Positions 1 to 64,000 of a DNA stretch of 64,000 bases are shown here, piece after piece. This stretch comes from a virus. The DNA lies in the IMG/VR virus record IMGVR_UViG_3300032805_000001, positions 32,001-96,000 of that record. One strand, written 5' to 3'. The notes under the pieces were generated by a model that was not told the DNA's origin, ran no database searches, and saw only the letters and a list, made by a program, of their open reading frames with translations. A program made the position numbers and the translations under genes. The first letter of the stretch is position 1, and the number at the start of each line of letters is the position of its first letter.

Positions 1-1
1 G

Positions 2-175
2 CTGGTGGTTGAGTCTGGGACGCCACGGCAGGAGATCGCCCAGGTGAACGGTACCAACGCGGGTTCGGTGTTCACGAACGGGCCGCTGACGTATTCCCAT
101 GGGACGGCGAGCACGTTTTCGCAGATCACGTCCGCGCCGGCAGTGGTGAGGACATCCCAGGTTGGGACGACCTGA
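2..175 (+). CDS. 3' end of a virion protein (partial)
   Basis: Frame 2 is open from the window edge (LVVESGTPRQEIAQV...LTYSHG); TGA overlaps the next ATG (TGATG). Confidence 0.7.
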   Translation: MVVESGTPRQEIAQVNGTNAGSVFTNGPLTYSHGTASTFSQITSAPAVVRTSQVGTT

Positions 176-450
176 TGATCGAGCCGCTCGGGGTGAGTGT
201 CGCCGGGACGGCCCCGGTGCTGCTTGCGACTGTCCCGCCGGGGCCGGCGTCGATCGTGATCACTAACGGTGGTACGGCGGCCCTGTATGTAGGCGCCGGG
301 ACTGCGGCTACCACGGCGAGTGGTGCCCCGGTCCCGGCGTCGGGGGTGGTGCCTTTGGGGCAGTTCTCGTCGTCGACGGCGACGAAGCTGTGGGGGATCA
401 CCTCGGGCGGCACGGTTTCGGCGGGCGTGTTCATCTCGACGGGGGCGTGA
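175..450 (+). CDS. Small virion-associated hypothetical protein
   Basis: 91 aa, beta-rich, translationally coupled, in the late operon. Confidence 0.7.
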   Translation: MIEPLGVSVAGTAPVLLATVPPGPASIVITNGGTAALYVGAGTAATTASGAPVPASGVVPLGQFSSSTATKLWGITSGGTVSAGVFISTGA

Positions 451-451
451 C

Positions 452-802
452 GTGAGCCGCACCGTAACTCTCCCGCCCGGCTGCGCTGGTTTCACCATGC
501 AGGACGGCACCCAGTACCGGGGCCGTGAAGGCGGCAGCGTCACCGTCACTGACGAGCACGCCCCGCATATTCAGCGGCAGGTCGGCGGGGATGCGGGCCT
601 GGTCGGATCGGCGGCGTTCCGCCAGTTCGCGGGGACGCGGGACGGCCGCTGGTGCGAGCCATGCCGGTTCTTGGCTCAGCGCTGGTCGGTGGTCTGCCCG
701 CGCTGTGGCCGGGACACGATTCCCGAGGCGGAGATGCCAGAGCCGCCGAAGGCGGACATGCCGTCAGACTGCGCGGTGATCGCTATGACCGTGGTCGCGT
801 GA
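452..802 (+). CDS. Hypothetical protein with CxxC...CxxC Zn ribbon
   Basis: GTG just after the upstream stop; WCEPC...CPRCG. Confidence 0.65.
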   Translation: MSRTVTLPPGCAGFTMQDGTQYRGREGGSVTVTDEHAPHIQRQVGGDAGLVGSAAFRQFAGTRDGRWCEPCRFLAQRWSVVCPRCGRDTIPEAEMPEPPKADMPSDCAVIAMTVVA

Positions 803-1235
803 GGTTGGCCACCAGGTTTCCGAGCATCTGCTCCTCGGATGGCCCGGTGACGGTCGCCACCTCGGGCTTGCCGGTGATGACGAGGCCTTCGCCAACTGAG
901 ATGGTGTTCACGCATTCCTCGGCTTCCCAGTCGCCGCCGCAGTGCACCTTGAGCAGCATCGACGGGGCGATGTGCACGAGGACGCCAAGCGCGTCAGCGA
1001 CGTCCTTGACGGTGTAGTCCCGTTCGGCGAGGTTCCCGCAGCGGTTCATCTGCGGGGCGGGCCATGCACCAAGCCCGAAGAGTGACGGGCGTTCCGTGCT
1101 GAAGCTGAGGCAGGAGTAGGGCTCGCTCCAGCCCGGCCAGTCGAATGCGTCGCCGCGGTCGAGCAGGTCCCGCAGGGCGCGGGCGTGGTCTTCCGTCATC
1201 GTGCCGGTGATGTTCACCGTGCGCCAGTTACCCAT
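783..1235 (-). CDS. Antisense moron, hypothetical protein
   Basis: 150 aa with natural composition, filling the gap between + strand genes; GATGAT 6 nt upstream of ATG. Confidence 0.7.
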   Translation of the reverse strand: MGNWRTVNITGTMTEDHARALRDLLDRGDAFDWPGWSEPYSCLSFSTERPSLFGLGAWPAPQMNRCGNLAERDYTVKDVADALGVLVHIAPSMLLKVHCGGDWEAEECVNTISVGEGLVITGKPEVATVTGPSEEQMLGNLVANLTRPRS

Positions 1236-1267
1236 CTACTCATCATCAAGCACAGAAGGAGAATCTC

Positions 1268-1909
1268 TTGACGATTTACGCCAGGTCAGACCTGGCCTTC
1301 GTGTCTATTTCCCAGGCTCACGGAGGCTGCGGCCAGCCGCATCGCCGACCCGTTGAGCGTGGGGCACCGGCCAAGCTCTGGGCCTTGACCTGCGGTGGCG
1401 GCTGCGAGGATCATCTTCGCGGCGACCCGCTGTGGTCCACGACTATCTCTGAGATCCCCGAGACCCATGACGAGAAGAACGTCCGCGAGGACTGGGAGAA
1501 GCGTGGTGCCCAGGACCGGGACGCGATCATGCCTGTTCTGCTGGCGAAGCTCGCCGGTGTGGACGTGAGCCAGCTTCCTGAGTCTCTTACCCGGGCGATT
1601 TCTGGTGCGTCGCTGCACATTCCGGGGGTGCTGGAGTGCCCGAAGGGGCATGCGCAGCCGTCTGGGCAGGATTTTTGCGGGAAGTGCGGGGCGCCGATGC
1701 ATGAGCGGGCGGCGACTGGGGTGCTTCCGGTGGCTGAGGTACGCGAGCCGGCGGCTGAGGTGCGTATCCCGGATGCGCCTAAGCGGGAGCTGGCGGACCT
1801 GCATCCGCAGAAGCTGCGGAAGATGTGCCGGGAGCGAGGCCTGTCTGACTCTGGGACGCGACCGGAGATGATCGCCCGGCTCGAGGCGGCGAAGAGGGTG
1901 GCAGCCTAG
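1268..1909 (+). CDS. Zn-ribbon and SAP-like domain protein
   Basis: AAGGAG RBS, TTG start; CPKGH...CGKCG; C-terminal LRKMCRERGLSDSGTRPEMIARL. Confidence 0.75.
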   Translation: MTIYARSDLAFVSISQAHGGCGQPHRRPVERGAPAKLWALTCGGGCEDHLRGDPLWSTTISEIPETHDEKNVREDWEKRGAQDRDAIMPVLLAKLAGVDVSQLPESLTRAISGASLHIPGVLECPKGHAQPSGQDFCGKCGAPMHERAATGVLPVAEVREPAAEVRIPDAPKRELADLHPQKLRKMCRERGLSDSGTRPEMIARLEAAKRVAA

Positions 1910-1918
1910 CTCGTTCAC

Positions 1919-2035
1919 TGCGGGAGGCCGGGCGGGCTTCGATCCCGCAAATGTCCCGATACCAGCCGCGCCTACTCGTGCACGTTTCAGCTTGGCCACA
2001 CGGTGCCCTGCCAATTGGGCTACCGGCCTCCCGCA
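1919..2035 (-). ncRNA. tRNA-like RNA with enlarged anticodon region
   Basis: Minus strand: AGGCCGG-TA-GCCC AATTGGCA GGGC-A-(55 nt)-GCGGG ATCGAAG CCCGC-CCGGCCT; closing stem extends to 13 bp; TATGCT at 2046-2041. Confidence 0.6.
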
Positions 2036-2065
2036 CTACGAGCATAGACAGGGGGCGATCTCCCC

Positions 2066-3010
2066 GTGTCCCTGCTGTATCCGGCCGGGCAAACGCCCTA
2101 TTGCACGCCAAACGAGCTCATAGCCGCCCCCACGGGTATCTCCTGGTCCACGATCCCGCCGTATAAGGGGACGACCCCGGCGCAGAATGTGGCCGAGCAG
2201 CTCAACATGCTGATGCGGGCGACCGCGCAATGCGATTTGTACACGAATCAGGTCCTCCGGGCGACTCTCGACACGGAGCAGATCAGCGGCCCTGACTTCC
2301 GGGTGACGATCCAGACCGGCTCACAGAACGGCCGGGTGATCTTGTCCCGCTGGCCGATCCTGTCGATCACCCAGATCCAGGTCGCGCCGAATAACATGTT
2401 CCCGCGCCAGTGGACGACCCTGCCAGCCGGGTACTACGACATCGAGCATCCGGTGATCGGCGTGTACGGGTCGATTGCCCCTTCGGACTCGGGGGATGGC
2501 GGCCAGTCGATCGTTATCTCACCGGGGTACGTGAACTGGGCGAATGGCCGCAATGGTGTCCTTTTGCGTGTCTCGTACGTCAATGGATGGCCGCACTGTT
2601 CCCTGACCGGGAATGTCGCTGCTGGTGCTATGACTATTCCGGTTGATGACTGCACCGGGTGGGCGATCACCGGGGAGTTCGGGGTTACGGGTGCGGCGGG
2701 GACGATCTATGACAGCGGCCAGCAGGAAGGCGTGCAGGTCACTGCGGCGTCGGCGACGTCGGGGCCGGGGACGCTGACGCTTTCGTCGGCGCTCACGTTC
2801 GGGCATGCCGCGGGGGTGATGGTGACGTCGCTGCCGCAGTCGGTGATCTGGGCGACGATCCTGTTCGCCTCGGCGCAGGCTCTTACCCGTGGTTCCACGT
2901 CGACGACGGTCCACAACATTCCCGGGACGGGGGCGAGCGGGGAGAAAAGCGCCGCGGACCTCATCGGGGACGCTGAGATGCTGCTGCATCCGTTGCGCAG
3001 GACGATCTAG
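2066..3010 (+). CDS. Head-to-tail adaptor/connector-like protein
   Basis: Position; N-terminal YCTPNEL, YVNGW, C-terminal AEMLLHPLRR typical of connector proteins. Confidence 0.65.
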   Translation: MSLLYPAGQTPYCTPNELIAAPTGISWSTIPPYKGTTPAQNVAEQLNMLMRATAQCDLYTNQVLRATLDTEQISGPDFRVTIQTGSQNGRVILSRWPILSITQIQVAPNNMFPRQWTTLPAGYYDIEHPVIGVYGSIAPSDSGDGGQSIVISPGYVNWANGRNGVLLRVSYVNGWPHCSLTGNVAAGAMTIPVDDCTGWAITGEFGVTGAAGTIYDSGQQEGVQVTAASATSGPGTLTLSSALTFGHAAGVMVTSLPQSVIWATILFASAQALTRGSTSTTVHNIPGTGASGEKSAADLIGDAEMLLHPLRRTI

Positions 3011-3021
3011 GAGGCGCCGCG

Positions 3022-3204
3022 ATGGCTTCCCGCAGGGCGATGCATAACGCTGGCCGCCGGAACCACTATGCGGCACGCCGCGCCGCGCACATTAAGGCCC
3101 GGCATTCGGCGCCTGGGTGCTGCGGGGCCATGGGTGGCGGCGGCGGGGGCAGCAAGACCGCTGTGCCGCCGGCGGCGGCACAGTCGCCGCAGACAGCCAG
3201 GTAA
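3022..3204 (+). CDS. Small basic hypothetical protein
   Basis: AGGAGG RBS, fills intergenic gap. Confidence 0.45.
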   Translation: MASRRAMHNAGRRNHYAARRAAHIKARHSAPGCCGAMGGGGGGSKTAVPPAAAQSPQTAR

Positions 3205-3208
3205 CACA

Positions 3209-3724
3209 GTGTCTTTGAACACGGCTCAATTGTTCATCCAGTCCTTGCTTGATGACTTGCCGCTGCCCGGTGACGCCACCCCGAACCTGTCCGCCGTCAT
3301 CACCCCTCCGGACCCGAACGTTCAGGCTGAGGCGCCGACCGCCTACATCTGGCCCACCCGCGGTGTTGAGTCCCGTAACCCGGCGCTGGGCGGCACGATC
3401 CCCCGTAACACCGGGCCGGGTACTCCGTCGGGGCTGAAACCGCTCGAGCACAGCCTGGAGATTTTCCTCGTCTACTTCGGGCAGAACGACGACACTGAAG
3501 CGGACACCTTGTTCCCGGGGATCATCGAAGCGGTCATGCAGGCGCTGCGGACGTCCCCGAACCCGGCGCAGCAGCAGGACCCGTACTCGGGTGTGGTGTC
3601 CACATTCGTCGACGTCGGCGAGCAAATGACGTGGGAAGTGGTCATCAACGCTGTCGAGAACCAGGCGTACAACCGGTACGACTGTCTTCTGACCTGCAAG
3701 ATGTTCGAGCTGATCTTCGCCTAG
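3209..3724 (+). CDS. Tail terminator/completion-like protein
   Basis: GTG start chosen; position upstream of major tail gene; about 170 aa. Confidence 0.55.
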   Translation: MSLNTAQLFIQSLLDDLPLPGDATPNLSAVITPPDPNVQAEAPTAYIWPTRGVESRNPALGGTIPRNTGPGTPSGLKPLEHSLEIFLVYFGQNDDTEADTLFPGIIEAVMQALRTSPNPAQQQDPYSGVVSTFVDVGEQMTWEVVINAVENQAYNRYDCLLTCKMFELIFA

Positions 3725-3730
3725 CGGCCA

Positions 3731-4048
3731 TTATTCAAGCCAGCGGTCGCGATCGGGGAGCGCCACGAACCTCGCGTTTTGCCATCCCTGGTCCGTGCCG
3801 GGTGCATGGAGCGGCTCAACAACCTGCCGGTCACCCTCAATACGGACAAGGCGCCCAATGCTGTCCGGGTCAAAGCGATCCGGCCTCATGCCGCCCCATC
3901 GCGAAACCTCTAGCACGAGGTCACCCGGTTGCGGGTTCCGCATGCGTTCCCCAAGTTCCTTGATGACCGGCGGTGCATTGCCGATCAGCGTGGCCCTGTA
4001 CAACTCGCGCCCGATGATCGCCAGCAGGTAGACATCCTCGCCTGTCAT
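3731..4048 (-). CDS. Antisense moron, hypothetical protein
   Basis: 105 aa; TACGGT 6 nt upstream of ATG. Confidence 0.65.
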   Translation of the reverse strand: MTGEDVYLLAIIGRELYRATLIGNAPPVIKELGERMRNPQPGDLVLEVSRWGGMRPDRFDPDSIGRLVRIEGDRQVVEPLHAPGTDQGWQNARFVALPDRDRWLE

Positions 4049-4077
4049 GCGCTGACCGTACCGAATGTCTCAGACCG

Positions 4078-4099
4078 CCCCGCCCGGTGCGGGGTTTTT
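4078..4099 (+). terminator. Intrinsic terminator-like hairpin
   Basis: CCCCGC-ccggt-GCGGGG-TTTTT. Confidence 0.55.
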
Positions 4100-4116
4100 C
4101 ATGCCCGGAGGCGCGC

Positions 4117-4419
4117 ATGCTCTGCACCTACACCGGCAGTGACAGCCGGATGTATCTCGACTACCGGGACGCCTTCACGGGCCGGTCGCTGGAGGCCGCC
4201 CCCGGCGGCACCTACGACATCGAGGTCGCCTCCGGGCAGCCTGGCAGCCTCCCGCTGCCTCCTGGTGACGGCCGCTGGCTTGCCGCAGCCGAGGGCGTGC
4301 CTGGGGCTCCGGCGGCCCCGCCGTGGCCGCCTGCTCCTGTTCCTGCGGCCGAGCCTGAACCGGTCGCGCCTGTCACACCCGAAGAGGCCGGCGACCGCCC
4401 GGCAGATGAGGAGAGCTAA
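4117..4419 (+). CDS. Hypothetical protein, Pro-rich tail
   Basis: GGAGG RBS; directly precedes major tail gene. Confidence 0.65.
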   Translation: MLCTYTGSDSRMYLDYRDAFTGRSLEAAPGGTYDIEVASGQPGSLPLPPGDGRWLAAAEGVPGAPAAPPWPPAPVPAAEPEPVAPVTPEEAGDRPADEES

Positions 4420-4421
4420 CC

Positions 4422-5702
4422 ATGGCACTCGGTGGCCCTTCCGTTGCGCCATCCACTAGGTCCTGGCTCGGGGTCGCCCGCGAGCTCACTGTCGGCAAAG
4501 TTGTCGCGCCGACGAACACGATTCCCATGGATCCGAAGTCGTACTCACCGGAGGACACCCCGAAGTTCCTCCCGGATGAGGCGATCCGCGGCAGCATGGC
4601 CATGTTGTACGAGGACATCATCGGCCCTGCTGATGCCACGTTTTCTTTCGGCGGTCCCGCGTTCCTTGACACGCACGGGTTTTTCCTTGACAACATTTTC
4701 GGGGACTTGTCGACGACTGGCACTGTGTCGGCGGGTACGTCGACGTCGTTTTCTGGTTCCCCGGCGGTGGGAGCGACCGCGATCACGGTGGGGAACGGGA
4801 CTGCGTTCACTGTCGGGCAGACCGTGCAGATCGACTCTGGGTCGATCGCTGAGGTGGTGACGCTGGATGCGACAGCTTCCACTGGTCTTGGTTTCGGCAG
4901 TAACCCGCTCCGGTTCGCGCATGGCGCGTCGGGGACTGTGTTCACGGTCGTGGCCCCGTTCACGCACACGTTCGCGCTGCTCAACTCCCAGTTGGGCTAC
5001 GGGGGAGTGCCTGGTGCGCAGCCGCCCACACTGACCCTCACGGACAACACGGGCCTGAACTACGGCGGCACGCCGGGCACGAACACCTCCTATGCACGTG
5101 CCTATCCCAGCGCATGCGTGTCCGCCGTCGACATCAGCGGCAACGTCGAGCAGCTCCTGGATTTCAAGGTGACGGGGAACTCGTGGGTGTCGATCCCGGC
5201 GCCGGCGACCCCGACGAACACGATTTCCAGCGTCATCCCACAGGCGAACTGGAAGTCGCAGCTTTACGTCGGGGGAACCACCCCCTCGAACCTGATCACT
5301 ACGAACGGTGAATGGGCTGTCAACCTGAAGCGCCAGTTGCAGGTGTACTGGACGTCGCAGGGGACGATTTCGCCGTTCGTTATCGCGCGTGGCCCGCTCA
5401 GCGCAACGCTGTCGATGAAGTTCACGGCACCGGCGGATGAGACTCCGCTGAGCTACATGCTGTATCAGGGTCCTCTGTGGGTTCACATCAACCTGAACAG
5501 CGGAAACACGGGCGGTACGAGCTTGTCGATGACGATCGACGCGAACAATGTGCAGTTCACGAAGAGCAAGATCGGCAGGAGTGCCGTGCTGGTCGATTTC
5601 GACGATACGGCCGAATGTATCGCCAACACAGTCAACACGGGTGGCACCGGCGGTCTCGGCCCGGTCCGGGTTCAGCTTGTTAATGCGCAACCCACGTATT
5701 AA
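4422..5702 (+). CDS. Major tail (tube) protein with an inserted beta module
   Basis: WLGVARELTVG N-terminus and C-terminal VQLVNAQPTY typical of tail tube proteins; precedes chaperone and tape measure. Confidence 0.85.
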   Translation: MALGGPSVAPSTRSWLGVARELTVGKVVAPTNTIPMDPKSYSPEDTPKFLPDEAIRGSMAMLYEDIIGPADATFSFGGPAFLDTHGFFLDNIFGDLSTTGTVSAGTSTSFSGSPAVGATAITVGNGTAFTVGQTVQIDSGSIAEVVTLDATASTGLGFGSNPLRFAHGASGTVFTVVAPFTHTFALLNSQLGYGGVPGAQPPTLTLTDNTGLNYGGTPGTNTSYARAYPSACVSAVDISGNVEQLLDFKVTGNSWVSIPAPATPTNTISSVIPQANWKSQLYVGGTTPSNLITTNGEWAVNLKRQLQVYWTSQGTISPFVIARGPLSATLSMKFTAPADETPLSYMLYQGPLWVHINLNSGNTGGTSLSMTIDANNVQFTKSKIGRSAVLVDFDDTAECIANTVNTGGTGGLGPVRVQLVNAQPTY

Positions 5703-5740
5703 CAAGTTCTGCACGCTTCTATTGAATTGGAGGCCCCTCG

Positions 5741-6139
5741 TTGGGCAATGAATTGACCGGCGACACGTGGCGTATCGAACTGCCGTCCGGTGGATGGGTC
5801 CAGGTCCGTTCCCGGATGACGGTCGAGGATCAGCGTGCGGTGCAGGGCGCCGTCGACGTCGAGGTGCACAGCGATGGGCAGGGCAATAACGTTGCCCGTC
5901 TCCCCGGGGATCATCAGATGGCCCGCCGGGCGGCCCTGCTGCACCGGATCATCACCGGCTGGTCGTATGCGGAGCAGGGCATTCCGGTCCCGTCGCAGAA
6001 CGTCGCGGGCCCGGACACGGTGGAGTCAGTCCTGTCCGACCTGGATGACATGGCCGCGGTCGATGAGGCGATCGCGCCGCTGATGGAGAAGGTGAACCCG
6101 AGCCGCCGCCCAAATTCGACGAGGCCGTCTCCCGCCTGA
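5741..6139 (+). CDS. Tail assembly chaperone (gpG-like)
   Basis: After tail tube gene; IITGWSY motif; slippery heptamer near 3' end. Confidence 0.8.
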   Translation: MGNELTGDTWRIELPSGGWVQVRSRMTVEDQRAVQGAVDVEVHSDGQGNNVARLPGDHQMARRAALLHRIITGWSYAEQGIPVPSQNVAGPDTVESVLSDLDDMAAVDEAIAPLMEKVNPSRRPNSTRPSPA

Positions 6140-6363
6140 CCGCCTACCTCTACAGCCATGGGAAGACCGGGGCCCCGCCGGAGGGGATGCCGGCGGATGC
6201 GCTGCTGGATGAGTGGTTCGCGGACACGTACGGGTATACGCCGGCGGAGATCGCGGAGATGCCTTTGGAGGCGTATCAGTGGTTCCCGGTGATCCGCCGG
6301 GCGCATAACGAGGCGGCGTCGCTGCGGCACCGGCAGGAGCAGCGGATGCAGGGCCGGGGGTGA
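6109..6363 (+). CDS. -1 frameshift extension of tail chaperone (gpGT-like)
   Basis: C CCA AAT at 6109-6115; -1 frame reads PKFDEAVSRL...EWFADTYGYTPAEIAEMPL...GRG* to 6363. Confidence 0.75.
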   Translation, partial: PKFDEAVSRLTAYLYSHGKTGAPPEGMPADALLDEWFADTYGYTPAEIAEMPLEAYQWFPVIRRAHNEAASLRHRQEQRMQGRG

Positions 6364-6366
6364 GCG

Positions 6367-6855
6367 GTGACCCCTGATGAACTGCCGGGTTTTCTTGCCG
6401 GGTTCCGGGATCGGGTGATGGCGACGCCGGGGCCGTGCGCTAAGGCGATGGCGGATGAGTATAAGACGCATCTGACGCGGGTGACGTTGCAGCGGTATCA
6501 CTCGGCTCCGGGCCAGTTCGGTACTCCGTCGCCGGCGTTTGAGGGGCCTGTGGCGTCCCGTACGGGGCGGCTGGCCGCGTCGGTGACGGCGTGGGGCGGC
6601 GCGTCGGATGGGGCGGTGGGGACGGCTTTCGTGGCGCCGCACACGATCTATGCGGTGACGCAGGAGTGGGGGGAGGTTCACTTCGCGCGGACCCGTCACC
6701 TCATGCACTGGACGAACTCCGGTGGCTCCTGGTGGAAGAAGCGGGTCGATATCCCGGAACGCCCGTACATGCGTACTGCCACGAAGGAGACCGTCGCGGA
6801 CGGGTCGCTGACGCGGGCGGCGATAGACATGTTTGTCTCGATCGTGGGGTTCTAA
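6367..6855 (+). CDS. HK97 gp10-like neck/minor tail protein
   Basis: RTGRLAAS, YAVTQEWG, IPERPYMR motifs. Confidence 0.7.
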   Translation: MTPDELPGFLAGFRDRVMATPGPCAKAMADEYKTHLTRVTLQRYHSAPGQFGTPSPAFEGPVASRTGRLAASVTAWGGASDGAVGTAFVAPHTIYAVTQEWGEVHFARTRHLMHWTNSGGSWWKKRVDIPERPYMRTATKETVADGSLTRAAIDMFVSIVGF

Positions 6856-7844
6856 TGGCGGCGCTCCGCGTAGGCGCGGTTGGAGCAGTTCTTAGAGCAG
6901 TACACGTTCTGGACTGTTCGCGGGACAAACATGGTTCCGCACTGCTTACACGGCGTCGTGCCCTCGCCGTTTTCGAGCGCCTGGACGCGAGCTTGCCTGC
7001 TCAGTTTGTCGTAGCAAGAACTGGAGCAGCACTTTATGTCGGAGCGGCAACCCCGGAATGTAGTGCCGCAGAACTGGCAGGTTAGTTCCCAGGAGTTTTC
7101 GGCCCGGGGTTTCCGGGGCTGCTTCATGCGCTCGCGCACCTCATCCTTGGCTCGCGCGAGGTTGTCGGCGATGCGGCGCAGCCGGCCCGGGTCATCTAGG
7201 GCTATGCCGATGAGGCGGTTGCATTCTTTGCAGGCCAGCCCGCGACGGCATCTCTCGCATGATTTGGCCAGCGGACAGCATGCATGGTCGTGGTCCAGGT
7301 GGATCGCCTTGGGTACGTCTCGCTTCAGGTCGTCGCCACACAGGTAGCACTTGCCGCCCTGAGCTTCCCAGAATGCCCGAAACAGGCTCTCCCAGTTGAT
7401 CCCGTGCTGGTGTAGGTACTTGTTGCCGAGATCCTGAGAGCGCCGTTCCTTGGCGCGCGCTAGGATGCGCTCGCGGTTGTCTCGGTAGTACTGGCGCTTC
7501 TCGGCCCGCCGAGCCGCCGCCCCTTCTGGATCGGCACTGACCTTCGCGTAGCGTTCCCGCTTCTCGGCTCGGACGCGATCACCGTGTTTCGCTTCATAGC
7601 GGCGTTCAATCTCACGGCGGCTGGCGCGATTCTCCCGCGCCCAGCGAGCATGCACCTCGCGCTGCCGATCTTGATTTTCCCGGTTATAGAACCGGCGATG
7701 ACAGTCGCCTGTGCAGAATCGCGCGTCGCTCCTTTTGGCGGTAAACGTCTGCCCGCACTCGGCGCACGTCTTCTCGTATGAAGTTCGCAGGACGTGCGTG
7801 TGACGTCCGCATTTGCATCCTGGGGGGCATCCTCTTCTGGCCAT
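6852..7844 (-). CDS. Endonuclease VII-like homing endonuclease
   Basis: QGGKCYLC...LDHDH...RGLACKECNRLIG with flanking Zn fingers; antisense insertion; TATACT upstream. Confidence 0.85.
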   Translation of the reverse strand: MARRGCPPGCKCGRHTHVLRTSYEKTCAECGQTFTAKRSDARFCTGDCHRRFYNRENQDRQREVHARWARENRASRREIERRYEAKHGDRVRAEKRERYAKVSADPEGAAARRAEKRQYYRDNRERILARAKERRSQDLGNKYLHQHGINWESLFRAFWEAQGGKCYLCGDDLKRDVPKAIHLDHDHACCPLAKSCERCRRGLACKECNRLIGIALDDPGRLRRIADNLARAKDEVRERMKQPRKPRAENSWELTCQFCGTTFRGCRSDIKCCSSSCYDKLSRQARVQALENGEGTTPCKQCGTMFVPRTVQNVYCSKNCSNRAYAERRH

Positions 7845-7874
7845 CACTAAGTATAGCTGATTGTCAGGAGGAAA

Positions 7875-10800
7875 ATGGAACTTCCTGAGGTCACGCAGCG
7901 CTTCGACGCCGACGTGTCTGGCTACCTGGCCGGCATTGAGGAAATGATCGCCGCGACGGACCAGTTCCGCGAGTCCGTCGACGCGGCCCTCGTGTCTGTC
8001 GAGGCGCTGCACGCGGCTATTGATGACCTGCCCACCGAGAAGACGATCCACATCAACCTGGAGACGTCTGGGGTTCCGGCTGCTGCTGCGGCTGGGGCGG
8101 GCGCTGGTGCCCCGGACACTGCGGGGATGGCCGCTGAGGCGGCTGCTACTGAGGCGGCCGGGGCTGCCGCCGACGACGCGGATGCGAAGTTCCGCGGGCT
8201 ATCGGAGGCGGAGGATGCTGCGGCGGCTGCGGCGGCCCGGGATGCTGCTGCATTGTCCGCGGAGGCGGCTGCGGCCCATGAGGCGGGGGATGCGGCCGAT
8301 GGGACCGCTGCCTCGCTTGGGCGTATAGGTGAAACCGTCGGTGAGGCTACCATTCCCCTCGCCATGGCTGGTGATGCCGCCCGGGAGGTTGGTATCGGCC
8401 TGGAGGAGGCCGGGGGTGATGCTGAGCGGACAGCCGCCGGTTTCGGCTTGCTCGGTGCCGCTGCTGCCGGGATCGTCAACGGGTTTGCCCGGGTTGAGGA
8501 GACCTGGAAGAACACGAATGTCGTGTGGGGCCTGTCGCTGAATGCCCTGCACTGGATCGTCATGGGCTCGATGGAGGTGCTGGCGGTCGCGGTGCCGGCC
8601 CTGGTCGCGTTCGGCGCCGCCTCCCTGGTCGCTATGCAGGGGGTGCAGGAGACCGGGAACCGGCTTGAGGCCAGTTACACCACCACTGAAGCGCTTGGGG
8701 ATGCGTTTAACACGACCGGTGGTGAGGCGCTCGGCCTGAAAGGGAACCTTCAGGCCGCCCAGGATGCCGCTGACCCGCAGATCTGGGAACTGCTCGGGGC
8801 TGGGCTCAGGATTGTCGGAGAGCAGTCCCAGGGTTTCGTCACCATGGGCAGCCAGGTGATCGGTGTCCTGGACCGGTTCGCGGCGGAACTGACCGTGGAG
8901 CTTAACCCGAAGCTGAGCAGTTTTGCTGGCCAGCTTGACGGCATTGCTTCTAAAGGCGTCTCAGATCTGACTGCGTTCGGGCAGGCGTTCGGTAATCTCG
9001 GTCATTTCATCGTGAATCTCGCGTCGGAGATGCCGGGGCTGGCGGAGGTGCTGCTGGGGGCGGTCGCCGGGTTCACGAAGCTGCTGGCGGTCCTGACCAA
9101 CCCGGCGTGGTACAACTTCGGCGGCAATCTTGTCAGCGTCGCGATGGGCATCGAGGAGGCGTGGCGGTGGGGTGGGCTGCTGTCGAATGTGCTGGGTTCG
9201 ATGCTCGGAAAATTTGCCAACCTGGTCATGGGCATCGGGGGTTTCGTCGGGAAGATTGGCGCACTCGGCAGTGCGGGTACGGCTGCTGCCACTGCCATGG
9301 AAACCATGGGTGGTGGTATCGCTACTGCCGCCGAGGCGCTGTCCGGTCCGTGGGGCTGGGTAATCATGGGGGCTGTGGCGGGGCTGGCGCTGCTCACCAT
9401 CAAGCTGGCAACTACCCGGACTGCCGCGCAGCAGTTCGCTGATGGTCTCCAGAATGCCGTCAATTCATCTGATATGACTGATGCGTTCACGAAGATCGGG
9501 GGAGACCTTACCCAGCTTCAGGGCAAGATGCAGCAGACTGGTGTGGCCGCTGACCATACCGCGACGCTGGTGACGGCTTCCGGTTCGTCGTTTAAGGGGC
9601 TCGGCGCCTCGGTCGGCACGGCCATTGAGGCGTATAACGCATATTCAGGTACGTCCAGCACCATGATAAAGCAGTCTGTTGGCTTGATTGATGCTGGGGA
9701 GAAAATCTCAAGTCAGTTCAAGATCAGTCTTCCCGCGGCGTTTGAGGCTGCCGACATGGCTGGCGTCAAGGTCGGCACCATGTTCCAGAAGAACGGGCAG
9801 ATCAGCGCCGTCGCCCTTCAGCAGATCCAGAACTTTATCGACGGCTATAGGGTTATGAGCGGTAATGCCACCGCTCTTGGTAACAATATCAACGCCGTGA
9901 ACGTGCAACTCGGCTTGCAGAACACTAAGGTCGGTCAGCTCAATCAGGCGTGGGATCAGTTCACCGCCAACGCGACCGGCGGTACCTCGGCCTGGGCCGC
10001 CTTTAATAATGATCTTCAGCAGATGGGTGACACTGCTGGTGTTGTCGGCAATAAAATTACGGCTTTCAGTGGTAAGACTGCAATAGGCGTTAAGGAGATA
10101 AGTCAGGCTCTGACGTCATTTAGTGGTACATCAGCGCAGGTGTGGCAGAGCTTTGATGCCTCCATTACGCAGGCGAACACGAACCTGGACTGGTGGCGGA
10201 CTGCGGCGGCGTCGGGGGCGGCAAGCGGGAAACAGCTCACGGAGGCGACCGCTACTACGGCTGGGGCGTTCCTGCCGTACGTCAAGAACAGCCAGTCGGC
10301 GCTTGCGGAAACGATGATGCTCGCGCAGCAGCAAGGCGGCCCAGCTTACAATTCCTCGAAGTCGCTGGCGCAGAACTATCAGGCGCTGAGCGGCTGGGTG
10401 CAGCAAAACAGTGTCTCGCAGAATCAGTACAACGGCATGCTTGCTCAGGCGACCACTGCTTTGTCTAATGTGAATCAGCAGGCGCAGCAGTTCAGCCAGA
10501 CGCTGCGTGGTGATGTGTCTCAGGCTATTATCACGGGTTCCGGTGCGCTTGCCACCGTCACGAAAGACACTCAGAGCTTCAGTACGGCGCTGAAGAATAA
10601 TGTCCCGCAGTCAGATGCTGTCTCAAGTGCTGTTAAAACTCTTACGGGCGATCTGGTGCGGAACGGCTATGATGCGCAATCCGCTGGCTCTATGATCTAT
10701 CAGCTAGGCGTCCAGCAGGGTCTCACGAAGGGCCAGGCGTACACGCTGGAACAGCAGGCTATCCGGACGGCGAATGCGCTGATTCAGACCGGGAATGCGG

Positions 10801-11330
10801 CGACCCAGGCCGGCGGAAAGGCGAATGCGGCCGCAGGTGAGTTCAGCAACAGCGCCGCGCAGCTATGGCGTATGGTTGATGCGGCGAATGCCGCCGCCGG
10901 CGCGATCAACGCGATCCCCACGTCAAAGACAACCAACTACTACGTCAACACCGACTACGCGCATATTGGTGCGGCGGGTGGCTTTTCCTCGGGTGGCCGG
11001 ATTCCTGGCTATGGCGGGGGAGATGTGCATCCGGCTCTGCTGGAAGGCGGGGAGACGGTTGTCCCGAAGGAACTGACCCCGGCGGTGGCGCCACTGATGC
11101 GCGCTCATGGTATTCCTGGGTTTGCTGGCGGCGGGATCATGGGTTCCGATGGTGGTTACGTCAGCCATGCCGGGTTCGGCGGCGGCGGCGGTGCCCAGCC
11201 GTTGCACATTCACCTGGAATTGAACGGTAACGAGATCGCCAGCGCGCTCATACCGTCCCTGACCAGCGCGAGCGGCAAGTATTCGGTGCGTAATTCTGGG
11301 AAGGCCACGGGTATCTGGCGTCCCGTCTGA
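7875..11330 (+). CDS. Tape measure protein
   Basis: 1151 aa, Ala/Gly-rich and helical, hydrophobic central part, C-terminal GGRIPGYGGGD-PALLEGGE; AGGAGG RBS. Confidence 0.93.
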   Translation: MELPEVTQRFDADVSGYLAGIEEMIAATDQFRESVDAALVSVEALHAAIDDLPTEKTIHINLETSGVPAAAAAGAGAGAPDTAGMAAEAAATEAAGAAADDADAKFRGLSEAEDAAAAAAARDAAALSAEAAAAHEAGDAADGTAASLGRIGETVGEATIPLAMAGDAAREVGIGLEEAGGDAERTAAGFGLLGAAAAGIVNGFARVEETWKNTNVVWGLSLNALHWIVMGSMEVLAVAVPALVAFGAASLVAMQGVQETGNRLEASYTTTEALGDAFNTTGGEALGLKGNLQAAQDAADPQIWELLGAGLRIVGEQSQGFVTMGSQVIGVLDRFAAELTVELNPKLSSFAGQLDGIASKGVSDLTAFGQAFGNLGHFIVNLASEMPGLAEVLLGAVAGFTKLLAVLTNPAWYNFGGNLVSVAMGIEEAWRWGGLLSNVLGSMLGKFANLVMGIGGFVGKIGALGSAGTAAATAMETMGGGIATAAEALSGPWGWVIMGAVAGLALLTIKLATTRTAAQQFADGLQNAVNSSDMTDAFTKIGGDLTQLQGKMQQTGVAADHTATLVTASGSSFKGLGASVGTAIEAYNAYSGTSSTMIKQSVGLIDAGEKISSQFKISLPAAFEAADMAGVKVGTMFQKNGQISAVALQQIQNFIDGYRVMSGNATALGNNINAVNVQLGLQNTKVGQLNQAWDQFTANATGGTSAWAAFNNDLQQMGDTAGVVGNKITAFSGKTAIGVKEISQALTSFSGTSAQVWQSFDASITQANTNLDWWRTAAASGAASGKQLTEATATTAGAFLPYVKNSQSALAETMMLAQQQGGPAYNSSKSLAQNYQALSGWVQQNSVSQNQYNGMLAQATTALSNVNQQAQQFSQTLRGDVSQAIITGSGALATVTKDTQSFSTALKNNVPQSDAVSSAVKTLTGDLVRNGYDAQSAGSMIYQLGVQQGLTKGQAYTLEQQAIRTANALIQTGNAATQAGGKANAAAGEFSNSAAQLWRMVDAANAAAGAINAIPTSKTTNYYVNTDYAHIGAAGGFSSGGRIPGYGGGDVHPALLEGGETVVPKELTPAVAPLMRAHGIPGFAGGGIMGSDGGYVSHAGFGGGGGAQPLHIHLELNGNEIASALIPSLTSASGKYSVRNSGKATGIWRPV

Positions 11331-11406
11331 TCTGGGCCTGTCCGCGGGAATCTCCCGTCCTCCTCTTGTATGCGGGTTACCTGCCGCACTGTGACCTTCC
11401 CCGGGG

Positions 11407-13008
11407 GTGTGTGTGGCTGTTGAGGTTTTCGCTAACGACGGTGCCGCCACTGTCGCCAGCGGCGGCGCGACTACCCCGGTGGCAGGCACCGTCGAGTCGT
11501 GGACCCTGGGCAGTTCCACCTTGCCGGCGGTGTCCTCGTCGGCGACCCCGCCGACCTGGTGTTACATCACCGATCAGGCGAACGACGCGGAGAAGATGCT
11601 CGTCACGAACATCTCCGGGTCGACGGCGACTGTGACACGCGGCGCGGACGGCACCACGCCTATCGCGCATGCGAGCGGGTTCACGGTCAACCAGGTCGCT
11701 ACCCGCGCGTCGCTGACGGCGCTGCAAAGCCCCGCCTGGCTTAACGCGGCAACGTGGTTCGGTGCGGATCCGGCGGGGGCGGCGGACTCCACCACGGCGA
11801 TCCAGAATGCCCTGAATGCTGCCGGGACCGGCGGGGTCGTCTACCTGCCTGCCGGGACGTATAAGCTCACCGCCGCGCTGACCATGACTTCCGGTGTCAC
11901 CCTGCGCGGCGCCGGGCCGGCTGCGACGATCCTGTATCAGACGGGCACGGCGGCGAACGGCATCACGATCGCCGCGACGACGATCGCTAACGTCACGGTG
12001 CGTGATCTGCGGCTTAATGGCCCCAACACGGGCAGCGGTGTCGGTATCGCCGCGGCGGCGAACGGGGGCGCCAACCCGGTCGTGCAGTTGCTCCTGGACA
12101 ACCTGATCGTCTACCAGTTCGGCTCTCATGGCCTTTACCTGCAGAACACGATCGTCTCGATACTGAGCTGTATCGAGTCCGTCAATAATCTCGGCCGCGG
12201 ATTCTGGCTGAACGAGGGCACTTCCACGTCGCTGATTAGCTGCTACGCCAACACGAACCCGAATGAGCGCGGCTACTACCTGCAGAGCCTGCTTTATTCG
12301 CCGGTGATTGGCTGCGCGTCAGATGGTAACGCCATCGGGTATGAGCTGAACGGGTGCGACAGTGTTTCGGTTGCCGGCTGCGGCGCCGAGGACACCGCGG
12401 CGGGGTCTTCTGGCCTGGATGGTTCATCGTTCAAGCTGACCGGGTGCACGTCCACGTCGGTGCGGAACATCCGGGCGCTGAACAACGCCGCGGTTGGCTG
12501 CTATTTCACCAGCAACAGCACGCAATGTTCCCTGGATGGTTTCACCGAGACCGCGGCGGGCGGGGCGACCGCATCAATCACGGTTGACGCTGGATGCGAT
12601 GTCACGTTGCAGAACTACGTTACCGCCACCGCGCAGACTCTCGCGAGCGGCACCACAACCATCCTGAACAGCTATGGTTACACGTTTCTGCGGACGCTGG
12701 AGGCCGGTGATCCGCTGGTCCTGGACTCTGGCAGCGACACGAGCGGCGTCGCCGCCGCGACCTCGCCGTCTTTCAGCACTAACGTCGCGAAACAGCTTGA
12801 TACCACCCAGGACGTCATGCTTTACATCGCCGTTCAGACGTCCGTGAATCTCACGGTGGCGATCGGGCCGACCTCGACCCCGGCGACGACGGTCATGCCC
12901 ACCAAGTCGTACGCATTGGGTCTTATCTCGCTGCGGATTCCCAAGGCCTGGTGGGTGGTGATCACGGGCACGATCGCCGACCTGACTATCACCCAGATTC
13001 CCTGCTAG
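11407..13008 (+). CDS. Tail spike with pectate-lyase-3-like right-handed beta-helix
   Basis: FGADPAGAADSTTAIQNAL...VVYLPAGTY followed by beta-helix repeats. Confidence 0.8.
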   Translation: MCVAVEVFANDGAATVASGGATTPVAGTVESWTLGSSTLPAVSSSATPPTWCYITDQANDAEKMLVTNISGSTATVTRGADGTTPIAHASGFTVNQVATRASLTALQSPAWLNAATWFGADPAGAADSTTAIQNALNAAGTGGVVYLPAGTYKLTAALTMTSGVTLRGAGPAATILYQTGTAANGITIAATTIANVTVRDLRLNGPNTGSGVGIAAAANGGANPVVQLLLDNLIVYQFGSHGLYLQNTIVSILSCIESVNNLGRGFWLNEGTSTSLISCYANTNPNERGYYLQSLLYSPVIGCASDGNAIGYELNGCDSVSVAGCGAEDTAAGSSGLDGSSFKLTGCTSTSVRNIRALNNAAVGCYFTSNSTQCSLDGFTETAAGGATASITVDAGCDVTLQNYVTATAQTLASGTTTILNSYGYTFLRTLEAGDPLVLDSGSDTSGVAAATSPSFSTNVAKQLDTTQDVMLYIAVQTSVNLTVAIGPTSTPATTVMPTKSYALGLISLRIPKAWWVVITGTIADLTITQIPC

Positions 13009-13070
13009 GCCCGCGCCGGGGTTAGCCGGGCCTGTTTTCACCGCACCTCACGAAATCCGGGGGGTGCGGC

Positions 13071-16000
13071 GTGCTGTCGTTTTCTTTCGTCCCGGGTGCG
13101 GCGATACCGGGCCGGTCCCGGCCGGGTACTCCCAGCCCGGCCGGGACGAACCCGCTGGTGGTGCAGCAGGTCACCGGGTCGGTGAACTCCGGGTACGGGG
13201 CGGGGACGTCGCTGATCACCACCAGTCTGGGTAACGCGCTGGTGTGTTTCGCTGGCTGGGACACGATCAACACGAACTTGTCCCTGACCGAGCCGCCCAG
13301 CCCGGGTCCGAACGTGCCCGCGGTCAACGTGACGGACAGTGCCGGGAACCTGTGGCAGCAGCTTGGTATCACCGTTTCCAACGGGTACAGCGCGCGGTGC
13401 GCGATCTGGGTCGCGGTCAACGCCGAACCGGTGACCTGGGTGAGCGTGTGCACGACCGGGTATGCGGCGTCAGCGGCGTGGGTGCTCGCGGAGATCAGCA
13501 GCCTGCCGCAGCAGGTCGGCCTCGACTTTTCTTCCAATGACACGACGGCTCCGCTGTCGGTGGACACTTTGTCGCTGGTCGGGGACGCCACCGGCACTGA
13601 TGTCGTGTTCTCGATGCTGGCCATCCCGACGACGGGGACTTTGAACCCGTCGGTGACGGGCGGCCCGGCCGGGTTCACCGCGCTGGACACGGCGGCGACG
13701 GGGGCGTCGCAGGGCAGCGGTATCGCGATCTTCCCGTACTGGCGGGCGGTCACTCCTGCTGGCGGGGTGACGGCCGGGTACACGATCAGCGTCCCGGATG
13801 TGATGGCGGGGATCGTCGCCGGGATTTCCTCGTCCGCGGCGCCGCCGGTGCAGCCGTCGCAGAATTTCCCGCTGGTGATCACGGAGGCCGCGTTCGGGGC
13901 GCAGCCCGGTGACATCACCAAGTCCGTCGACTATCTCGCGGACAACGAGTCGATTTTCTGGACTGATATTTCCGCGCGGGTGCTGGGGGATGCGGGGCAG
14001 GGGCGGATCAGCGTGTCCCGGGGCCGGCAGTACGAATTGGCGCAGGAGGAGGCGGGCGAGCTCACCGCGTTCCTGGACAACCATGATGGGGCGTTCACGC
14101 CCGGTTATCCCGGGTCGCCGTTTTACTCGAACGCGCTGAACGGGAACATGTCGTTTCAGCTTGCGGTGCCGCCGTGGACGCCGGTGGGCGGGGCGTCGCT
14201 GGCGTTGTCGGCCGCGTACGCGTTCGCGTCGGCGGGGAGTGCCACTTCGAGTTTGCAGGTGACACCGCAGGGCGGGGGGACGGTTTCCCCGTTCGCGTTC
14301 GTGCCGAGCGCCGCGCTGCCGGGCTTGATGGTTCCCGGTTATCCGGGGACCGCCTCGTCGGTGACGAACCCGGGTGCGGCTTCGGAGCTGGTGGATATTA
14401 CGACGACGGCGGGGCGGATCGCGTCCCAGCAGGCATCGTCGTCGGTGTTCGCGACGTCGGGGTCGTGGACGGCGCCGGCGGGGATCACGTCGGTGCAGGC
14501 CGAATGCTGGGGCGGCGGCGGCGGCGGGGGCGGCTCGGACGGGACCGCGAACTCCGCTGGCGGCGGCGGCGGGGGCGGGGAGTACGCCCGGGACACGGTT
14601 CCGGTGGTCGCCGGGACTTCGTACCCGTACACGGTCGGCGCTCCCGGGTCGGGGGGCGGCGGGGCGGGCGGCCAGCAGGTCGTCCAGTTGTTCACTTCGT
14701 CGGGGTCGTGGACGGCGCCGGCCGGTGTGACAGCGATCAAGGTGGAGTGCTGGGGCGGCGGCGGCAACGGCGCCGGGGTGTCCGGTACTACCGGTGGTGG
14801 CGGCGGGGGCGGCGGGGAGTACGCCGCTGAGGCGGCTCTTGCGGTCACGCCAGGGTCGATGTACACGGTGACCGTCGGCGGGGTCGCTGCAGCGTCCACG
14901 TTCCCCGGGAACGCGGCGACGGTGACCGCGCACGGGGGGAAGAACGCTTCCGGTGCCAGTGCGGGGGCGGGCGGTTCGGGGTCATCGAACTCTGTTCATC
15001 ACAGCGGCGGCGCGGGCGGCGCCGGGGATTTCAACGTGTCCGGGACCAGCGGCAGCGGGTCCTATACCGGTTCAGCCGGGTCGAACATTGACGGCAGCGA
15101 CGGCACCCAGAACTCCGCGAACATCACGATCCCGCTGACGGCGAACGCGGCCGGGCAGACGATCACCGCGATCACCATCGCCGCGGGTGGCGCGGGGGGT
15201 GGCGGGCAGGGCGGCGGCGCGTTCTCCGACGGCCACGGCGGCGGAGGCGGCGGAGGCGGCGGGTATGCGAGCGGCACGTGCACGGTCACGGCCGGGAATG
15301 CTTACACGCTGTACTACGGCAACGGTGGTGACCCTGACAGCAACGGCTACGGCGGCGGGGCCGGTGCTGATTCTTCGTTCAGCGGGGACTCCGGCACTGT
15401 TACTGCGGGTGGCGGGAAAGGCGGCGGCGGGGCGGGAGCCGGCGGGGCGGGGGGTACCGCGTCCGGTGCGGGCGGCGGGTACGCGATCGGCGGGTCCGGT
15501 GCGGGCGGGGGCGCCCCGGCGGGGGCGAACTATTTCGGTGGCGGCGGTGGTGGTGGCGGCGGTGGCCGGGCCAACGGGGCGGGCGGGAACGCGTCCGGGC
15601 GTGTCCCGGGTAACGGCGGCGGGAACGGTTCCGGCGGCGGGTACGGGAACCTTAACGGGCCCGGCCGCTCGTTCGGCGGCCAGGGCGGCAACGGCACCCC
15701 GTCCGGCGGCCAGGGCGGCGGCGGGGGCGGGGGCGGGGGCGCGACCGGGGCGACAACCGGATGGCATGGCGGCGGCGGCGGATCCGGGTGGATTTCCTAC
15801 TATTACTCCAACATTCTCGACACCCCGGTCGGCGGGGGCGGCGGCGGGTCGGCGGCGCCTACCGGGTCGGGGAACACGGGCGGGGTCAGCACCAGCCTGA
15901 GCGCCGGTGGTGCGGGTGGCGTGGCGCTGGCGAACGGCGGCGGCGGCGGGAACGGCGGGGTGCAGTCCACCCCCGCCCAAGGCGGTTCAGCGCCGGGCGG

Positions 16001-19000
16001 CGGAGGCGGGGGCGGCGTCACGTCGTTCGGCGCCCCAGGCGCGAACGGGCAGGTCCGCGTCACTTACACGACGTCTTCCAGCCCGAGCGCGGGCACCGCG
16101 GGCGGGGACACCACGTTCAACACCTCGAGCGTGGTCGGTCATGGTGGCAGCGGCGGCGGGGTTGGGCTGCTCGGCGCGAAAGGCGCCGGTGGCGCCGGCG
16201 GCGCGGGGTCTTCGGCTACGGCCCATTTCAGCGGCGGCGCCGGCGCGGGCGGTGTGGTCGCCACCGGGTTCGGCGGTGGCGGCGGCGGGTCGGGAGGCAC
16301 CGGGTCGGCGGGGAATGCGGCCAGCGGCGACCAGGGCGCGACCGGGGTCACCGGCGGGGCGCCCGGCGGGAACGGCGCGCTCGTATCCGGCACGGATTTC
16401 CCTGCCACGTCACCGGTGATCGCCGGCGGGGCGGGTGGCGGCGGCGCGGAGAACGCCGGGTTCACGTCGGGAGCATTCGGCGCTTCAGGGCAGATCCGGC
16501 TCACCTACACCCCTAACGGGCTACTGTCCGCGTCGGCGTGGTTTTACTCGCCGTCCGGGTGGGCGCCGGGCATGCAGGTGAACATCGCCTGGTATGACAC
16601 CGCCCAGACGCTGATCTCCACGACCAGCGGGCCTGTGACGGGTGTTCCGGCGTCGGCGTGGACCCTGGTGGAGAACCTGGCCGTCTCCGCGCCCGCCGGG
16701 GCCATGTACGCGCAGGTCATCGCCGAGGCCAACGGGAACCCGCCGGGCCCGTTCTATATTGCTGAGGCGGCGATCGTCGCCGGGCCGACCATGGTCCAGA
16801 CGGGTCTTGTGCGGCTGCTGACCCCGGTGCGGGTGACCGCGTGGTGGAACGGGCGCCGGTACCCGGTGTGGTTCGGGTACATCGAACGGTACCCGCAGGC
16901 GTGGCCGGAACTGCCGCAGTGGGGGTTTTCGCAGATCACCGCGACGGACGCGGTGGCGGTCGCCGCGGTCGCGAACATGCGTTCCGCGGTGCAAGGGGAC
17001 ATTCTCGCTGACCAGCCGTACGCCTACCTGCCGTGCAACGAGCAGTACACGACCGCTTCGCAGGGCCCGACGACCGTGTACACGCCGATCGACGCGAACG
17101 GGCTGATCGCCGTCGACTACGCCACCCCCAACCAGGTGCCGGGCATTTACGGGGACGGGCTGATCGCCGCAGTGAACACGGGCCTGGCGATCAACCTGCT
17201 CGGCGACCAGAACACTGGGATGGGCACGACGGGGTATTCGCAGCAGGACTCCGGTGACCGGGGTGCGGGCCTGTTCTACTACGACGCGAACCTGCCCACT
17301 AATAGCACCGGGTCGGGGCTGACGGCTGAGTTCTGGTTCGGGTACGGCGGTACGGCGCAGACGTGCACGCTGCTGACGATGTGGGGTGCGCCGAGCTCGT
17401 TCAAGGCGCCTACCGGGTCGGGGAACGGGGCGGTAGCGACCGTTTACGCGAATGGGGCGTCGGGGACGATCACGGTGCTCGGGCCGGCGGGGGCCACGCT
17501 GAATTTCCCGTTCACCCCGAACGGGAACACCCCGCAGCACATGGTTCTCACCTTGTCGACGTCGAACGGCCTGTCGGACGTTTACTTCAACGGCACCCTG
17601 CAGGGGCAGGTGACGCTGGGGGTGATGTCTGAGTTCGCGGCGGTCGCGCTTGGCCCGTCCCGGTACACCTATGACTGCGCGAACGCCTCCAACTACCAGA
17701 GTTTCAACTATGTCGCCGCGCATCTGGCCGTCTACTCCTACCAGCTCACACCCGAGCGGATCGCCGCCCACTACACGACCGGTGCGCTCGGCGCATCAGG
17801 AGTGACAGCAGCGGAACGGTTCGCGCAGATCCTGACGTGGGGCGGGCTGGGCCTGAAACGGGGCGTGTACTGGTGGCAGATCGCGACCGGGCAACCGGAG
17901 ATCACCCAGATCGGCCCCGCCTATTCCCTGTCCGGTTCGTCGGCCGCTGACGGGATCAACGCGGTCGCTCAGGAAGAAGGCGGCCGGTCGAACACGCAGG
18001 CCAACGGGTCATACGTGTACACCGAACGGTGGGCGAATTACAACAAGCCGATTGTCGCCGCGTTCGGTGACAACGCGATCGGCGGTCCTGTCGTCCTCGA
18101 CACGTCCCCGTTCCCGCAAGGTTCTCTCGGCGCGTGGACAGCCAGCAACGGCACCTTGTCCCTCAGCCAGGCGCAAGCATACGGGGGCGCCTTCTCGGGA
18201 CTGCTGGTCCCCGCGGGCGGGTCCGGGGCGTGGGTGAGCGGCGACATGGTGACGGTGACCGCCGGGAACGGGTACGTGGCAGGCGCGTGGGTGTACTCGC
18301 CGACCGGGTGGGGAACCGTGGTGATCGGCGCCGACTGGTACGCCCCATCCGGGTATGTGTCGACGTCCGCCGCGACCGTCGGCATCCCCGCCGGCGCGTG
18401 GGTGTACGTGACGTCCGGGGTGGTCACCGCCCCTGCCGGGCAGGGCATCACCTCAGCAACCTTGCATGCCGGGGAAGCGGGGATCAGCGCACCATCGCCA
18501 GCGAACCTGCTGTACATCGGGCTCGCGACCCTGCTCGCCGCCTCCCCGGAGATCCCCGCGCTGCAGGACTCCACGTTTGATTACGACAACACGTACCTGT
18601 ACAACGAGACCACGGTCACCCAGCAGGAAGGACCAAACCAGCTTGTCATCGCCGACGAGCGGGACACCACTTCGGCGGGTGAGTATTTCCGCCGGTCGGC
18701 GCTCACCTACTCCAGCGAGGTTGTCTCCCCGTACGACGTGACGGATCTGGCGTCGTGGTCGCTGGCGAAGTTCGGGCAGCCGGGCCTGCACTTGCAGCAG
18801 CTTGTCGTGGACGCTCATGCATGCCCGCAGATCGCGTTCCCCACCGTCCTCGCCCTGGACATCGGGGACGTCGTACAGGTGACCCGCAGGCCTATCGGCG
18901 GAGCCGTGATCTCCGAAACCGGGATCATCGAACGGGTCCAGCATCAGATCGGCGCGGGCAAGTGGACGGTGACCTACCAGTTGAGCCCGTACACCCCGGA

Positions 19001-19064
19001 GTCGGCGGTCATGACGGTGGACGGGAGCGAGAACGTGCCGGGAGTTGGGGTGCTTGGCTGGTAG
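13071..19064 (+). CDS. Very large minor tail/baseplate protein with CBM-like, Gly-rich and LamG-like domains
   Basis: 1997 aa; RGRQYEL...LDNHDGAFTPG, WTAPAG..ECWGGGG repeats, LamG-like region, C-terminal LDIGDVVQV. Confidence 0.85.
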   Translation: MLSFSFVPGAAIPGRSRPGTPSPAGTNPLVVQQVTGSVNSGYGAGTSLITTSLGNALVCFAGWDTINTNLSLTEPPSPGPNVPAVNVTDSAGNLWQQLGITVSNGYSARCAIWVAVNAEPVTWVSVCTTGYAASAAWVLAEISSLPQQVGLDFSSNDTTAPLSVDTLSLVGDATGTDVVFSMLAIPTTGTLNPSVTGGPAGFTALDTAATGASQGSGIAIFPYWRAVTPAGGVTAGYTISVPDVMAGIVAGISSSAAPPVQPSQNFPLVITEAAFGAQPGDITKSVDYLADNESIFWTDISARVLGDAGQGRISVSRGRQYELAQEEAGELTAFLDNHDGAFTPGYPGSPFYSNALNGNMSFQLAVPPWTPVGGASLALSAAYAFASAGSATSSLQVTPQGGGTVSPFAFVPSAALPGLMVPGYPGTASSVTNPGAASELVDITTTAGRIASQQASSSVFATSGSWTAPAGITSVQAECWGGGGGGGGSDGTANSAGGGGGGGEYARDTVPVVAGTSYPYTVGAPGSGGGGAGGQQVVQLFTSSGSWTAPAGVTAIKVECWGGGGNGAGVSGTTGGGGGGGGEYAAEAALAVTPGSMYTVTVGGVAAASTFPGNAATVTAHGGKNASGASAGAGGSGSSNSVHHSGGAGGAGDFNVSGTSGSGSYTGSAGSNIDGSDGTQNSANITIPLTANAAGQTITAITIAAGGAGGGGQGGGAFSDGHGGGGGGGGGYASGTCTVTAGNAYTLYYGNGGDPDSNGYGGGAGADSSFSGDSGTVTAGGGKGGGGAGAGGAGGTASGAGGGYAIGGSGAGGGAPAGANYFGGGGGGGGGGRANGAGGNASGRVPGNGGGNGSGGGYGNLNGPGRSFGGQGGNGTPSGGQGGGGGGGGGATGATTGWHGGGGGSGWISYYYSNILDTPVGGGGGGSAAPTGSGNTGGVSTSLSAGGAGGVALANGGGGGNGGVQSTPAQGGSAPGGGGGGGVTSFGAPGANGQVRVTYTTSSSPSAGTAGGDTTFNTSSVVGHGGSGGGVGLLGAKGAGGAGGAGSSATAHFSGGAGAGGVVATGFGGGGGGSGGTGSAGNAASGDQGATGVTGGAPGGNGALVSGTDFPATSPVIAGGAGGGGAENAGFTSGAFGASGQIRLTYTPNGLLSASAWFYSPSGWAPGMQVNIAWYDTAQTLISTTSGPVTGVPASAWTLVENLAVSAPAGAMYAQVIAEANGNPPGPFYIAEAAIVAGPTMVQTGLVRLLTPVRVTAWWNGRRYPVWFGYIERYPQAWPELPQWGFSQITATDAVAVAAVANMRSAVQGDILADQPYAYLPCNEQYTTASQGPTTVYTPIDANGLIAVDYATPNQVPGIYGDGLIAAVNTGLAINLLGDQNTGMGTTGYSQQDSGDRGAGLFYYDANLPTNSTGSGLTAEFWFGYGGTAQTCTLLTMWGAPSSFKAPTGSGNGAVATVYANGASGTITVLGPAGATLNFPFTPNGNTPQHMVLTLSTSNGLSDVYFNGTLQGQVTLGVMSEFAAVALGPSRYTYDCANASNYQSFNYVAAHLAVYSYQLTPERIAAHYTTGALGASGVTAAERFAQILTWGGLGLKRGVYWWQIATGQPEITQIGPAYSLSGSSAADGINAVAQEEGGRSNTQANGSYVYTERWANYNKPIVAAFGDNAIGGPVVLDTSPFPQGSLGAWTASNGTLSLSQAQAYGGAFSGLLVPAGGSGAWVSGDMVTVTAGNGYVAGAWVYSPTGWGTVVIGADWYAPSGYVSTSAATVGIPAGAWVYVTSGVVTAPAGQGITSATLHAGEAGISAPSPANLLYIGLATLLAASPEIPALQDSTFDYDNTYLYNETTVTQQEGPNQLVIADERDTTSAGEYFRRSALTYSSEVVSPYDVTDLASWSLAKFGQPGLHLQQLVVDAHACPQIAFPTVLALDIGDVVQVTRRPIGGAVISETGIIERVQHQIGAGKWTVTYQLSPYTPESAVMTVDGSENVPGVGVLGW

Positions 19065-19068
19065 CCGG

Positions 19069-19452
19069 TCAGCCTTCCCAGCGCCACCCATTATTGTCTT
19101 CGCAGGTGATGGACTTGCCGTCTCCGGCGACACCGGACAGGCCGTGATCTTTCTCCGGGCAGAACTCTCCCGGCTCGTAGCAGTTGCCGCTGCCCGCGGT
19201 GGGATAGCAGCCTGCTTGCGTGGCCGTAGCCGGCGGTGCTGTTTTGCGGGTTTCAGGCGGCGTGGTCTCGCGAGTCTTAGGTGCAGCCGGAGGTGTGGAT
19301 ACCGGTGTGGTGGCCGTCTTCACCGGTGACGCCGACGGCATGGTCGCTGTTGCGCTGGATGAGGTGACCGGGCCCGGAGACGTGCTTCCGCAGCCAGCCA
19401 GGAACAGCGCCAGGAATGCCAGGCCCGCAACGGGCCCGATGGTGGTCTTCAT
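19069..19452 (-). CDS. Antisense moron lipoprotein
   Basis: Lipobox LAGC, Thr/Pro linker, Cys-rich C-terminus (GNCYEPGEFC...GWRW). Confidence 0.75.
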   Translation of the reverse strand: MKTTIGPVAGLAFLALFLAGCGSTSPGPVTSSSATATMPSASPVKTATTPVSTPPAAPKTRETTPPETRKTAPPATATQAGCYPTAGSGNCYEPGEFCPEKDHGLSGVAGDGKSITCEDNNGWRWEG

Positions 19453-19516
19453 CGGGATGTCAGCGTAGCAGGAGCAGGACCGGGAACCTGCCTGACGTTG
19501 ATCACAGGCTGCGGGG

Positions 19517-21346
19517 GTGATCAGAATCCCGACGCAGCCTAGCCCCTGGTATCCGGGCCCGCTCTCACCGCAGCAGCTCAACCTGGCCCTCTATAGCTAC
19601 GACGGCTCGGGTTACGGCGCGAACGGCATCCTGTACCACTCTCACCGGGTCATCCTGTCCGAGTCGATGACTCAATGCCGGGCCCTCAGCGTCTCCAGCA
19701 GCGGCACGTGGAGCGTCTTCTCCGGCACCAACACCGACGCGTTCGGCATCTTCGACAACTCCGCCTTGTTCGGGCTCGGCTGCGACGCCCCCGGCGTTCA
19801 CGCCTACTACCATTTCGCTGCCGCCGCGCTCGGCTCCGCTGGAGTTTCCGGCAGCGCGACCACCTCAACCGGCGGCATCTACCTCGGTGTCCATTTCGCT
19901 ACTGCGACCGCTGCGGGTGCGACTCCCGCTGCGGCCGGCGCGGGCATGTACGTTCAGGCGGGAACCGGGGCGACCGTGTTCCACTCTCAGGGTGTCGTCC
20001 AGGCGCAGGGCACCGGGCATGCGGGGGAGTCGTTTTACATCAACCTGCTGGCTTCCGGGGTGCAGACGAACACGTGGCAGCCGGGCGGGTTCTACGCTGA
20101 CGCTTCGCTGTCCACGGAAACCCCGCCGGCGTCGTCGACGGACACGGCCGGGTTCACGCCCCGCCAGTTGTGGGCGTGGTTCGGGGTTGCCGTGTCCGGC
20201 ACCACCGTCACCCAGGTTCCCACTCCGCAAGTGTCGTGGACGGGACCGGTCACGTCCGCTTTGATGAACGGCCCGTCCGGGCCTTACCAGGCGCTCACGT
20301 TGCTGAACAACCCGCCGTCGATGCAGGTGAACCAGGCTCTCACCACGTCGATCAGCAACAACAGTCCGGCAACGGTGCCGTTCACTGCCGCGCCGTCGAT
20401 CGACACGTACTCAAGGTTCGGGACCGCCACCTCCACCTACACGGCCCCGCTGAACGGCCTGTACCTGACGTTCCCCACGATCACGTTCGCTTCTAACGCC
20501 ACCGGCGCGAGGTATGCGGGACTGTCGGTCACCTCAGGTACGGTGACCACCGCGATCCAGGGGCCCGCTTACGCCGCGACCGGGGCGAGCGCGATGTCCG
20601 TCACCGGGCTCCGCGTCCTCGACCTGAACGCCGGTGACACGGTGAAAGCGACCGCGTTCCAGAACTCCGGCGGTAACCTCGCGCTCGGCGGGGCAACGTG
20701 GAACTCCCGGCTCGGCATCCTCTACCTGTGCCCGTATTCCAGCGGCGGCGTGAACTCTTTCACCCCGCCGGTGACCGCGTTCCACTGGACCGCCGGGCTG
20801 CCCGCCGCGTCGATTCCCGCGCTGCTCACCGAACATCTCGGCAACGACCTGAATTTCCTGGTCAACAGGCCGTACTTCACCGGGTATCAGGCCACCGCGC
20901 AGACCGGGCTGACGGTCGGCTCGTGGACTACGGTCACTATCGACACGGTGGCCGGGCTGCTGCACGGCTCACCCGGTGACAGTTACGCCGGCTGGTCGTC
21001 TTACAGCAACAGTTACGCCGCGCCGGCCGCCGGCTGGTATCTGGTCATCTTCGAGGTTTACGCCGCCCTCCCCACCCTCACCACCGGGTACCTGTCGGCG
21101 GGCATCAAAGTCCCCACTTCCGGGGGGATCGCGCCGTCCACGTCCCCGGACTGGTATCAGACCGTGTTCTTCCCGCTCACCTCCCTGCCCGTTCCCGGTG
21201 CCGCCGCGGTCGGCTGCTACTACCTGAATGCGGGGGAGACGGTTCAGCCGGTCGCGCTCACACAGAACTGGTCGAACACCACGTGGAGCACGTCTACGAG
21301 CGCGAGCGCGCGAAGCCAGTTCAGCGTGTTCTGGCTGTGCGAATGA
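19517..21346 (+). CDS. Tail fibre/minor tail protein with two C1q/TNF-like domains
   Basis: YTAPLNGLY and YAAPAAGWY, LNAGDTV and LNAGETV repeated; position. Confidence 0.75.
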   Translation: MIRIPTQPSPWYPGPLSPQQLNLALYSYDGSGYGANGILYHSHRVILSESMTQCRALSVSSSGTWSVFSGTNTDAFGIFDNSALFGLGCDAPGVHAYYHFAAAALGSAGVSGSATTSTGGIYLGVHFATATAAGATPAAAGAGMYVQAGTGATVFHSQGVVQAQGTGHAGESFYINLLASGVQTNTWQPGGFYADASLSTETPPASSTDTAGFTPRQLWAWFGVAVSGTTVTQVPTPQVSWTGPVTSALMNGPSGPYQALTLLNNPPSMQVNQALTTSISNNSPATVPFTAAPSIDTYSRFGTATSTYTAPLNGLYLTFPTITFASNATGARYAGLSVTSGTVTTAIQGPAYAATGASAMSVTGLRVLDLNAGDTVKATAFQNSGGNLALGGATWNSRLGILYLCPYSSGGVNSFTPPVTAFHWTAGLPAASIPALLTEHLGNDLNFLVNRPYFTGYQATAQTGLTVGSWTTVTIDTVAGLLHGSPGDSYAGWSSYSNSYAAPAAGWYLVIFEVYAALPTLTTGYLSAGIKVPTSGGIAPSTSPDWYQTVFFPLTSLPVPGAAAVGCYYLNAGETVQPVALTQNWSNTTWSTSTSASARSQFSVFWLCE

Positions 21347-21753
21347 ACTTCCCCTTCCCGGCGCTGCGCCGGCTGATATCCCGGGTACACCGCAAAATCG
21401 GCTACCGTGGAATGTTCCTGGCCCTGCTCGGCGCCATCGACATCCTGCTCGGCGCCTACCTGCTAGTTAGCAGGCTGCCCCCCGCCCCGGGTGTCGTTGT
21501 TCTCGGCGAGTCCGCATGGGGCGGTGTCTGGATCGGCGCCGGCCTGTTCCTGTTCACCGGCGCGCCGGCAACCCGGGATCAGTGGCATTTCGCTGCCGCC
21601 GCCCTCCTGAAAACAGCATGGGCAGGCGAATTTGCCCGCCTCGCCATCATCCGCCACGCCGCGAACCACTGGCTGTGGCTCCTGGCAGCCGCCTGGATAC
21701 TGGTCGCCGCGACAGTCCTGCTCATCTCCACCTGGCCTGAGACGCGGAAGTGA
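21343..21753 (+). CDS. Multi-pass membrane protein (holin candidate)
   Basis: About four hydrophobic segments; ATGA coupling; upstream of endolysin. Confidence 0.6.
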   Translation: MNFPFPALRRLISRVHRKIGYRGMFLALLGAIDILLGAYLLVSRLPPAPGVVVLGESAWGGVWIGAGLFLFTGAPATRDQWHFAAAALLKTAWAGEFARLAIIRHAANHWLWLLAAAWILVAATVLLISTWPETRK

Positions 21754-22097
21754 GCATCACCGGGCCCGTTGTTACCACTCTCGTTGTCGGCGTCCCGTCC
21801 GCCGCCGCCGCGGTCGCGTCGTACATCTTCTCGATCCACGCGCACAGGGAAGCCGCCGCCACCAGCAAAAACAAGGTCGACGCGGACGCCTATCTGCGTG
21901 CCAAGGAACTGTATGAGTCGGCGATCAGTGAACTCCGGCTGGAAATCGAACGGCTGAAAACCGAACTGCATGACATGCGGGAACAGATCACCACCCTGGA
22001 AGTCGCCAACGAGGAACTGCAGAAACGTCTCCGCAGGGACGGCGGCTACACGGGCAGCCCCGCGCCCGGCACAGGAAAGGATCCGGGTGAGACGTGA
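21750..22097 (+). CDS. N-terminal TM plus coiled-coil lysis-associated protein
   Basis: Single TM then heptad-rich helix. Confidence 0.7.
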   Translation: MSITGPVVTTLVVGVPSAAAAVASYIFSIHAHREAAATSKNKVDADAYLRAKELYESAISELRLEIERLKTELHDMREQITTLEVANEELQKRLRRDGGYTGSPAPGTGKDPGET

Positions 22098-22530
22098 TCT
22101 GGCCCGCCCGGCGATCCTGGGCGGTTTCGACGGGGCCGCGAGCCTGCTCGGCGTCATCATCTACCTGCTCGCCACCCACCCGCACCTGATCTTCCCCGCC
22201 GCCTTGTCCGGGGCGATCTCCTCGGCGCTGTCCATGGCCGCCGGCCAGTGGCTTAGCGACGACAATGACTCCGGGTTCGCGGGCGCCTCGATGATGGGCG
22301 CGGCGACGTTCACCGGGGCGCTCGCGCCAGCCCTGCCGTTCGCGTTCCTGTCCGGGCCCGCAGCCGTCGCACTGGCCGTGATCATCGCGGTCGCTATCGG
22401 GGTCGCGGTCGCGGCGCTGCGGCCGAACCGGGGCTTCGGCCGGGCGCTCGCCGAAGTGTTCGGGTTGCTGATCGTCATCGTCGGTGTCTGCTCGCTGCTC
22501 AGCCCGACCTTGCCGGGAGGTGCCGGTTGA
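22087..22530 (+). CDS. Minimal VIT1/CCC1-family membrane protein
   Basis: ILGGFDG, SMAAGQWLS and GALAPALPF motifs. Confidence 0.75.
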   Translation: MRRDLARPAILGGFDGAASLLGVIIYLLATHPHLIFPAALSGAISSALSMAAGQWLSDDNDSGFAGASMMGAATFTGALAPALPFAFLSGPAAVALAVIIAVAIGVAVAALRPNRGFGRALAEVFGLLIVIVGVCSLLSPTLPGGAG

Positions 22531-23021
22531 GCCTGTACAAGCACACCCCGCATCCGCATCTGGGTCACCGTAAAGCTCACGGCCCGGTCAAGGTCGCCGA
22601 CGTGCGTCCCGGCGGGAACCGTGTCACCCGGTTCAACACCCGCGCTGCTGTCATCATCACGCGGGCCGTGGGTTCCATGTGGGCCGCTTACGCCTTCTGC
22701 GTGCTGGCGTTCTACGGGCTGCCCGCCGGCTTGCACGGCGGGGCGGCCGGGTTCGTGCAGTGGGCCAGTTCGCAGTTCATTCAGCTTGTCCTGCTGCCGA
22801 TCATCCTCGTCGGGTCCGCTGTGCTCGCCGAAGTGTCCGACCGGATGGCCAAACGGCAGTTCGATGACGTTGAGGCGCTGCTGCACGGGCAGGGTGAGCA
22901 GGCCAGCCACCTCGCCGCCCAGGACGAGAAGATCCTCGTGATCCTGGAACGGCTCGAGGCGAACACGGCGCTCACCGAGGAAGTCAGGGCGACTCTAATG
23001 CAACCCCCGAACGTTCGATAG
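22527..23021 (+). CDS. DUF1003-like membrane protein
   Basis: RAVGSMW...WASSQFIQLVLLPIILVG. Confidence 0.65.
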   Translation: MSLYKHTPHPHLGHRKAHGPVKVADVRPGGNRVTRFNTRAAVIITRAVGSMWAAYAFCVLAFYGLPAGLHGGAAGFVQWASSQFIQLVLLPIILVGSAVLAEVSDRMAKRQFDDVEALLHGQGEQASHLAAQDEKILVILERLEANTALTEEVRATLMQPPNVR

Positions 23022-23095
23022 ACTGTACGAAAGCGCCCCAGCAGGTGGTGGAACACCTACCGGGGCTACGCCGAACCTGATTAGGCAGGTCCGAC
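23019..23095 (+). promoter_or_regulatory. Promoter and two-hairpin leader of the HNH gene
   Basis: TAGACT at 23019; GCCCC..AGGTG/CACCT..GGGGC hairpin; ACCTG/CAGGT hairpin covering the RBS. Confidence 0.5.
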
Positions 23096-23737
23096 ATGCT
23101 CAATGTTACTGAGCGCTGGCTACCCGTCATCGGATACGAGGGGCTTTACGAGGTCTCCGACCTCGGGCGCGTGCGCAGCATAACCCACACAGATCGCCTG
23201 AACAGGCTGCATCCCGGGAAGGTGCTAAGCCAGTTCAAGATGACTGACGGGTATCTAGCCGTGGGATTCACGAACCGGCCCGGCAATCGCGTTCACCACC
23301 TCGTCCTGGAAGCCTTCCACGACCTGCGTCCCGATGGCACGGAAGCTAGGCACCTCAATGGCAACCACCTCGACAATCGGGCAGCAAACCTGAAGTGGGG
23401 CACCAAGAGCGAGAACAACCGCGACCAGGTGCATCACGGCACTCACCCCAAAGCATCCAGGACGCATTGCCCGCAGGGTCACCCGTACGACGAGGCGAAC
23501 ACCTACATCACCGTCGCAGGCGGTCGACAGTGCCGCGCCTGCGAGCGGGCGCGCGCGGAACGGCGGCGGCATCCGGCGCCACCCAGAACCCACTGCAAGC
23601 GTGGTCACGAGTTCACGCCCGAGAATACCTATGAGCAGGCCGGTGGCTACCGGGGCTGCCTTGAGTGCAAACGGCAGCGTGATCGGGAAGGCGCCCGCCG
23701 CGCACGGCTCCGCAAGGAGCCGGCCACGCGCGGCTAA
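23096..23737 (+). CDS. NUMOD4-HNH homing endonuclease
   Basis: WLPVIGYEGLYEVSDLGRVRS; VHHLV...HLNGNHLDNRAANLKW; two THCxxGH repeats. Confidence 0.92.
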   Translation: MLNVTERWLPVIGYEGLYEVSDLGRVRSITHTDRLNRLHPGKVLSQFKMTDGYLAVGFTNRPGNRVHHLVLEAFHDLRPDGTEARHLNGNHLDNRAANLKWGTKSENNRDQVHHGTHPKASRTHCPQGHPYDEANTYITVAGGRQCRACERARAERRRHPAPPRTHCKRGHEFTPENTYEQAGGYRGCLECKRQRDREGARRARLRKEPATRG

Positions 23738-23752
23738 CGGAGGTGCGTTGCA

Positions 23753-24568
23753 ATGAACGAAATCCCCGATCGTCCGGCTACGTTCCGCGCTGGCACCCGG
23801 CCCGGTTCCAGCGCGGCGATTCCGGCGACTACCCCCGAAGCCTCCGGGCCGCGAACATACCTCGCGGACATTTCGGAATTTCAGCCCGATATTGCCGACG
23901 CCGCATACCTCGCATGGAGTAAGGCCATCGTTTTTCGCGCGATGTACGGCAGCGCCCACGACGACGCCGCCTGGTATGGGGGTTCCCGCCGTGCCGCCCT
24001 GCACGCCGGGGGAGCGCGGTTCATCGGCATCTACATGTACCTGGCCGCCGGGCAGGACGGCGCCGCGCAAGCCCGCGCGTTCCACCAGCTTGTCGGCGCG
24101 ATCCAGCCCGGCGAGGTGTTCATCGCCGACTTCGAGGAGGGCAGTCATGGTCTCCTGACCGCCTGGTACAACGAGATGATCGCCTTGTATGGGCAGCAGA
24201 TCGCCCCCCATCTGTGGACCTACACGGGGCTGAACTTCGGGGCGGCGCAGGGTGTGCTGCCGGTTCAGTGGCTCGCCGACTACACCAGCGCCGAGCCGGC
24301 GTCGCCGCACAAACTGTGGCAGTTCACTTCGGCGTACCCGGTGCCCGGGGTCGGGTCCTGTGACTGCTCGGTGTTCCACGGCACTATCGACGAGCTCGCG
24401 GGGCTGGCCTGCCAGCCGGCCGCGGCGTCTTTCCATGTTTCGGTTGCGCCGCCCGGCTGGTGGAGGCCGGGAGGCCCGCTCACCCTGACCGGCCCGGCAC
24501 CGGACGGCAGCATGTGGGAGACGAGCACCGGCGATGGGAAGACGTGGACTGAGCCGGCCAGGCAGTGA
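23753..24568 (+). CDS. GH25-family endolysin (muramidase)
   Basis: DISEFQ, IADFEE, WLADY, LWQFTS, CDCSVFHG. Confidence 0.88.
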   Translation: MNEIPDRPATFRAGTRPGSSAAIPATTPEASGPRTYLADISEFQPDIADAAYLAWSKAIVFRAMYGSAHDDAAWYGGSRRAALHAGGARFIGIYMYLAAGQDGAAQARAFHQLVGAIQPGEVFIADFEEGSHGLLTAWYNEMIALYGQQIAPHLWTYTGLNFGAAQGVLPVQWLADYTSAEPASPHKLWQFTSAYPVPGVGSCDCSVFHGTIDELAGLACQPAAASFHVSVAPPGWWRPGGPLTLTGPAPDGSMWETSTGDGKTWTEPARQ

Positions 24569-24638
24569 GGCCTGTGTGGCTGTAGGCTTCCCGATGGCTC
24601 CCTGACACCTCACCAGGCACTCCCAACCCCCGAAGGCG

Positions 24639-25433
24639 ATGATGAAAACTTGGGACACGTTCATGCTCGGCGGTTCCGAGTCCGAGATGGACGTCCTTGA
24701 GTGCAGGCTCCGGGAACTGGAGGGGGTTCCGGATCTGCATCACATCATCACCGAAGCTGAGATCACCCACCGCGGTGATCCGAAGCCGCTGTGGTTCAGG
24801 GAGTTCCGGGAACGGTTCGCCTCGTGGGGGGAGCGGATCACCTACGTGCACGTCCCGGCGACCGCTCTCCCGTCACGGAGAGACAACCCGGACCCGTGGT
24901 CGCGGGAGTACGCGCAGCGGGAGTTCTGCCACGCCGGCCTCGACCAGGCCGACCCCCGCGACATTGTGCTGCACGGCGACCTCGACGAGATCCCCCGGCC
25001 CGGGGCGCTCGCCGCGGTCAGCGCGAAAGAGCTGCCGTTCCCGGCCGTGTTCCAGATGCGGCTGTGCATGTACGCCGTGGACTGGCTGCATCCGCTGCCG
25101 TGGCATGGGACGATCCGCACCCGGGTACGGTCGGCGGGGTCGTTCGCCAGTTTGCGGGGGATGCGGAACGACCTGCCGATGATCATGGAAGGCGGGTCGC
25201 ATCTGTCGTGGATGGGCGGCACCCCCGCGCACGTCGACAAACTGGACACGCACTGTCACCTGGAGATGACCCCCGAGACGGAGACGGCGCTCCGGTCGGG
25301 GGAGTGGCTGCGGGAAGGCCGGCACAGCGACGGGCACACACTCGAGCCTGTTGACGTGGACGACACGTGGCCCCGGTGGGTGTTCGAGCGGAACTGCCCT
25401 AGCACATGGTTCCGGCCGAGAAAGGAAACCTGA
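24639..25433 (+). CDS. Glycosyltransferase family 17-like (MGAT3-like)
   Basis: DTFM..E.DVLECRLREL, THRGDPKPL, REYAQR, GDLDEIP, GSHLSWMGG. Confidence 0.85.
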   Translation: MMKTWDTFMLGGSESEMDVLECRLRELEGVPDLHHIITEAEITHRGDPKPLWFREFRERFASWGERITYVHVPATALPSRRDNPDPWSREYAQREFCHAGLDQADPRDIVLHGDLDEIPRPGALAAVSAKELPFPAVFQMRLCMYAVDWLHPLPWHGTIRTRVRSAGSFASLRGMRNDLPMIMEGGSHLSWMGGTPAHVDKLDTHCHLEMTPETETALRSGEWLREGRHSDGHTLEPVDVDDTWPRWVFERNCPSTWFRPRKET

Positions 25434-25435
25434 CG

Positions 25436-26083
25436 TTGCTCGTGTCCGTCCTGCTGCCCTCCCGGGGGCGGCCCGGCTCTCTCCACGGAACCATCACCGG
25501 CCTGTTCGAGCTCGCCACCGACCCCGGGCAAGTTGAGATCCTCATCGCCGCCGACCCCGACGACGACGCCACCATCCACGCCCCGCTCCCCGAAGGCAAC
25601 ATCCGCATGTGGGTCGCCCCGGAACGGTACGGCTACCACGGCCTGCACCACTACGTGAACCACCTCGCCACCATGTCCGGCGCGACGTGGCTGATGCTGT
25701 GGAACGACGACGCGAAAATGCTCAGCCGGGGATGGGACGCTATCATCGGCGGCTACGACCCGTCCACCGTCATCTGGCCCACCCACAACGACGCCGCCGC
25801 CTACGGGTGCAACATCTTCCCGATCTGGCCCCGCATCTGGACCGACTGCATGGGCCACGTCGCGCTCAACGCCCACTGCGACTCGTGGATCCAGGACGTC
25901 GGCAACGACCTCGGCCGGACCGGGGAACGGAACACGATCGCGATCATGCACGACCGGTTCGACCTGACCGGCGGTCACAACGACGGAACCTACCGCGACC
26001 GGATCTACACCAAAGACGAATACTTCCAGATGGAAGAAGCCCGCCACGCCGACGCGGACAAGATCCGGGAAAAGCTCCATTAA
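25436..26083 (+). CDS. GT-A fold (GT2-like) glycosyltransferase
   Basis: VSVLLPSRGR, ADPDD, WNDD, HCDSW. Confidence 0.8.
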   Translation: MLVSVLLPSRGRPGSLHGTITGLFELATDPGQVEILIAADPDDDATIHAPLPEGNIRMWVAPERYGYHGLHHYVNHLATMSGATWLMLWNDDAKMLSRGWDAIIGGYDPSTVIWPTHNDAAAYGCNIFPIWPRIWTDCMGHVALNAHCDSWIQDVGNDLGRTGERNTIAIMHDRFDLTGGHNDGTYRDRIYTKDEYFQMEEARHADADKIREKLH

Positions 26084-26688
26084 TGGGCGGTTCCGCTTAC
26101 ACGTACGCCGCCAGTCTCAGCTACACGCCGGAAGAATGCATCGTCGAGGTTGGCTCGGAACGCGGCGAAGGATCCACCGCATACCTTGCGTTTCTCGCCA
26201 GTGAATGCGGCGTCCCGTTCTTCTCGATCGACGTTGACCCGGACGCTGCGGAACGCGCCCGGAGCATCGGGGGCGTGCAGGTTCTTCTTGGTTACGCCGA
26301 GGATCACCTCGCGAACTGGGATGGGCCGCCGGTCAGGTTCGCCTGGATCGACGGGCACGACTGGCCCTACTCCTGGTGTGCCCGGGAAACCTGGTTCAAA
26401 GATCAGCAAGCACGGTACGCGGCCCGCGGTGACACCGTGACCGAGGAAGCGAGCATGGCGTCCCATCTGGTGATCGCCAGGCTTATTGATCCGCTGACCC
26501 GTTCAGGAACGGTAGTGATGTTCGACGACACCTGGCGTGACAGGAACCGGCGGCGCGGTGAGGGCCGCTGGCGCGGCAAAGGCGGCACGGCGGTCCCGTA
26601 CCTGATCAAGACGGGGGCGTGGCGGCTGACCGGCTGCGTCAACGGCACCGAACCCGATGACGGCTTCGCCCGGCTGGAGAAAATGTGA
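26083..26688 (+). CDS. Class I SAM-dependent methyltransferase
   Basis: IVEVGSERGEGST, SIDVD, WIDGHD, MFDDT, GKG. Confidence 0.75.
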   Translation: MGGSAYTYAASLSYTPEECIVEVGSERGEGSTAYLAFLASECGVPFFSIDVDPDAAERARSIGGVQVLLGYAEDHLANWDGPPVRFAWIDGHDWPYSWCARETWFKDQQARYAARGDTVTEEASMASHLVIARLIDPLTRSGTVVMFDDTWRDRNRRRGEGRWRGKGGTAVPYLIKTGAWRLTGCVNGTEPDDGFARLEKM

Positions 26689-27926
26689 ACGTCGGCTGGA
26701 TTGGCCTGGGCCGTCTCGGGCTGCCGTGCGCGCTGGTCCTCGACGCCGCCGGGCACACCGTCACCGGCTACGACCTGTCCCCGGTACCAGCAGAAATCCT
26801 CACCGGCAAGTGTCCCCCGATGCAGGAAGAACACATCACCGGCCTGCTGGCCTCCTCGTCGCTGAAACTGCTCAGCTCACCCCGTGACGTGGCAGCCACC
26901 TCCGATGTTGTGTTCGTCGCCGTGCAAACCCCTCACGCGCCCGCCTACGGGGGAGAAGTACCCGCACCGGAGGACCGGCGGGACTTCGAGTACGCCTACC
27001 TTGTGCAGGCGTGCCGGGACGTGTGCGCCGCCGCAGCGGCCATGGCGAAACCTGTCACTCTCGTCGTCGTGTCCACGGTCCTGCCCGGCACCGTGAACCG
27101 GCTCATCCGCCCCCTCCTCAACCCGCATGTGCGGCTCATCTACTCCCCGGCGTTCATCGCGATGGGCACCACCATCAGCGACTACCGCAACCCCGAGTTC
27201 GTCACCTGCGGCGTTGACCGGGACGAGGACGCGGAACCGCTACGGGACGTGTTCGGGGCCGTGCACACCCGGCCCCTGTTCGTCACCAGCATCGAAACCG
27301 CCGAACTGATCAAGGTCTTTTACAACTGTTTCATCAGCACCAAAATCGTCCTCGGTAACACGCTGATGGAGATCGCGCATAAGACCGGCGCGGACTGTGA
27401 CGCGGTAATTGACGCCCTGACGCTGGCAACCGACCGGATCATCTCCCCGAAGTACCTGCGCGGCGGCATGGGAGACGGCGGCGGCTGCCACCCCCGCGAC
27501 AACATCGCCATGTCCTGGCTCGCGGAACGCCTCGACCTGTCCTACGACCTGATGGGAGAAGTCACCAGGGCCCGGGAAGCGCAAACCTGGTGGCTCGCCG
27601 ACCTCGCCCGCTCCTACGCCGACCAATCCGGCCTGCCGATCACAATCCTCGGGAAAGCCTACAAACCCGGCTCGGACCTCACCGCAGGCTCACCGGCGCT
27701 GCTGCTCGCCCACCAGTTGCGGGACAGGGAACCAGCCCACTGGGATCCCCACGTGGAACCACGATCAGCCTCACCGCTGCAACGCCCGGCCGTGTTCGTA
27801 GTCGCCACCCGGCACCCCGCCTTCAGCAAGGCCTGCTACCCGGAAGGGTCGATCGTCGTGGACCCGTTCGGGTACGTCCCCGACCATTCACACATCACCG
27901 TCATCAGGGTGGGCCGCAAATCATGA
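26685..27926 (+). CDS. ugd: UDP-glucose/GDP-mannose dehydrogenase family protein
   Basis: GLGRLG, VAVQTP, STVLPG, AELIK, GGGCHPRD (catalytic Cys), GKAYKP. Confidence 0.92.
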   Translation: MNVGWIGLGRLGLPCALVLDAAGHTVTGYDLSPVPAEILTGKCPPMQEEHITGLLASSSLKLLSSPRDVAATSDVVFVAVQTPHAPAYGGEVPAPEDRRDFEYAYLVQACRDVCAAAAAMAKPVTLVVVSTVLPGTVNRLIRPLLNPHVRLIYSPAFIAMGTTISDYRNPEFVTCGVDRDEDAEPLRDVFGAVHTRPLFVTSIETAELIKVFYNCFISTKIVLGNTLMEIAHKTGADCDAVIDALTLATDRIISPKYLRGGMGDGGGCHPRDNIAMSWLAERLDLSYDLMGEVTRAREAQTWWLADLARSYADQSGLPITILGKAYKPGSDLTAGSPALLLAHQLRDREPAHWDPHVEPRSASPLQRPAVFVVATRHPAFSKACYPEGSIVVDPFGYVPDHSHITVIRVGRKS

Positions 27927-28375
27927 GGAAGCTCAACCTGGGCTGCGGCACCCGTCCCCTGCCGTGGCATGTGAACGTCGACATCGTGCAGATGACCGGC
28001 GTCAACGTCGTCTGGGACCTCGACGTAACCCCGTGGGAGCCGTTCAAAGACGAAGAGGCCGACGAGATCGCCGGCTACGACATCTTCGAGCACGTCAACG
28101 ACCCGATCGGGTTCATGTGCGAGTGCGCCCGGATCCTGAAACCCGGCGGCATCCTCAACTTGCACACCAACTACTGGCAGTCCCAGAACGCCTACACCGA
28201 CCCGACCCACAAACGGTTCTGCACTGAGCGGACGTTCGAGTACTGGGTGAAAGGCACCGAGTTCAACGACCGGTACGGCCCCGCCTACGCACGCAACGGG
28301 ATCGTGTTCGAGTACGTATCCGGCTTCCCCTGCCTGGAGGGCACCGAGCTGGCCGTGAAGATGCGGCGGATCTGA
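27923..28375 (+). CDS. SAM-dependent methyltransferase (type 11-like)
   Basis: LNLGCG, IFEHV, RILKPGG, DPTH. Confidence 0.85.
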   Translation: MRKLNLGCGTRPLPWHVNVDIVQMTGVNVVWDLDVTPWEPFKDEEADEIAGYDIFEHVNDPIGFMCECARILKPGGILNLHTNYWQSQNAYTDPTHKRFCTERTFEYWVKGTEFNDRYGPAYARNGIVFEYVSGFPCLEGTELAVKMRRI

Positions 28376-28584
28376 TGGGCGGCTACAAGCTACTGCTGGT
28401 GCCAGTTGACGAGATAGACCCGTCATGGCCTGGATCGCCGCTAGAGGCCTTGGTGAGGGCCGAGCGCGGCGTTAGCCCGCTCAGGGCTGGCCCGTTCGAG
28501 GTGATCGCGGACGTGGGCGAGGACAAGCGCATCAGGATGTCCCGCGCGCTCTACGACGAGATTGAGGTAGTGGACCCCCAGTGA
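28375..28584 (+). CDS. Small hypothetical protein
   Basis: Coupled at both ends (TGATG, GTGA). Confidence 0.55.
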   Translation: MGGYKLLLVPVDEIDPSWPGSPLEALVRAERGVSPLRAGPFEVIADVGEDKRIRMSRALYDEIEVVDPQ

Positions 28585-29375
28585 ACCTCTCCCGTACCGC
28601 CATCATGATGACAGGCTGGCGCCGCCCCCAGTACCTGCGCCGCACCCTCGCCTCCTGGGCACGCGTCGACGGCGTGCACGACGTGGCCGCGTTCACCATC
28701 TGCCTCGACCCGTCCGACCGCACCACCGCCATGCTCCAGGTCGTCCACGAAGCACAAGACGCCGGGATGCCCGTCACCGCCCACGTCAACCCGGTCCACC
28801 TCGGCGTGTCCATCAACCCCGTCGAATCCGGCACCGCAATCCTCAAAGAATACGAGGACGTGGACTACCTCGTCCTCGCCGAAGAAGACCTTGTGGTCGC
28901 CGACGACGTGCTCCGCTACCTCACCTGGGCCGATGAGACGTTCCGGGGCAACCCGGAGGTGCTCATCGCCTGCGCGCACTCACCGGACAACCCCACTGCA
29001 GACGCCGACCCGGCCGCGGTCGTACTCCAGCGCCGGTTCCGGTGCTGGATCTGGGGAACCTGGCGGGACCGCTGGTTCGGCACGCTCGAACCGACATGGG
29101 ATCGGGCGTACTACACGGGAAACCAGGAAACAGGACAGCAAGCCGGGTTCGACTGGCACCTCGACCTGCGGGTCATCCGCGGCAAAGACCCGCACACCAA
29201 AGGCCGGCAGTACCTGTGCGCCCTGCCGCTCGCATCCCGCAGCCAGAATATCGGCCGGTTCGAGGGCGTGCACGCCGACCCGACCGCCTTTCCCGCAACG
29301 CTCAACCCGTCGTTCCGGGAAACGTTCGGCGAAGTGGAGTACAAGGTTCGGTTCGGCCTGCAGGCGCCAGCCTGA
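28581..29375 (+). CDS. GT-A fold glycosyltransferase (GT13/GnT-I-like)
   Basis: RRPQYLRRTL, AEEDLVVADD, WIWGTW, FDW, SRSQNIG. Confidence 0.8.
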   Translation: MNLSRTAIMMTGWRRPQYLRRTLASWARVDGVHDVAAFTICLDPSDRTTAMLQVVHEAQDAGMPVTAHVNPVHLGVSINPVESGTAILKEYEDVDYLVLAEEDLVVADDVLRYLTWADETFRGNPEVLIACAHSPDNPTADADPAAVVLQRRFRCWIWGTWRDRWFGTLEPTWDRAYYTGNQETGQQAGFDWHLDLRVIRGKDPHTKGRQYLCALPLASRSQNIGRFEGVHADPTAFPATLNPSFRETFGEVEYKVRFGLQAPA

Positions 29376-29395
29376 TCACCGGGAAGAACGGGCCG

Positions 29396-30613
29396 TTACA
29401 TCTCCTCGAGCTCTTTGAGTACCGGGACCAGGTGGTTGGCGAGCACAAGATCCGCGTCGTACGACTCAGCGAACGTCCGGGCCCGCTTCCGCCGCATCAC
29501 CGCCGCCTCAGTGCCCTTCTCCTGGTAGGCCTCCTCGTACGCCGCGGCGATCTCACCGGCGTACGGGGCCTTCCACCAGGCGTTGTGCCCGGTGATGTGA
29601 CCGAGCTGGCCGTTCCAGTACGGCTCACCGTCCACCAGCCACCCGGCCCCGCACAGTTCCGTCATCGCCGAATGATCAGTGACAACCGCCGGCGTGCCAC
29701 CCGCGGCAGCCTCAACGATCGGCAACCCGAACCCTTCACCATGCGAAGCGTTCGACAGCAGGTCAAGGACCCCGTACCAGGCAGCGAGATTCACCGGCTT
29801 GATCGCCCCGGTCACATACGTGTACCAGTCGCTGAACCGCACATGCTGATCCAGGTCCAGCGCCGACACGATGGCCTGCAAGTCCAGGGCACCCGGGGAG
29901 CGGGGGAGCGCGTGAATCAGCAGCAGCGCGTCATCATGCCGTTTACGGAACTCCGCGAACGCCCGCAACTGCGCCGGGTACGACTTGCGGATCGTGTCCT
30001 TGTTCGCCCCGTTGATCCCGATCAGGAATGCGTCCTCGGGCAAGCCGAGCTCGCGGCGGTTCTGCGCCGGGTCCGCGAGCGGCCGGTACACCTTCTGCGT
30101 CTCGATCCCGTGCGGGACATACAGCGGGGAGAACCCCGCCTTCCGCAGCTCCTGCTCGCCGTACCGGGACATCGCGATCGGCACTGCCCCGGACCGCTGC
30201 AAAGCCTGCCGGTCCATGATCCCCATCGGCTGGCAGTCGACCGGCATCCAGTTGGCCACCTTCAGGCCCTGCAACTGGCCCGGGTCGAGCACCCACTGAT
30301 CCATCAAGGTGATCACAAAGTCCGCGTTGGTGCGGAGAGCATGCTCGCGGAGGATGTCGTTGCCGTACGGGTCGACCGCGCCGGGCAGGACTGGGACACC
30401 GCCCCAGTCGATCGACATGCCCTGGATGCCGTAGTAGGCGGAAACGATCATCTCGTGGCCGAGAGCTTGCAGGCGGGGAATCCAGACCTGAGTCTGCTGC
30501 CCGTACCCAGTTATCGTGGGGCCGTTGGAGTGCCAGAGGATGCGGGCTACCGGAACCACCCCCGCGGGGTGGTCGTGATCGTCATGAGGTAAGGGTAACG
30601 GGAACTGCCGCAT
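29396..30613 (-). CDS. GT4-family glycosyltransferase
   Basis: TGYGQQ, VPHG, RK, GEGFGLPIVEAAAGG; start position uncertain. Confidence 0.9.
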   Translation of the reverse strand: MRQFPLPLPHDDHDHPAGVVPVARILWHSNGPTITGYGQQTQVWIPRLQALGHEMIVSAYYGIQGMSIDWGGVPVLPGAVDPYGNDILREHALRTNADFVITLMDQWVLDPGQLQGLKVANWMPVDCQPMGIMDRQALQRSGAVPIAMSRYGEQELRKAGFSPLYVPHGIETQKVYRPLADPAQNRRELGLPEDAFLIGINGANKDTIRKSYPAQLRAFAEFRKRHDDALLLIHALPRSPGALDLQAIVSALDLDQHVRFSDWYTYVTGAIKPVNLAAWYGVLDLLSNASHGEGFGLPIVEAAAGGTPAVVTDHSAMTELCGAGWLVDGEPYWNGQLGHITGHNAWWKAPYAGEIAAAYEEAYQEKGTEAAVMRRKRARTFAESYDADLVLANHLVPVLKELEEM

Positions 30614-30727
30614 GTAGCACATGGTGGATATGGGGTTCCTTGCATGCTTCTGGGCTACTCCCCCGCTCTGAAATTTTAGAGCGCGAGAAGACGGCTTCTC
30701 ACGAATTGATCATGTATCATGGGGGAC

Positions 30728-31783
30728 ATGACCATAACCCCGATCGAGCGGATCATCCTCCCGCCCGGCGACGGCCGGCCCGACTGGCTCCCCGTCGCCG
30801 TCAGCGGCACACCCGCCCCGCCACCCGGCATCGACCCGCACGCCGCCTACATCGCCCGGCTCAAGAGCCCGCAATCCAAGCGCGTCATGAACGGCTGCCT
30901 GAACAACCTCGCCCGCATGATCGCCAGCGACGCCCTCGGCGCCGAACCCGAACTTGACGACAACCCCGGCAAGGCCTTCCCGTGGTGGCTGCTCCGCTAC
31001 CAGCACACCTCCCGCCTCACAGCCCTCCTCGACAGCCACCAGCCGCCCTACGCAGCGTCCTACATCAACAAGCACCTCGCGGCGCTGCGCGGCATCCTTG
31101 AGGAATGCTGGAAACTTGAGCTGATGAGCGGCGACGACTACACCCGCGCCAGGCGCATCGAGGACGTCAAGTTTCACCGCGAGCCCGCCGGCCGGCTCAT
31201 CCACGACGACGACATGGCCAGGCTGCTCGCCGTCTGCTCGGACGGCATCATCGGAATCCGGGACACCGCGCTGCTCGCCACGCTGTACTGCACCGGTATC
31301 CGCTGCGAAGAAGCCGCCACCGCGCTCATCGAGCACTACGACGGCCGCGAGCGGACCCTGCGTGTCCTCGGCAAGGGAAACAAGGAACGCACTGTCCCCA
31401 TCCACCCGGCCGGGATCCCCCACCTTGAAACGTGGCTCGCCCTGCTCGGCGACCAGCGCGGGCCGCTGTTCCGCACCGTCGACAAGCACAACCGGATCGG
31501 CGGCGCGGTCAGCCCTGGTGCCATCCAGCGGCGGATCAGCCAGCGTTACCAGCAGGCCGGCATACGCAGGCTCACGGCACACGACTTCCGCCGGACGTTC
31601 CTCAGCGAGTTCCTCGATTCTGGTGCCGACGCGATGCAGGCACGAAAGGTCGCCGGGCACGCGAGCGTCGCCACGACCCAGCTTTACGACCTTCGCGAGG
31701 ACCGCGGCATCCGCGAAGCCGTGAGCCGGATGAAGATCGCCCTCCCTGCCCCGCCGTCAGTGGATGCCGTCTCTCCTTCCTGA
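30728..31783 (+). CDS. Tyrosine recombinase
   Basis: RD...GIR, GKGNKER, HDFRR, GH, catalytic Y; TATCAT 7 nt upstream of ATG 30728. Confidence 0.92.
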   Translation: MTITPIERIILPPGDGRPDWLPVAVSGTPAPPPGIDPHAAYIARLKSPQSKRVMNGCLNNLARMIASDALGAEPELDDNPGKAFPWWLLRYQHTSRLTALLDSHQPPYAASYINKHLAALRGILEECWKLELMSGDDYTRARRIEDVKFHREPAGRLIHDDDMARLLAVCSDGIIGIRDTALLATLYCTGIRCEEAATALIEHYDGRERTLRVLGKGNKERTVPIHPAGIPHLETWLALLGDQRGPLFRTVDKHNRIGGAVSPGAIQRRISQRYQQAGIRRLTAHDFRRTFLSEFLDSGADAMQARKVAGHASVATTQLYDLREDRGIREAVSRMKIALPAPPSVDAVSPS

Positions 31784-31794
31784 CCTCTCCCCCC

Positions 31795-31829
31795 GAAAGC
31801 CCCCCGGCCTCCTCCGGGGGGCTTTCCTT
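31795..31829 (+). terminator. Terminator hairpin
   Basis: GAAAGCCCCCCGG-cctcct-CCGGGGGGCTTTC. Confidence 0.75.
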
Positions 31830-31844
31830 ATACCTGGAGGCAGC

Positions 31845-32810
31845 GTGACCGTTCCCGCCCGTGTCCCCGGTTTGCGTGGCCGTCTCCCGGTCAAGCCGCC
31901 GGGTGAAAGGTTTGCTCTCCGGTTTGTCCACGAGTACGTCGTCGAGCCGCTTCCGGCACCGTCGTACCCGGTCGACGTGACCGGCGGGATCGGCGACCAG
32001 GACTGGTTCATGCTAGGCAATGGCCCTGACCCAACCTGTACTACTCATCCCAACGGGGTGGGTGACTGCGGGTTCGCCGGCCGGCAGCACCTTCGCATGG
32101 CGAAGGCCGCGAACTACGGGCAGATGGAAACGTGGGAGACCAGCGACGAACTCGTCGCTGAGTACCTTGCGTACGACGGCGGCCAGGATGCCGGCGTGAA
32201 CCTCGCTGACGTGCTTCTGGCGTGGTACAAGGCGGGGAGGATTTTCGGGTTCGCCCCGGTCGATCACACTGATCCGGCTGCGGTCGATTCGGCTATGGAG
32301 GCGTTCAATGGTGCCTACGCCGGTGTGAATCTGACCGATGATGCCAATGACTTGTTCAGCCAGGGTCAGCCGTGGACTGTCGCTGATGGTGAGCAGCCCG
32401 ATCCTGACCAGGGTCATTGCATTGTGAAGGTGAAGGCGGACGGGCGGAGTGTCGACGGGTATGTGACGTGGGGGGCGCTGCAGCCGGCGATGGTGGATTG
32501 GAGTGCGGCTTGCCTGGAGGAAGTGTGGGCGGTGATTACTACTGAGGATGAGGCGGCGAAGGTTGACATGGCTGCGCTGGTGGCTGATATCGAGGCCTTG
32601 GGCGGTACGGTTCCCACGCCTGCGCCGGTTCCTCCCGCCCCATCTCCTCCAGCGCCGCCCGCCCCGCCGGTGCCGCCCGCACCGGTGCCACCCGCACCGC
32701 AGCCCGCGAACCTGCTCGAGGAACTCGCCGCCCGGATCCGCATGGTGGCCGCCTCCGCGCAGCAGGACATCACCGAACTGCTCGCGTTCCTCGCCTCACA
32801 TGGCTTGTAA
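31845..32810 (+). CDS. Papain-like cysteine peptidase with Pro-rich linker (possible second lysin)
   Basis: MLGN...GDC, GHC, VTWG; GGAGG RBS. Confidence 0.6.
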   Translation: MTVPARVPGLRGRLPVKPPGERFALRFVHEYVVEPLPAPSYPVDVTGGIGDQDWFMLGNGPDPTCTTHPNGVGDCGFAGRQHLRMAKAANYGQMETWETSDELVAEYLAYDGGQDAGVNLADVLLAWYKAGRIFGFAPVDHTDPAAVDSAMEAFNGAYAGVNLTDDANDLFSQGQPWTVADGEQPDPDQGHCIVKVKADGRSVDGYVTWGALQPAMVDWSAACLEEVWAVITTEDEAAKVDMAALVADIEALGGTVPTPAPVPPAPSPPAPPAPPVPPAPVPPAPQPANLLEELAARIRMVAASAQQDITELLAFLASHGL

Positions 32811-33097
32811 CCGCCTGCTTTTCGTGTAGCCTTTTCGCTGGGTTCTGATTCTGGCACCTCCAGCCGGCCCCGGCTGAGCAACGTGATCCGGCCCCACTGA
32901 GGCGATCACGGACCCGTCCTGGCAAGTCGTTCTGGCCCCGCCTGAGCGCCCCGATCGCAGCAACTTCTCCTGGCTCCACCGGGGCGAAACATAACGGGTA
33001 GTACGCAAAACATACCAGTGGTTATCACGGGCAGTAGTGGACACGGAAGGGGCTGTAGTGAGACGCTTCATCGGTCGGTCGTGTCAGGAGGCCGCTG

Positions 33098-33625
33098 ATG
33101 TTGACGCGCATACAGCTGTTCGAGAAGATCCGCAGGGACCGGCGCCTGGAGCCGGACGTGTCGCAGCGAGAGCTGTCGCGGCGGTATAACGTGCACCGCA
33201 GGACGGTGCGGGCGGCGCTGGAGTCAGCGATCCCGCCTCCTCGCAAGAAACCCGCCCGAGGCCGGCTCTCCGTCATAGGCCCCGCCGCGGTGTGGATCGA
33301 CGCGATGCTGCGGGAAGACCTCACGGCCCCGCGCAAGCAGCGTCACACGATCCAGCGCATCCACGACCGGCTGCGGATCGAGCGGAGCCTTGACAGCGGC
33401 GACCACTCGGCGCCGTTCCCCGTCGAACTGCCCATGCGCTGCATCGGGGCCGGGTGCAAGCCGGCCGGCGTCGTGCTGGATATGTTCGCGGGGACCGGGA
33501 CGACGTGCGAGGCGGCACGCAAGCTCGGACGGAAGGCCATCGGCATCGACCTGAATCCGGCCTCGCTGGACTTGGCCATACGACACCGGCTGAGCCAAGG
33601 GGACTTGTTCGGTGATGCGGCGTGA
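33098..33625 (+). pseudogene. istA: Chimera: IstA N-terminal HTH region fused to the C-terminal half of an N4/N6 DNA methyltransferase
   Basis: SQRELSRRYNVHRRTVRAAL...PRKQRHTIQRIHDRL, then HSAPFPVEL...VLDMFAGTGTT...GIDLN. Confidence 0.8.
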
Positions 33626-34044
33626 CCTGCGTAGAGATAGCGGCGTTCCTGGCCGCCCGGCTGGGCGAGGACGAGGCGACGGCGAAGGCGGCCACGGCCG
33701 GCCCGTGGGAATTCGAGGGCGACGATCCGACCGATGACGAGCTCTACTCCATCCATGACGGCATCGTTGACCTCACGGGCGTGACCGTGGCGTTCACCAG
33801 GGACCGGCAGGTGGCCAACGGTCGCCACATGGCCCGCCACGACCCCACCCGGACGATCCGCGAGGTCGAGGCCAGCCGGGCGCTCATCGAGCGATATAAG
33901 CGCGCCTGCGCCGTGCGAGAGTCGGTCGTGAGCTTCACCGCCGGCCAGGACGACGGTTACCGGCAGGCATGCCTTGATGCGATCCGCGACCTCGCCGCCA
34001 TTCATAGCGACCATCCCGACTACCAGCAGGAATGGAAGCCGTGA
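33622..34044 (+). CDS. DUF6221-like phage protein
   Basis: FLAARLGEDE...HMARHDPTRTIREVEA...HPDYQQEW. Confidence 0.75.
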   Translation: MTCVEIAAFLAARLGEDEATAKAATAGPWEFEGDDPTDDELYSIHDGIVDLTGVTVAFTRDRQVANGRHMARHDPTRTIREVEASRALIERYKRACAVRESVVSFTAGQDDGYRQACLDAIRDLAAIHSDHPDYQQEWKP

Positions 34045-34409
34045 ACGACCTGCTTGCGTTCGTGAGCGCCCGCCTCGACGAGGACGAGCAGGAGGCGAAG
34101 TACGCCCTGGAGCGCCTGTCCGAGTGCGCGGGAATCCAGGTCTCCGACCCTGAAGACGGCGGCAACATCGGGCACATGGTCGCCTACTCGTTCCACGCCC
34201 GCCGCCACGACCCCGCCCGCGCACTCCGCGAGGTCGAAGCTAAGCGCGGCATCATCCGCGAGCATGAGAGCAGGGACGGTCGCTGCCGCGTCTGCACGGC
34301 TATCCACGACGGGCGCGCTACCCGGTTCCGCGCGCCGTGCCCGACTCTGCTCTCCCTCGCTGCCGTCTTTAGCAGCCACCCCGCCTACCAGCAGGAATGG
34401 GAGCTATGA
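34041..34409 (+). CDS. DUF6221-like phage protein (paralog)
   Basis: FVSARLDEDE...RHDPARALREVEAKR...PCPTL...HPAYQQEW. Confidence 0.75.
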   Translation: MNDLLAFVSARLDEDEQEAKYALERLSECAGIQVSDPEDGGNIGHMVAYSFHARRHDPARALREVEAKRGIIREHESRDGRCRVCTAIHDGRATRFRAPCPTLLSLAAVFSSHPAYQQEWEL

Positions 34410-34552
34410 ACACGCAATCAGGATCGGTGAGCGAAGCCGAGGCCATGGACGAAGCGCTCGCCACCGCGGCCGTGCTCGGTGCAGCCCTCGCACGCTTCGA
34501 GAATGCGGTCGACCGCCTGAAAGAGGCGCAAGCCGGGAAGATAAGCGTATGA
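34406..34552 (+). CDS. Small hypothetical protein (48 aa)
   Basis: ATGA coupling at both ends. Confidence 0.5.
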   Translation: MNTQSGSVSEAEAMDEALATAAVLGAALARFENAVDRLKEAQAGKISV

Positions 34553-34800
34553 CGGAAAGCACCGATAACCGCATAGCCAAGGCCCTCAGCATCGCTCCGG
34601 ACGGCATGCATGACGGCGCGCACCACAAGGACTGGGTGATCGACCAGATCGTCCGCGCCCTCACCGGCTGCCCCGTGGTCACCAAAACCGCGACGGACTA
34701 CCGGGGCCAGGAATACGACTACGAAGCACAGGGAGAGTCGACGCAGTACAAGGCTTTCGTCGCAGCGAACGACGGCTGGAGTGAAGGGGTGGCGCCATGA
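34549..34800 (+). CDS. Hypothetical phage protein
   Basis: DGAHHKDWVIDQIVRALTG...WSEGVAP. Confidence 0.7.
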   Translation: MTESTDNRIAKALSIAPDGMHDGAHHKDWVIDQIVRALTGCPVVTKTATDYRGQEYDYEAQGESTQYKAFVAANDGWSEGVAP

Positions 34801-34828
34801 CCGAAGAGGAAAAAGGCCGGGAAACCCG

Positions 34829-34996
34829 CTATCCCCCCGTGATCTCCAGGTCAGCCACCAGCTTGGCGAACTCGGCGTCAGAGGTCTCGTATTCGCTCTT
34901 GCTGGCCAGGAACTCGCCGTCACACATCAGCCGTACCTCGTTGGCGTACTGGATGAAGGCGTCCAGCGCCTCTTTGCTGACAACGACACGGGACAT
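34829..34996 (-). CDS. Small hypothetical protein (55 aa)
   Basis: Natural helical composition, GC3-rich codons. Confidence 0.45.
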   Translation of the reverse strand: MSRVVVSKEALDAFIQYANEVRLMCDGEFLASKSEYETSDAEFAKLVADLEITGG

Positions 34997-35212
34997 GTCC
35001 GTAATTCTTCGCCCTGTCTTCACCCGCTGGCCGGGAGTACGTCTCACGCTAGCAACGTGCTCCGTCGCGCCGCAGAGGCTTAACGCCGCAACCAGGCGGC
35101 CTGACTTCACCTCTGCGGCGCGACGATCAGGGGCGCATCCCGTGAGGGTTCCCGCAGTTCGCGCGGGGTGGTGCGCCCCAGCCACCGCAAGCCACCCTAG
35201 CAGCAGGACGCG

Positions 35213-35494
35213 ATGATCGACATCAGAAGCACAGGCCTCCAGTTCCGCGGCGTCCCGGTCACTCTTATGAGCGAGGGCGTGGAGGCGCTGTTCCGCCGTT
35301 GCGGCGAGAATGTGGGAACCGGCGTTGGCATGATCCTGCAGACCGCCACGGATCTCGTTGAGCCGCTTGGCTGCATACTCCAATCCGATGCTGTCGGCGG
35401 CGTGACGGTCCTGGTCGAGCGGTTCGATTGCACATACGACTTCGGCCGTCACGAGGGCGGACGCTGGTCCGTCTTCCTGCCGAGCGAACGATAG
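35213..35494 (+). CDS. Hypothetical protein
   Basis: AGGA RBS, 93 aa. Confidence 0.45.
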   Translation: MIDIRSTGLQFRGVPVTLMSEGVEALFRRCGENVGTGVGMILQTATDLVEPLGCILQSDAVGGVTVLVERFDCTYDFGRHEGGRWSVFLPSER

Positions 35495-35685
35495 TGGGGA
35501 ACCGGAGTGCGGAGATTACACTCGCTGAGCGGCTGCGCCTGTTCTGGTGGAACTGGGTGCGCCGGCCGCTCATCAATGCCCTGTGGCGGCTGCGGAGACG
35601 GCGGTGATCCCGCAGGAGGCATTTGGGGAGGGCCGCACTGACCCGCCCTGTCAGGGGGCAGGCCGGTCGCACTCATCCACCAAGC

Positions 35686-36012
35686 TTAACGGCGATTTTC
35701 CTCGCTGCGCGTTTCAAGTTCACCAGCGAGGAGCGCTGCCGCCTCGGCTTTCGTCGGGGCAGCCACTTTGATGCCTGTCGGCTGGTGGAGGAGACGCACG
35801 GTCGCACCAGGACCACGGAAGACCTCAATGCGGCAGTCCTGCAGGAAGGCGGGTTCGAGGTTGAGGTGGAGCAGGATGCGCTTCACGTCAGCTTCCAATC
35901 CGGTAAGGCGCTGTTCTAGCCGTTCGCCGCGTGACTTGTCCTGCGCGTCGGCCATCGCGGCGTAGCTTCCCTTGCCGTGAACGCGGTCCCAGTCATCGAT
36001 GTCAGCACCCAT
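35686..36012 (-). CDS. Hypothetical protein with release-factor-like segment lacking GGQ
   Basis: CRIEVFRGPG-ATVRLLHQPTGIKV; TAAGGT 7 nt upstream of ATG. Confidence 0.55.
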   Translation of the reverse strand: MGADIDDWDRVHGKGSYAAMADAQDKSRGERLEQRLTGLEADVKRILLHLNLEPAFLQDCRIEVFRGPGATVRLLHQPTGIKVAAPTKAEAAALLAGELETRSEENRR

Positions 36013-36327
36013 GCAGCGGACCTTACCCTGCCGACGGCGCGAGCGGTGATGGGGAACCGGGCCGGGCTGACCCAGCTCTGTCAGGGAGAGGATCGACCGG
36101 CCCGATTCCTGAAACCCATGCTAGGGCCTAGTCAGGTGACCGCAGCAGGGCCGGAGTGGAGCCAAAACTCCTTGCGATCCGGCTCGTGATCCGGGGCGGC
36201 CGGGTGGGGCCAGATCTAGCTGCTACGACAGCACCCGTGGAGACAAGTGGAGCCAGATGAAGTTGCTCTCCTGGAGCCAGAACACGTTGCCCTACTCACT
36301 GGGTTCGTTAGTTTCGTTAGTTTCGGG

Positions 36328-36371
36328 ACGCCGGCCAGCCGCCCTGCGGGGGTGGCTGGCCGGCGTTTTTT
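36328..36371 (+). terminator. Intrinsic terminator
   Basis: ACGCCGGCCAGCC...GGCTGGCCGGCGT followed by T run. Confidence 0.85.
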
Positions 36372-36560
36372 GCGTGCCCGGGTAACCGCCGCGGGAACGG
36401 GTTCACGGGGAACAGGGCCGGGGATACGGTCCCGGTCGCCGGCTTGTCCAGTGAGCCGAGAGCGTTGCCGAGGCTTTCACCGAACATGGGTGTCTCCTTA
36501 CACATGGTTCCGGCCCAGCCGCCTGAACGGGCAGCCGGGCCGGAGACTTTGGTGCCCCGA

Positions 36561-37382
36561 TCAGGGGCAGTTGTAGAAGCCGGGTGTCAGGCTGGTGACC
36601 GGGTTGGTGCAGCCGACGACCTTCCAGATCGAGTTGGCGGTGTCGCTTTCCGGGTAGAGCATCTGCCACGTGCCAGGGCCGCCCCAGCCGGTGTCGTTGA
36701 GGGTCTCCAGGGTGTTGTGGGAGTGGAAACCGTTCGACACGGTGTCCTCGGCGAGGACGTAACCGCCGGTCACCGGGACCGGGGAGAAAACCTGCCACTG
36801 GTTTGCGCTGGTGACGATCCCCGGGTTGCCGGCGCCGCCGTTAGGTGTGCCGGGAGTGAAGGCGGCCCCGGCCGAACTGCATGTACGGAGCACGGTCCAC
36901 CAGTGCTTCCAGCCGGCCGGCTTCTCAACCGACAGGCACAGGTTCGCTGAGCTGTTCCAGTCGGCCGTTGTCACGGGGCCGCTGCCGGTGTGGCCGAGCG
37001 GCACGCCGTCCGGCGTGTACATGGCGACGTATTCGCCCTGCCCGTCGAGCGGGTCCTTCACCTGAACGCCGCCCAGGTTGTACTGGAAGACCGTCCAGTC
37101 TTCGCTGCTGTCACTGGCGCTGTACGGCTCGATGACGACCTTGGAGTTCCAGACCGAACCGGTCGCCGACAGCGTGAGGCTGGAGGCGTTGGGCTGCGTG
37201 CCGTTGCCGAGGCCCGGAAGGTAGATGCCGCCGCACCCGATGGGCGGCGACGTCGGGTGGGCGATATTGGTGCACGTTGAGGTGGTGGCGCTGGCCGGGC
37301 CTGCGAGCGCGGCGGCTCCCATCCCCCCGGCCAGAGCAAGCACGCCGGCACTGGCTGCAAGCTTTCCCTTGAAACGGTTCAA
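36561..37382 (-). CDS. Secreted protein, possibly ricin-type lectin fold
   Basis: Sec signal ending PASA, paired Cys, spaced W motifs; AGGAG RBS, TTG start. Confidence 0.7.
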   Translation of the reverse strand: MNRFKGKLAASAGVLALAGGMGAAALAGPASATTSTCTNIAHPTSPPIGCGGIYLPGLGNGTQPNASSLTLSATGSVWNSKVVIEPYSASDSSEDWTVFQYNLGGVQVKDPLDGQGEYVAMYTPDGVPLGHTGSGPVTTADWNSSANLCLSVEKPAGWKHWWTVLRTCSSAGAAFTPGTPNGGAGNPGIVTSANQWQVFSPVPVTGGYVLAEDTVSNGFHSHNTLETLNDTGWGGPGTWQMLYPESDTANSIWKVVGCTNPVTSLTPGFYNCP

Positions 37383-37530
37383 CGTTTCTCCTGTTGTATT
37401 TGTATTTGGCGTGACTGAAATTTCCCAGCCCTAATCCGATGGCTGGCTGGACGGGGACATGTTCCCCCGGCACCTGGCAGCGGCTCCACGGGACGCTGGC
37501 ACATGCCCGGGGACTGTCCCCGGCCGGGGG

Positions 37531-37953
37531 TTACGCCACCTGCTCCCCCGGTTTCTCCTTCTTCGGCGGCTTCTTCTTCCCGCGCCTCAGCGTCTGTTCC
37601 CAGTGCTTTACCACCGCCGCGATCTCGTCGTCGTCCGCGAGACGTTCCTGGGCTTCCCGCAGGATCCGGTCACATTCCCCGAGAGAAACCGGGCGCGGGC
37701 GGCGCCGGCGCGGGAGAGGCTGTTCCCGGTACCCCGGGTCGTCCATCTCGGATGTCATGAACGTCATCGCGCCCACGACCATCGAGAGGATCGACAACGC
37801 GAACGCGAGAGGCTGGCCGAGCAGCAGCCACCATGCGGGGCCCAGCACGCCTGCCAGGATGACCCAGACGACGGAGAAGGGGAGGCGGGCACGGAGAATC
37901 CACGCCGCGGCGGGCGGGAAGAAAAACGCCCCGAGGGCGATGGCGGTGCTCAC
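37531..37953 (-). CDS. Membrane protein
   Basis: Hydrophobic N-terminal half, basic tail. Confidence 0.65.
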   Translation of the reverse strand: MSTAIALGAFFFPPAAAWILRARLPFSVVWVILAGVLGPAWWLLLGQPLAFALSILSMVVGAMTFMTSEMDDPGYREQPLPRRRRPRPVSLGECDRILREAQERLADDDEIAAVVKHWEQTLRRGKKKPPKKEKPGEQVA

Positions 37954-38149
37954 GTTAAGACACTCCGGATCACACGTAGTTGACGCGTCGGTTCGCTGCC
38001 GGGTTTACGTCCCGGGGTTTCGCTTCCCCGCTGCCGCGGGTATTCCTCTGGCGGGGACTACCGGATCCCCGCCCTCCGTTCCGGATGGTCACCCCCGGGG
38101 CATCCCGCACGCTGGCAGGCGTGCCCGGGGGTGACTGGACGGGCTGACG

Positions 38150-38374
38150 TCACTTCCCGAACGGGTCGAACTCGCCGCGTTTCGCACCGCCGAGGAACGC
38201 GTCCCATTCGGCTTTGGTGAGTTCAAGGAACGTGCCGGGTACCCGGCTGTTGCGGACGCCGACCATGCCGCCGGGCAGGGCCGCTACTTCGAGGCAGTTG
38301 CCGTTGGCGAGACTGTCGGAGCTTTTGACCCAGGATGATTCTGTGCCCGGCCGTCTCGATAGCTGCTCGTTCAT
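38150..38374 (-). CDS. DUF397 (BldB-family) protein
   Basis: WVKSSDS..GNCLEVA...VGVRNSR...EWDAFLGGAKRGEFD; GAGGAGG RBS. Confidence 0.9.
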   Translation of the reverse strand: MNEQLSRRPGTESSWVKSSDSLANGNCLEVAALPGGMVGVRNSRVPGTFLELTKAEWDAFLGGAKRGEFDPFGK

Positions 38375-38403
38375 GTCCTGTCCTCCTCGGGGTTTTCTGG
38401 TTT

Positions 38404-38649
38404 TCACGTGGGCCTATGGCCCGTTACCGCAAGCTGTTCCCGGACCCATTCCGGGTTGCGGCGGATGAACTCGCGGACCTGGGCGGTCACGTCATGCCGC
38501 TCGCTGGCCGCGAACGTTGCCGTCCCGTCCCTGTTCTCGCTGACCACCCGGCGCCGGGTGACCGCGAAAACCTGCCCGCTGAAATCGGTGAGGTAAAGAC
38601 TCACCGGGTAGTGCCGTCTGCATCCCGGTTCGGTGCAGCAGCCGCTCAC
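38404..38649 (-). CDS. Hypothetical protein
   Basis: Coupled to upstream gene. Confidence 0.55.
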   Translation of the reverse strand: MSGCCTEPGCRRHYPVSLYLTDFSGQVFAVTRRRVVSENRDGTATFAASERHDVTAQVREFIRRNPEWVREQLAVTGHRPT

Positions 38650-39038
38650 GTCCCCTCCCCGGGCGGTGCGTGCACGCCGGTTTCCAGGCCGTCTGCCCGC
38701 GTGGCCAGCAGTTGCGCCGCGTCCTCAAACTTCCGGGCTTCCGCCAGGTCGAGGACAGCTTCCGGGCCGGGGGCCACGCTGGCGGCGACACGTGAGCAGG
38801 TGGCCTCGCCGCGCAGGAAGCTGATGCACTGCTGCCGTTCGTCGGCGCGGGCCAGCGCGATGAACTGTTCCGCGATCCGTGCCGTGAGGTCCGTTGCTGC
38901 CTGAACGTCGGTGACAAGAGCGGTCGCCACGGAACCGGGTGTGCGGGCGGTCAGGAACGCCTTGTTCAGGCACCTCCGCAGGGAAGGCGGCGGATCGGAG
39001 GCTGCCGCAACGTCACGCTTGCCGTTTGCGCTGGTCAC
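38646..39038 (-). CDS. Hypothetical protein
   Basis: GGGGAG RBS before GTG 39038. Confidence 0.55.
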   Translation of the reverse strand: MTSANGKRDVAAASDPPPSLRRCLNKAFLTARTPGSVATALVTDVQAATDLTARIAEQFIALARADERQQCISFLRGEATCSRVAASVAPGPEAVLDLAEARKFEDAAQLLATRADGLETGVHAPPGEGT

Positions 39039-39057
39039 AGGCACTCCCCTGCCGTTG

Positions 39058-39104
39058 ACATTTGCTAGCCCTACCGGTAACAACGACCTCACACTAGCAG
39101 ATGT
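39058..39104. other. Candidate attP for the serine integrase
   Basis: ACATTTGCTAG-25 bp-CTAGCAGATGT imperfect inverted repeat just upstream of int. Confidence 0.45.
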
Positions 39105-39122
39105 TGAACTAGACTGGCCCGC

Positions 39123-40613
39123 ATGTCCCGCGACGAGAACGGCCGGCGTGCCGCAGTGATTTACCTGCGGCAATCCCTTGACCGTCTCGGCACTGAAGAC
39201 GCCGTGACACGGCAGCGGGAAGACGCCGTGGCCATCGCCGCCAGCCGCGGATTCCGGGTCATCGCGATCCACGCCGACAATGACACGTCCGCGAGAGGCC
39301 GCAGTAAGCGGCCCGGGTTCGACGCCACCCTCGCCGACGTCGAAGCCGGCAACGCCAGTGTGATCATCGCCTGGAACATGGACCGGCTCACCCGCAACTC
39401 CCGCGACCGGCTCCGTCTCATCGAAACAGGCCGCAAAGCCAAAGCGCTCGTTGTTCTCGCCCGCGGATCAGACATCGACTTGTCTACCCCGTCCGGGCGG
39501 ATGACCGCTGACATTCTCGCGTCCGTCGCGCAGGCCGAGATCGAAACGAAATCCGACCGGCAGAAACGCGCCAACTTGCAGGCCGTGCAACGGGGACGCC
39601 GGGTCGGCGGGCGGCGGCCGTTCGGGTTCGAGCAGGACGGCAAGACGCTGCGGCTAGACGAAGCTGACGCGATCAGGGACGGCTACCACGCTTATCTCGC
39701 CGGTTCCACCCTGGCCGCTATCGCCCGTGACTGGAACGCCCGCGGGTTCACCGCGCAGAAAGCACCGTGGGCCGGGTACAGCGTCGCCATGATCCTGAAA
39801 AACCCCCGCTACATGGGCTGGCGGGGGTACGCGCCCGCGGATGAGAACCGTAAGGGCCGGCCTGTGATCGAGGCGGTCACCCAGGCGGAATGGCCCGCGA
39901 TCGTCACCGAGAACATCTGGCATGGAGTCAACGGGATGCTGGCCAGCAAAGCCACGTCGGCTGTGAGCCGCGGCGGGCGTTACCTCCTGACCGGTGTCGC
40001 CTGGTGCGCGCTGTGTGACGTTGAGGGGCAGCCGTCGACGGTGCACGGCGGCGGGGCGGTCCGGCATTACCCGATGTACCGGTGCAGCCGCACCTACGGC
40101 CATGTCAGCCGCAAAGCCGAGCCGATTGACCGGTGGGTGTCCGCGTACGCTGTCGCCCGCCTGTCCCGCAAAGACGCCCGTGAGCTGCTGACCAGTGCAT
40201 CATCGGAACCTGGTATCGGGGAACTGCGCGCCGAGTACAAGTCGCTGCTCGAGCGGAAACGGAAACTTGCGGAGGACCTGGCGCTGACGGACATGGACCC
40301 TGGTGACTACCGGGAGATGCGGGAGGCTTTCCGGCGGCGTCTCGGTGAGCTTGAGACCGCGATGGCCGGCAGCGGGCGGGCTTCGATTCTCAGGCCGCTC
40401 ATCGACGCTGACAATGTTGAGGCGATGTGGGATGCGATGCCCAGAGCCCACCAGCGGCAGGTGATCGACAGTATTTTCACTGTCACCTTGTACCCGGCTG
40501 GGCAGGGAACGCGGACGTTCCGGCCGGAGACGGTGCGGGTTGAACCGAAGCGGGAGAAGCAGGCACTGAAAACACAGCCGGTACTCAACGAGAAACGGCG
40601 GATAAGGCAGTGA
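39123..40613 (+). CDS. Large serine integrase
   Basis: IYLRQS, DNDTSA, RPGF, DRLTR, recombinase domain ILKNPRYMG, LLTG..C..C Zn domain, coiled coil. Confidence 0.95.
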   Translation: MSRDENGRRAAVIYLRQSLDRLGTEDAVTRQREDAVAIAASRGFRVIAIHADNDTSARGRSKRPGFDATLADVEAGNASVIIAWNMDRLTRNSRDRLRLIETGRKAKALVVLARGSDIDLSTPSGRMTADILASVAQAEIETKSDRQKRANLQAVQRGRRVGGRRPFGFEQDGKTLRLDEADAIRDGYHAYLAGSTLAAIARDWNARGFTAQKAPWAGYSVAMILKNPRYMGWRGYAPADENRKGRPVIEAVTQAEWPAIVTENIWHGVNGMLASKATSAVSRGGRYLLTGVAWCALCDVEGQPSTVHGGGAVRHYPMYRCSRTYGHVSRKAEPIDRWVSAYAVARLSRKDARELLTSASSEPGIGELRAEYKSLLERKRKLAEDLALTDMDPGDYREMREAFRRRLGELETAMAGSGRASILRPLIDADNVEAMWDAMPRAHQRQVIDSIFTVTLYPAGQGTRTFRPETVRVEPKREKQALKTQPVLNEKRRIRQ

Positions 40614-41206
40614 CAGACGAAATCCTTGAGGAAGCGCGAACTCGGGTGCTAGCTGATATTGATGCTGCGCTTGCACGCGACTGGAACAACATCCGCCTGT
40701 GTTCCACGCTCGAACGTGAACGGAAGATCATTCTTCAATCCGACTGGCAGCCGAGCCGGCCACCACGCCGGATGCCGTCACTCTGGGCCATCGCCTCCTA
40801 CTGGGACGAGCGCGACACTTTCGGTGACATCCCGCTCGATGCCGCCCCATTCTGCTTCGGATGCCGCAAGCACGCTGGATGGTGGGGACTTCCAGCATGC
40901 GAGGCCCGATGGAATGACGCCTCCTGCTTCCTGGACCGGGCGCATCTTATTACCCGGGACAAGGGTGGTCTTGATGGACCTCAGAACCTCGTCCCCCTCT
41001 GCGAGCGCTGCCATAAGACGATGCCGTTCTTTGGTGTCGGCGACGAGTGTGACGCAATCGAATGGGTGCGGGCTGGCGGCCGATTCGCGACGCCGGGTGT
41101 ACTTGAGATGGAGGTCGCGGCGCTAGAAGCCAGATACGCTGCGGCGCGCGACGAGGCTAGGGCGGAAGCGGCCATGGCGCTCGGCGGCCAGTACTCACTC
41201 TGGTGA
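40610..41206 (+). CDS. HNH endonuclease
   Basis: CFGC...RAHL...GG.D...NLVPLCERCH. Confidence 0.8.
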   Translation: MTDEILEEARTRVLADIDAALARDWNNIRLCSTLERERKIILQSDWQPSRPPRRMPSLWAIASYWDERDTFGDIPLDAAPFCFGCRKHAGWWGLPACEARWNDASCFLDRAHLITRDKGGLDGPQNLVPLCERCHKTMPFFGVGDECDAIEWVRAGGRFATPGVLEMEVAALEARYAAARDEARAEAAMALGGQYSLW

Positions 41207-41294
41207 GGACGGTGGCTGCTGCGCCGGACGGGTGGTGGCTGAAACCTGACGAGCGCATCAAGGTCCAGGTGGACCGGCCGGAAGGTGGGAGCCA

Positions 41295-41552
41295 GTGACA
41301 GTCGTGATCAGCGTCGTCGCCATCGTCGTCTTCGTCCTGGCCATCGGGGAGGTCATCTGGCGGATGTGGGACTGGCCGGCGAGAGACCCCGGATGGTGGG
41401 GTGCGGGACGGCTGACCGCGATGGTCCTGATCGCGGTCCTGACGTTGCTGATGTTAGATGCGGACCCGGGGCGTCCTCGCTTCCGCGGGTGTCAAGCCCG
41501 CCCCGGGCCGCCACTTCGGGCCGCCCCCCTAGGTCGCCCGCAGAGAGTGTAG
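41295..41552 (+). CDS. Small two-TM membrane protein
   Basis: Two hydrophobic stretches. Confidence 0.45.
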   Translation: MTVVISVVAIVVFVLAIGEVIWRMWDWPARDPGWWGAGRLTAMVLIAVLTLLMLDADPGRPRFRGCQARPGPPLRAAPLGRPQRV

Positions 41553-41598
41553 CGACAAAAGAGGCGATTTCGGGAACCGGCGCGGGGAGACCGCAGGT

Positions 41599-42174
41599 TT
41601 ACGCTGCCTCGCACTCACGGATCCGTTGCAGCACTTCCCCCTCGCTGGCTGGCCGCAGATCCCACGCGTCAGTCCCAGCGTGCAGTGAGCGGTGCCCGTC
41701 GACCTGTGCCGGCTGGTGGGTGTGGCCGTGGATCAGCCACAGGCCCTCGTCGGGCAGCCGGTACTGCGTGCCGCGTTCTTCGGCAGTGTGGTCACCGGCA
41801 CCAAGGTAGGGGAAGTGAGACAGCAGGACCGGGCGGCCGTCGATCCGGATCCGGGCGAATGCCTGCACCGACTCGAACACTTCAAGCCAGCGGCGCTGCC
41901 GGGAACGCGCGCCGCGGTTGCCGGGCCAGCAAGAATCGTGGTTGCCGGTGATGAGCTGCTTGCGGCCGTTCAGCCGGGCGGCCTGCTCGAGTATGCGCGT
42001 CTCGTTGCCGAGGCCGACGTCTCCCAGATGCCACACGAGGTCGCCGGGGCGGACGGTTTCGTTCCAGCGCTTGACGATGAGGTCGTCATGTTCTGCGGGG
42101 CCGGTGAAGCCGCGCAGTTCCGCGACCATCTTGTGCAGGAAATGCGTGTCCGAGGTGAAGTAAACCGCGCTCAT
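41599..42174 (-). CDS. Calcineurin-like metallophosphoesterase
   Basis: SDTHF, LGD, GNHD, HFP, HGHTH. Confidence 0.92.
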   Translation of the reverse strand: MSAVYFTSDTHFLHKMVAELRGFTGPAEHDDLIVKRWNETVRPGDLVWHLGDVGLGNETRILEQAARLNGRKQLITGNHDSCWPGNRGARSRQRRWLEVFESVQAFARIRIDGRPVLLSHFPYLGAGDHTAEERGTQYRLPDEGLWLIHGHTHQPAQVDGHRSLHAGTDAWDLRPASEGEVLQRIRECEAA

Positions 42175-42425
42175 TTAGCCTGCGCCCGCATCTCTGGTTT
42201 GTGAACGTCCCGGTGCCAGCGCTTGCGGGCCCCGTCCGACCCCAGTACGGGTGACACCGCTCCGCAGGAGCACTTGGCGACTCCCGTTCTTGGGTGTCCC
42301 CATGGGCGCACGTACTGGCCGTCCCGGTCGCTCCACTGGAACGGCTTCCCTTCACGCTCCAGGCCGTGGCCGGGGAGGCGGGTGCTGGTGTCAGGCATCG
42401 CCACTCTCCTCCCGTGCAGGCTCAC
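42171..42425 (-). CDS. Hypothetical Zn-binding protein
   Basis: GH...CSCG...WHR.H. Confidence 0.55.
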   Translation of the reverse strand: MSLHGRRVAMPDTSTRLPGHGLEREGKPFQWSDRDGQYVRPWGHPRTGVAKCSCGAVSPVLGSDGARKRWHRDVHKPEMRAQAK

Positions 42426-42681
42426 CGTCAGCCAGGATCACCTTGCAGAAGCGGCAGTACCGGGTGCCGGGCTCGATCCGCTTCCCGTAGCCGAGGTACG
42501 TGACGTACCCCTTCTTTGCTACGGCCTCATCGTGTTCGCCGCGGGCACACCGGGCCTGCTGGTTTGCGACAGCGAACAGTTCAGCGGCCGGATCGGGGCG
42601 GGGCAGTGACCGCTGGATGTAGTTGGTGCCACGCTTGAAACCGTCCTTGTGGCCCCAGCGGTCCACCGGGTCAGGCTGCAC
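42391..42681 (-). CDS. Hypothetical protein
   Basis: In operon; C..GEH...CRFC. Confidence 0.5.
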   Translation of the reverse strand: MQPDPVDRWGHKDGFKRGTNYIQRSLPRPDPAAELFAVANQQARCARGEHDEAVAKKGYVTYLGYGKRIEPGTRYCRFCKVILADGEPAREESGDA

Positions 42682-43135
42682 GGCTCATCCGCGATGTTCG
42701 CTGCCGTTTGCGCTGCGCCCAGTACCTGCGGGCCGCTTCCCGGCAGTCATCGTCGACCAGTTCACCGCGGTCCTTGTGACGCGCGTAGGCGGCGTAAGTG
42801 CCGCACGGCTGAAGCTCATCCAGCGGCCGGTAGCGGCCCTTGACGGGCATTTCGCGGACGGGACCTTCGAGGGGGCGCCCGTGCTCGTCCCATTGCACCC
42901 ATGCGAGCATGTCCGCTGCTGACATGTCGTCGATAGGGATCATGCCGGCCTGGACGACGATCAGCGCCCGGATCGGCTCGGGGATTTCCTGGCCGGTCAG
43001 GGTGGTGAGGAACCGGCCTACCGCGTCGCGGTTTTCTTCACGGACGAGGATGGCGAGATCGCAGGCGGCTTGCACCATCCGGGCGGCCAGGTCCCCTCGG
43101 CGGGCTGCTTCGGCCCGGTCTCTGGCAGCGGTCAA
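42671..43135 (-). CDS. Hypothetical protein with CGT..AY.RH...GE motif
   Basis: AAGGAG RBS before TTG 43135. Confidence 0.65.
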   Translation of the reverse strand: MTAARDRAEAARRGDLAARMVQAACDLAILVREENRDAVGRFLTTLTGQEIPEPIRALIVVQAGMIPIDDMSAADMLAWVQWDEHGRPLEGPVREMPVKGRYRPLDELQPCGTYAAYARHKDRGELVDDDCREAARRYWAQRKRQRTSRMSRAA

Positions 43136-43311
43136 CCCGGCTCCTTCTCCCCCGCCGTTTCGTATTCGGCGAGTTTCTGGCGGAGCCGGCTGCATTCGGC
43201 GCGGAGCCGGGCCAGTTGGATACCCGCCTCGATGAAGTCCCTGGGTTCCTCCCATGCGGTCGGCGCCGCGCCGGGAGCCGGGGTTATGTCCTGGCCGGGT
43301 TCGGTGCCCAT
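43132..43311 (-). CDS. Small coiled-coil protein (59 aa)
   Basis: Fills gap, coupled to next gene. Confidence 0.45.
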   Translation of the reverse strand: MGTEPGQDITPAPGAAPTAWEEPRDFIEAGIQLARLRAECSRLRQKLAEYETAGEKEPG

Positions 43312-43652
43312 AAGCCCATCACCGCCGCATCGTTGCCGCTGAGCGCCCTGATCGCGGCGAGGATCAGCGCATCAGCCCGGGGCCGTTCGACGTACCACTC
43401 TTCCCGCCCGCAGTTGAACACGCCGTTCTCGTCGGCGGTGACGCCGAGCATCCCGGCATGGGCGAGCGGAACGTACAGTTCGTAACGCCACCGGGGGCTG
43501 CCGAACGGGGCTCTGCCGCTGAAAATTTCCCCTTCACGCCACACTGCGGCGACGAGAGCGGCGAGGTATCCGCGGATTGTTGCGGCGCCGGAGTCGTTCG
43601 CTGGCATTGGCAGGTTGAGGACCTGTTCGGGGTCCGGTTTGGCGGTGGTCAC
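43284..43652 (-). CDS. Hypothetical phage protein
   Basis: NDSGAATIRGYL...WREGE.FSGRAPFG; AAGGAG RBS. Confidence 0.7.
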   Translation of the reverse strand: MTTAKPDPEQVLNLPMPANDSGAATIRGYLAALVAAVWREGEIFSGRAPFGSPRWRYELYVPLAHAGMLGVTADENGVFNCGREEWYVERPRADALILAAIRALSGNDAAVMGLWAPNPART

Positions 43653-43876
43653 GGCGTGGCTCCTTTCGCGGGCTGGGCGGATTCGCCGATGACACGGCGA
43701 ATGTCCCCGGCGGCCATGCGGAGCGCGCCGCCTACCGCTGGCCGGCAGCCTTTGTCGTCAGCTAGGGCGGTGTAAACCTCGGTGAGATCGTGGAGGCGGC
43801 GGATCAGGCCTGCCGTGTCCACGCCACCCTCGGTGATCGTTTCGGCGGCGGTTTCGGTGGTGTCGGTGCCGCTCAT
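43649..43876 (-). CDS. Hypothetical protein
   Basis: Coupled at both ends. Confidence 0.55.
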   Translation of the reverse strand: MSGTDTTETAAETITEGGVDTAGLIRRLHDLTEVYTALADDKGCRPAVGGALRMAAGDIRRVIGESAQPAKGATP

Positions 43877-44370
43877 GCGATCAGCCCCATCTCCCGCGCC
43901 CGCATTTCAGCGGCCGGGACCGCGAACTGGACCGGCTTCCCGCGGGCAATCGCATGCAGGATTTCGCCTGTCGTGGATTGGCCGAAGTAGCCCGTCTCGT
44001 CGCTCACCACGAGCACGTAGTCAGCGAGGTCAATTTTGTGTTTGTGCAGCTCGTCCAGTGCGGTCTTGGCGGGCGCGAGGTCACCGGCGATGATGCCGAG
44101 GTCGGCGTCGGACTTGGTGTCGCAGCCGATCGAGAGCACGATTTCGCCGGCGAGCGTGCGCCGCAGGTTCGCTTCGCGGAACGCATTGAAGAACCGCGTT
44201 GACCCGCAGAGGCAGACGATGCGCGGCCGGGGCCCGCTGAAGTCCGGTTCATCGTTACAGCCCTCCGAGCATGGTGCGGTGTGCACCTCGTCATCGTCGT
44301 GGTCGCAGTGGACGCAGCACACGTGGGCGTCGCCGTAGAACTCGTCTTCGCCGGGCTTGATCTCGGTCAT
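43873..44370 (-). CDS. Nucleoside-2-deoxyribosyltransferase-like fold protein
   Basis: VCLCGSTRF...HKHKIDLADYVLVV...GY.GQST..EI. Confidence 0.6.
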   Translation of the reverse strand: MTEIKPGEDEFYGDAHVCCVHCDHDDDEVHTAPCSEGCNDEPDFSGPRPRIVCLCGSTRFFNAFREANLRRTLAGEIVLSIGCDTKSDADLGIIAGDLAPAKTALDELHKHKIDLADYVLVVSDETGYFGQSTTGEILHAIARGKPVQFAVPAAEMRAREMGLIA

Positions 44371-44378
44371 GATTCCCC

Positions 44379-44561
44379 CTAACTCTCGTAGTCCAGCAGT
44401 TCCCGCAGGACCATCCCGAAGGCGATCTCACGGAGCCTGAGACGGTCTATTACGTGCGAGTCGTCTACCGGGGTTGCGGGGAGTGCCACGTTGACGATTT
44501 CCCTGGCGGCCGTCACGCAGCGGATGAGCTCGTCACGGTCGTTGCTCTTGCGCCTGCTCAT
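44379..44561 (-). CDS. Hypothetical protein
   Basis: Coupled small ORF. Confidence 0.55.
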   Translation of the reverse strand: MSRRKSNDRDELIRCVTAAREIVNVALPATPVDDSHVIDRLRLREIAFGMVLRELLDYES

Positions 44562-44839
44562 TCCGCACCGCCCTGGAGTGGCGACAGCCCGAACGCGGCA
44601 CGCTCAGCGTTGATTCGGGCGGTGTAAGCGTCATCGTCCTCGCCGGCGAGGGCAGTCGCACAGCGGCCATCCTCTGGCATGAGTTCAATGTCGCAGCCGG
44701 TGCCGCATTCCATGCAGCACCAGGCGGGGCAGCCGGCCGCGTCGCAGCCGGTGTCGTACAGCGGGGCGCCGCAGTCCTCGCAGGTGTCAGGCGATACGGC
44801 GAACTGTTCGCTGGTGCTGTCGTACCAGACGGGCATCAC
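44558..44839 (-). CDS. Cys-rich hypothetical protein
   Basis: Multiple CxxC; GGAGG RBS. Confidence 0.6.
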   Translation of the reverse strand: MMPVWYDSTSEQFAVSPDTCEDCGAPLYDTGCDAAGCPAWCCMECGTGCDIELMPEDGRCATALAGEDDDAYTARINAERAAFGLSPLQGGAE

Positions 44840-45171
44840 TGGCCTCCCGTCGCTGCCGGGGTCTCGCCGAGGTAAGCGCGGGCGACATCCAGGGCGTAGG
44901 CCCAGTGACCGGCTGCGTCCTTGCCGTGGACGGCGTAGTCGGCTGCGGCGAGCTGAAGCCAGTTAGCGACTGCGTGAGCTACGCCGGGGTGCATGTCTGC
45001 GATGTGCTCAGCGTTCGCGGGATTGAGGCCGTCTACGACAGTTTCCTGGTCACCGTCGATCACTTCGGTGTCGTTCTGTTTCCACGGGCTGGGCGCAGCA
45101 TGCTCAGCGCGTTCCCGCATCCGTTTGGCTGCGCGCCTCATCGTCTCGGCGGGGGATTCGGTACTGGTCAT
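44836..45171 (-). CDS. Hypothetical phage protein (Ead/Ea22-like)
   Basis: PSPW...NAEHIADMHPGVA. Confidence 0.65.
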   Translation of the reverse strand: MTSTESPAETMRRAAKRMRERAEHAAPSPWKQNDTEVIDGDQETVVDGLNPANAEHIADMHPGVAHAVANWLQLAAADYAVHGKDAAGHWAYALDVARAYLGETPAATGGQ

Positions 45172-45827
45172 GGTGTTACTGCTCCTCGGGGTTCTGTCGT
45201 TGCTGATGGTGCTGTCACTGCTGGTACGGATACTGATGGGCTCGCCGCGGCGGGCCTGGTGGCGGGTACGGCGGGCAGGGCCGGGGTCACCGTCGATGTG
45301 GGTGCTGCTGTCGCGGGTGCTGTCGCTGTCGGTGTGGCGGGGATCGTGGGGACGGTTTCACCCGGCGCCGGGGAGACAAAGCTGGAAGGGGTCTCAGACG
45401 GCTCTGGGATGGACGGAGACGGCCTTACGGGTGCGCCCCCGACCAATGACCCCACCGTCGTCCCCGAAGCCTTAGCGTGCCCCACAGAGGCTGCCAGGGA
45501 CTTGTGGAGCACCTTCGCCTCCACCCCCGACAAACCAGCCATCGACACAGCGAACACACCCACCGCGACAGCAGGAACCGCGACCGCGTACTGCCACGGC
45601 TTCGCCGGCTTCACCCGCCGCCACGGCAACTGCCGCGCGTGATACGTGGCCCGCAGGAACAGCCACCCCGCCACCACAGGCAGCACCGACCCGATCGCAG
45701 TCCCGGTCACAGTGCCCGTCGTCCCGGTGTGAGAACCGATCCACGCACCCGCCCAGGGAACCGCGAGAGCCGTGAACACCGCACCGCCAACCTGGGTGGG
45801 GGTGAGCTTCGGGGGGGCGTCCGTCAC
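45168..45827 (-). CDS. Membrane protein with Pro/Thr-rich tail
   Basis: Three hydrophobic segments then low-complexity PTA region. Confidence 0.7.
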   Translation of the reverse strand: MTDAPPKLTPTQVGGAVFTALAVPWAGAWIGSHTGTTGTVTGTAIGSVLPVVAGWLFLRATYHARQLPWRRVKPAKPWQYAVAVPAVAVGVFAVSMAGLSGVEAKVLHKSLAASVGHAKASGTTVGSLVGGAPVRPSPSIPEPSETPSSFVSPAPGETVPTIPATPTATAPATAAPTSTVTPALPAVPATRPAAASPSVSVPAVTAPSATTEPRGAVTP

Positions 45828-46114
45828 GCGACCCTCCGCAGGTGCCTGCGCCTGCCGTCCCGCCCGGTCCCCTCGGGATGGTCCCGCTCGTGCGCGGCCA
45901 CCGCAGCTTCCAGGACCCTCCGGTGTTCCTCCGCCTCTGTCGCGGTCACCGGCAGGAACCTGCCGGACGGTCCCGCCGGCTGCGGGCGGGCCGCTTCAGC
46001 GGCGAGAGCAGCAGCCCGTTCCGCCTGAGCGCACCAGCCGCACGGGGCTTCCCCCGCAGCCTGGTGGGCGAGCATCCCCCGCAGGGTGCCGCACGTCTCC
46101 CTGAACGTCGTCAC
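45824..46114 (-). CDS. Hypothetical protein with CGT...H...GE.PC..C motif
   Basis: GTG coupled to upstream stop; motif related to 42671-43135. Confidence 0.55.
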   Translation of the reverse strand: MTTFRETCGTLRGMLAHQAAGEAPCGWCAQAERAAALAAEAARPQPAGPSGRFLPVTATEAEEHRRVLEAAVAAHERDHPEGTGRDGRRRHLRRVA

Positions 46115-46389
46115 GCTGCGTCTCCCGTCCGGTTCGTGTCCCGGCCCCAGCCGCGTTCCGCGCGCAGCGCCCCGAGGATCTCCCGGCGTGTCTCCTCCGA
46201 CGATGGGGCACCCGTCTGGGGGCGTTCCCATGGGGCCAGCGCCTCGACCGGGCGCCAGCCGTTGCCGAGGAGCGCGGTCACGTAGCCGCGGGCGAACACT
46301 TCGTCGTCCTCTTCGGGGTCGCGGTGCTTCAGGCGGTAGACGAGCGCCTCAGTGGCGCGGGCAGCCTCCCGGTCAAGACTGGTCATCAC
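46111..46389 (-). CDS. Hypothetical protein
   Basis: GGAGG RBS, coupled. Confidence 0.6.
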   Translation of the reverse strand: MMTSLDREAARATEALVYRLKHRDPEEDDEVFARGYVTALLGNGWRPVEALAPWERPQTGAPSSEETRREILGALRAERGWGRDTNRTGDAA

Positions 46390-46625
46390 CGCACCTCCGG
46401 GACGGGAGCGACCCAGCCCGCGTTCAGGAACGCCGCGGTGATCACCCGGGCCAGCTCCTCAGCCGACAAGTTCAGGCCGCCGGGGAACACTCCCCCGCAG
46501 GTACGGGCGGCGGTGCGGAACATGTCCCAGGTGCGGACCAGGGCCTCAACCTCGCCCTCGATGAAGTCGAGAGGGGCGATGCCAAGGTCGTAGGACTCCC
46601 GGGCTTCCGGGCTCAAGTGGGTCAT
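46386..46625 (-). CDS. Hypothetical protein
   Basis: GGAGG RBS before ATG (MTHLSPEAR). Confidence 0.55.
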   Translation of the reverse strand: MTHLSPEARESYDLGIAPLDFIEGEVEALVRTWDMFRTAARTCGGVFPGGLNLSAEELARVITAAFLNAGWVAPVPEVR

Positions 46626-46641
46626 GACGCCGCCTCCGTGG

Positions 46642-46947
46642 TCACAGCGCATCCTCCGGGTTCCATCGCAAGGCATCCGTGCGCCGGTTCTGACGTGCTT
46701 CGATGTACGCCTCGTCCTCGGCTGCCCGCAGGGCGTACTCAGCGAGGACGAGGGCTTGCCGGGCTTCGGCCCACTGCTGCCGGGCCCGGCTGATCCTGGC
46801 CGGGTCGGCGTCTCCTGTGCGGACGTCCATGTAGTTCCGGGCGGTCGCGATGGCTGTGGCGTTAGCCGACCGGTACGCCTCGGCGAGGCATCTGAGGCAG
46901 TTGCAGCCGGGTTCGTGGGTGATGCCGAGCGGAATGGCGTCGGTCAT
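46642..46947 (-). CDS. Hypothetical protein
   Basis: ATG coupled to rep stop; H..GC.C..C. Confidence 0.55.
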   Translation of the reverse strand: MTDAIPLGITHEPGCNCLRCLAEAYRSANATAIATARNYMDVRTGDADPARISRARQQWAEARQALVLAEYALRAAEDEAYIEARQNRRTDALRWNPEDAL

Positions 46948-47744
46948 GCGGCATCTCCGTACAGCGGCAGGAATCGGGTCTTGGGGTCGGGTTCGCGTTC
47001 GATTGCAGCCTTGACGTAGGCGAATGGGTTGGCGACGGGCTGCCCGGCGAGGATCCGATCTCGCACCTTGGCGGCCCATTCGGCGCCGACGACGCGATCC
47101 GTGCGGTCGTAGAGGGTCTGAATGATCATGATCAAAATCGGATCATCGGGTACCCGATCGCTACGGTCCGCAGATTGATCACTTAGAGAAGTAATAGATC
47201 TATCTATCTCTGACTCTGACTCTGCGATCGATACCCGATCCGACCCCGATCGGGTAGGCGATTCGCCCTCCCGATCGGGTACCCGATCACCTCCCGATCG
47301 GGTAGGCGGCTCGGGGTGAGGACAGAGGGGGCAGTCAGGGTCGATACGGCCCCGTCCGACATGCCACCGCTTGTGGTTGCCGAGCGAGCCACCCTTCCCC
47401 ATCGCTGTGCGCGCCTCATGCGCCTCCTCGGCGCTGCGCTGATGCACCAGGTAGTCGTGGATGACGTAATCCCCGGGGCTGGGCTGCGGGCAGCGTTTGC
47501 AGTCATGCCCGGGTCCGTGCCAGAGGTCGTTGGCGAGCAGCAGTCTGGCGAGTTTCAGCGGCTGCTTGCGATCCGATAGGCGCGGCACCATGCCCTGGGG
47601 AAAGAACCCGTCGGTGAGGTTGCGGGAAGCGTAGGCCATGGCGCAGACGTGCAGCCACGCAGCGTCGCCGCCGACGGTGATGATTTTCCGGTTCTCAGGC
47701 AGATCGTCGGCCATCCTGAAGTAGGTGCGGCTGTCACCGCCCAC
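46944..47744 (-). CDS. Phage replication initiator (replisome organiser-like)
   Basis: YFRMADDLPENRK...YASRNLTDGF...YVIHDYL.HQ; internal iterons. Confidence 0.75.
   Translation of the reverse strand: MGGDSRTYFRMADDLPENRKIITVGGDAAWLHVCAMAYASRNLTDGFFPQGMVPRLSDRKQPLKLARLLLANDLWHGPGHDCKRCPQPSPGDYVIHDYLVHQRSAEEAHEARTAMGKGGSLGNHKRWHVGRGRIDPDCPLCPHPEPPTRSGGDRVPDREGESPTRSGSDRVSIAESESEIDRSITSLSDQSADRSDRVPDDPILIMIIQTLYDRTDRVVGAEWAAKVRDRILAGQPVANPFAYVKAAIEREPDPKTRFLPLYGDAA
47145..47306. repeat. Iteron-like repeats and AT-rich tract (candidate origin)
   Basis: CCCGATCGGGTA x3 plus GGGTACCCGATC copies beside CTTAGAGAAGTAATAGATCTATCTATCT. Confidence 0.6.
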
Positions 47745-47960
47745 CTACGCCTCCCCTCTGGGTGTTGCCGATGATGTCTATCCCGGCGGCCACCTCACGA
47801 GGCATGCCGTCGAACGTGAGCCTATACGTGCGCCGACGCATGGTGCAAGTCGCGCCGCTCCGCATGCGCATGGTAAGGTGATCCCAGTTGCGACCTGGAT
47901 CGCGATAACGAGCATGTTGCGGACCTTGCGCCGCAGCACGCCAGCCCCGATAGTTGGAGC

Positions 47961-48215
47961 GTGGACGTGGTAGAGGAGCTGGTCGCCGAAGCGGCGGCAG
48001 CGAACAAGGCAAAAGCGGCGTACGACGCCCACCTGAAGCGTGTCCGTGAACTGCTGCCCATCGTCCGGAAAGAACGCCCGGACCTGACAGTCGTCCGGCT
48101 GGAAGCCATGATCGGCCGCGCCTACGACCGGGGTACCATCTCCCGCTACACCGCCGAAGCGGCCGGTACCGCGAAGAAGGCAAAGCCCGGCCGTGAGCCG
48201 CATCCCGCTTCCTGA
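47961..48215 (+). CDS. Small HTH-like protein, antisense to early operon
   Basis: Helical 84 aa; YDRGTISR. Confidence 0.6.
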   Translation: MDVVEELVAEAAAANKAKAAYDAHLKRVRELLPIVRKERPDLTVVRLEAMIGRAYDRGTISRYTAEAAGTAKKAKPGREPHPAS

Positions 48216-48496
48216 CCCGCCCACTAACGCCACCGCCCCCTCATCCCGCACTACCCGCACCTCTGCCGGGTCCGTGACCTCATCCAGGTCCCGGGTGCTG
48301 ACTTTCCACACCTCACCGCGATCCGCGATGAGCACCTCAACCCACCCGGTCCTTCTGCCGATGACTCCCGACACTCCGAGCACCCTGGCGTCGCCGGTGA
48401 ACCCCTTACAGGCAGCTTCAGCGCCGGCGAGGAGAGCGGTGAGCCGCCCATCCTGGGATGCGGGGAGGACCGGTGGCGGCAGGAGGGCGGGGGCGG

Positions 48497-48745
48497 TCAT
48501 GCGGCGTCCTGCCAGAGTGCGAGCTGCCCGGCCTGCGGCGGCTCGCGGGCATCAAGCCAGTTAGTGACAGCGGCGTAGTCGGCGGGCCTGCCGGGAAACC
48601 GGGTCCGCGGGTCGTTGACCTGGGCGGCGAGGATGCGCCGCATCGCGGGCACGATCGGGTCGTCCCAGGCGGCGATGGCGGTGCGCCCGTCAGGGAGGTG
48701 GGAGCACACCCAGTGGCCCGGCGGGAGGTCGCGGATGCTGGTCAT
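48497..48745 (-). CDS. Hypothetical protein
   Basis: Coupled in operon. Confidence 0.55.
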   Translation of the reverse strand: MTSIRDLPPGHWVCSHLPDGRTAIAAWDDPIVPAMRRILAAQVNDPRTRFPGRPADYAAVTNWLDAREPPQAGQLALWQDAA

Positions 48746-49155
48746 GCTGTTCTCGCCGCGAGCCGGCTGATAGCGGTGAGCTCGCGCGCCATCCGCCCCG
48801 ACAGATAATCCCCGGGCCTCCAGACCGACCAGTCCTGCCCTGCTGCTGTGAGCGCTTCTCCCATTGCCTGCTGTGCCGGGGACAGTTTCCCTTTGGCTGT
48901 TTTCAGTTCCCGCCAGAGGATGCCGTCAGAGCCCACTAGGAGATCGTCGGGGACGCCGGGGGTGGTACCGCGGCTGGAATAGACGTGGATGCGGATGACG
49001 CCGAGGTCGTTGCAGATGGCCCGGACGTGTTCCTCGAGTTCCGCTTCGCTCATCGCCGCGGCGAGCGCGTCCCGGCCGTCTGCTGACCCGGCGGCGGAAG
49101 ACCTGCCCCTTCCCCTGAGCTGGCCTTCCGCCACCGGGAGTTCTGGGGTGTTCAC
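48742..49155 (-). CDS. VRR-NUC domain nuclease
   Basis: MSEAEL...GVPD...WRELKT.KGKLS.AQ...VWRP. Confidence 0.88.
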   Translation of the reverse strand: MNTPELPVAEGQLRGRGRSSAAGSADGRDALAAAMSEAELEEHVRAICNDLGVIRIHVYSSRGTTPGVPDDLLVGSDGILWRELKTAKGKLSPAQQAMGEALTAAGQDWSVWRPGDYLSGRMARELTAISRLAARTA

Positions 49156-49424
49156 GGTTCCGCGCCCACGGGTACCGGTTCCCGTTCCGCGGCGAGACGT
49201 GCCCGCGCCGCGTCTCGCTGTTCGATCGAGCGGGTGATCCGCTGCCATTCGCGTACCAGGACAGCCGCCTCGGCGAGGAGCACACCGTCGCTCCACGGGG
49301 CGCCTAGCACGTGGAGTGTTGCCGGGTCGCAGGCTTCGGTGACTTTGGCGCGGATCCGGCTCATGATGAGGTCGCGGCGTTCAACGTCGGTGACTTTCAC
49401 CCTGTACTTGTCGTCGCCCCTCAT
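49152..49424 (-). CDS. Hypothetical protein
   Basis: Coupled in operon. Confidence 0.5.
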   Translation of the reverse strand: MRGDDKYRVKVTDVERRDLIMSRIRAKVTEACDPATLHVLGAPWSDGVLLAEAAVLVREWQRITRSIEQRDAARARLAAEREPVPVGAEP

Positions 49425-49588
49425 GCGGGTACCAGGTCGATCCACCGGGTGCCTGAGGCCGGGCATGGTTCGCCTGTGGTGTCGTTGTGCCTGGCGACCA
49501 CGAACGGGTCTGTGGGGGTGCCGGAGCCGCCTAGCAGGGTCCGTTCGCGGCAGGTGAAGCAGATGTGCACGGTCATGTCCGCGGTCAT
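49421..49588 (-). CDS. Small Zn-ribbon protein
   Basis: AAAGGA RBS; CFTC...H...CPASG. Confidence 0.5.
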   Translation of the reverse strand: MTADMTVHICFTCRERTLLGGSGTPTDPFVVARHNDTTGEPCPASGTRWIDLVPA

Positions 49589-49623
49589 GTCGGGGGTCCT
49601 TTCGGGGGTACGGAGCGGGCGGT

Positions 49624-50148
49624 TCACGCGGCCGATCCTCCGTCCGGCTCGTAGTCGATCCACTCGCCTGTGCATGTGGGCCAGACGCGGACCCCGCTGC
49701 CGTCTTCGTAGCCGTGCACGAGAACGGGCAGCAGGCCGGGGAGGCGTGCCGCGCCGGGGACGATGAGTCCTTCGGCGAGGGCGAAGAACCGTTCCCGGTG
49801 GGCGAGTTCATGGCCGGCCACGCACAAGCTCACGAGATTGCAGCAGCAGTCCGCGTGGGCGCGGGTGTCGCCGCCGTGGCCTTTGAGCCGGCGGTGGTGC
49901 TGGTGTTTGGCGGGGAGCCCGCAGTGCACGCATAGGCCGAGGTCTCGTCTGGTGACGAGACGCCGGATGTCCGGGGGGATCGTGTCGCGTGGTGCGGTGC
50001 GGCGGGCGGTTTCCAGTTTGATGACGGGCGCGAGATGCTGCCCGGTGATCTTGGTGACCGTGCCGGGCTGCCTGGTGCGGGACAGTCCGCTGGTGCGGGA
50101 CAGTCCCTTGTAACCCTCGCTGGGACGGAGGGGTGTTGTGCGGTTCAC
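49624..50148 (-). CDS. HNH endonuclease
   Basis: RRDLGLCVHCG...HHRR...GG...NLVSLC..GH. Confidence 0.8.
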   Translation of the reverse strand: MNRTTPLRPSEGYKGLSRTSGLSRTRQPGTVTKITGQHLAPVIKLETARRTAPRDTIPPDIRRLVTRRDLGLCVHCGLPAKHQHHRRLKGHGGDTRAHADCCCNLVSLCVAGHELAHRERFFALAEGLIVPGAARLPGLLPVLVHGYEDGSGVRVWPTCTGEWIDYEPDGGSAA

Positions 50149-50263
50149 CAGAGCACCTCCAGGTGGCATCCGTGCTCACAGGGCGGCCCGTCGCAGGCCT
50201 CACAGTCGCCTGCGCCGCAGGTCTCGGGGTTGATCAGGGTGGCTGGTTCCGGGTCGCGGTGCA

Positions 50264-50647
50264 TCACGCCCCCGCCCCGGCCATCTCGTAGGCCTGCCGC
50301 ACGCTGGCCCCGAGCGAGCGGACGATTTCGGCTTGGTCGCGGAGCACCCGCAGATGGTCTTGTGCGGATTCGCGGGTGACGACGGCCCGGTCGTAGGTGA
50401 ACTGAAGGTCGGTCACCTTGTCGTCGACCCAGGCGTCCCGTTCGGCGGTGGTGACACCGCCGCGGGTGACTTTGGGTGCCTGCCCGGACAGGAGAGCCCG
50501 GCGGCGGGCCCGGTTCAGTTCATGCTTGGCGTCAACTTCGACGTCGCGGGCCTGCGCGAGGGCTTGCTGCGCGCGGGTCAGGTCGGTGACGAGGCTGCGA
50601 AGTTTCGCTTCCACCGCCAGCGGCGTCAAAGGCTCAGCCGCGGTCAT
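50264..50647 (-). CDS. Coiled-coil phage protein
   Basis: Helical, IVRSLGASVRQAY. Confidence 0.7.
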   Translation of the reverse strand: MTAAEPLTPLAVEAKLRSLVTDLTRAQQALAQARDVEVDAKHELNRARRRALLSGQAPKVTRGGVTTAERDAWVDDKVTDLQFTYDRAVVTRESAQDHLRVLRDQAEIVRSLGASVRQAYEMAGAGA

Positions 50648-51180
50648 GCTGCCCTCGGCTCACCCTGGTCCGCGGAATCCTCAGCCGGGCCGGGGAGGAG
50701 CTCGGCGGGGGCGACGAGGTTCACGCCCTGCAGGTCGCCGTTCCGCCACGCCTCCGCGATGGCTTCCCTGCCGCTGGTCTCGAACCGGATCGACACGTAC
50801 GGCTTCGACTCGCCGACCTCAATACCCGGCACCACTTCCCCGGTAGCCGGGTCGATCGCCCTGCCGGCTTTCTTTGCCGCGTCGGTCAGCTTCTTGACGT
50901 AACTGGGCCGGATGACCATTTCCACTTCGCCGGGATGGTTGGCGAGCACCCACGCCATCAGCAGTTCCTCGCTGGCGACGTAAGCGGAGTGACCTTCCCC
51001 GCCGGCCATGGACACTGTGGCGACCTTCGTGCCGTCGGGCAGGCGCGCGGCAGCCCGGTTGGTTTCCGTCGCGGTGAAGCTCGCTTCAGCTTGCAGTTTG
51101 AGAGTTTTGAGGCGGTCGCTGATGAGGTCGCCGAGGGCCTTGACGACGACTGCCTGCATTGCGGTTTCGCTGAGTTTCAC
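50644..51180 (-). CDS. Phage recombination-module protein (Gam/Gp157-like)
   Basis: DPATGEVVPGIEV; adjacent to ERF. Confidence 0.65.
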   Translation of the reverse strand: MKLSETAMQAVVVKALGDLISDRLKTLKLQAEASFTATETNRAAARLPDGTKVATVSMAGGEGHSAYVASEELLMAWVLANHPGEVEMVIRPSYVKKLTDAAKKAGRAIDPATGEVVPGIEVGESKPYVSIRFETSGREAIAEAWRNGDLQGVNLVAPAELLPGPAEDSADQGEPRAA

Positions 51181-52058
51181 GCCGCCCCCTTGGCTGCTGC
51201 CTGCTCGTTCATGACGGCGGCCACCTTGGCGGCGATCAGGCCTTCAAGACCTTTCCGGTCCGCCGGCGTGCAGGTGCCGTCGTTGAAGGCCGCAACGACC
51301 TTTCCCCAGACTTTGGTGCCGTCTTCCCGGCTACTGATGCCATCGATCTCGCGCTCGATCACCTCAAGCCAGGCGGGAGCTGACTGTGCGGGTTCCGGCC
51401 GGGTGGCGTGCGGTTTGGGATCCGGTCCCGGCACGGGTGCGAGCGCCCGGGGTGCTGCCTCTTGGGTGCCGTCGCTGTTTCCGGTGTCACTGTCCGTGGT
51501 GGCCTGTGCGGCAGGCTTAGCGGTGTGGGCGCGCGATGGGTTCTGCTGCGTCCAGGGCCGGGCTGGTGCCGCGTTTTCAAACACGTCCCCCGCCGACTGG
51601 CGGTAGGACTGCTCGGCTGCCCCGGCGTCGTCGTCGTCGCCGTCCGGTGCGACCCCGGTCACGGCGCACAGAGAGTACCGGCGGGCATACGTGATCGCCC
51701 CGCCGATCGCCTGTGGCGTCCCGTTTGACGGCAGCGGGTACACACCCTCATCGGTCTCGCCGGAGATGTGTGTGAGCTTGTACACGAGAACGAACTGCCC
51801 GTCGATCAGGGTCGGTTTGGATGTGAATGCGAGGCCATGCTTGGCGAGCCTCGGGAGAACCGCCTGGGACACGTCGGCAAGGTCGGCGTACTTGTACGTG
51901 TAGCCCTGCTTGCCGTCCTTGCCGGGAACCTTGGCGGTCTCGCCCTTGCCGATTCTCGGCAGGTCGGCTTGCAGGGCGGCGAGGGCCGCAAACAGGTTGT
52001 CTTGTGCGCTCACGCTGTCACCTTCTTCCCGGGTCGTGGCCGTGCTGGGTGCGCTCAT
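51177..52058 (-). CDS. erf: ERF-family ssDNA-annealing protein
   Basis: YKYADL, LTHISGE, QAIGGAITYARRYSL...DDDD. Confidence 0.92.
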   Translation of the reverse strand: MSAPSTATTREEGDSVSAQDNLFAALAALQADLPRIGKGETAKVPGKDGKQGYTYKYADLADVSQAVLPRLAKHGLAFTSKPTLIDGQFVLVYKLTHISGETDEGVYPLPSNGTPQAIGGAITYARRYSLCAVTGVAPDGDDDDAGAAEQSYRQSAGDVFENAAPARPWTQQNPSRAHTAKPAAQATTDSDTGNSDGTQEAAPRALAPVPGPDPKPHATRPEPAQSAPAWLEVIEREIDGISSREDGTKVWGKVVAAFNDGTCTPADRKGLEGLIAAKVAAVMNEQAAAKGAA

Positions 52059-52062
52059 GCCG

Positions 52063-52461
52063 TCACCGGCCTTTCCGGGGCGATGGAGGTGATGACTTCT
52101 CCGGGGCGATGGAGGTGATAACTTCCGGGATGCGCCACTCGCCGTCTGCCTGCTCGCACGTGTCTTTGCGGTAGGCGGCAAGTTCGACTTTCACGCCGTG
52201 AAGGTCACCGTCCAGGTAGAGGTAGGCGTCCTGGTCGCCTCCTTCGCGGTAGGTGTCGATCCGGCTGGTGAAAGCGCACGGAATTGCCTGCATCGCGTAC
52301 CGCATCTCGGTCACCGGGTCTGGCGAGCTGAGATAGTGAAAGGTGATGGGGCTAACTGCTCCCTGGTACGGGAGCGGCAGGTCGTTGTTCTGGTCGATCG
52401 CGTCGGCGAGGGCACGCAGGCCCCTTGTGAAGGCTTCCCGGCTGGCTGGTTGCCTGGCCAT
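52063..52461 (-). CDS. Hypothetical phage protein
   Basis: GLRALADAI...DLPLPY. Confidence 0.65.
   Translation of the reverse strand: MARQPASREAFTRGLRALADAIDQNNDLPLPYQGAVSPITFHYLSSPDPVTEMRYAMQAIPCAFTSRIDTYREGGDQDAYLYLDGDLHGVKVELAAYRKDTCEQADGEWRIPEVITSIAPEKSSPPSPRKGR
52074..52125. repeat. 26-bp tandem duplication
   Basis: TCCGGGGCGATGGAGGTGAT(G/A)ACTTC x2. Confidence 0.85.
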
Positions 52462-52955
52462 CAGGCGGCTCCCCCTTCGATCGCGGCGATGGGATGGACA
52501 CCGAAACTGGCTTCGTACCGGCGGGCGCACCGCGGGCACCGCCACACCGCCCCGAACAGGTCCTGCCGCCACCCGCACCGCTCGCTGGCCGCGTACAAGC
52601 CGGCGAACCCGTCAGCGTTGGTGTCGCGGAACTCACGTGAGCACCCAAAACACCGGATGCCGAAGCGGAAGTCGCTCAGGCGGGGGGTGCATTGCACGCC
52701 GTCCCGGCAGGCGGAGAAGATCGGCGGTTCCTGGGAGACGTGCCGGGGCCGGTACGGGGCGGGCACGGTCTGCGTGTCAGCTATCGACCCTGGTTCGGGA
52801 GGGAACGCGCTGAGAGGAAGGACCGTGACCGGGCCGTAAAGCATCTGGGTCGCGGCACCGTCCACCAGAACGGCGGGAAACTGGCGGGCGGATGCGGCAG
52901 TGCGGGCGGTCACGGCTTCCGGGGTGTGCCTGCCGCGCCGCGCCCGGAACCTCAT
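52461..52955 (-). CDS. Hypothetical Zn-binding protein
   Basis: CFGC...GW...WRCPRC. Confidence 0.6.
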   Translation of the reverse strand: MRFRARRGRHTPEAVTARTAASARQFPAVLVDGAATQMLYGPVTVLPLSAFPPEPGSIADTQTVPAPYRPRHVSQEPPIFSACRDGVQCTPRLSDFRFGIRCFGCSREFRDTNADGFAGLYAASERCGWRQDLFGAVWRCPRCARRYEASFGVHPIAAIEGGAA

Positions 52956-53224
52956 GCCGCAGCCCCCACGTCCGTGAGGTCGGGCACGAGCATCTCCCAT
53001 TCGACGGGGGCGGCCGTGTCCCGGCCCGCGTAGAACGCGGCGAGGTCCCGTGCTTGCGGCGGCAGGGCAACAGTCGCCTGGCTGCCGCCGGGGATGCGGA
53101 AGACCACACGGTCGCCGCAGTCGATGATGATGGTGCCGCGCGGCACTGTCCTGCTGAGCGCGAGCACGATCGCGTCACCGGCCACGATGTCTTCGGCTGT
53201 CATGGCCACCCGTGCGGTTCTCAT
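52952..53224 (-). CDS. Hypothetical protein
   Basis: Coupled in operon. Confidence 0.55.
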   Translation of the reverse strand: MRTARVAMTAEDIVAGDAIVLALSRTVPRGTIIIDCGDRVVFRIPGGSQATVALPPQARDLAAFYAGRDTAAPVEWEMLVPDLTDVGAAA

Positions 53225-53499
53225 GCCGCCGGCTTCCCGTGCCGCTGCTGCTGCAGCGTGGCGACGGTCATGGTGGCGGCGAGCAGGTCGCGGACTTCGC
53301 GTTCCCTGTACCGGCGGTGGCCGCCGAGCGTGCGGACACACGAGATCCTGCCCGCCTTCGCCCACCTGGTGACTGTCTTCGGGTCGACCCGGAAGATCGT
53401 CGCGACTTCGGTTGGCGTCAGCAGCGGCCCGTTTTCGTCGGCGAGGGACGGGGCGGGGGGCGGGGTGGGGGATGGGACGGAAGCAAGAACCTTAGCCAT
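53221..53499 (-). CDS. bldC: BldC-family MerR-like HTH regulator
   Basis: LLTPTEVATIFRVDPKTVTRWAKAGRISCVRTLGGHRRYREREVRDLL closely matches the BldC signature. Confidence 0.88.
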   Translation of the reverse strand: MAKVLASVPSPTPPPAPSLADENGPLLTPTEVATIFRVDPKTVTRWAKAGRISCVRTLGGHRRYREREVRDLLAATMTVATLQQQRHGKPAA

Positions 53500-53585
53500 G
53501 AGGCTTCTTCCCTTTCGCTGGTAAAGTTGGTGCGCGGCTTCTTCCCGCACCAATGCCTCCCGGTTGCGCGGGGGGCATTGACTTT

Positions 53586-53711
53586 TCAGGCGGCCTCCGG
53601 GATGCGGAGGATGAGCGCTGTTTCCTGCGCGGGCGTGAACGGGGGGTAGCTGTCCACTTCGGCGCGGATGCGTTCTTGATCCTCGGGCGGCAGGCTGCTC
53701 AGGGCCTTCAT
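53586..53711 (-). CDS. Small protein downstream of cro (41 aa)
   Basis: ATGA overlap; PPFTPAQ. Confidence 0.5.
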   Translation of the reverse strand: MKALSSLPPEDQERIRAEVDSYPPFTPAQETALILRIPEAA

Positions 53712-53968
53712 GCCGCGTCGGCGGTGTCGGTTTCTTCGGGGTTTTCTTCGCCGTCGTCCCTGACGATGGCGGAATAGTCCACTTTGAGGGCGTTGGCGAT
53801 CTGATGCATGAACACCTTGCTGGTGTTTGGCTCACGGCCCTCGATGTTCCAGATGGACTGCGGGTGCCTGCCGATCTTGCGCGCGAGCTGAGGCACGGTG
53901 ATTCCGCGTTCCTCGCGGAGGCGGCGCAGCTCTGCTCCGTTCGGCTTTATTGTTCGGACTGGAGGCAT
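53708..53968 (-). CDS. Cro-like XRE HTH regulator
   Basis: LRRLREERGITVPQLARKIG...IWNIEG...IANALKV; heads early operon; TATTCT 6 nt upstream. Confidence 0.85.
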   Translation of the reverse strand: MPPVRTIKPNGAELRRLREERGITVPQLARKIGRHPQSIWNIEGREPNTSKVFMHQIANALKVDYSAIVRDDGEENPEETDTADAA

Positions 53969-54168
53969 GTCACGAGAATATGAGACAAGTTGAGCTAAGC
54001 GCAAGTAGGACATGCCGTGAGTTGGAGAGGACCGATGATGCTCAAGTCAACTCTGAGCAACTAAGACCCGGGATACGCTGCTAAAACTTTGATAGAGTCG
54101 CGGACACTTGACGACTCTCAATCCCTCATACAGAGTCATACAGAGGGCAAACCAGAGGAGTTGCGTGA
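53969..54168. promoter_or_regulatory. Divergent cro/cI control region
   Basis: AT-richer 200 bp; TCATACAGAG x2; AGAGTCG/CGACTCT inverted repeat around TTGACG. Confidence 0.65.
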
Positions 54169-54765
54169 ATGACCGCCGACACGGACGAAACCCGGACATG
54201 GAAGCGCCTTGGTGAGCTGCTGACCCGCCGTCGCGTCGCCCTTGACCCCCGCTACCACAATCGCCGCCTGTTCTGCGACGAACGGCAGATCAACTATCGC
54301 CTCGTCTACGACATCGAACTTGCCAAGCGCGCGGACTTTGCCATGGCAACCCTTGCCGCCGTGGCACAGGCTTACGCGGTGACATTCGAGTCCATCCAGC
54401 AGGCATTGGACGGCGGCGAGCTTGAGCCCATCCCCGAGGCCGCCAAGCCGGCCCCCCGCTTCCAGGTCCTCCCCGGCGGCGCCGGACAGGTCCCCGGCGA
54501 GACTGACGCCAGGGACCTGTCCGTGTTCGACGTGCTCGCCGGGCCGATCATCCGCGAGCTGTGGGAAACGATCGAGAAGGCGCGGGCAGCCAATCCTGAC
54601 GCGTCAGGACGGGACATCTTCCCATCCGATCAGACACTCGCGGACATATGGGACATGGGCGGTCAGCATGTGCCCGTGCATCTGCGCCTCAATGATCGTG
54701 AAAGACTCCGGCCGATGGCCGCATATGTCCTGAGCAGGAGGGGTGAGGCAGGCAGGGCAGGCTAG
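54169..54765 (+). CDS. Immunity repressor (cI-like, XRE)
   Basis: WKRLGELLTRRRVAL...DIE...TLAAV; divergent from cro. Confidence 0.75.
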   Translation: MTADTDETRTWKRLGELLTRRRVALDPRYHNRRLFCDERQINYRLVYDIELAKRADFAMATLAAVAQAYAVTFESIQQALDGGELEPIPEAAKPAPRFQVLPGGAGQVPGETDARDLSVFDVLAGPIIRELWETIEKARAANPDASGRDIFPSDQTLADIWDMGGQHVPVHLRLNDRERLRPMAAYVLSRRGEAGRAG

Positions 54766-54872
54766 TAGCCTGGCGATTATGGTCATAACAGTCCGCTCCC
54801 TTGCAAATGCGGTACGTTTCCCGTTAATTAGGGGGTAGTTCCCGCGAAGTCGCAGAACAAGGGGGTTGGGGG

Positions 54873-55346
54873 ATGGACAAACCGGACACAGGTGAGTTTC
54901 GCAGGATGCGAGCCCAGCTCGACGAGGAACGCCGCCGCCGCATCTGGCTAGAAGAACGCCTCACCGGCCTCGCCGAGCTCGTCGGCCTCATCAAAGGCGA
55001 GCAAGGATCAATCTGGGAACGGTTCAGCAGGACTGAAAGCCACGGCCAGGCGCAGGACGCCGCGTGGCGGAGGGCGCTCGGCCTGCCGGAACCGCGCAAG
55101 CCGGGCGACGGGCCGCCACTGCACACGGTCAAGGCCGTCGCCTTGTTCGCCGTGCTGCGGCTGCTCGTGACCCACAAGACGGTCCTGGCACTGGCGATGG
55201 TCACAACGACGGCCTGCATGTCCCCGGCCACCGTCCACGCCTCGCTGCGGGCAGCCCCCGCAGCGCATGCCCACCACGGGAGACGGCCACACCCCGCCCC
55301 GCCGGCCGCCTGCCACCGGCCCGCCCCGCCGGCTGCGGCACTTTGA
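54873..55346 (+). CDS. Hypothetical protein
   Basis: ORF downstream of repressor. Confidence 0.5.
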   Translation: MDKPDTGEFRRMRAQLDEERRRRIWLEERLTGLAELVGLIKGEQGSIWERFSRTESHGQAQDAAWRRALGLPEPRKPGDGPPLHTVKAVALFAVLRLLVTHKTVLALAMVTTTACMSPATVHASLRAAPAAHAHHGRRPHPAPPAACHRPAPPAAAL

Positions 55347-55367
55347 CCGCCACACGCCCCGGACATG

Positions 55368-55412
55368 AAAAGACCTCCGCCCGGCCGGATCATCGACGGC
55401 CGCGCGGAGGTC
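55368..55412 (-). terminator. Terminator hairpin between convergent genes
   Basis: AAAA-GACCTCCGC...GCGGAGGTC. Confidence 0.6.
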
Positions 55413-55420
55413 CCCCAAGC

Positions 55421-56341
55421 CTACGGTTTCCGCGCCACCCCCGCATACACGATGGCCGCGCTCACATCCCGGACTTCCCCGTCCGGCCGCCAGCACCGGG
55501 CCGGCACCAGCCCCGGCTCCACCATGTCCAGGCCCGTGAAATACCCGGCGACATGCTCCCGCGTATGCGGATGCACCCGGACCCGGCCATTCCCCGCCAC
55601 CTGGTTGTACTGCGCCGCGGCGTCCTCACCGGCGATCCCCGCGGAAATCACCACCAGCGACCCGGAAACGATCAGCGACCGGAACACCTCCATCGCCTCC
55701 CGCGCCTCATCCGGTGACACGAAATGCAGCACAAGCGTGAGGATCAGGCACACCGGCCGGCCCGGGTTCATCACCTCCCGGACCCGGCTGTCCCCCCAGA
55801 TGATCCCCGGCGCCCGCAAATCCTGGGTGATCGCCGCCACCCCGGGCGTTTTCGCCGCGGCAAGATCAGCGGCAGTTTCCGCTGTGATCACCGTGTCCAC
55901 GTCGACGTAAACAACCCGGACCATATCGGGGTACGGGCTGGCCGCCCGTGCGATCTCATGCACCATCGGATGCACGGGCGCCCCGGCACCCACGTCAACG
56001 AACCGGGTGTACCCCTCCCCGGCCGCGTAGGCGACAGCACGCTCGACGAACTCGCGGTTCTCGGCCGCTGCGGGCGCGATCCAGGGCAGCCGCCTGCCCA
56101 CCTCGGCTGCCGCTACCCGGTCAGTCTCGAACGCGGGTCCTTTCTTCAGCCACGCGGTGTACATGCGTCCCGGTGCCGGCCCGGAAAGGCCGCTGCCCTC
56201 ATCCCCTTCACCTGCCTGGCCGCTCCACGGGCTGCGCATCACAGGTGTCCCGGACGCGGCGAGCCTGGTACCGAACCTCACCTCAGCGAGACGATGCTCC
56301 AGGCTGGCATGGTTGCGGCTGCCGTTTAACGGCATGTTCAT
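55421..56341 (-). CDS. Actinomycete SAM-dependent methyltransferase (Methyltransf_19-like)
   Basis: PGRMY...DR...NREFVERAV...FVDVGAGAP...VVYVD...VLHFV...EPGLV..WRPD. Confidence 0.88.
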   Translation of the reverse strand: MNMPLNGSRNHASLEHRLAEVRFGTRLAASGTPVMRSPWSGQAGEGDEGSGLSGPAPGRMYTAWLKKGPAFETDRVAAAEVGRRLPWIAPAAAENREFVERAVAYAAGEGYTRFVDVGAGAPVHPMVHEIARAASPYPDMVRVVYVDVDTVITAETAADLAAAKTPGVAAITQDLRAPGIIWGDSRVREVMNPGRPVCLILTLVLHFVSPDEAREAMEVFRSLIVSGSLVVISAGIAGEDAAAQYNQVAGNGRVRVHPHTREHVAGYFTGLDMVEPGLVPARCWRPDGEVRDVSAAIVYAGVARKP

Positions 56342-56652
56342 CCCGATCCCCCCAAGGATTCCGCGAACGTGCGCCTGCCATCACGTTAGCCGCAATTACG
56401 TCCCATGCAATAGAGGTATCCCGCAACCCTGCGTATGCATCCCGTATGCACTGGGTGCCCGGAACATAGAACACCCTCCCACCGCCGGGGGAAGCGATGG
56501 GAGGGTGTTCTCGGTCATCCGCCGGAGAGGCGGTTCCGGGCACGCGACCCGACGGGGGCGCGGGACGCGTGTTCGCAACACTTCCCACGGTGAGGGAATG
56601 ATCCCATTCTGTCAAGCGAGACGCCAAAACGGGAAGACAGTCAGCAGGGCGG

Positions 56653-56853
56653 TCATTCCTCCAGTCCGAGCCGGCAACCGCCGATGTACTCCGCGTCGCG
56701 CGGGTCACCGTCCGGGAAATAACCTTCGTCGTCGCCCCCCGGAAGCGCCCCGGCCAGTCCGCAGGCGCAGCACTTGCCACCTTCCCGCCAGTGACCACAG
56801 TGATAGCCGTCGCTGGTCTCCGGGCAAATATCCTCCGGTTCGGGAATGCTCAC
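56653..56853 (-). CDS. Small Cys-rich protein
   Basis: Coupled; C...HC..W...CC.CG. Confidence 0.5.
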   Translation of the reverse strand: MSIPEPEDICPETSDGYHCGHWREGGKCCACGLAGALPGGDDEGYFPDGDPRDAEYIGGCRLGLEE

Positions 56854-57029
56854 TTCGCCGCCTCCGGGATCTGCCGCCGCAAGTCCCTCACCTCTAGGGC
56901 CTTGGCCGACTGGCGGTCGTCCAGAATCCGGTACTCCCGGTACGCGGCCCGGGTTTCTTCGGCCATGACATCAAGCTCCGCCTCGGCCGCCGCAAGGCTG
57001 GCCTTGAGGCCGGTCAGCGTGTCGTTCAC
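56850..57029 (-). CDS. Small coiled-coil protein
   Basis: GAGGAG RBS, GTGA coupling. Confidence 0.55.
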   Translation of the reverse strand: MNDTLTGLKASLAAAEAELDVMAEETRAAYREYRILDDRQSAKALEVRDLRRQIPEAAK

Positions 57030-57223
57030 TTCTGCTCCTCGGGGTTCTCGCTGTTCTCGATAGCACGCCGGTAGTACTTCACGGCTGCAATCACGACCTT
57101 GCGAACGTTCAGGCCGGTCTTCTCGGCGTAGGCGCGGATCCAGGCGTCGTCGTCGGCGTTGTCCAGGCGTATCCCGCCAAGAGTCTTCAGTGTGTGCCGG
57201 TCGGCGCTGCGATCCTTGGTCAC
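57026..57223 (-). CDS. Ribbon-helix-helix-like regulator
   Basis: GIRL...AYAEKTGLNVRKVVIAAVKYY. Confidence 0.6.
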   Translation of the reverse strand: MTKDRSADRHTLKTLGGIRLDNADDDAWIRAYAEKTGLNVRKVVIAAVKYYRRAIENSENPEEQK

Positions 57224-57624
57224 AGTCGCCCGCGATCAAGTGCCGGGAAGGTGCTGGCGACCTCAGCCAGCGCCTCGATCTGCTCAAGGGTGACACGCTG
57301 GGAATAGTCGATCGACACGCCAGCCGTAAAGAGAATCTTCTCGGCCGCCTTCCGGCGCTGGTCGAGCTCGAACTGCTCAAACGTCCGCACATATGACCCG
57401 TAGTGGCTGGTGGAGCCGCGCTCGTTGCCGGTTTCCATGTCGAACTCAATCGTGCAGTGGTCGCGCACTTCATTGCCGCGCCAATCGCGGCGCGTTTTCT
57501 CGTAGGTGACGGTCGCGTACTTGCGGCCGACCTTGGTCACGGCACCGCGGTAGTTCTCCTCTGGGCTCTCCGGGTAACGCATCCGACACAGGATGAGTAC
57601 CTCGTCACCGATCTTGAGGTTCAT
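57220..57624 (-). CDS. Hypothetical phage protein (SH3-like N-terminus)
   Basis: LKIGDEV...VTKVGRKYATV. Confidence 0.7.
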   Translation of the reverse strand: MNLKIGDEVLILCRMRYPESPEENYRGAVTKVGRKYATVTYEKTRRDWRGNEVRDHCTIEFDMETGNERGSTSHYGSYVRTFEQFELDQRRKAAEKILFTAGVSIDYSQRVTLEQIEALAEVASTFPALDRGRL

Positions 57625-57656
57625 TGGGCCCCGTTTCTCGCGGTGGTGTTTTTCAG

Positions 57657-57685
57657 AGCGTATAAGGGTGGAGTTCCACCGTCAA
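57657..57685 (-). promoter_or_regulatory. Sigma70-type promoter with palindromic operator
   Basis: TTGACG-17 nt-TACGCT; GGTGGA-AC-TCCACC in spacer. Confidence 0.75.
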
Positions 57686-57887
57686 GGCCCCCACCCGTGA
57701 TCCCCGGCAGCCGCAGGTCAGCCGTCCCGCGCCTCCGCGAGCCCGGCCCGGATCAGCGCGTTCACCTCGGCGACTTCCTCCGCATACGCGAGTTCATCAT
57801 CAGCCGGCGTTTCGTCATCATTCATCCCCTGAGCGTCACCTCAGATGCCGGCGACGGCAAGGGACGTTCAGACTGCCACCCCGATGA

Positions 57888-58100
57888 CTATTGCCACCAG
57901 CGGGCGGCCGGCCGTGCCGCATCCCGGGCCGCCAGCCGCCCGTTGTGCGCCGCGCACGCCTCCGCAGCCAGCTCCGGTGTATCCATCACCCCGATCAGGA
58001 CGTCATCATCGCTGATGTCGTCGCCGATCTGCGCGTACACCATGCGCCCGGTGTGACCCACACGCCACGGGAAGGTTGCGAGACGGATGTCAGTAGTCAT
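57888..58100 (-). CDS. Hypothetical phage protein
   Basis: WRVGH.GRMVYAQ...IGVMDTPELA. Confidence 0.65.
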   Translation of the reverse strand: MTTDIRLATFPWRVGHTGRMVYAQIGDDISDDDVLIGVMDTPELAAEACAAHNGRLAARDAARPAARWWQ

Positions 58101-58362
58101 GGGTACATAATGGCGTTATCGCCCTGTCACGGAAAGCAGCGAGAGGGCGCCGGACCCCGAGACGCCGGCGCCCCCTCGCAGTGGCCGCCTCAACGGTTAA
58201 GCGGAGGCCGGAGGCAGCCACGACTGGCGGGGAACGCGTCCGCCGGGCCCGCGGGATATTCCGGGTGCGCTCCCGTAAGCCAAGGGTATTGGATCACCTG
58301 CCCGCGCCCGCATCATGCCCGCTGCTCTTGCCGGGCTCGGCCCGCTCAGGGACGATCAGGGC

Positions 58363-58590
58363 ATGGTCGCTGCGATCCTCGTACCGCTCGGGTTAATCAT
58401 CATCGTCCGGCTCGTCTGGCCGAAAGCCAACCCGGGGGCGAAGCTCGCAGCTATTGGCGGGGTCCTGTTCGCCCTGTGGGCGTGTATCGCGGTCGCGAGC
58501 CTGCATGCTGCCGGTGTCGTCGCTGCGGGTGTCGCTGACGGGATCACCGGGTTCATCCACGGGCTCGTGGGGCTCCTTGATCACCTGTGA
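58363..58590 (+). CDS. Small membrane protein
   Basis: Largely hydrophobic 75 aa. Confidence 0.55.
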   Translation: MVAAILVPLGLIIIVRLVWPKANPGAKLAAIGGVLFALWACIAVASLHAAGVVAAGVADGITGFIHGLVGLLDHL

Positions 58591-58906
58591 CCGGCACATC
58601 CCGCCGCAGCAGGTCAAGCTCACCTTGCAGGTAGGCGATGCGGCCCCGCCGTCTCCGCTCAGCAACTGCGGGACTGCCATCTGCGGCCAGTTGGAGTACC
58701 CCCTGTAGATGCTTGTGGAGTAAACGCAAGTCGGTCAAGATCTTCGGGTTTTCTGCCGCCCTGACGCCGAGTTCTTCCTTCTAAAGCAACTCTGCGAACG
58801 CAGACAGGAGGAGTTCGGCAAGCGCAAACGCGGGTTCACCAAGGCATCCAGGCCCACATCGAGGCGCCGATCACCTGGCAGGGAGGAACGGGAGGAGGCC
58901 GCAGCG

Positions 58907-59224
58907 ATGCGGGACGCGATCAGCGAGCACGCCTATCAGGCCATGCAGACCGCGCCGCCCGGCGCGCAGAACAACCCAATGTTCTGGCGGGCGTCGAAGG
59001 TGGAAGCGCTGATCGGTGAACTGTCTGCCATCAGTCCCGAGGTAGCGGCCGGCCAGCTCCTCGACCCGGCGTTCCGGTACTTCACTGGCTACAGCCGGGA
59101 ATGGTGGTCCCGGTTTACCGAAGCCTGCGAGAAGCGGCTAGCCGAGGAGAGGCCCGATCTGGAGCCGGTCAGGCGCAAACCGGGCCGCGCGCCGTGGGCC
59201 GAAAGCGGACTGAACAGCCGGTAA
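58907..59224 (+). CDS. Hypothetical protein
   Basis: GGAGGAGG RBS. Confidence 0.6.
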   Translation: MRDAISEHAYQAMQTAPPGAQNNPMFWRASKVEALIGELSAISPEVAAGQLLDPAFRYFTGYSREWWSRFTEACEKRLAEERPDLEPVRRKPGRAPWAESGLNSR

Positions 59225-59484
59225 TGGGCTTACGAGCATGGTGGCGGCGACGGCTCATCGTGGCCTGGACTACGCCGAAGCCGCACCGTGATGGGCGCCC
59301 GGCAACACTCCCCGCCGTCCGCGTGACAGTCGGCGACCTGTGCCCCTGCGGCAACGGGAGCGTCCGCCGCACCTACTCAAGTCAGCATGGGGCGTTTCTC
59401 GGATGCACCAACTACCCGAGGTGCCGTCGCGCGTGGCTGCCTGATGGCAGTCGCCTGGCTGTATGGCAGTGGCGAGGCGTGTAG
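59224..59484 (+). CDS. Topoisomerase C4 Zn-finger-like protein
   Basis: CPCG...GAFLGCTNYPRC. Confidence 0.65.
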   Translation: MGLRAWWRRRLIVAWTTPKPHRDGRPATLPAVRVTVGDLCPCGNGSVRRTYSSQHGAFLGCTNYPRCRRAWLPDGSRLAVWQWRGV

Positions 59485-59488
59485 CAGC

Positions 59489-59527
59489 AAAAAGACGGCC
59501 CGGGGTTTCAAGTCCCGGGCCGTCTTT
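59489..59527. terminator. Bidirectional terminator
   Basis: AAAGACGGCCCGGG...CCCGGGCCGTCTTT between convergent genes. Confidence 0.85.
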
Positions 59528-59538
59528 GCGTGTACGGC

Positions 59539-60288
59539 CTAACTCTTCTCGCCCTCGCTGCGGACCACGTAGTCGTACCCGAGCACCTGATCTGGCGGCA
59601 TGCACCACTCCCCGTACAGGATGACGCCTTGCTGATCACTCCAGATGTGCGTGCCAGCCAGGATCGGGGAGCCGACGGGCAGCCTCAGCGCCCCCGCCTC
59701 CCGCGCGTCGGACGCCCGGCCCCGCACATAGTCCCTGCCGTGGGTGACGCGCCGCTTTGTCGCCCGCTCAATCATCGTGATCGCTCCCCCGGGGATCGGT
59801 GCCCGCTCAAGCAGGTCCGGCGCGACCATCCGGCTTGACTCGGGAATCCAGTCCACGGACAGCGCCCGCGGCCTGCCGCCGTGATGGGAGACCTCCTCGC
59901 GGCGGATGATCTGCGTTCCCGGTTCGATGCCGAGCACGTCCGCGACATAGGGGGGGGCGCTCACGATGTCCACTTCGGTAACGACGATCGTCTCCCCGTT
60001 ACTGCCGGCACGGTGCATCGGCGACGTTGACACCCGGTCTTTCGGTGTCCGGCTGGTGCCGTGCGGGTCGGACACGAAACTGCCCTGCGGGGACGTGTAG
60101 ATCAGGCCCTCGACCTGAAGGAGCCCGATCGCTTTCGCGGCCGTGGATGGGGCGACGCTCCACTGGCTGGCGATAGCGGAGATCGCGGGCAGCCGGTCAC
60201 CGACGCTGAGCCGACCGCCCACAATCTCGGATCGATAGAAGCCCGCGATCTGGGCATATGGCGGGGCGGGTCGTTCGGCTGGCGGCAT
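59539..60288 (-). CDS. GntR/HutC (UTRA) repressor, KorA/TraR-like
   Basis: PPYAQIA...GDRLPAI...L..EGL...GSFV plus UTRA domain. Confidence 0.9.
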   Translation of the reverse strand: MPPAERPAPPYAQIAGFYRSEIVGGRLSVGDRLPAISAIASQWSVAPSTAAKAIGLLQVEGLIYTSPQGSFVSDPHGTSRTPKDRVSTSPMHRAGSNGETIVVTEVDIVSAPPYVADVLGIEPGTQIIRREEVSHHGGRPRALSVDWIPESSRMVAPDLLERAPIPGGAITMIERATKRRVTHGRDYVRGRASDAREAGALRLPVGSPILAGTHIWSDQQGVILYGEWCMPPDQVLGYDYVVRSEGEKS

Positions 60289-60307
60289 CCGGGGATCTCC
60301 CTGTCGT

Positions 60308-60399
60308 GTGCTAGCGGACGGGTGTCCAACCCAACCGTCCGTCTTTCAGTAAGCGTATGCCAGTAGACGTTGACTCTCGCGTACTAGCGGACGTACTCT
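60308..60399 (+). promoter_or_regulatory. Promoter with duplicated operator
   Basis: TTGACT-18 nt-TACTCT; GT(G/A)CTAGCGGACG at 60308 and 60381. Confidence 0.7.
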
Positions 60400-60447
60400 C
60401 AGCGGAGACGCTGGAATCCCCGGCGGTTCCACGGAAGGACGGCGAAC

Positions 60448-60759
60448 ATGACGGCTCCCGCCACTGGCACCCGGAAACCCCGGCCACGTCGCCGGATTCC
60501 CGGGCGTCCCGACGGGGACCGCCTAGTCCCGTTCTCTGCGGCATCCGAGCGCTTGGGCCGCTCCACGGACACGCTGCGCGAATGGCACGACGAAGGAAAC
60601 CTTCCCGCCGTTGTGACACCGGGCAGCCAGTGGATGACGTTCGAGTCGTTCATTGCCTCGGTGCTCGCGTCGGCCCGCCCGGGTAAGCCGGGCGACATTG
60701 CCGCTCTTGCCCGCGCATGGTTCGCGGCGCACCCCGCCATGGAAGGAGTGGTTGCCTGA
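60448..60759 (+). CDS. Excisionase-like HTH protein
   Basis: AASERLGRSTDTLREW...GNLPA..TPG.QW. Confidence 0.65.
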   Translation: MTAPATGTRKPRPRRRIPGRPDGDRLVPFSAASERLGRSTDTLREWHDEGNLPAVVTPGSQWMTFESFIASVLASARPGKPGDIAALARAWFAAHPAMEGVVA

Positions 60760-60852
60760 TGGCCCGCTCGGCGGCAAAAGAGAACGGCCCCAAGGCGCTG
60801 AGGACACCTGGAGCCGTTGAACAGGATCGCCCCCCTGAAAGGACCCATCCTG

Positions 60853-61152
60853 ATGGCCAGAAACGTAGCACGCACCCAGGTCGTCCATGTGGACGACACG
60901 CCGGCCGCCGGCTACGGCCGCCGTCTCGGCCGGCAAGCCGCCGCGATGGGCCCGGCCACCGACCGCCGTCCCGTGTCCAGGCCCATGGAACAGTCCTGGG
61001 TCCGCGCGCGGGAGATCGCCAAGACCCTCCACGGCAGCCTCACCCCGTCCGTGCGGCAGGCCTACGCCACATCAGGCGACCCGATGGACCAGATGATCAC
61101 CGAGGCGCTCGGGGAACTGGACGAACAGCGCCACTTGGCGGCCGTCCGGTGA
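60853..61152 (+). CDS. Hypothetical protein
   Basis: GAAAGGA RBS. Confidence 0.6.
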   Translation: MARNVARTQVVHVDDTPAAGYGRRLGRQAAAMGPATDRRPVSRPMEQSWVRAREIAKTLHGSLTPSVRQAYATSGDPMDQMITEALGELDEQRHLAAVR

Positions 61153-61409
61153 GCGCCCCGCCTTTCCTGGGCCAGCCCGGCTACGAAGACGACGACCCGC
61201 AGCCCGACCTGACCATGGTCATCCTGCACGAGGCCCTCGACCTGCTCGCGACCGCCGCGCTCGCCGCCGAGACAGACGAGGCGGCCCGGGTGCACGGGCT
61301 GCTCGGCGAGGTCGAGACGGTCGCGTTCGGGTTCGCCGCGGACTCCGCCGAAGCGAACGGGCTAAACCTTCTCACCGGCGCGATCCGGCGCAGGGCGGAA
61401 GCGGCGTGA
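61149..61409 (+). CDS. Hypothetical protein
   Basis: GTGA coupling at both ends. Confidence 0.6.
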   Translation: MSAPPFLGQPGYEDDDPQPDLTMVILHEALDLLATAALAAETDEAARVHGLLGEVETVAFGFAADSAEANGLNLLTGAIRRRAEAA

Positions 61410-61612
61410 ACTCGATCATCCCTCCCGCCATAGCCCCTTTCATGAACTGGCTGGGGACGCAGATCGCCGCGATGCGAACCGTCATCGGTGCCCTGATCAC
61501 AGGCGCTTCGATGCCGGCCCGGCAGACGCTGCTCTACACGTTCGTCCTGATTGTCATCCTGTACTTCCTCGTCAGGATCTTTACCCGCAAGAAGAAGCCA
61601 AAGAAGACGTAA
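61406..61612 (+). CDS. Small membrane protein with basic tail
   Basis: TM then RKKKPKK. Confidence 0.65.
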   Translation: MNSIIPPAIAPFMNWLGTQIAAMRTVIGALITGASMPARQTLLYTFVLIVILYFLVRIFTRKKKPKKT

Positions 61613-61666
61613 CCCCCCAACCCCAGTACCGCACGGTGCCGGGCCCATCACCGAAGGAAACAGCCC

Positions 61667-61813
61667 ATGAACTCCGCCCATGTTCTCGCCGCGACTTCCC
61701 CGTCCGTTCACATGCCGCAGCCGATGGCCGCCGCCATCGCGATCACGTTCCTCGTCCTCTTCGTCTTCCTCGTCCTCAGGGGGCTCGCCAGCTTCGGCAA
61801 GTCCAGCCGGTAA
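61667..61813 (+). CDS. 48-aa single-TM protein (not in ORF track)
   Basis: GAAGGA RBS; ...AIAITFLVLFVFLVLRG..K..R. Confidence 0.65.
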   Translation: MNSAHVLAATSPSVHMPQPMAAAIAITFLVLFVFLVLRGLASFGKSSR

Positions 61814-61861
61814 GCAAGCCGCCGTCCAAGCGGGCCACCGTCATCGAAGGAGAAATCACCC

Positions 61862-62041
61862 ATGAGCTTCGCTCACATCATCACCGACCCGGCCGTCCAT
61901 CAGGCGGCCAGTAACACCTGGGACGCCTACGACACCAAGACCGCCGGGCAGGCCGGCATCTTCGCCGGATGCGTCGCCGGTTTCCTGCTCCTGGTCAAGA
62001 TCGTCAGGGCCGCTGGCCGTAAGCCCGCCACCAGCAACTAG
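61862..62041 (+). CDS. 59-aa single-TM protein (not in ORF track)
   Basis: AAGGAG RBS; ...GIFAGCVAGFLLLVKIVRAAGRK. Confidence 0.7.
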   Translation: MSFAHIITDPAVHQAASNTWDAYDTKTAGQAGIFAGCVAGFLLLVKIVRAAGRKPATSN

Positions 62042-62115
62042 GCCGGGGGTCCGGCAAGGCGCCCATTCCACGCCGGGCCCCCGCAAGATCCACTTCAGCC
62101 AAAAGGGAGCAGATC

Positions 62116-62391
62116 GTGTCTGCATTCAACCACCCGGCCACGAGGAAAACCCTCGCCGCCCTGGGTGGTACCGCCGCAGTCGTCGCCGTCTGCCTGATCG
62201 CCGGTGCTGTTTCCCGGCTCGCCGGCGGCGGGACAGGTGTAGCGGTCATCGTGGCCACGTTCGCGGGCTGCTGGATCGTCTTCAGCCCCCGGCCCCGCCG
62301 GCATCCCGCAACACCGCGGCGTCGCAGCCGGGGCCGCGACCCCCAGATCACCGTGACCGAAAGCCAGGAACCGGCGCAACTCGCCGCATGA
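62116..62391 (+). CDS. Two-TM membrane protein
   Basis: AAGGGAG RBS; two TM then Arg-rich. Confidence 0.65.
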   Translation: MSAFNHPATRKTLAALGGTAAVVAVCLIAGAVSRLAGGGTGVAVIVATFAGCWIVFSPRPRRHPATPRRRSRGRDPQITVTESQEPAQLAA

Positions 62392-63308
62392 CCACGGAAT
62401 CCGCTAAAACGATCTTCAAAGGGACCACGATGCCCGGCATGACAAAGCACCGCACCACCGAACGGCACGCCAGCAAGACGCGCCGCGACCACCTGTGGGT
62501 ACTAGCCGTCATCGCCGCCTTCGCCCTGTACGACGTATGGGGAGGCTGGACACATATCGGCAATGAGTCCGGTTTCCCGCACGGCACCGGATGGACCCTC
62601 ACAGTAATCGTGGAAGTCTACTGGGGCTACGCCCTTTACGCATGGCTCGCCGCCGCCCCCGGCCCCCGCTCCCGCAAATTCGCCATGTGGTCCGCAGGGG
62701 GAGTATTTATCCTCAGCCTCGCCGGCCAGGCCGCCGCGCATTTGGCCGCACACAAAATGCCCCCAGTCGGGGTAGTGGTATTCGTCAGCGCACTCCCGGT
62801 TATTGTGCTCGCGCTCATCGCCATTCTCGTTCACCTGCGTCACATCGACCGGGCAGAGATGGCTGAGGGGGAAACAGAATCGGCCGGGCAGGCGGAACTC
62901 GCTGCGGTACGGGCCGAGCTGAGCGAGGCGCGGGAAGCGGCCAAGGTCATGCAAGCCGGCTTGGATGCGGCCCGCGCCGAGACCGCCGAGGCGGTAGCGA
63001 AGGCGGAAGTACTCGCGCGGAAGCCGGCCGGTACCGCAAAACCCAAGGGGGCTCAGCGCGGTACCCGGAAGCAGGGCCGGGGGAGCGGTACCGCCGCCGC
63101 TAACGCGGAGCGCACGTTCGATGAGTTGCTAGCCGACGCCCGCGCCTACCGCGCCGAGCTCGCCACAGCAGGCAAGGGGGAGAGGCCGACGAAGGAGCGG
63201 CTGCGGCTCCGCTTCGGAGTAAGCAGCGGCACGGCTCTCGCGGTCTGCCGGGCACTCAAGGATGACGAGCCCATCGAGGCTCCGGAAGCGCCCGGGGCGG
63301 TGGGCTGA
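62388..63308 (+). CDS. SpdB2/DUF2637-like spread protein
   Basis: Four TM helices, coiled coil, C-terminal HTH (ERLRLRFGVSSGTA). Confidence 0.7.
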   Translation: MTTESAKTIFKGTTMPGMTKHRTTERHASKTRRDHLWVLAVIAAFALYDVWGGWTHIGNESGFPHGTGWTLTVIVEVYWGYALYAWLAAAPGPRSRKFAMWSAGGVFILSLAGQAAAHLAAHKMPPVGVVVFVSALPVIVLALIAILVHLRHIDRAEMAEGETESAGQAELAAVRAELSEAREAAKVMQAGLDAARAETAEAVAKAEVLARKPAGTAKPKGAQRGTRKQGRGSGTAAANAERTFDELLADARAYRAELATAGKGERPTKERLRLRFGVSSGTALAVCRALKDDEPIEAPEAPGAVG

Positions 63309-63559
63309 GATGACCCTCCCGTCCCGGTGTCCGGGCGGCGGTTCGCGGGGCCGCATGCCCGGCCTCCACGGGACCTCTCACAGGCACTGGAATCGGGGGG
63401 AAATTCCTGAGATTTCTTCCGCCCCCCATGCGGTGGCCTGTCAGGCGACCCCACTCCCCCGGGAGATGACCCCCTTCTGGCGGCGGCCCCGGCCTTGGGT
63501 GTCACCCGCCGGCCCGACGTGCGCGCGTGATTTTACTACTTCTGAAAGGTGGTCTCGCC

Positions 63560-63865
63560 ATGCACGTTAACGTCACACCCGCTTCGCGGAAGCGCCAGTG
63601 GCACATCGACAAGGTAAACAACGCCACCACTCCAGCGGATCAGATGGATTGCGCGATCTCCTGGGCGCGTGCCGAGCTGGCCCAGTGTGCGTCAGCAAGA
63701 CCGGAGGACGCTCCCGGCCTGCGCCGCCAGCTCGCTCACATGATCGCGATGTTCGCAGCGGACATTCACCGCGTTCACCCCGCGCCCGAATTCAGGGATT
63801 CGCTCCCACCTCTGCCCGGTGGCGGGTGGGCACCTAAGCCTCGCAGTGACGCCCGGCACCCCTGA
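63560..63865 (+). CDS. Hypothetical protein
   Basis: GAAAGGTGG RBS. Confidence 0.6.
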   Translation: MHVNVTPASRKRQWHIDKVNNATTPADQMDCAISWARAELAQCASARPEDAPGLRRQLAHMIAMFAADIHRVHPAPEFRDSLPPLPGGGWAPKPRSDARHP

Positions 63866-63888
63866 GAAGACTGGAGACGAAGACGGCC

Positions 63889-64000
63889 ATGGCCAACGAC
63901 CACGCCACCCCAGTACCGCCCCGCGCGCTGTTCGTGCTGCGCGGTGGTGCCGGTACTGACGATGCGGTACCGGAGGCCAGTCCTGCGACACTACCGGCCC
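63889..64000 (+). CDS. 5' end of a gene running off the window
   Basis: GGAG upstream, ATG, open to the window end. Confidence 0.4.
   Translation, partial: MANDHATPVPPRALFVLRGGAGTDDAVPEASPATLPA

Follow-up and report, generated by a model that had tools for sequence, protein, structure and literature searches.

Insertion sequences of the IS21 family, such as IS21 and IS5376, encode IstA and the AAA+ helper IstB, end in TG...CA tips with several direct repeats per end, and leave a short target site duplication (TSD), which in the family spans 4 to 8 bp. The mobile insertion cassettes (MICs) of Bacillus cereus are IS231-ended. As defined in PMC3129680 and PMC3281130, MICs, which were first described in that species, carry passenger genes between IS-type ends without a transposase, and a transporter IS (tIS) is an IS with both transposase and passenger genes (PMC3129680 and PMC9330008). 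For IS5376, PMC10122671 places the end repeats L1/L2 and R1/R2 23 bp apart, gives a TSD of 5 bp, and describes the role of the 3′ CA. The locus considered here is a 3.45-kb insert with IS21-type ends, inside the genome of a wetland actinomycete phage. It occupies positions 32846 to 36298 (3,453 bp, bounded by its TG...CA tips) of the window, the whole 64,000-nt stretch of a 120-kb record that was analysed.

The left end (32846-32979, + strand) opens with the tip TGATTCTG (32846-32853), followed by four putative IstA-site-like repeats of about 20 bp that start at 32854, 32878, 32922 and 32960 on the + strand. The right end (36049-36298, - strand) is a conserved block of 250 b. It has a GC hairpin, four repeats that start at 36156, 36204, 36247 and 36271 on the - strand, and the tip ...CCTACTCA (36291-36298). 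The repeats run in mirror order, with the same 8+20+4+20 layout at both ends, and the outer two of each end are 24 bp apart, start to start, compared with the 23 bp given for IS5376 in PMC10122671; L1, the terminal repeat on the left, is the least like the repeat consensus. Tips, repeats and spacing all lie where an earlier note on this DNA had put them, and its reading of them as IS21-type ends with a target duplication holds. The end layout is identical in the plain IS21 relatives L011 and L044, and the TGATT + 20 + 4 + 20 arrangement of the left end is also found in L011 and in L012, an element from a cultured actinomycete. A degenerate pattern, GCANNNNNNNYYGGCYCC, matches the 8 end-repeat sites and has no further match in the 64-kb window, against a mean of 1.14 matches in shuffled sequence, where 0 of 100 shuffles reached 8; since the pattern was built from those same 8 sites, the test shows specificity, not discovery.

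The outer boundaries can be set by comparison with related copies, for which we call the window element copy A, a second copy in the same record copy B, the locus L053 copy C, and a fourth copy D. On the left, contigs of runs X6 and X7, with related copies in different flanks, diverge outward at 32845/32846; on the right, copies B, C and D diverge immediately after ...CCCTACTCA. Both flanks carry an exact 8-bp duplication, CTGGGTTC, at 32838-32845 and 36299-36306, as had been claimed, and 8 bp is favored over 7 bp (with the C assigned to the right end) because copy D has a T after the tip. The TSD of 8 bp compares with 6 bp in L012 and with the 5 bp of IS5376 (PMC10122671). Gene 31764-32810 ends 35 b upstream of the insert, and a predicted intrinsic terminator (~36325-36372, + strand; -43.8 kcal/mol, z -5.7, then a U-run) follows it, so that removal of the element rejoins gene and terminator, in agreement with the earlier note. 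A simple terminator scan missed the hairpin at 36325-36372. An empty insertion site, which the note suggested looking for in related phages, was not found.

Like IS21-family members, the element has the IstA N-terminus with both HTH domains; unlike them, it contains about 2.7 kb of unrelated genes and lacks istB as well as the parts of IstA that form the DDE, beta-barrel and C-terminal regions. No DDE domain and no istB are found anywhere inside it, as first proposed, and only a 5′ stub of istA is left (33098-33385, + strand, codons 1-96), encoding HTH-1 and most of HTH-2, with domain limits taken from PMC10122671. ORF 33098-33625, to which the stub belongs, matches NF033546 at positions 7-80 with 41.5 bits against a cut-off of 160. 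Over all 96 residues the stub is 99% identical to an intact 540-aa IstA, P0112 (which has PF00665 on record), and it is 66% identical to the IstA of L012 by tblastn. The remainder of the ORF (33386-33625, + strand) is the final 79 codons of a gene for an N4/N6 DNA methylase, in frame with the stub (PF01555, positions 138-219 of 221; phrog_67). Of its residues, 74/81 are identical to aa 200-280 of a full-length 280-aa methylase, P0003, whose N-terminal 200 residues have no counterpart in the element, and the stretch 33398-33563 is matched by methylase genes of actinophages. Across the junction the sequence is RLRIER|SLDSGDHS, where the intact IstA has RLRIERNFTD and the methylase EPDRSLDSG; the ORF is an IstA N-terminus plus a methylase C-terminus and nothing more. 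When the 120-kb record was searched by tblastn, IstA residues 97-330 (P0112 numbering, DDE domain included) had no counterpart, the only matches being the stub and the part of IstA from residue 331 on. The record encodes no DDE-bearing IstA.

Such a chimera invites the suspicion that an assembler joined the ends of a repeat family to an unrelated interior. The right 250 b are a near-exact repeat of copy B, which makes de Bruijn contigs end at 36049-36078 and at 36271, and the contigs of run X1 also break at 33342/33355. However, in the independent run X5, which carries no flag as a possible source, a single 5,510-b contig covers 31000-35129 with 0 differences, bridging the left tip and the 33385 junction; interior depth is even in X1 and X5 and doubled only over the common right end, where a depth of about 2x that of the flanks fits two copies per genome; the two flanks are linked by the 8-bp duplication; and the identical chimeric protein is recorded from 5 contigs. 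An artefact is thus very improbable. Of the junctions for which the earlier note proposed read mapping, the one near 33385 is bridged by the X5 contig. At the right-hand junction, near 36049, coverage reaches only to 36078 (30 b), since the second copy repeats 36049-36151 exactly. Correct pairing of the right flank is supported by the duplication that both flanks have in common.

The earlier note held that the element had swapped its transposase for cargo. The relatives speak against a swap, since in copy B and in L012 the cargo stands next to the transposase genes, in the interval from istB to the right end. L012 encodes a full IstA (NF033546, 226 bits against a cut-off of 160) and IstB (246 against 200), has TG...CA tips and a 6-bp duplication, and carries about 0.9 kb with two ORFs in the slot that separates istB from its right end. 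In L011, a plain relative, the same slot measures only some 330 b, and the window right end is homologous to this istB-to-tip stretch. Copy B retains IstA aa 331-540 (194/211 residues identical to P0112) and an intact IstB (NF038214, 253 bits, cut-off 200). From there to the right end lie some 2.27 kb, in which an HTH gene is followed by small ORFs, a broken DUF6221 gene and ORF95. The lineage fits the tIS definition of PMC3129680 and PMC9330008, with L012 holding istA, istB and two passenger ORFs in one pair of ends, and copy B fitting in part, having cargo after istB, though its istA is truncated and its left end absent. Our literature search found no paper describing an IS21-family tIS. Unlike a tIS, the copy in the window no longer has transposase genes. 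It resembles instead a MIC in the sense of PMC3129680 and PMC3281130, with IS-type inverted-repeat ends around passengers (two intact DUF6221 genes and further ORFs), no transposase, and a flanking duplication from the transposition of the cassette or its parent as a unit. Unlike the MICs of B. cereus, it has IS21-type ends, and unlike a MIC it keeps a transposase stub fused to its cargo and sits in a phage genome; mobilisation in trans, as MICs have it, is for this copy a possibility. Among hitch-hiking elements the window element is a neat instance of an established type rather than a novel one.

How the transposase genes were lost is suggested by three sister elements. In L053, IstA(1-36) is in frame with the last 17 residues of IstB, and the fusion is followed by about 2.3 kb of other cargo, a structured element, ORF92 and the right end, in a different flank. 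Two further istA::istB fusions, P0002 and P0106, join IstA to IstB inside a tripeptide, FTD, common to both proteins, and after IstA(1-40), respectively. In-frame fusions among protein matches are to be expected from the way in which these were found. All three have lost istA-istB sequence internally and kept the downstream part. We consider it probable that the window element is a defective, non-autonomous IS21-family derivative, from a lineage whose passengers sit between istB and the right inverted repeat, and that it lost its transposase genes by a microhomology deletion. Transposition of the IstA/IstB type, an assignment that follows from family membership, would have put a two-ended unit 35 b downstream of the phage gene, parting that gene from its terminator and duplicating 8 bp. 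One internal deletion at 3-5 nt of microhomology would have joined istA codon 96 to methylase codon ~201, with the loss of all of istA beyond that codon (DDE domain included), of istB, and of the front part of the methylase gene. By analogy with the three sister deletions, we infer that the methylase gene formerly lay downstream of istB in the cargo slot; no relative was found with a methylase gene in that position. The deletion would have left behind an in-frame ORF with the two end-binding HTH domains of IstA on a methylase fragment missing the first 200 residues, a tightly packed stretch of a phage early operon (two DUF6221 genes and two small ORFs), a 125-nt structured element, ORF93, and a segment specific to this copy. 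Whether the deletion came before or after the insertion here is roughly an even matter.

The operon piece itself bears on a second explanation. The first DUF6221 gene (33622-34044, + strand; PF19730, 5.9e-28; phrog_6326; GC3 0.86) has a start that overlaps the methylase stop (GTGA), the second (34032-34409, + strand; PF19730, 1.3e-22) is 35% identical to the first, and two small + strand ORFs, of 51 aa (34397-34552) and 83 aa (34549-34800), complete the piece; the 83-aa ORF matches phrog_23179 (8.3e-8), and the 51-aa ORF is without any match. Starts and stops overlap all along the row of genes that runs from the methylase to the 83-aa ORF, which shows this to be a single contiguous operon piece, cut in mid-gene. 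Such a left 1.4 kb of cargo could also have come from another phage genome, recombination having exchanged the middle of a normal or cargo-bearing IS21 copy after it had inserted, by an illegitimate crossover between istA codon 96 and the methylase gene and a homologous crossover to the right, for example in the structured element or ORF93. A full-length methylase (P0003) 91% identical to the fragment does exist in the protein collection, a contig of run X6 fits the methylase part from ~33365 on, unlike the window before that point, and the G+C of the element equals that of the host phage, 0.66 throughout. On the other hand, replacement needs two crossovers where a single deletion suffices, and the three sister elements show single internal deletions of this very kind; no donor phage with a methylase-DUF6221-DUF6221 order was found in IMG/VR or INPHARED, and the record has no other methylase piece.

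Further to the right, a small convergent ORF of about 55 aa (34829-34996, - strand, GC3 0.84) has zero matches in Pfam, PHROGs and PADLOC; there is a terminator-like site on the - strand at 34839-34818. It is followed by the structured non-coding element (35063-35186, + strand), 125 nt with a 16-bp perfect stem (35063-35125) and a second stem-loop domain, which folds at -76.8 kcal/mol (z -4.4) and has no Rfam match. Next comes ORF93 (35213-35494, + strand), again with zero matches in Pfam, PHROGs and PADLOC, the passenger that adjoins the right end in all four copies seen (identity 71% to copy B, 60% to C and ~57% to D). Between ORF93 and the right end, 11-bp direct repeats of TGGGGAACCGG (35495-35505 and 36050-36060) bound a segment, 35495-36060, that is absent from L053, whose ORF92 abuts the right end; a contig of run X6 joins 35493 to 36050, a weak join at depth 3.7 and with 24 b on one side. 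The segment holds an ORF of 108 aa (35686-36012, - strand) whose coding is uncertain because its GC3 is 0.69. In all, 4 of the 8 ORFs of the element match phage families, and the earlier note's reading of the cargo as phage-type holds.

The right end is 95.6% identical to that of copy B, ~92-94% to C and 90% to D. The cargo differs in every copy, and only ORF93 (A, B, C and D) and DUF6221 (A and B) are common; some exchange of cargo must therefore take place, and it could also account for a replaced interior in the window copy. Moreover, identity between A and C is a mosaic, with 203/205 in the left part, 97.6% over the 125 nt of the structured element, 71.7% in the adjoining ORF93 and ~94% in the right end, which shows recombination between copies. 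Replacement after insertion may have affected the left 1.4 kb of the cargo, but we hold it to be unlikely. The presence of ORF93 in the relatives, and in L053 of the structured element as well, means that the right part of the cargo is older than this insertion. Copies B and D have no left end in their records, so ORF93 also stands beside a right end outside complete elements. It could be an ordinary phage gene, given that its family has 72 clusters in the metagenome protein collection and that all four copies were found via IS sequence. The 125-nt structured element and ORF93 make small, well-defined targets for follow-up.

The window copy is incapable of moving by itself. With P0112, however, the protein collection contains an intact IstA that is 99% identical to the stub, which makes mobilisation in trans conceivable. 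A stricter MIC reading would have the transposase genes lost earlier and the element inserted as it is now by IstA/IstB acting in trans, as part of a family that moves early genes between phages. Both ends do keep two terminal repeats at 24-bp spacing and a CA tip, which matches what IstA needs for integration in vitro according to PMC10122671; the target duplication is perfect, related left ends lie in other flanks in two other runs, and several different deletion derivatives of one lineage persist. Yet the junction was seen at no second site: the same istA-methylase join was found nowhere else in a search of IMG/VR, of 401 genomes and of the 10 metagenome loci retrieved, and the record has one left end. 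Related ends, which the earlier note suggested looking for at other loci, do occur in other flanks. The 5 contigs with the identical chimera equal in number the runs holding at least half of the stretch's words, the deletion is different in each derivative, as decay in place would give, no intact IstA was found in the record or in IMG/VR, and L1 is the repeat furthest from consensus. We regard active shuttling of such a cassette as rather unlikely. Distinctly less probable is a broader notion, that of a phage-borne family of IS21 derivatives with fixed ends, a constant ORF93, in two copies also a near-invariant 125-nt structured element, and a free cargo slot after istB, which would shuttle early-gene modules among large actinomycete phages by means of IstA/IstB from intact copies in the host. 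The in-frame HTH stubs of IstA, retained in all the deletion derivatives, would then act at the ends by binding them, and so control this mobilisation or compete for it.

Insertion sequences are regarded as uncommon in phage genomes. This 120-kb record has two copies of one IS21 lineage, each of which lacks a functional transposase and carries a load of phage early genes. For annotation, the lesson is that the IstA-methylase chimera should be named neither methylase nor transposase. Together with its relatives, the window element offers a worked example of an IS21-type element gaining a cargo slot and then decaying into transposase-less cassettes. Should such cassettes be mobilised in trans, transposition would be a further route by which actinomycete phages exchange early genes in mosaic fashion.

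The ends of the insert at 32846-36298 are those of an IS21-type element. In the record, an IMG/VR virus of 120,103 b rated 97% complete, assembled from a wetland metagenome and represented in the window by bases 32001-96000, an exact duplication of CTGGGTTC (32838-32845 and 36299-36306) encloses 3,453 bp that begin TGATTCTG and finish CCTACTCA. Four repeats of about 20 bp, matching GCAA-N6-YYGGCYCCAS, stand on the + strand in the left end and four more on the - strand in the right end; the outer two of each set follow an 8+20+4+20 layout common to both ends. A degenerate version of this pattern has eight matches in the 64 kb, the eight end sites only, against a shuffle mean of 1.14 and with none of 100 shuffles reaching eight; since the pattern was built from these same sites, the test speaks to specificity only. 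The right ends of four copies of the lineage (copy A, the window element, and copies B-D) diverge directly after ...CCCTACTCA, next to the flanks CTGGGTTC, CTTAAAAC, CGCAAGAT and TGCTGGGC, and the tip is thus CA. The IS21-type ends, tips and exact duplication described in the earlier note are therefore all where it placed them.

The gene at 31764-32810 has its stop 35 b upstream of the insert, and a strong hairpin with a U-run lies downstream, at about 36325-36372 (-43.8 kcal/mol, z -5.7). With a tyrosine integrase gene (PF00589) at 30719-31783, two genes upstream, and a convergent gene for a 273-aa secreted-looking protein just downstream, at 36561-37382, the element sits in an integrase-proximal accessory region of the phage. 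The empty site proposed as a check was not found: the join of 32845 to 36299 is absent from the contigs of four metagenome runs over 31000-38000, and the three IMG/VR relatives of the 31764-32810 gene (L084-L086) are only about 71% identical to it in DNA and are not syntenic downstream.

Inward of the left end, an ORF on the + strand at 33098-33625 is a chimera. Its residues 1-96 are an IstA N-terminus (NF033546 positions 7-80; 66% identical to the IstA of L012, a relative in a cultured actinomycete), and residues 97-175 correspond to the last quarter of an N4/N6 DNA methylase (PF01555 positions 138-219 of 221; phrog_67), which also matches actinophage methylase genes by blastn and is the sole cargo protein matched by PADLOC. 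PMC10122671 assigns IstA residues 1-39 and 55-104 to a pair of HTH domains through which the protein binds its end repeats, and by those limits the stub retains the DNA-binding part and no catalytic part; the absence of a DDE domain and of istB, with an istA 5' stub as the only remnant, was thus rightly called. Two proteins from the collection searched fix the junction. Across all 96 residues the stub is 99% identical to P0112, an intact IstA of 540 aa, and the methylase fragment matches P0003, a full-length methylase of 280 aa, at 74 of 81 residues. Where P0112 reads RLRIERNFTDASYS and P0003 reads ...EPDR|SLDSGDHS, the window reads RLRIER|SLDSGDHS, which places the junction after IstA codon 96, with a microhomology of one codon or slightly more.

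Whether such a junction could be an assembly artifact was addressed by aligning the contigs of the four runs (X1, X5, X6 and X7) to 31000-38000. In X5, a run not flagged as a possible source, a single 5,510-b contig covers 31000-35129 with 0 differences, so that it bridges the internal junction near 33385 as well as the left tip. The right end, the other place where the earlier note had wanted junction-spanning sequence, gave no such continuity: contigs end at 36078 and resume at 36271, because the record holds a second copy to which 36049-36151 and 36204-36298 are identical. Depth over this shared right end is about double (66-70 versus about 37 in X1; 18-19 versus about 9 in X5), and the pairing of flanks across the repeat has as its basis the original assembly and the matching 8-bp duplication. 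X6 and X7, from which the host phage is nearly absent, hold short contigs with other flanks that are 93-97% identical to the left end and depart from the window at 32845/32846 outward, marking the left tip there. A proline/alanine-rich repeat at 32640-32700, in the C-terminal end of the 31764-32810 gene, draws contigs of other organisms and produces spurious joints when run contigs are aligned there.

Beyond the junction, the start of the DUF6221 gene a overlaps the methylase stop; after it come gene b and two further ORFs, of 51 aa and 83 aa, each overlapping or abutting its predecessor. From the methylase to the 83-aa ORF, this is one continuous stretch of a phage operon that has been cut in mid-gene. 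It is followed in turn by a small convergent ORF, a 125-nt structured element, ORF93 (35213-35494), a 556-b segment and the 250-b right end. The cargo is phage-type as claimed, 4 of its 8 ORFs matching phage families, and G+C is 0.66 both inside and outside the element. Searches for a cargo donor yielded nothing useful. In INPHARED, blastn matched the methylase piece alone (13 records), and tblastn with ORF95, the copy B counterpart of ORF93, found no match. In IMG/VR, scans returned 30 loci for DUF6221a (best 63-64%), 15 loci for the methylase piece (at most 54%, except for the best segment, 70% over just 30 residues) and 0 loci for the ORF93 alignment. Protein atlas neighbours of ORF93 were sub-threshold only, and the two Rfam matches were at chance level only. 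The 556-b segment (35495-36060) is peculiar to copy A and is bracketed by an 11-bp direct repeat, TGGGGAACCGG. Neither the metagenome contig L053 nor one low-depth X6 contig has this segment, which may be a small insertion of a distinct type. It holds a 108-aa ORF on the - strand whose coding is doubtful (GC3 0.69, weak statistics, no family match).

The structured element, at 35063-35186 in the window and 2174-2298 in L053, has two domains and folds at -76.8 kcal/mol (z -4.4). Between copy A and L053 its identity is 97.6%, against only 71.7% for the neighbouring ORF; one of the differences in the element replaces an A-U pair by G-U on the + strand. Neither Rfam nor INPHARED gave a match for the element. 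Two short contigs of X6, a run without the host phage, overlap it, one at depth 15.

The earlier note took the transposase to have been swapped for phage cargo, but the relatives change that reading. L011, a plain relative of 3,076 b, has about 330 b from the istB stop to the tip, including a GC hairpin homologous to the start of the copy A right-end block. L012 (7984-11966 of a Winogradskya humida genome contig) is a full-length IS21-family element of about 3.98 kb, with tips TGATTTG...CAAACA, a flanking 6-bp duplication (GCCGCC), and full IstA and IstB, each of which exceeds its NCBIfam cut-off. Here about 0.9 kb separates the istB stop from the GC hairpin, and it holds two ORFs of unknown function (10829-11110, +; 11202-11657, -), so that transposase genes stand beside cargo; L012 is a cultured-strain example of an IS21-type transporter IS. 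Such a cargo slot between istB and the right end exists but is uncommon. Among 40 loci with IstB or IstA relatives, 18 were left out for a missing gene part or a flank too short, 3 had no inverted repeat, and in 17 of the 19 with one, the outermost repeat lies 84-713 b after istB; it lies beyond 1 kb only in L012 and in L030 (1.6 kb), whose istA looks short.

The same slot is occupied in copy B, on the - strand of the same record outside the window (G000:C1 113166 to about 116862; L009 8167-11862). In element order this 5'-truncated copy opens with IstA residues 331-540 (194/211 identical to P0112), followed by an intact IstB (NF038214, 253 bits versus 200) and about 2.27 kb of cargo: an XRE-type HTH gene, small ORFs, a broken DUF6221, ORF95 (71% identical to ORF93) and a further small ORF. 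Its right end is 95.6% identical to that of copy A, all 11 differences falling within one 52-nt patch. Copy B lacks a left end. Its istA is cut against unrelated sequence, and a short ORF upstream of the cut (L009 about 11990-11860, - strand) has a start that resembles a signal peptide. Copies A and B were also considered as products of one reciprocal rearrangement, an idea rejected because the IstA residues between 96, the last of the stub, and 331, the first in B, are nowhere in the record.

Three sister elements (L053, P0002 and P0106) carry a single internal deletion of most of istA-istB. Copy C, on the 2,923-b L053, starts inside the left part (203/205 identical to 33002-33206) and joins IstA codons 1-36 in frame to the last 17 codons of istB; then come about 2.3 kb of other cargo, the structured element, ORF92, the right end directly and a different flank, so cargo retention after deletion is demonstrable here. 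In P0002 the IstA-IstB joint lies inside a shared tripeptide, FTD, and in P0106 IstA(1-40) is joined to the middle of IstB. The fusions were retrieved as ORFs of 96-307 aa, and their in-frame state is thus partly an effect of the search. A hot-spot breakpoint common to copy A and P0002 was discarded, as the intact P0112 (RLRIERNFTD) puts the P0002 junction five codons further, inside FTD. Copy D (G402; L119 2940-3981, - strand), on a 25-kb IMG/VR phage contig, has an ORF93 homologue of 107 aa, two small ORFs and a right end 90% identical to that of copy A; no istA, istB or left end occurs anywhere in that record. Other actinobacterial IS21 lineages have IstA N-terminal stubs too, in proteins with other families on record (P0054, P0011, P0035 and P0067; a protein named DUF6228 family, PF13561, PF04993 and PF00392), though P0067 itself reads as a truncated IstA, so its record may be no true fusion. 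Fusion of a truncated istA to a neighbouring gene appears to be common, and the breakpoints fall at many positions. Further family members were scarce: an IMG/VR scan with IstB gave one weak match, and of 401 genomes of L012's family, 25 had matches, all of 26-58 nt at E 1e-4 or weaker, which are taken as chance.

The simplest account is that copy A is a cargo-carrying IS21 reduced by one microhomology deletion. The parent would have been a transporter IS with the methylase operon, we infer, downstream of istB, and the deletion would have joined istA codon 96 to the methylase gene; no parent so arranged was seen among the relatives found. The evidence is direct for the ends, the duplication, the junction and the missing DDE domain and istB, as well as for the sister deletions and the cargo slot that relatives have. 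In the main rival account, which is less probable, recombination with another phage exchanged the middle of copy A; it draws some support from cargo that differs in each copy and from an identity between copies A and C that is uneven along the element. Copy A may also have moved in trans after its transposase genes were gone. By the criteria of PMC10122671, two repeats and a CA tip, its ends look competent, and P0112 is an intact cognate IstA; however, every derivative seen has a different lesion, a second site for the istA-methylase junction was not found, and an intact IstA of the lineage is absent from the 120,103-b record and from IMG/VR, where neither P0112 nor a left-end 27-mer found a match. 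Overall, then, what the earlier note observed is confirmed, and its interpretation holds in part only.

As for classification, copy A lacks two defining features of an IS21-family insertion sequence, the transposase and the helper, and is thus a derivative of the family and not a member. By the definitions in PMC3129680, PMC3281130 and PMC9330008, it qualifies as a mobile insertion cassette whose ends are IS21-type, and the lineage behind it as a transporter IS. Among the titles and abstracts that a literature search listed, none concerns an IS21-family element that carries passenger genes. The interest of copy A is moderate, and it comes mainly from the family picture, namely a cargo slot, repeated deletions and residence in phages, together with the conserved 125-nt element.
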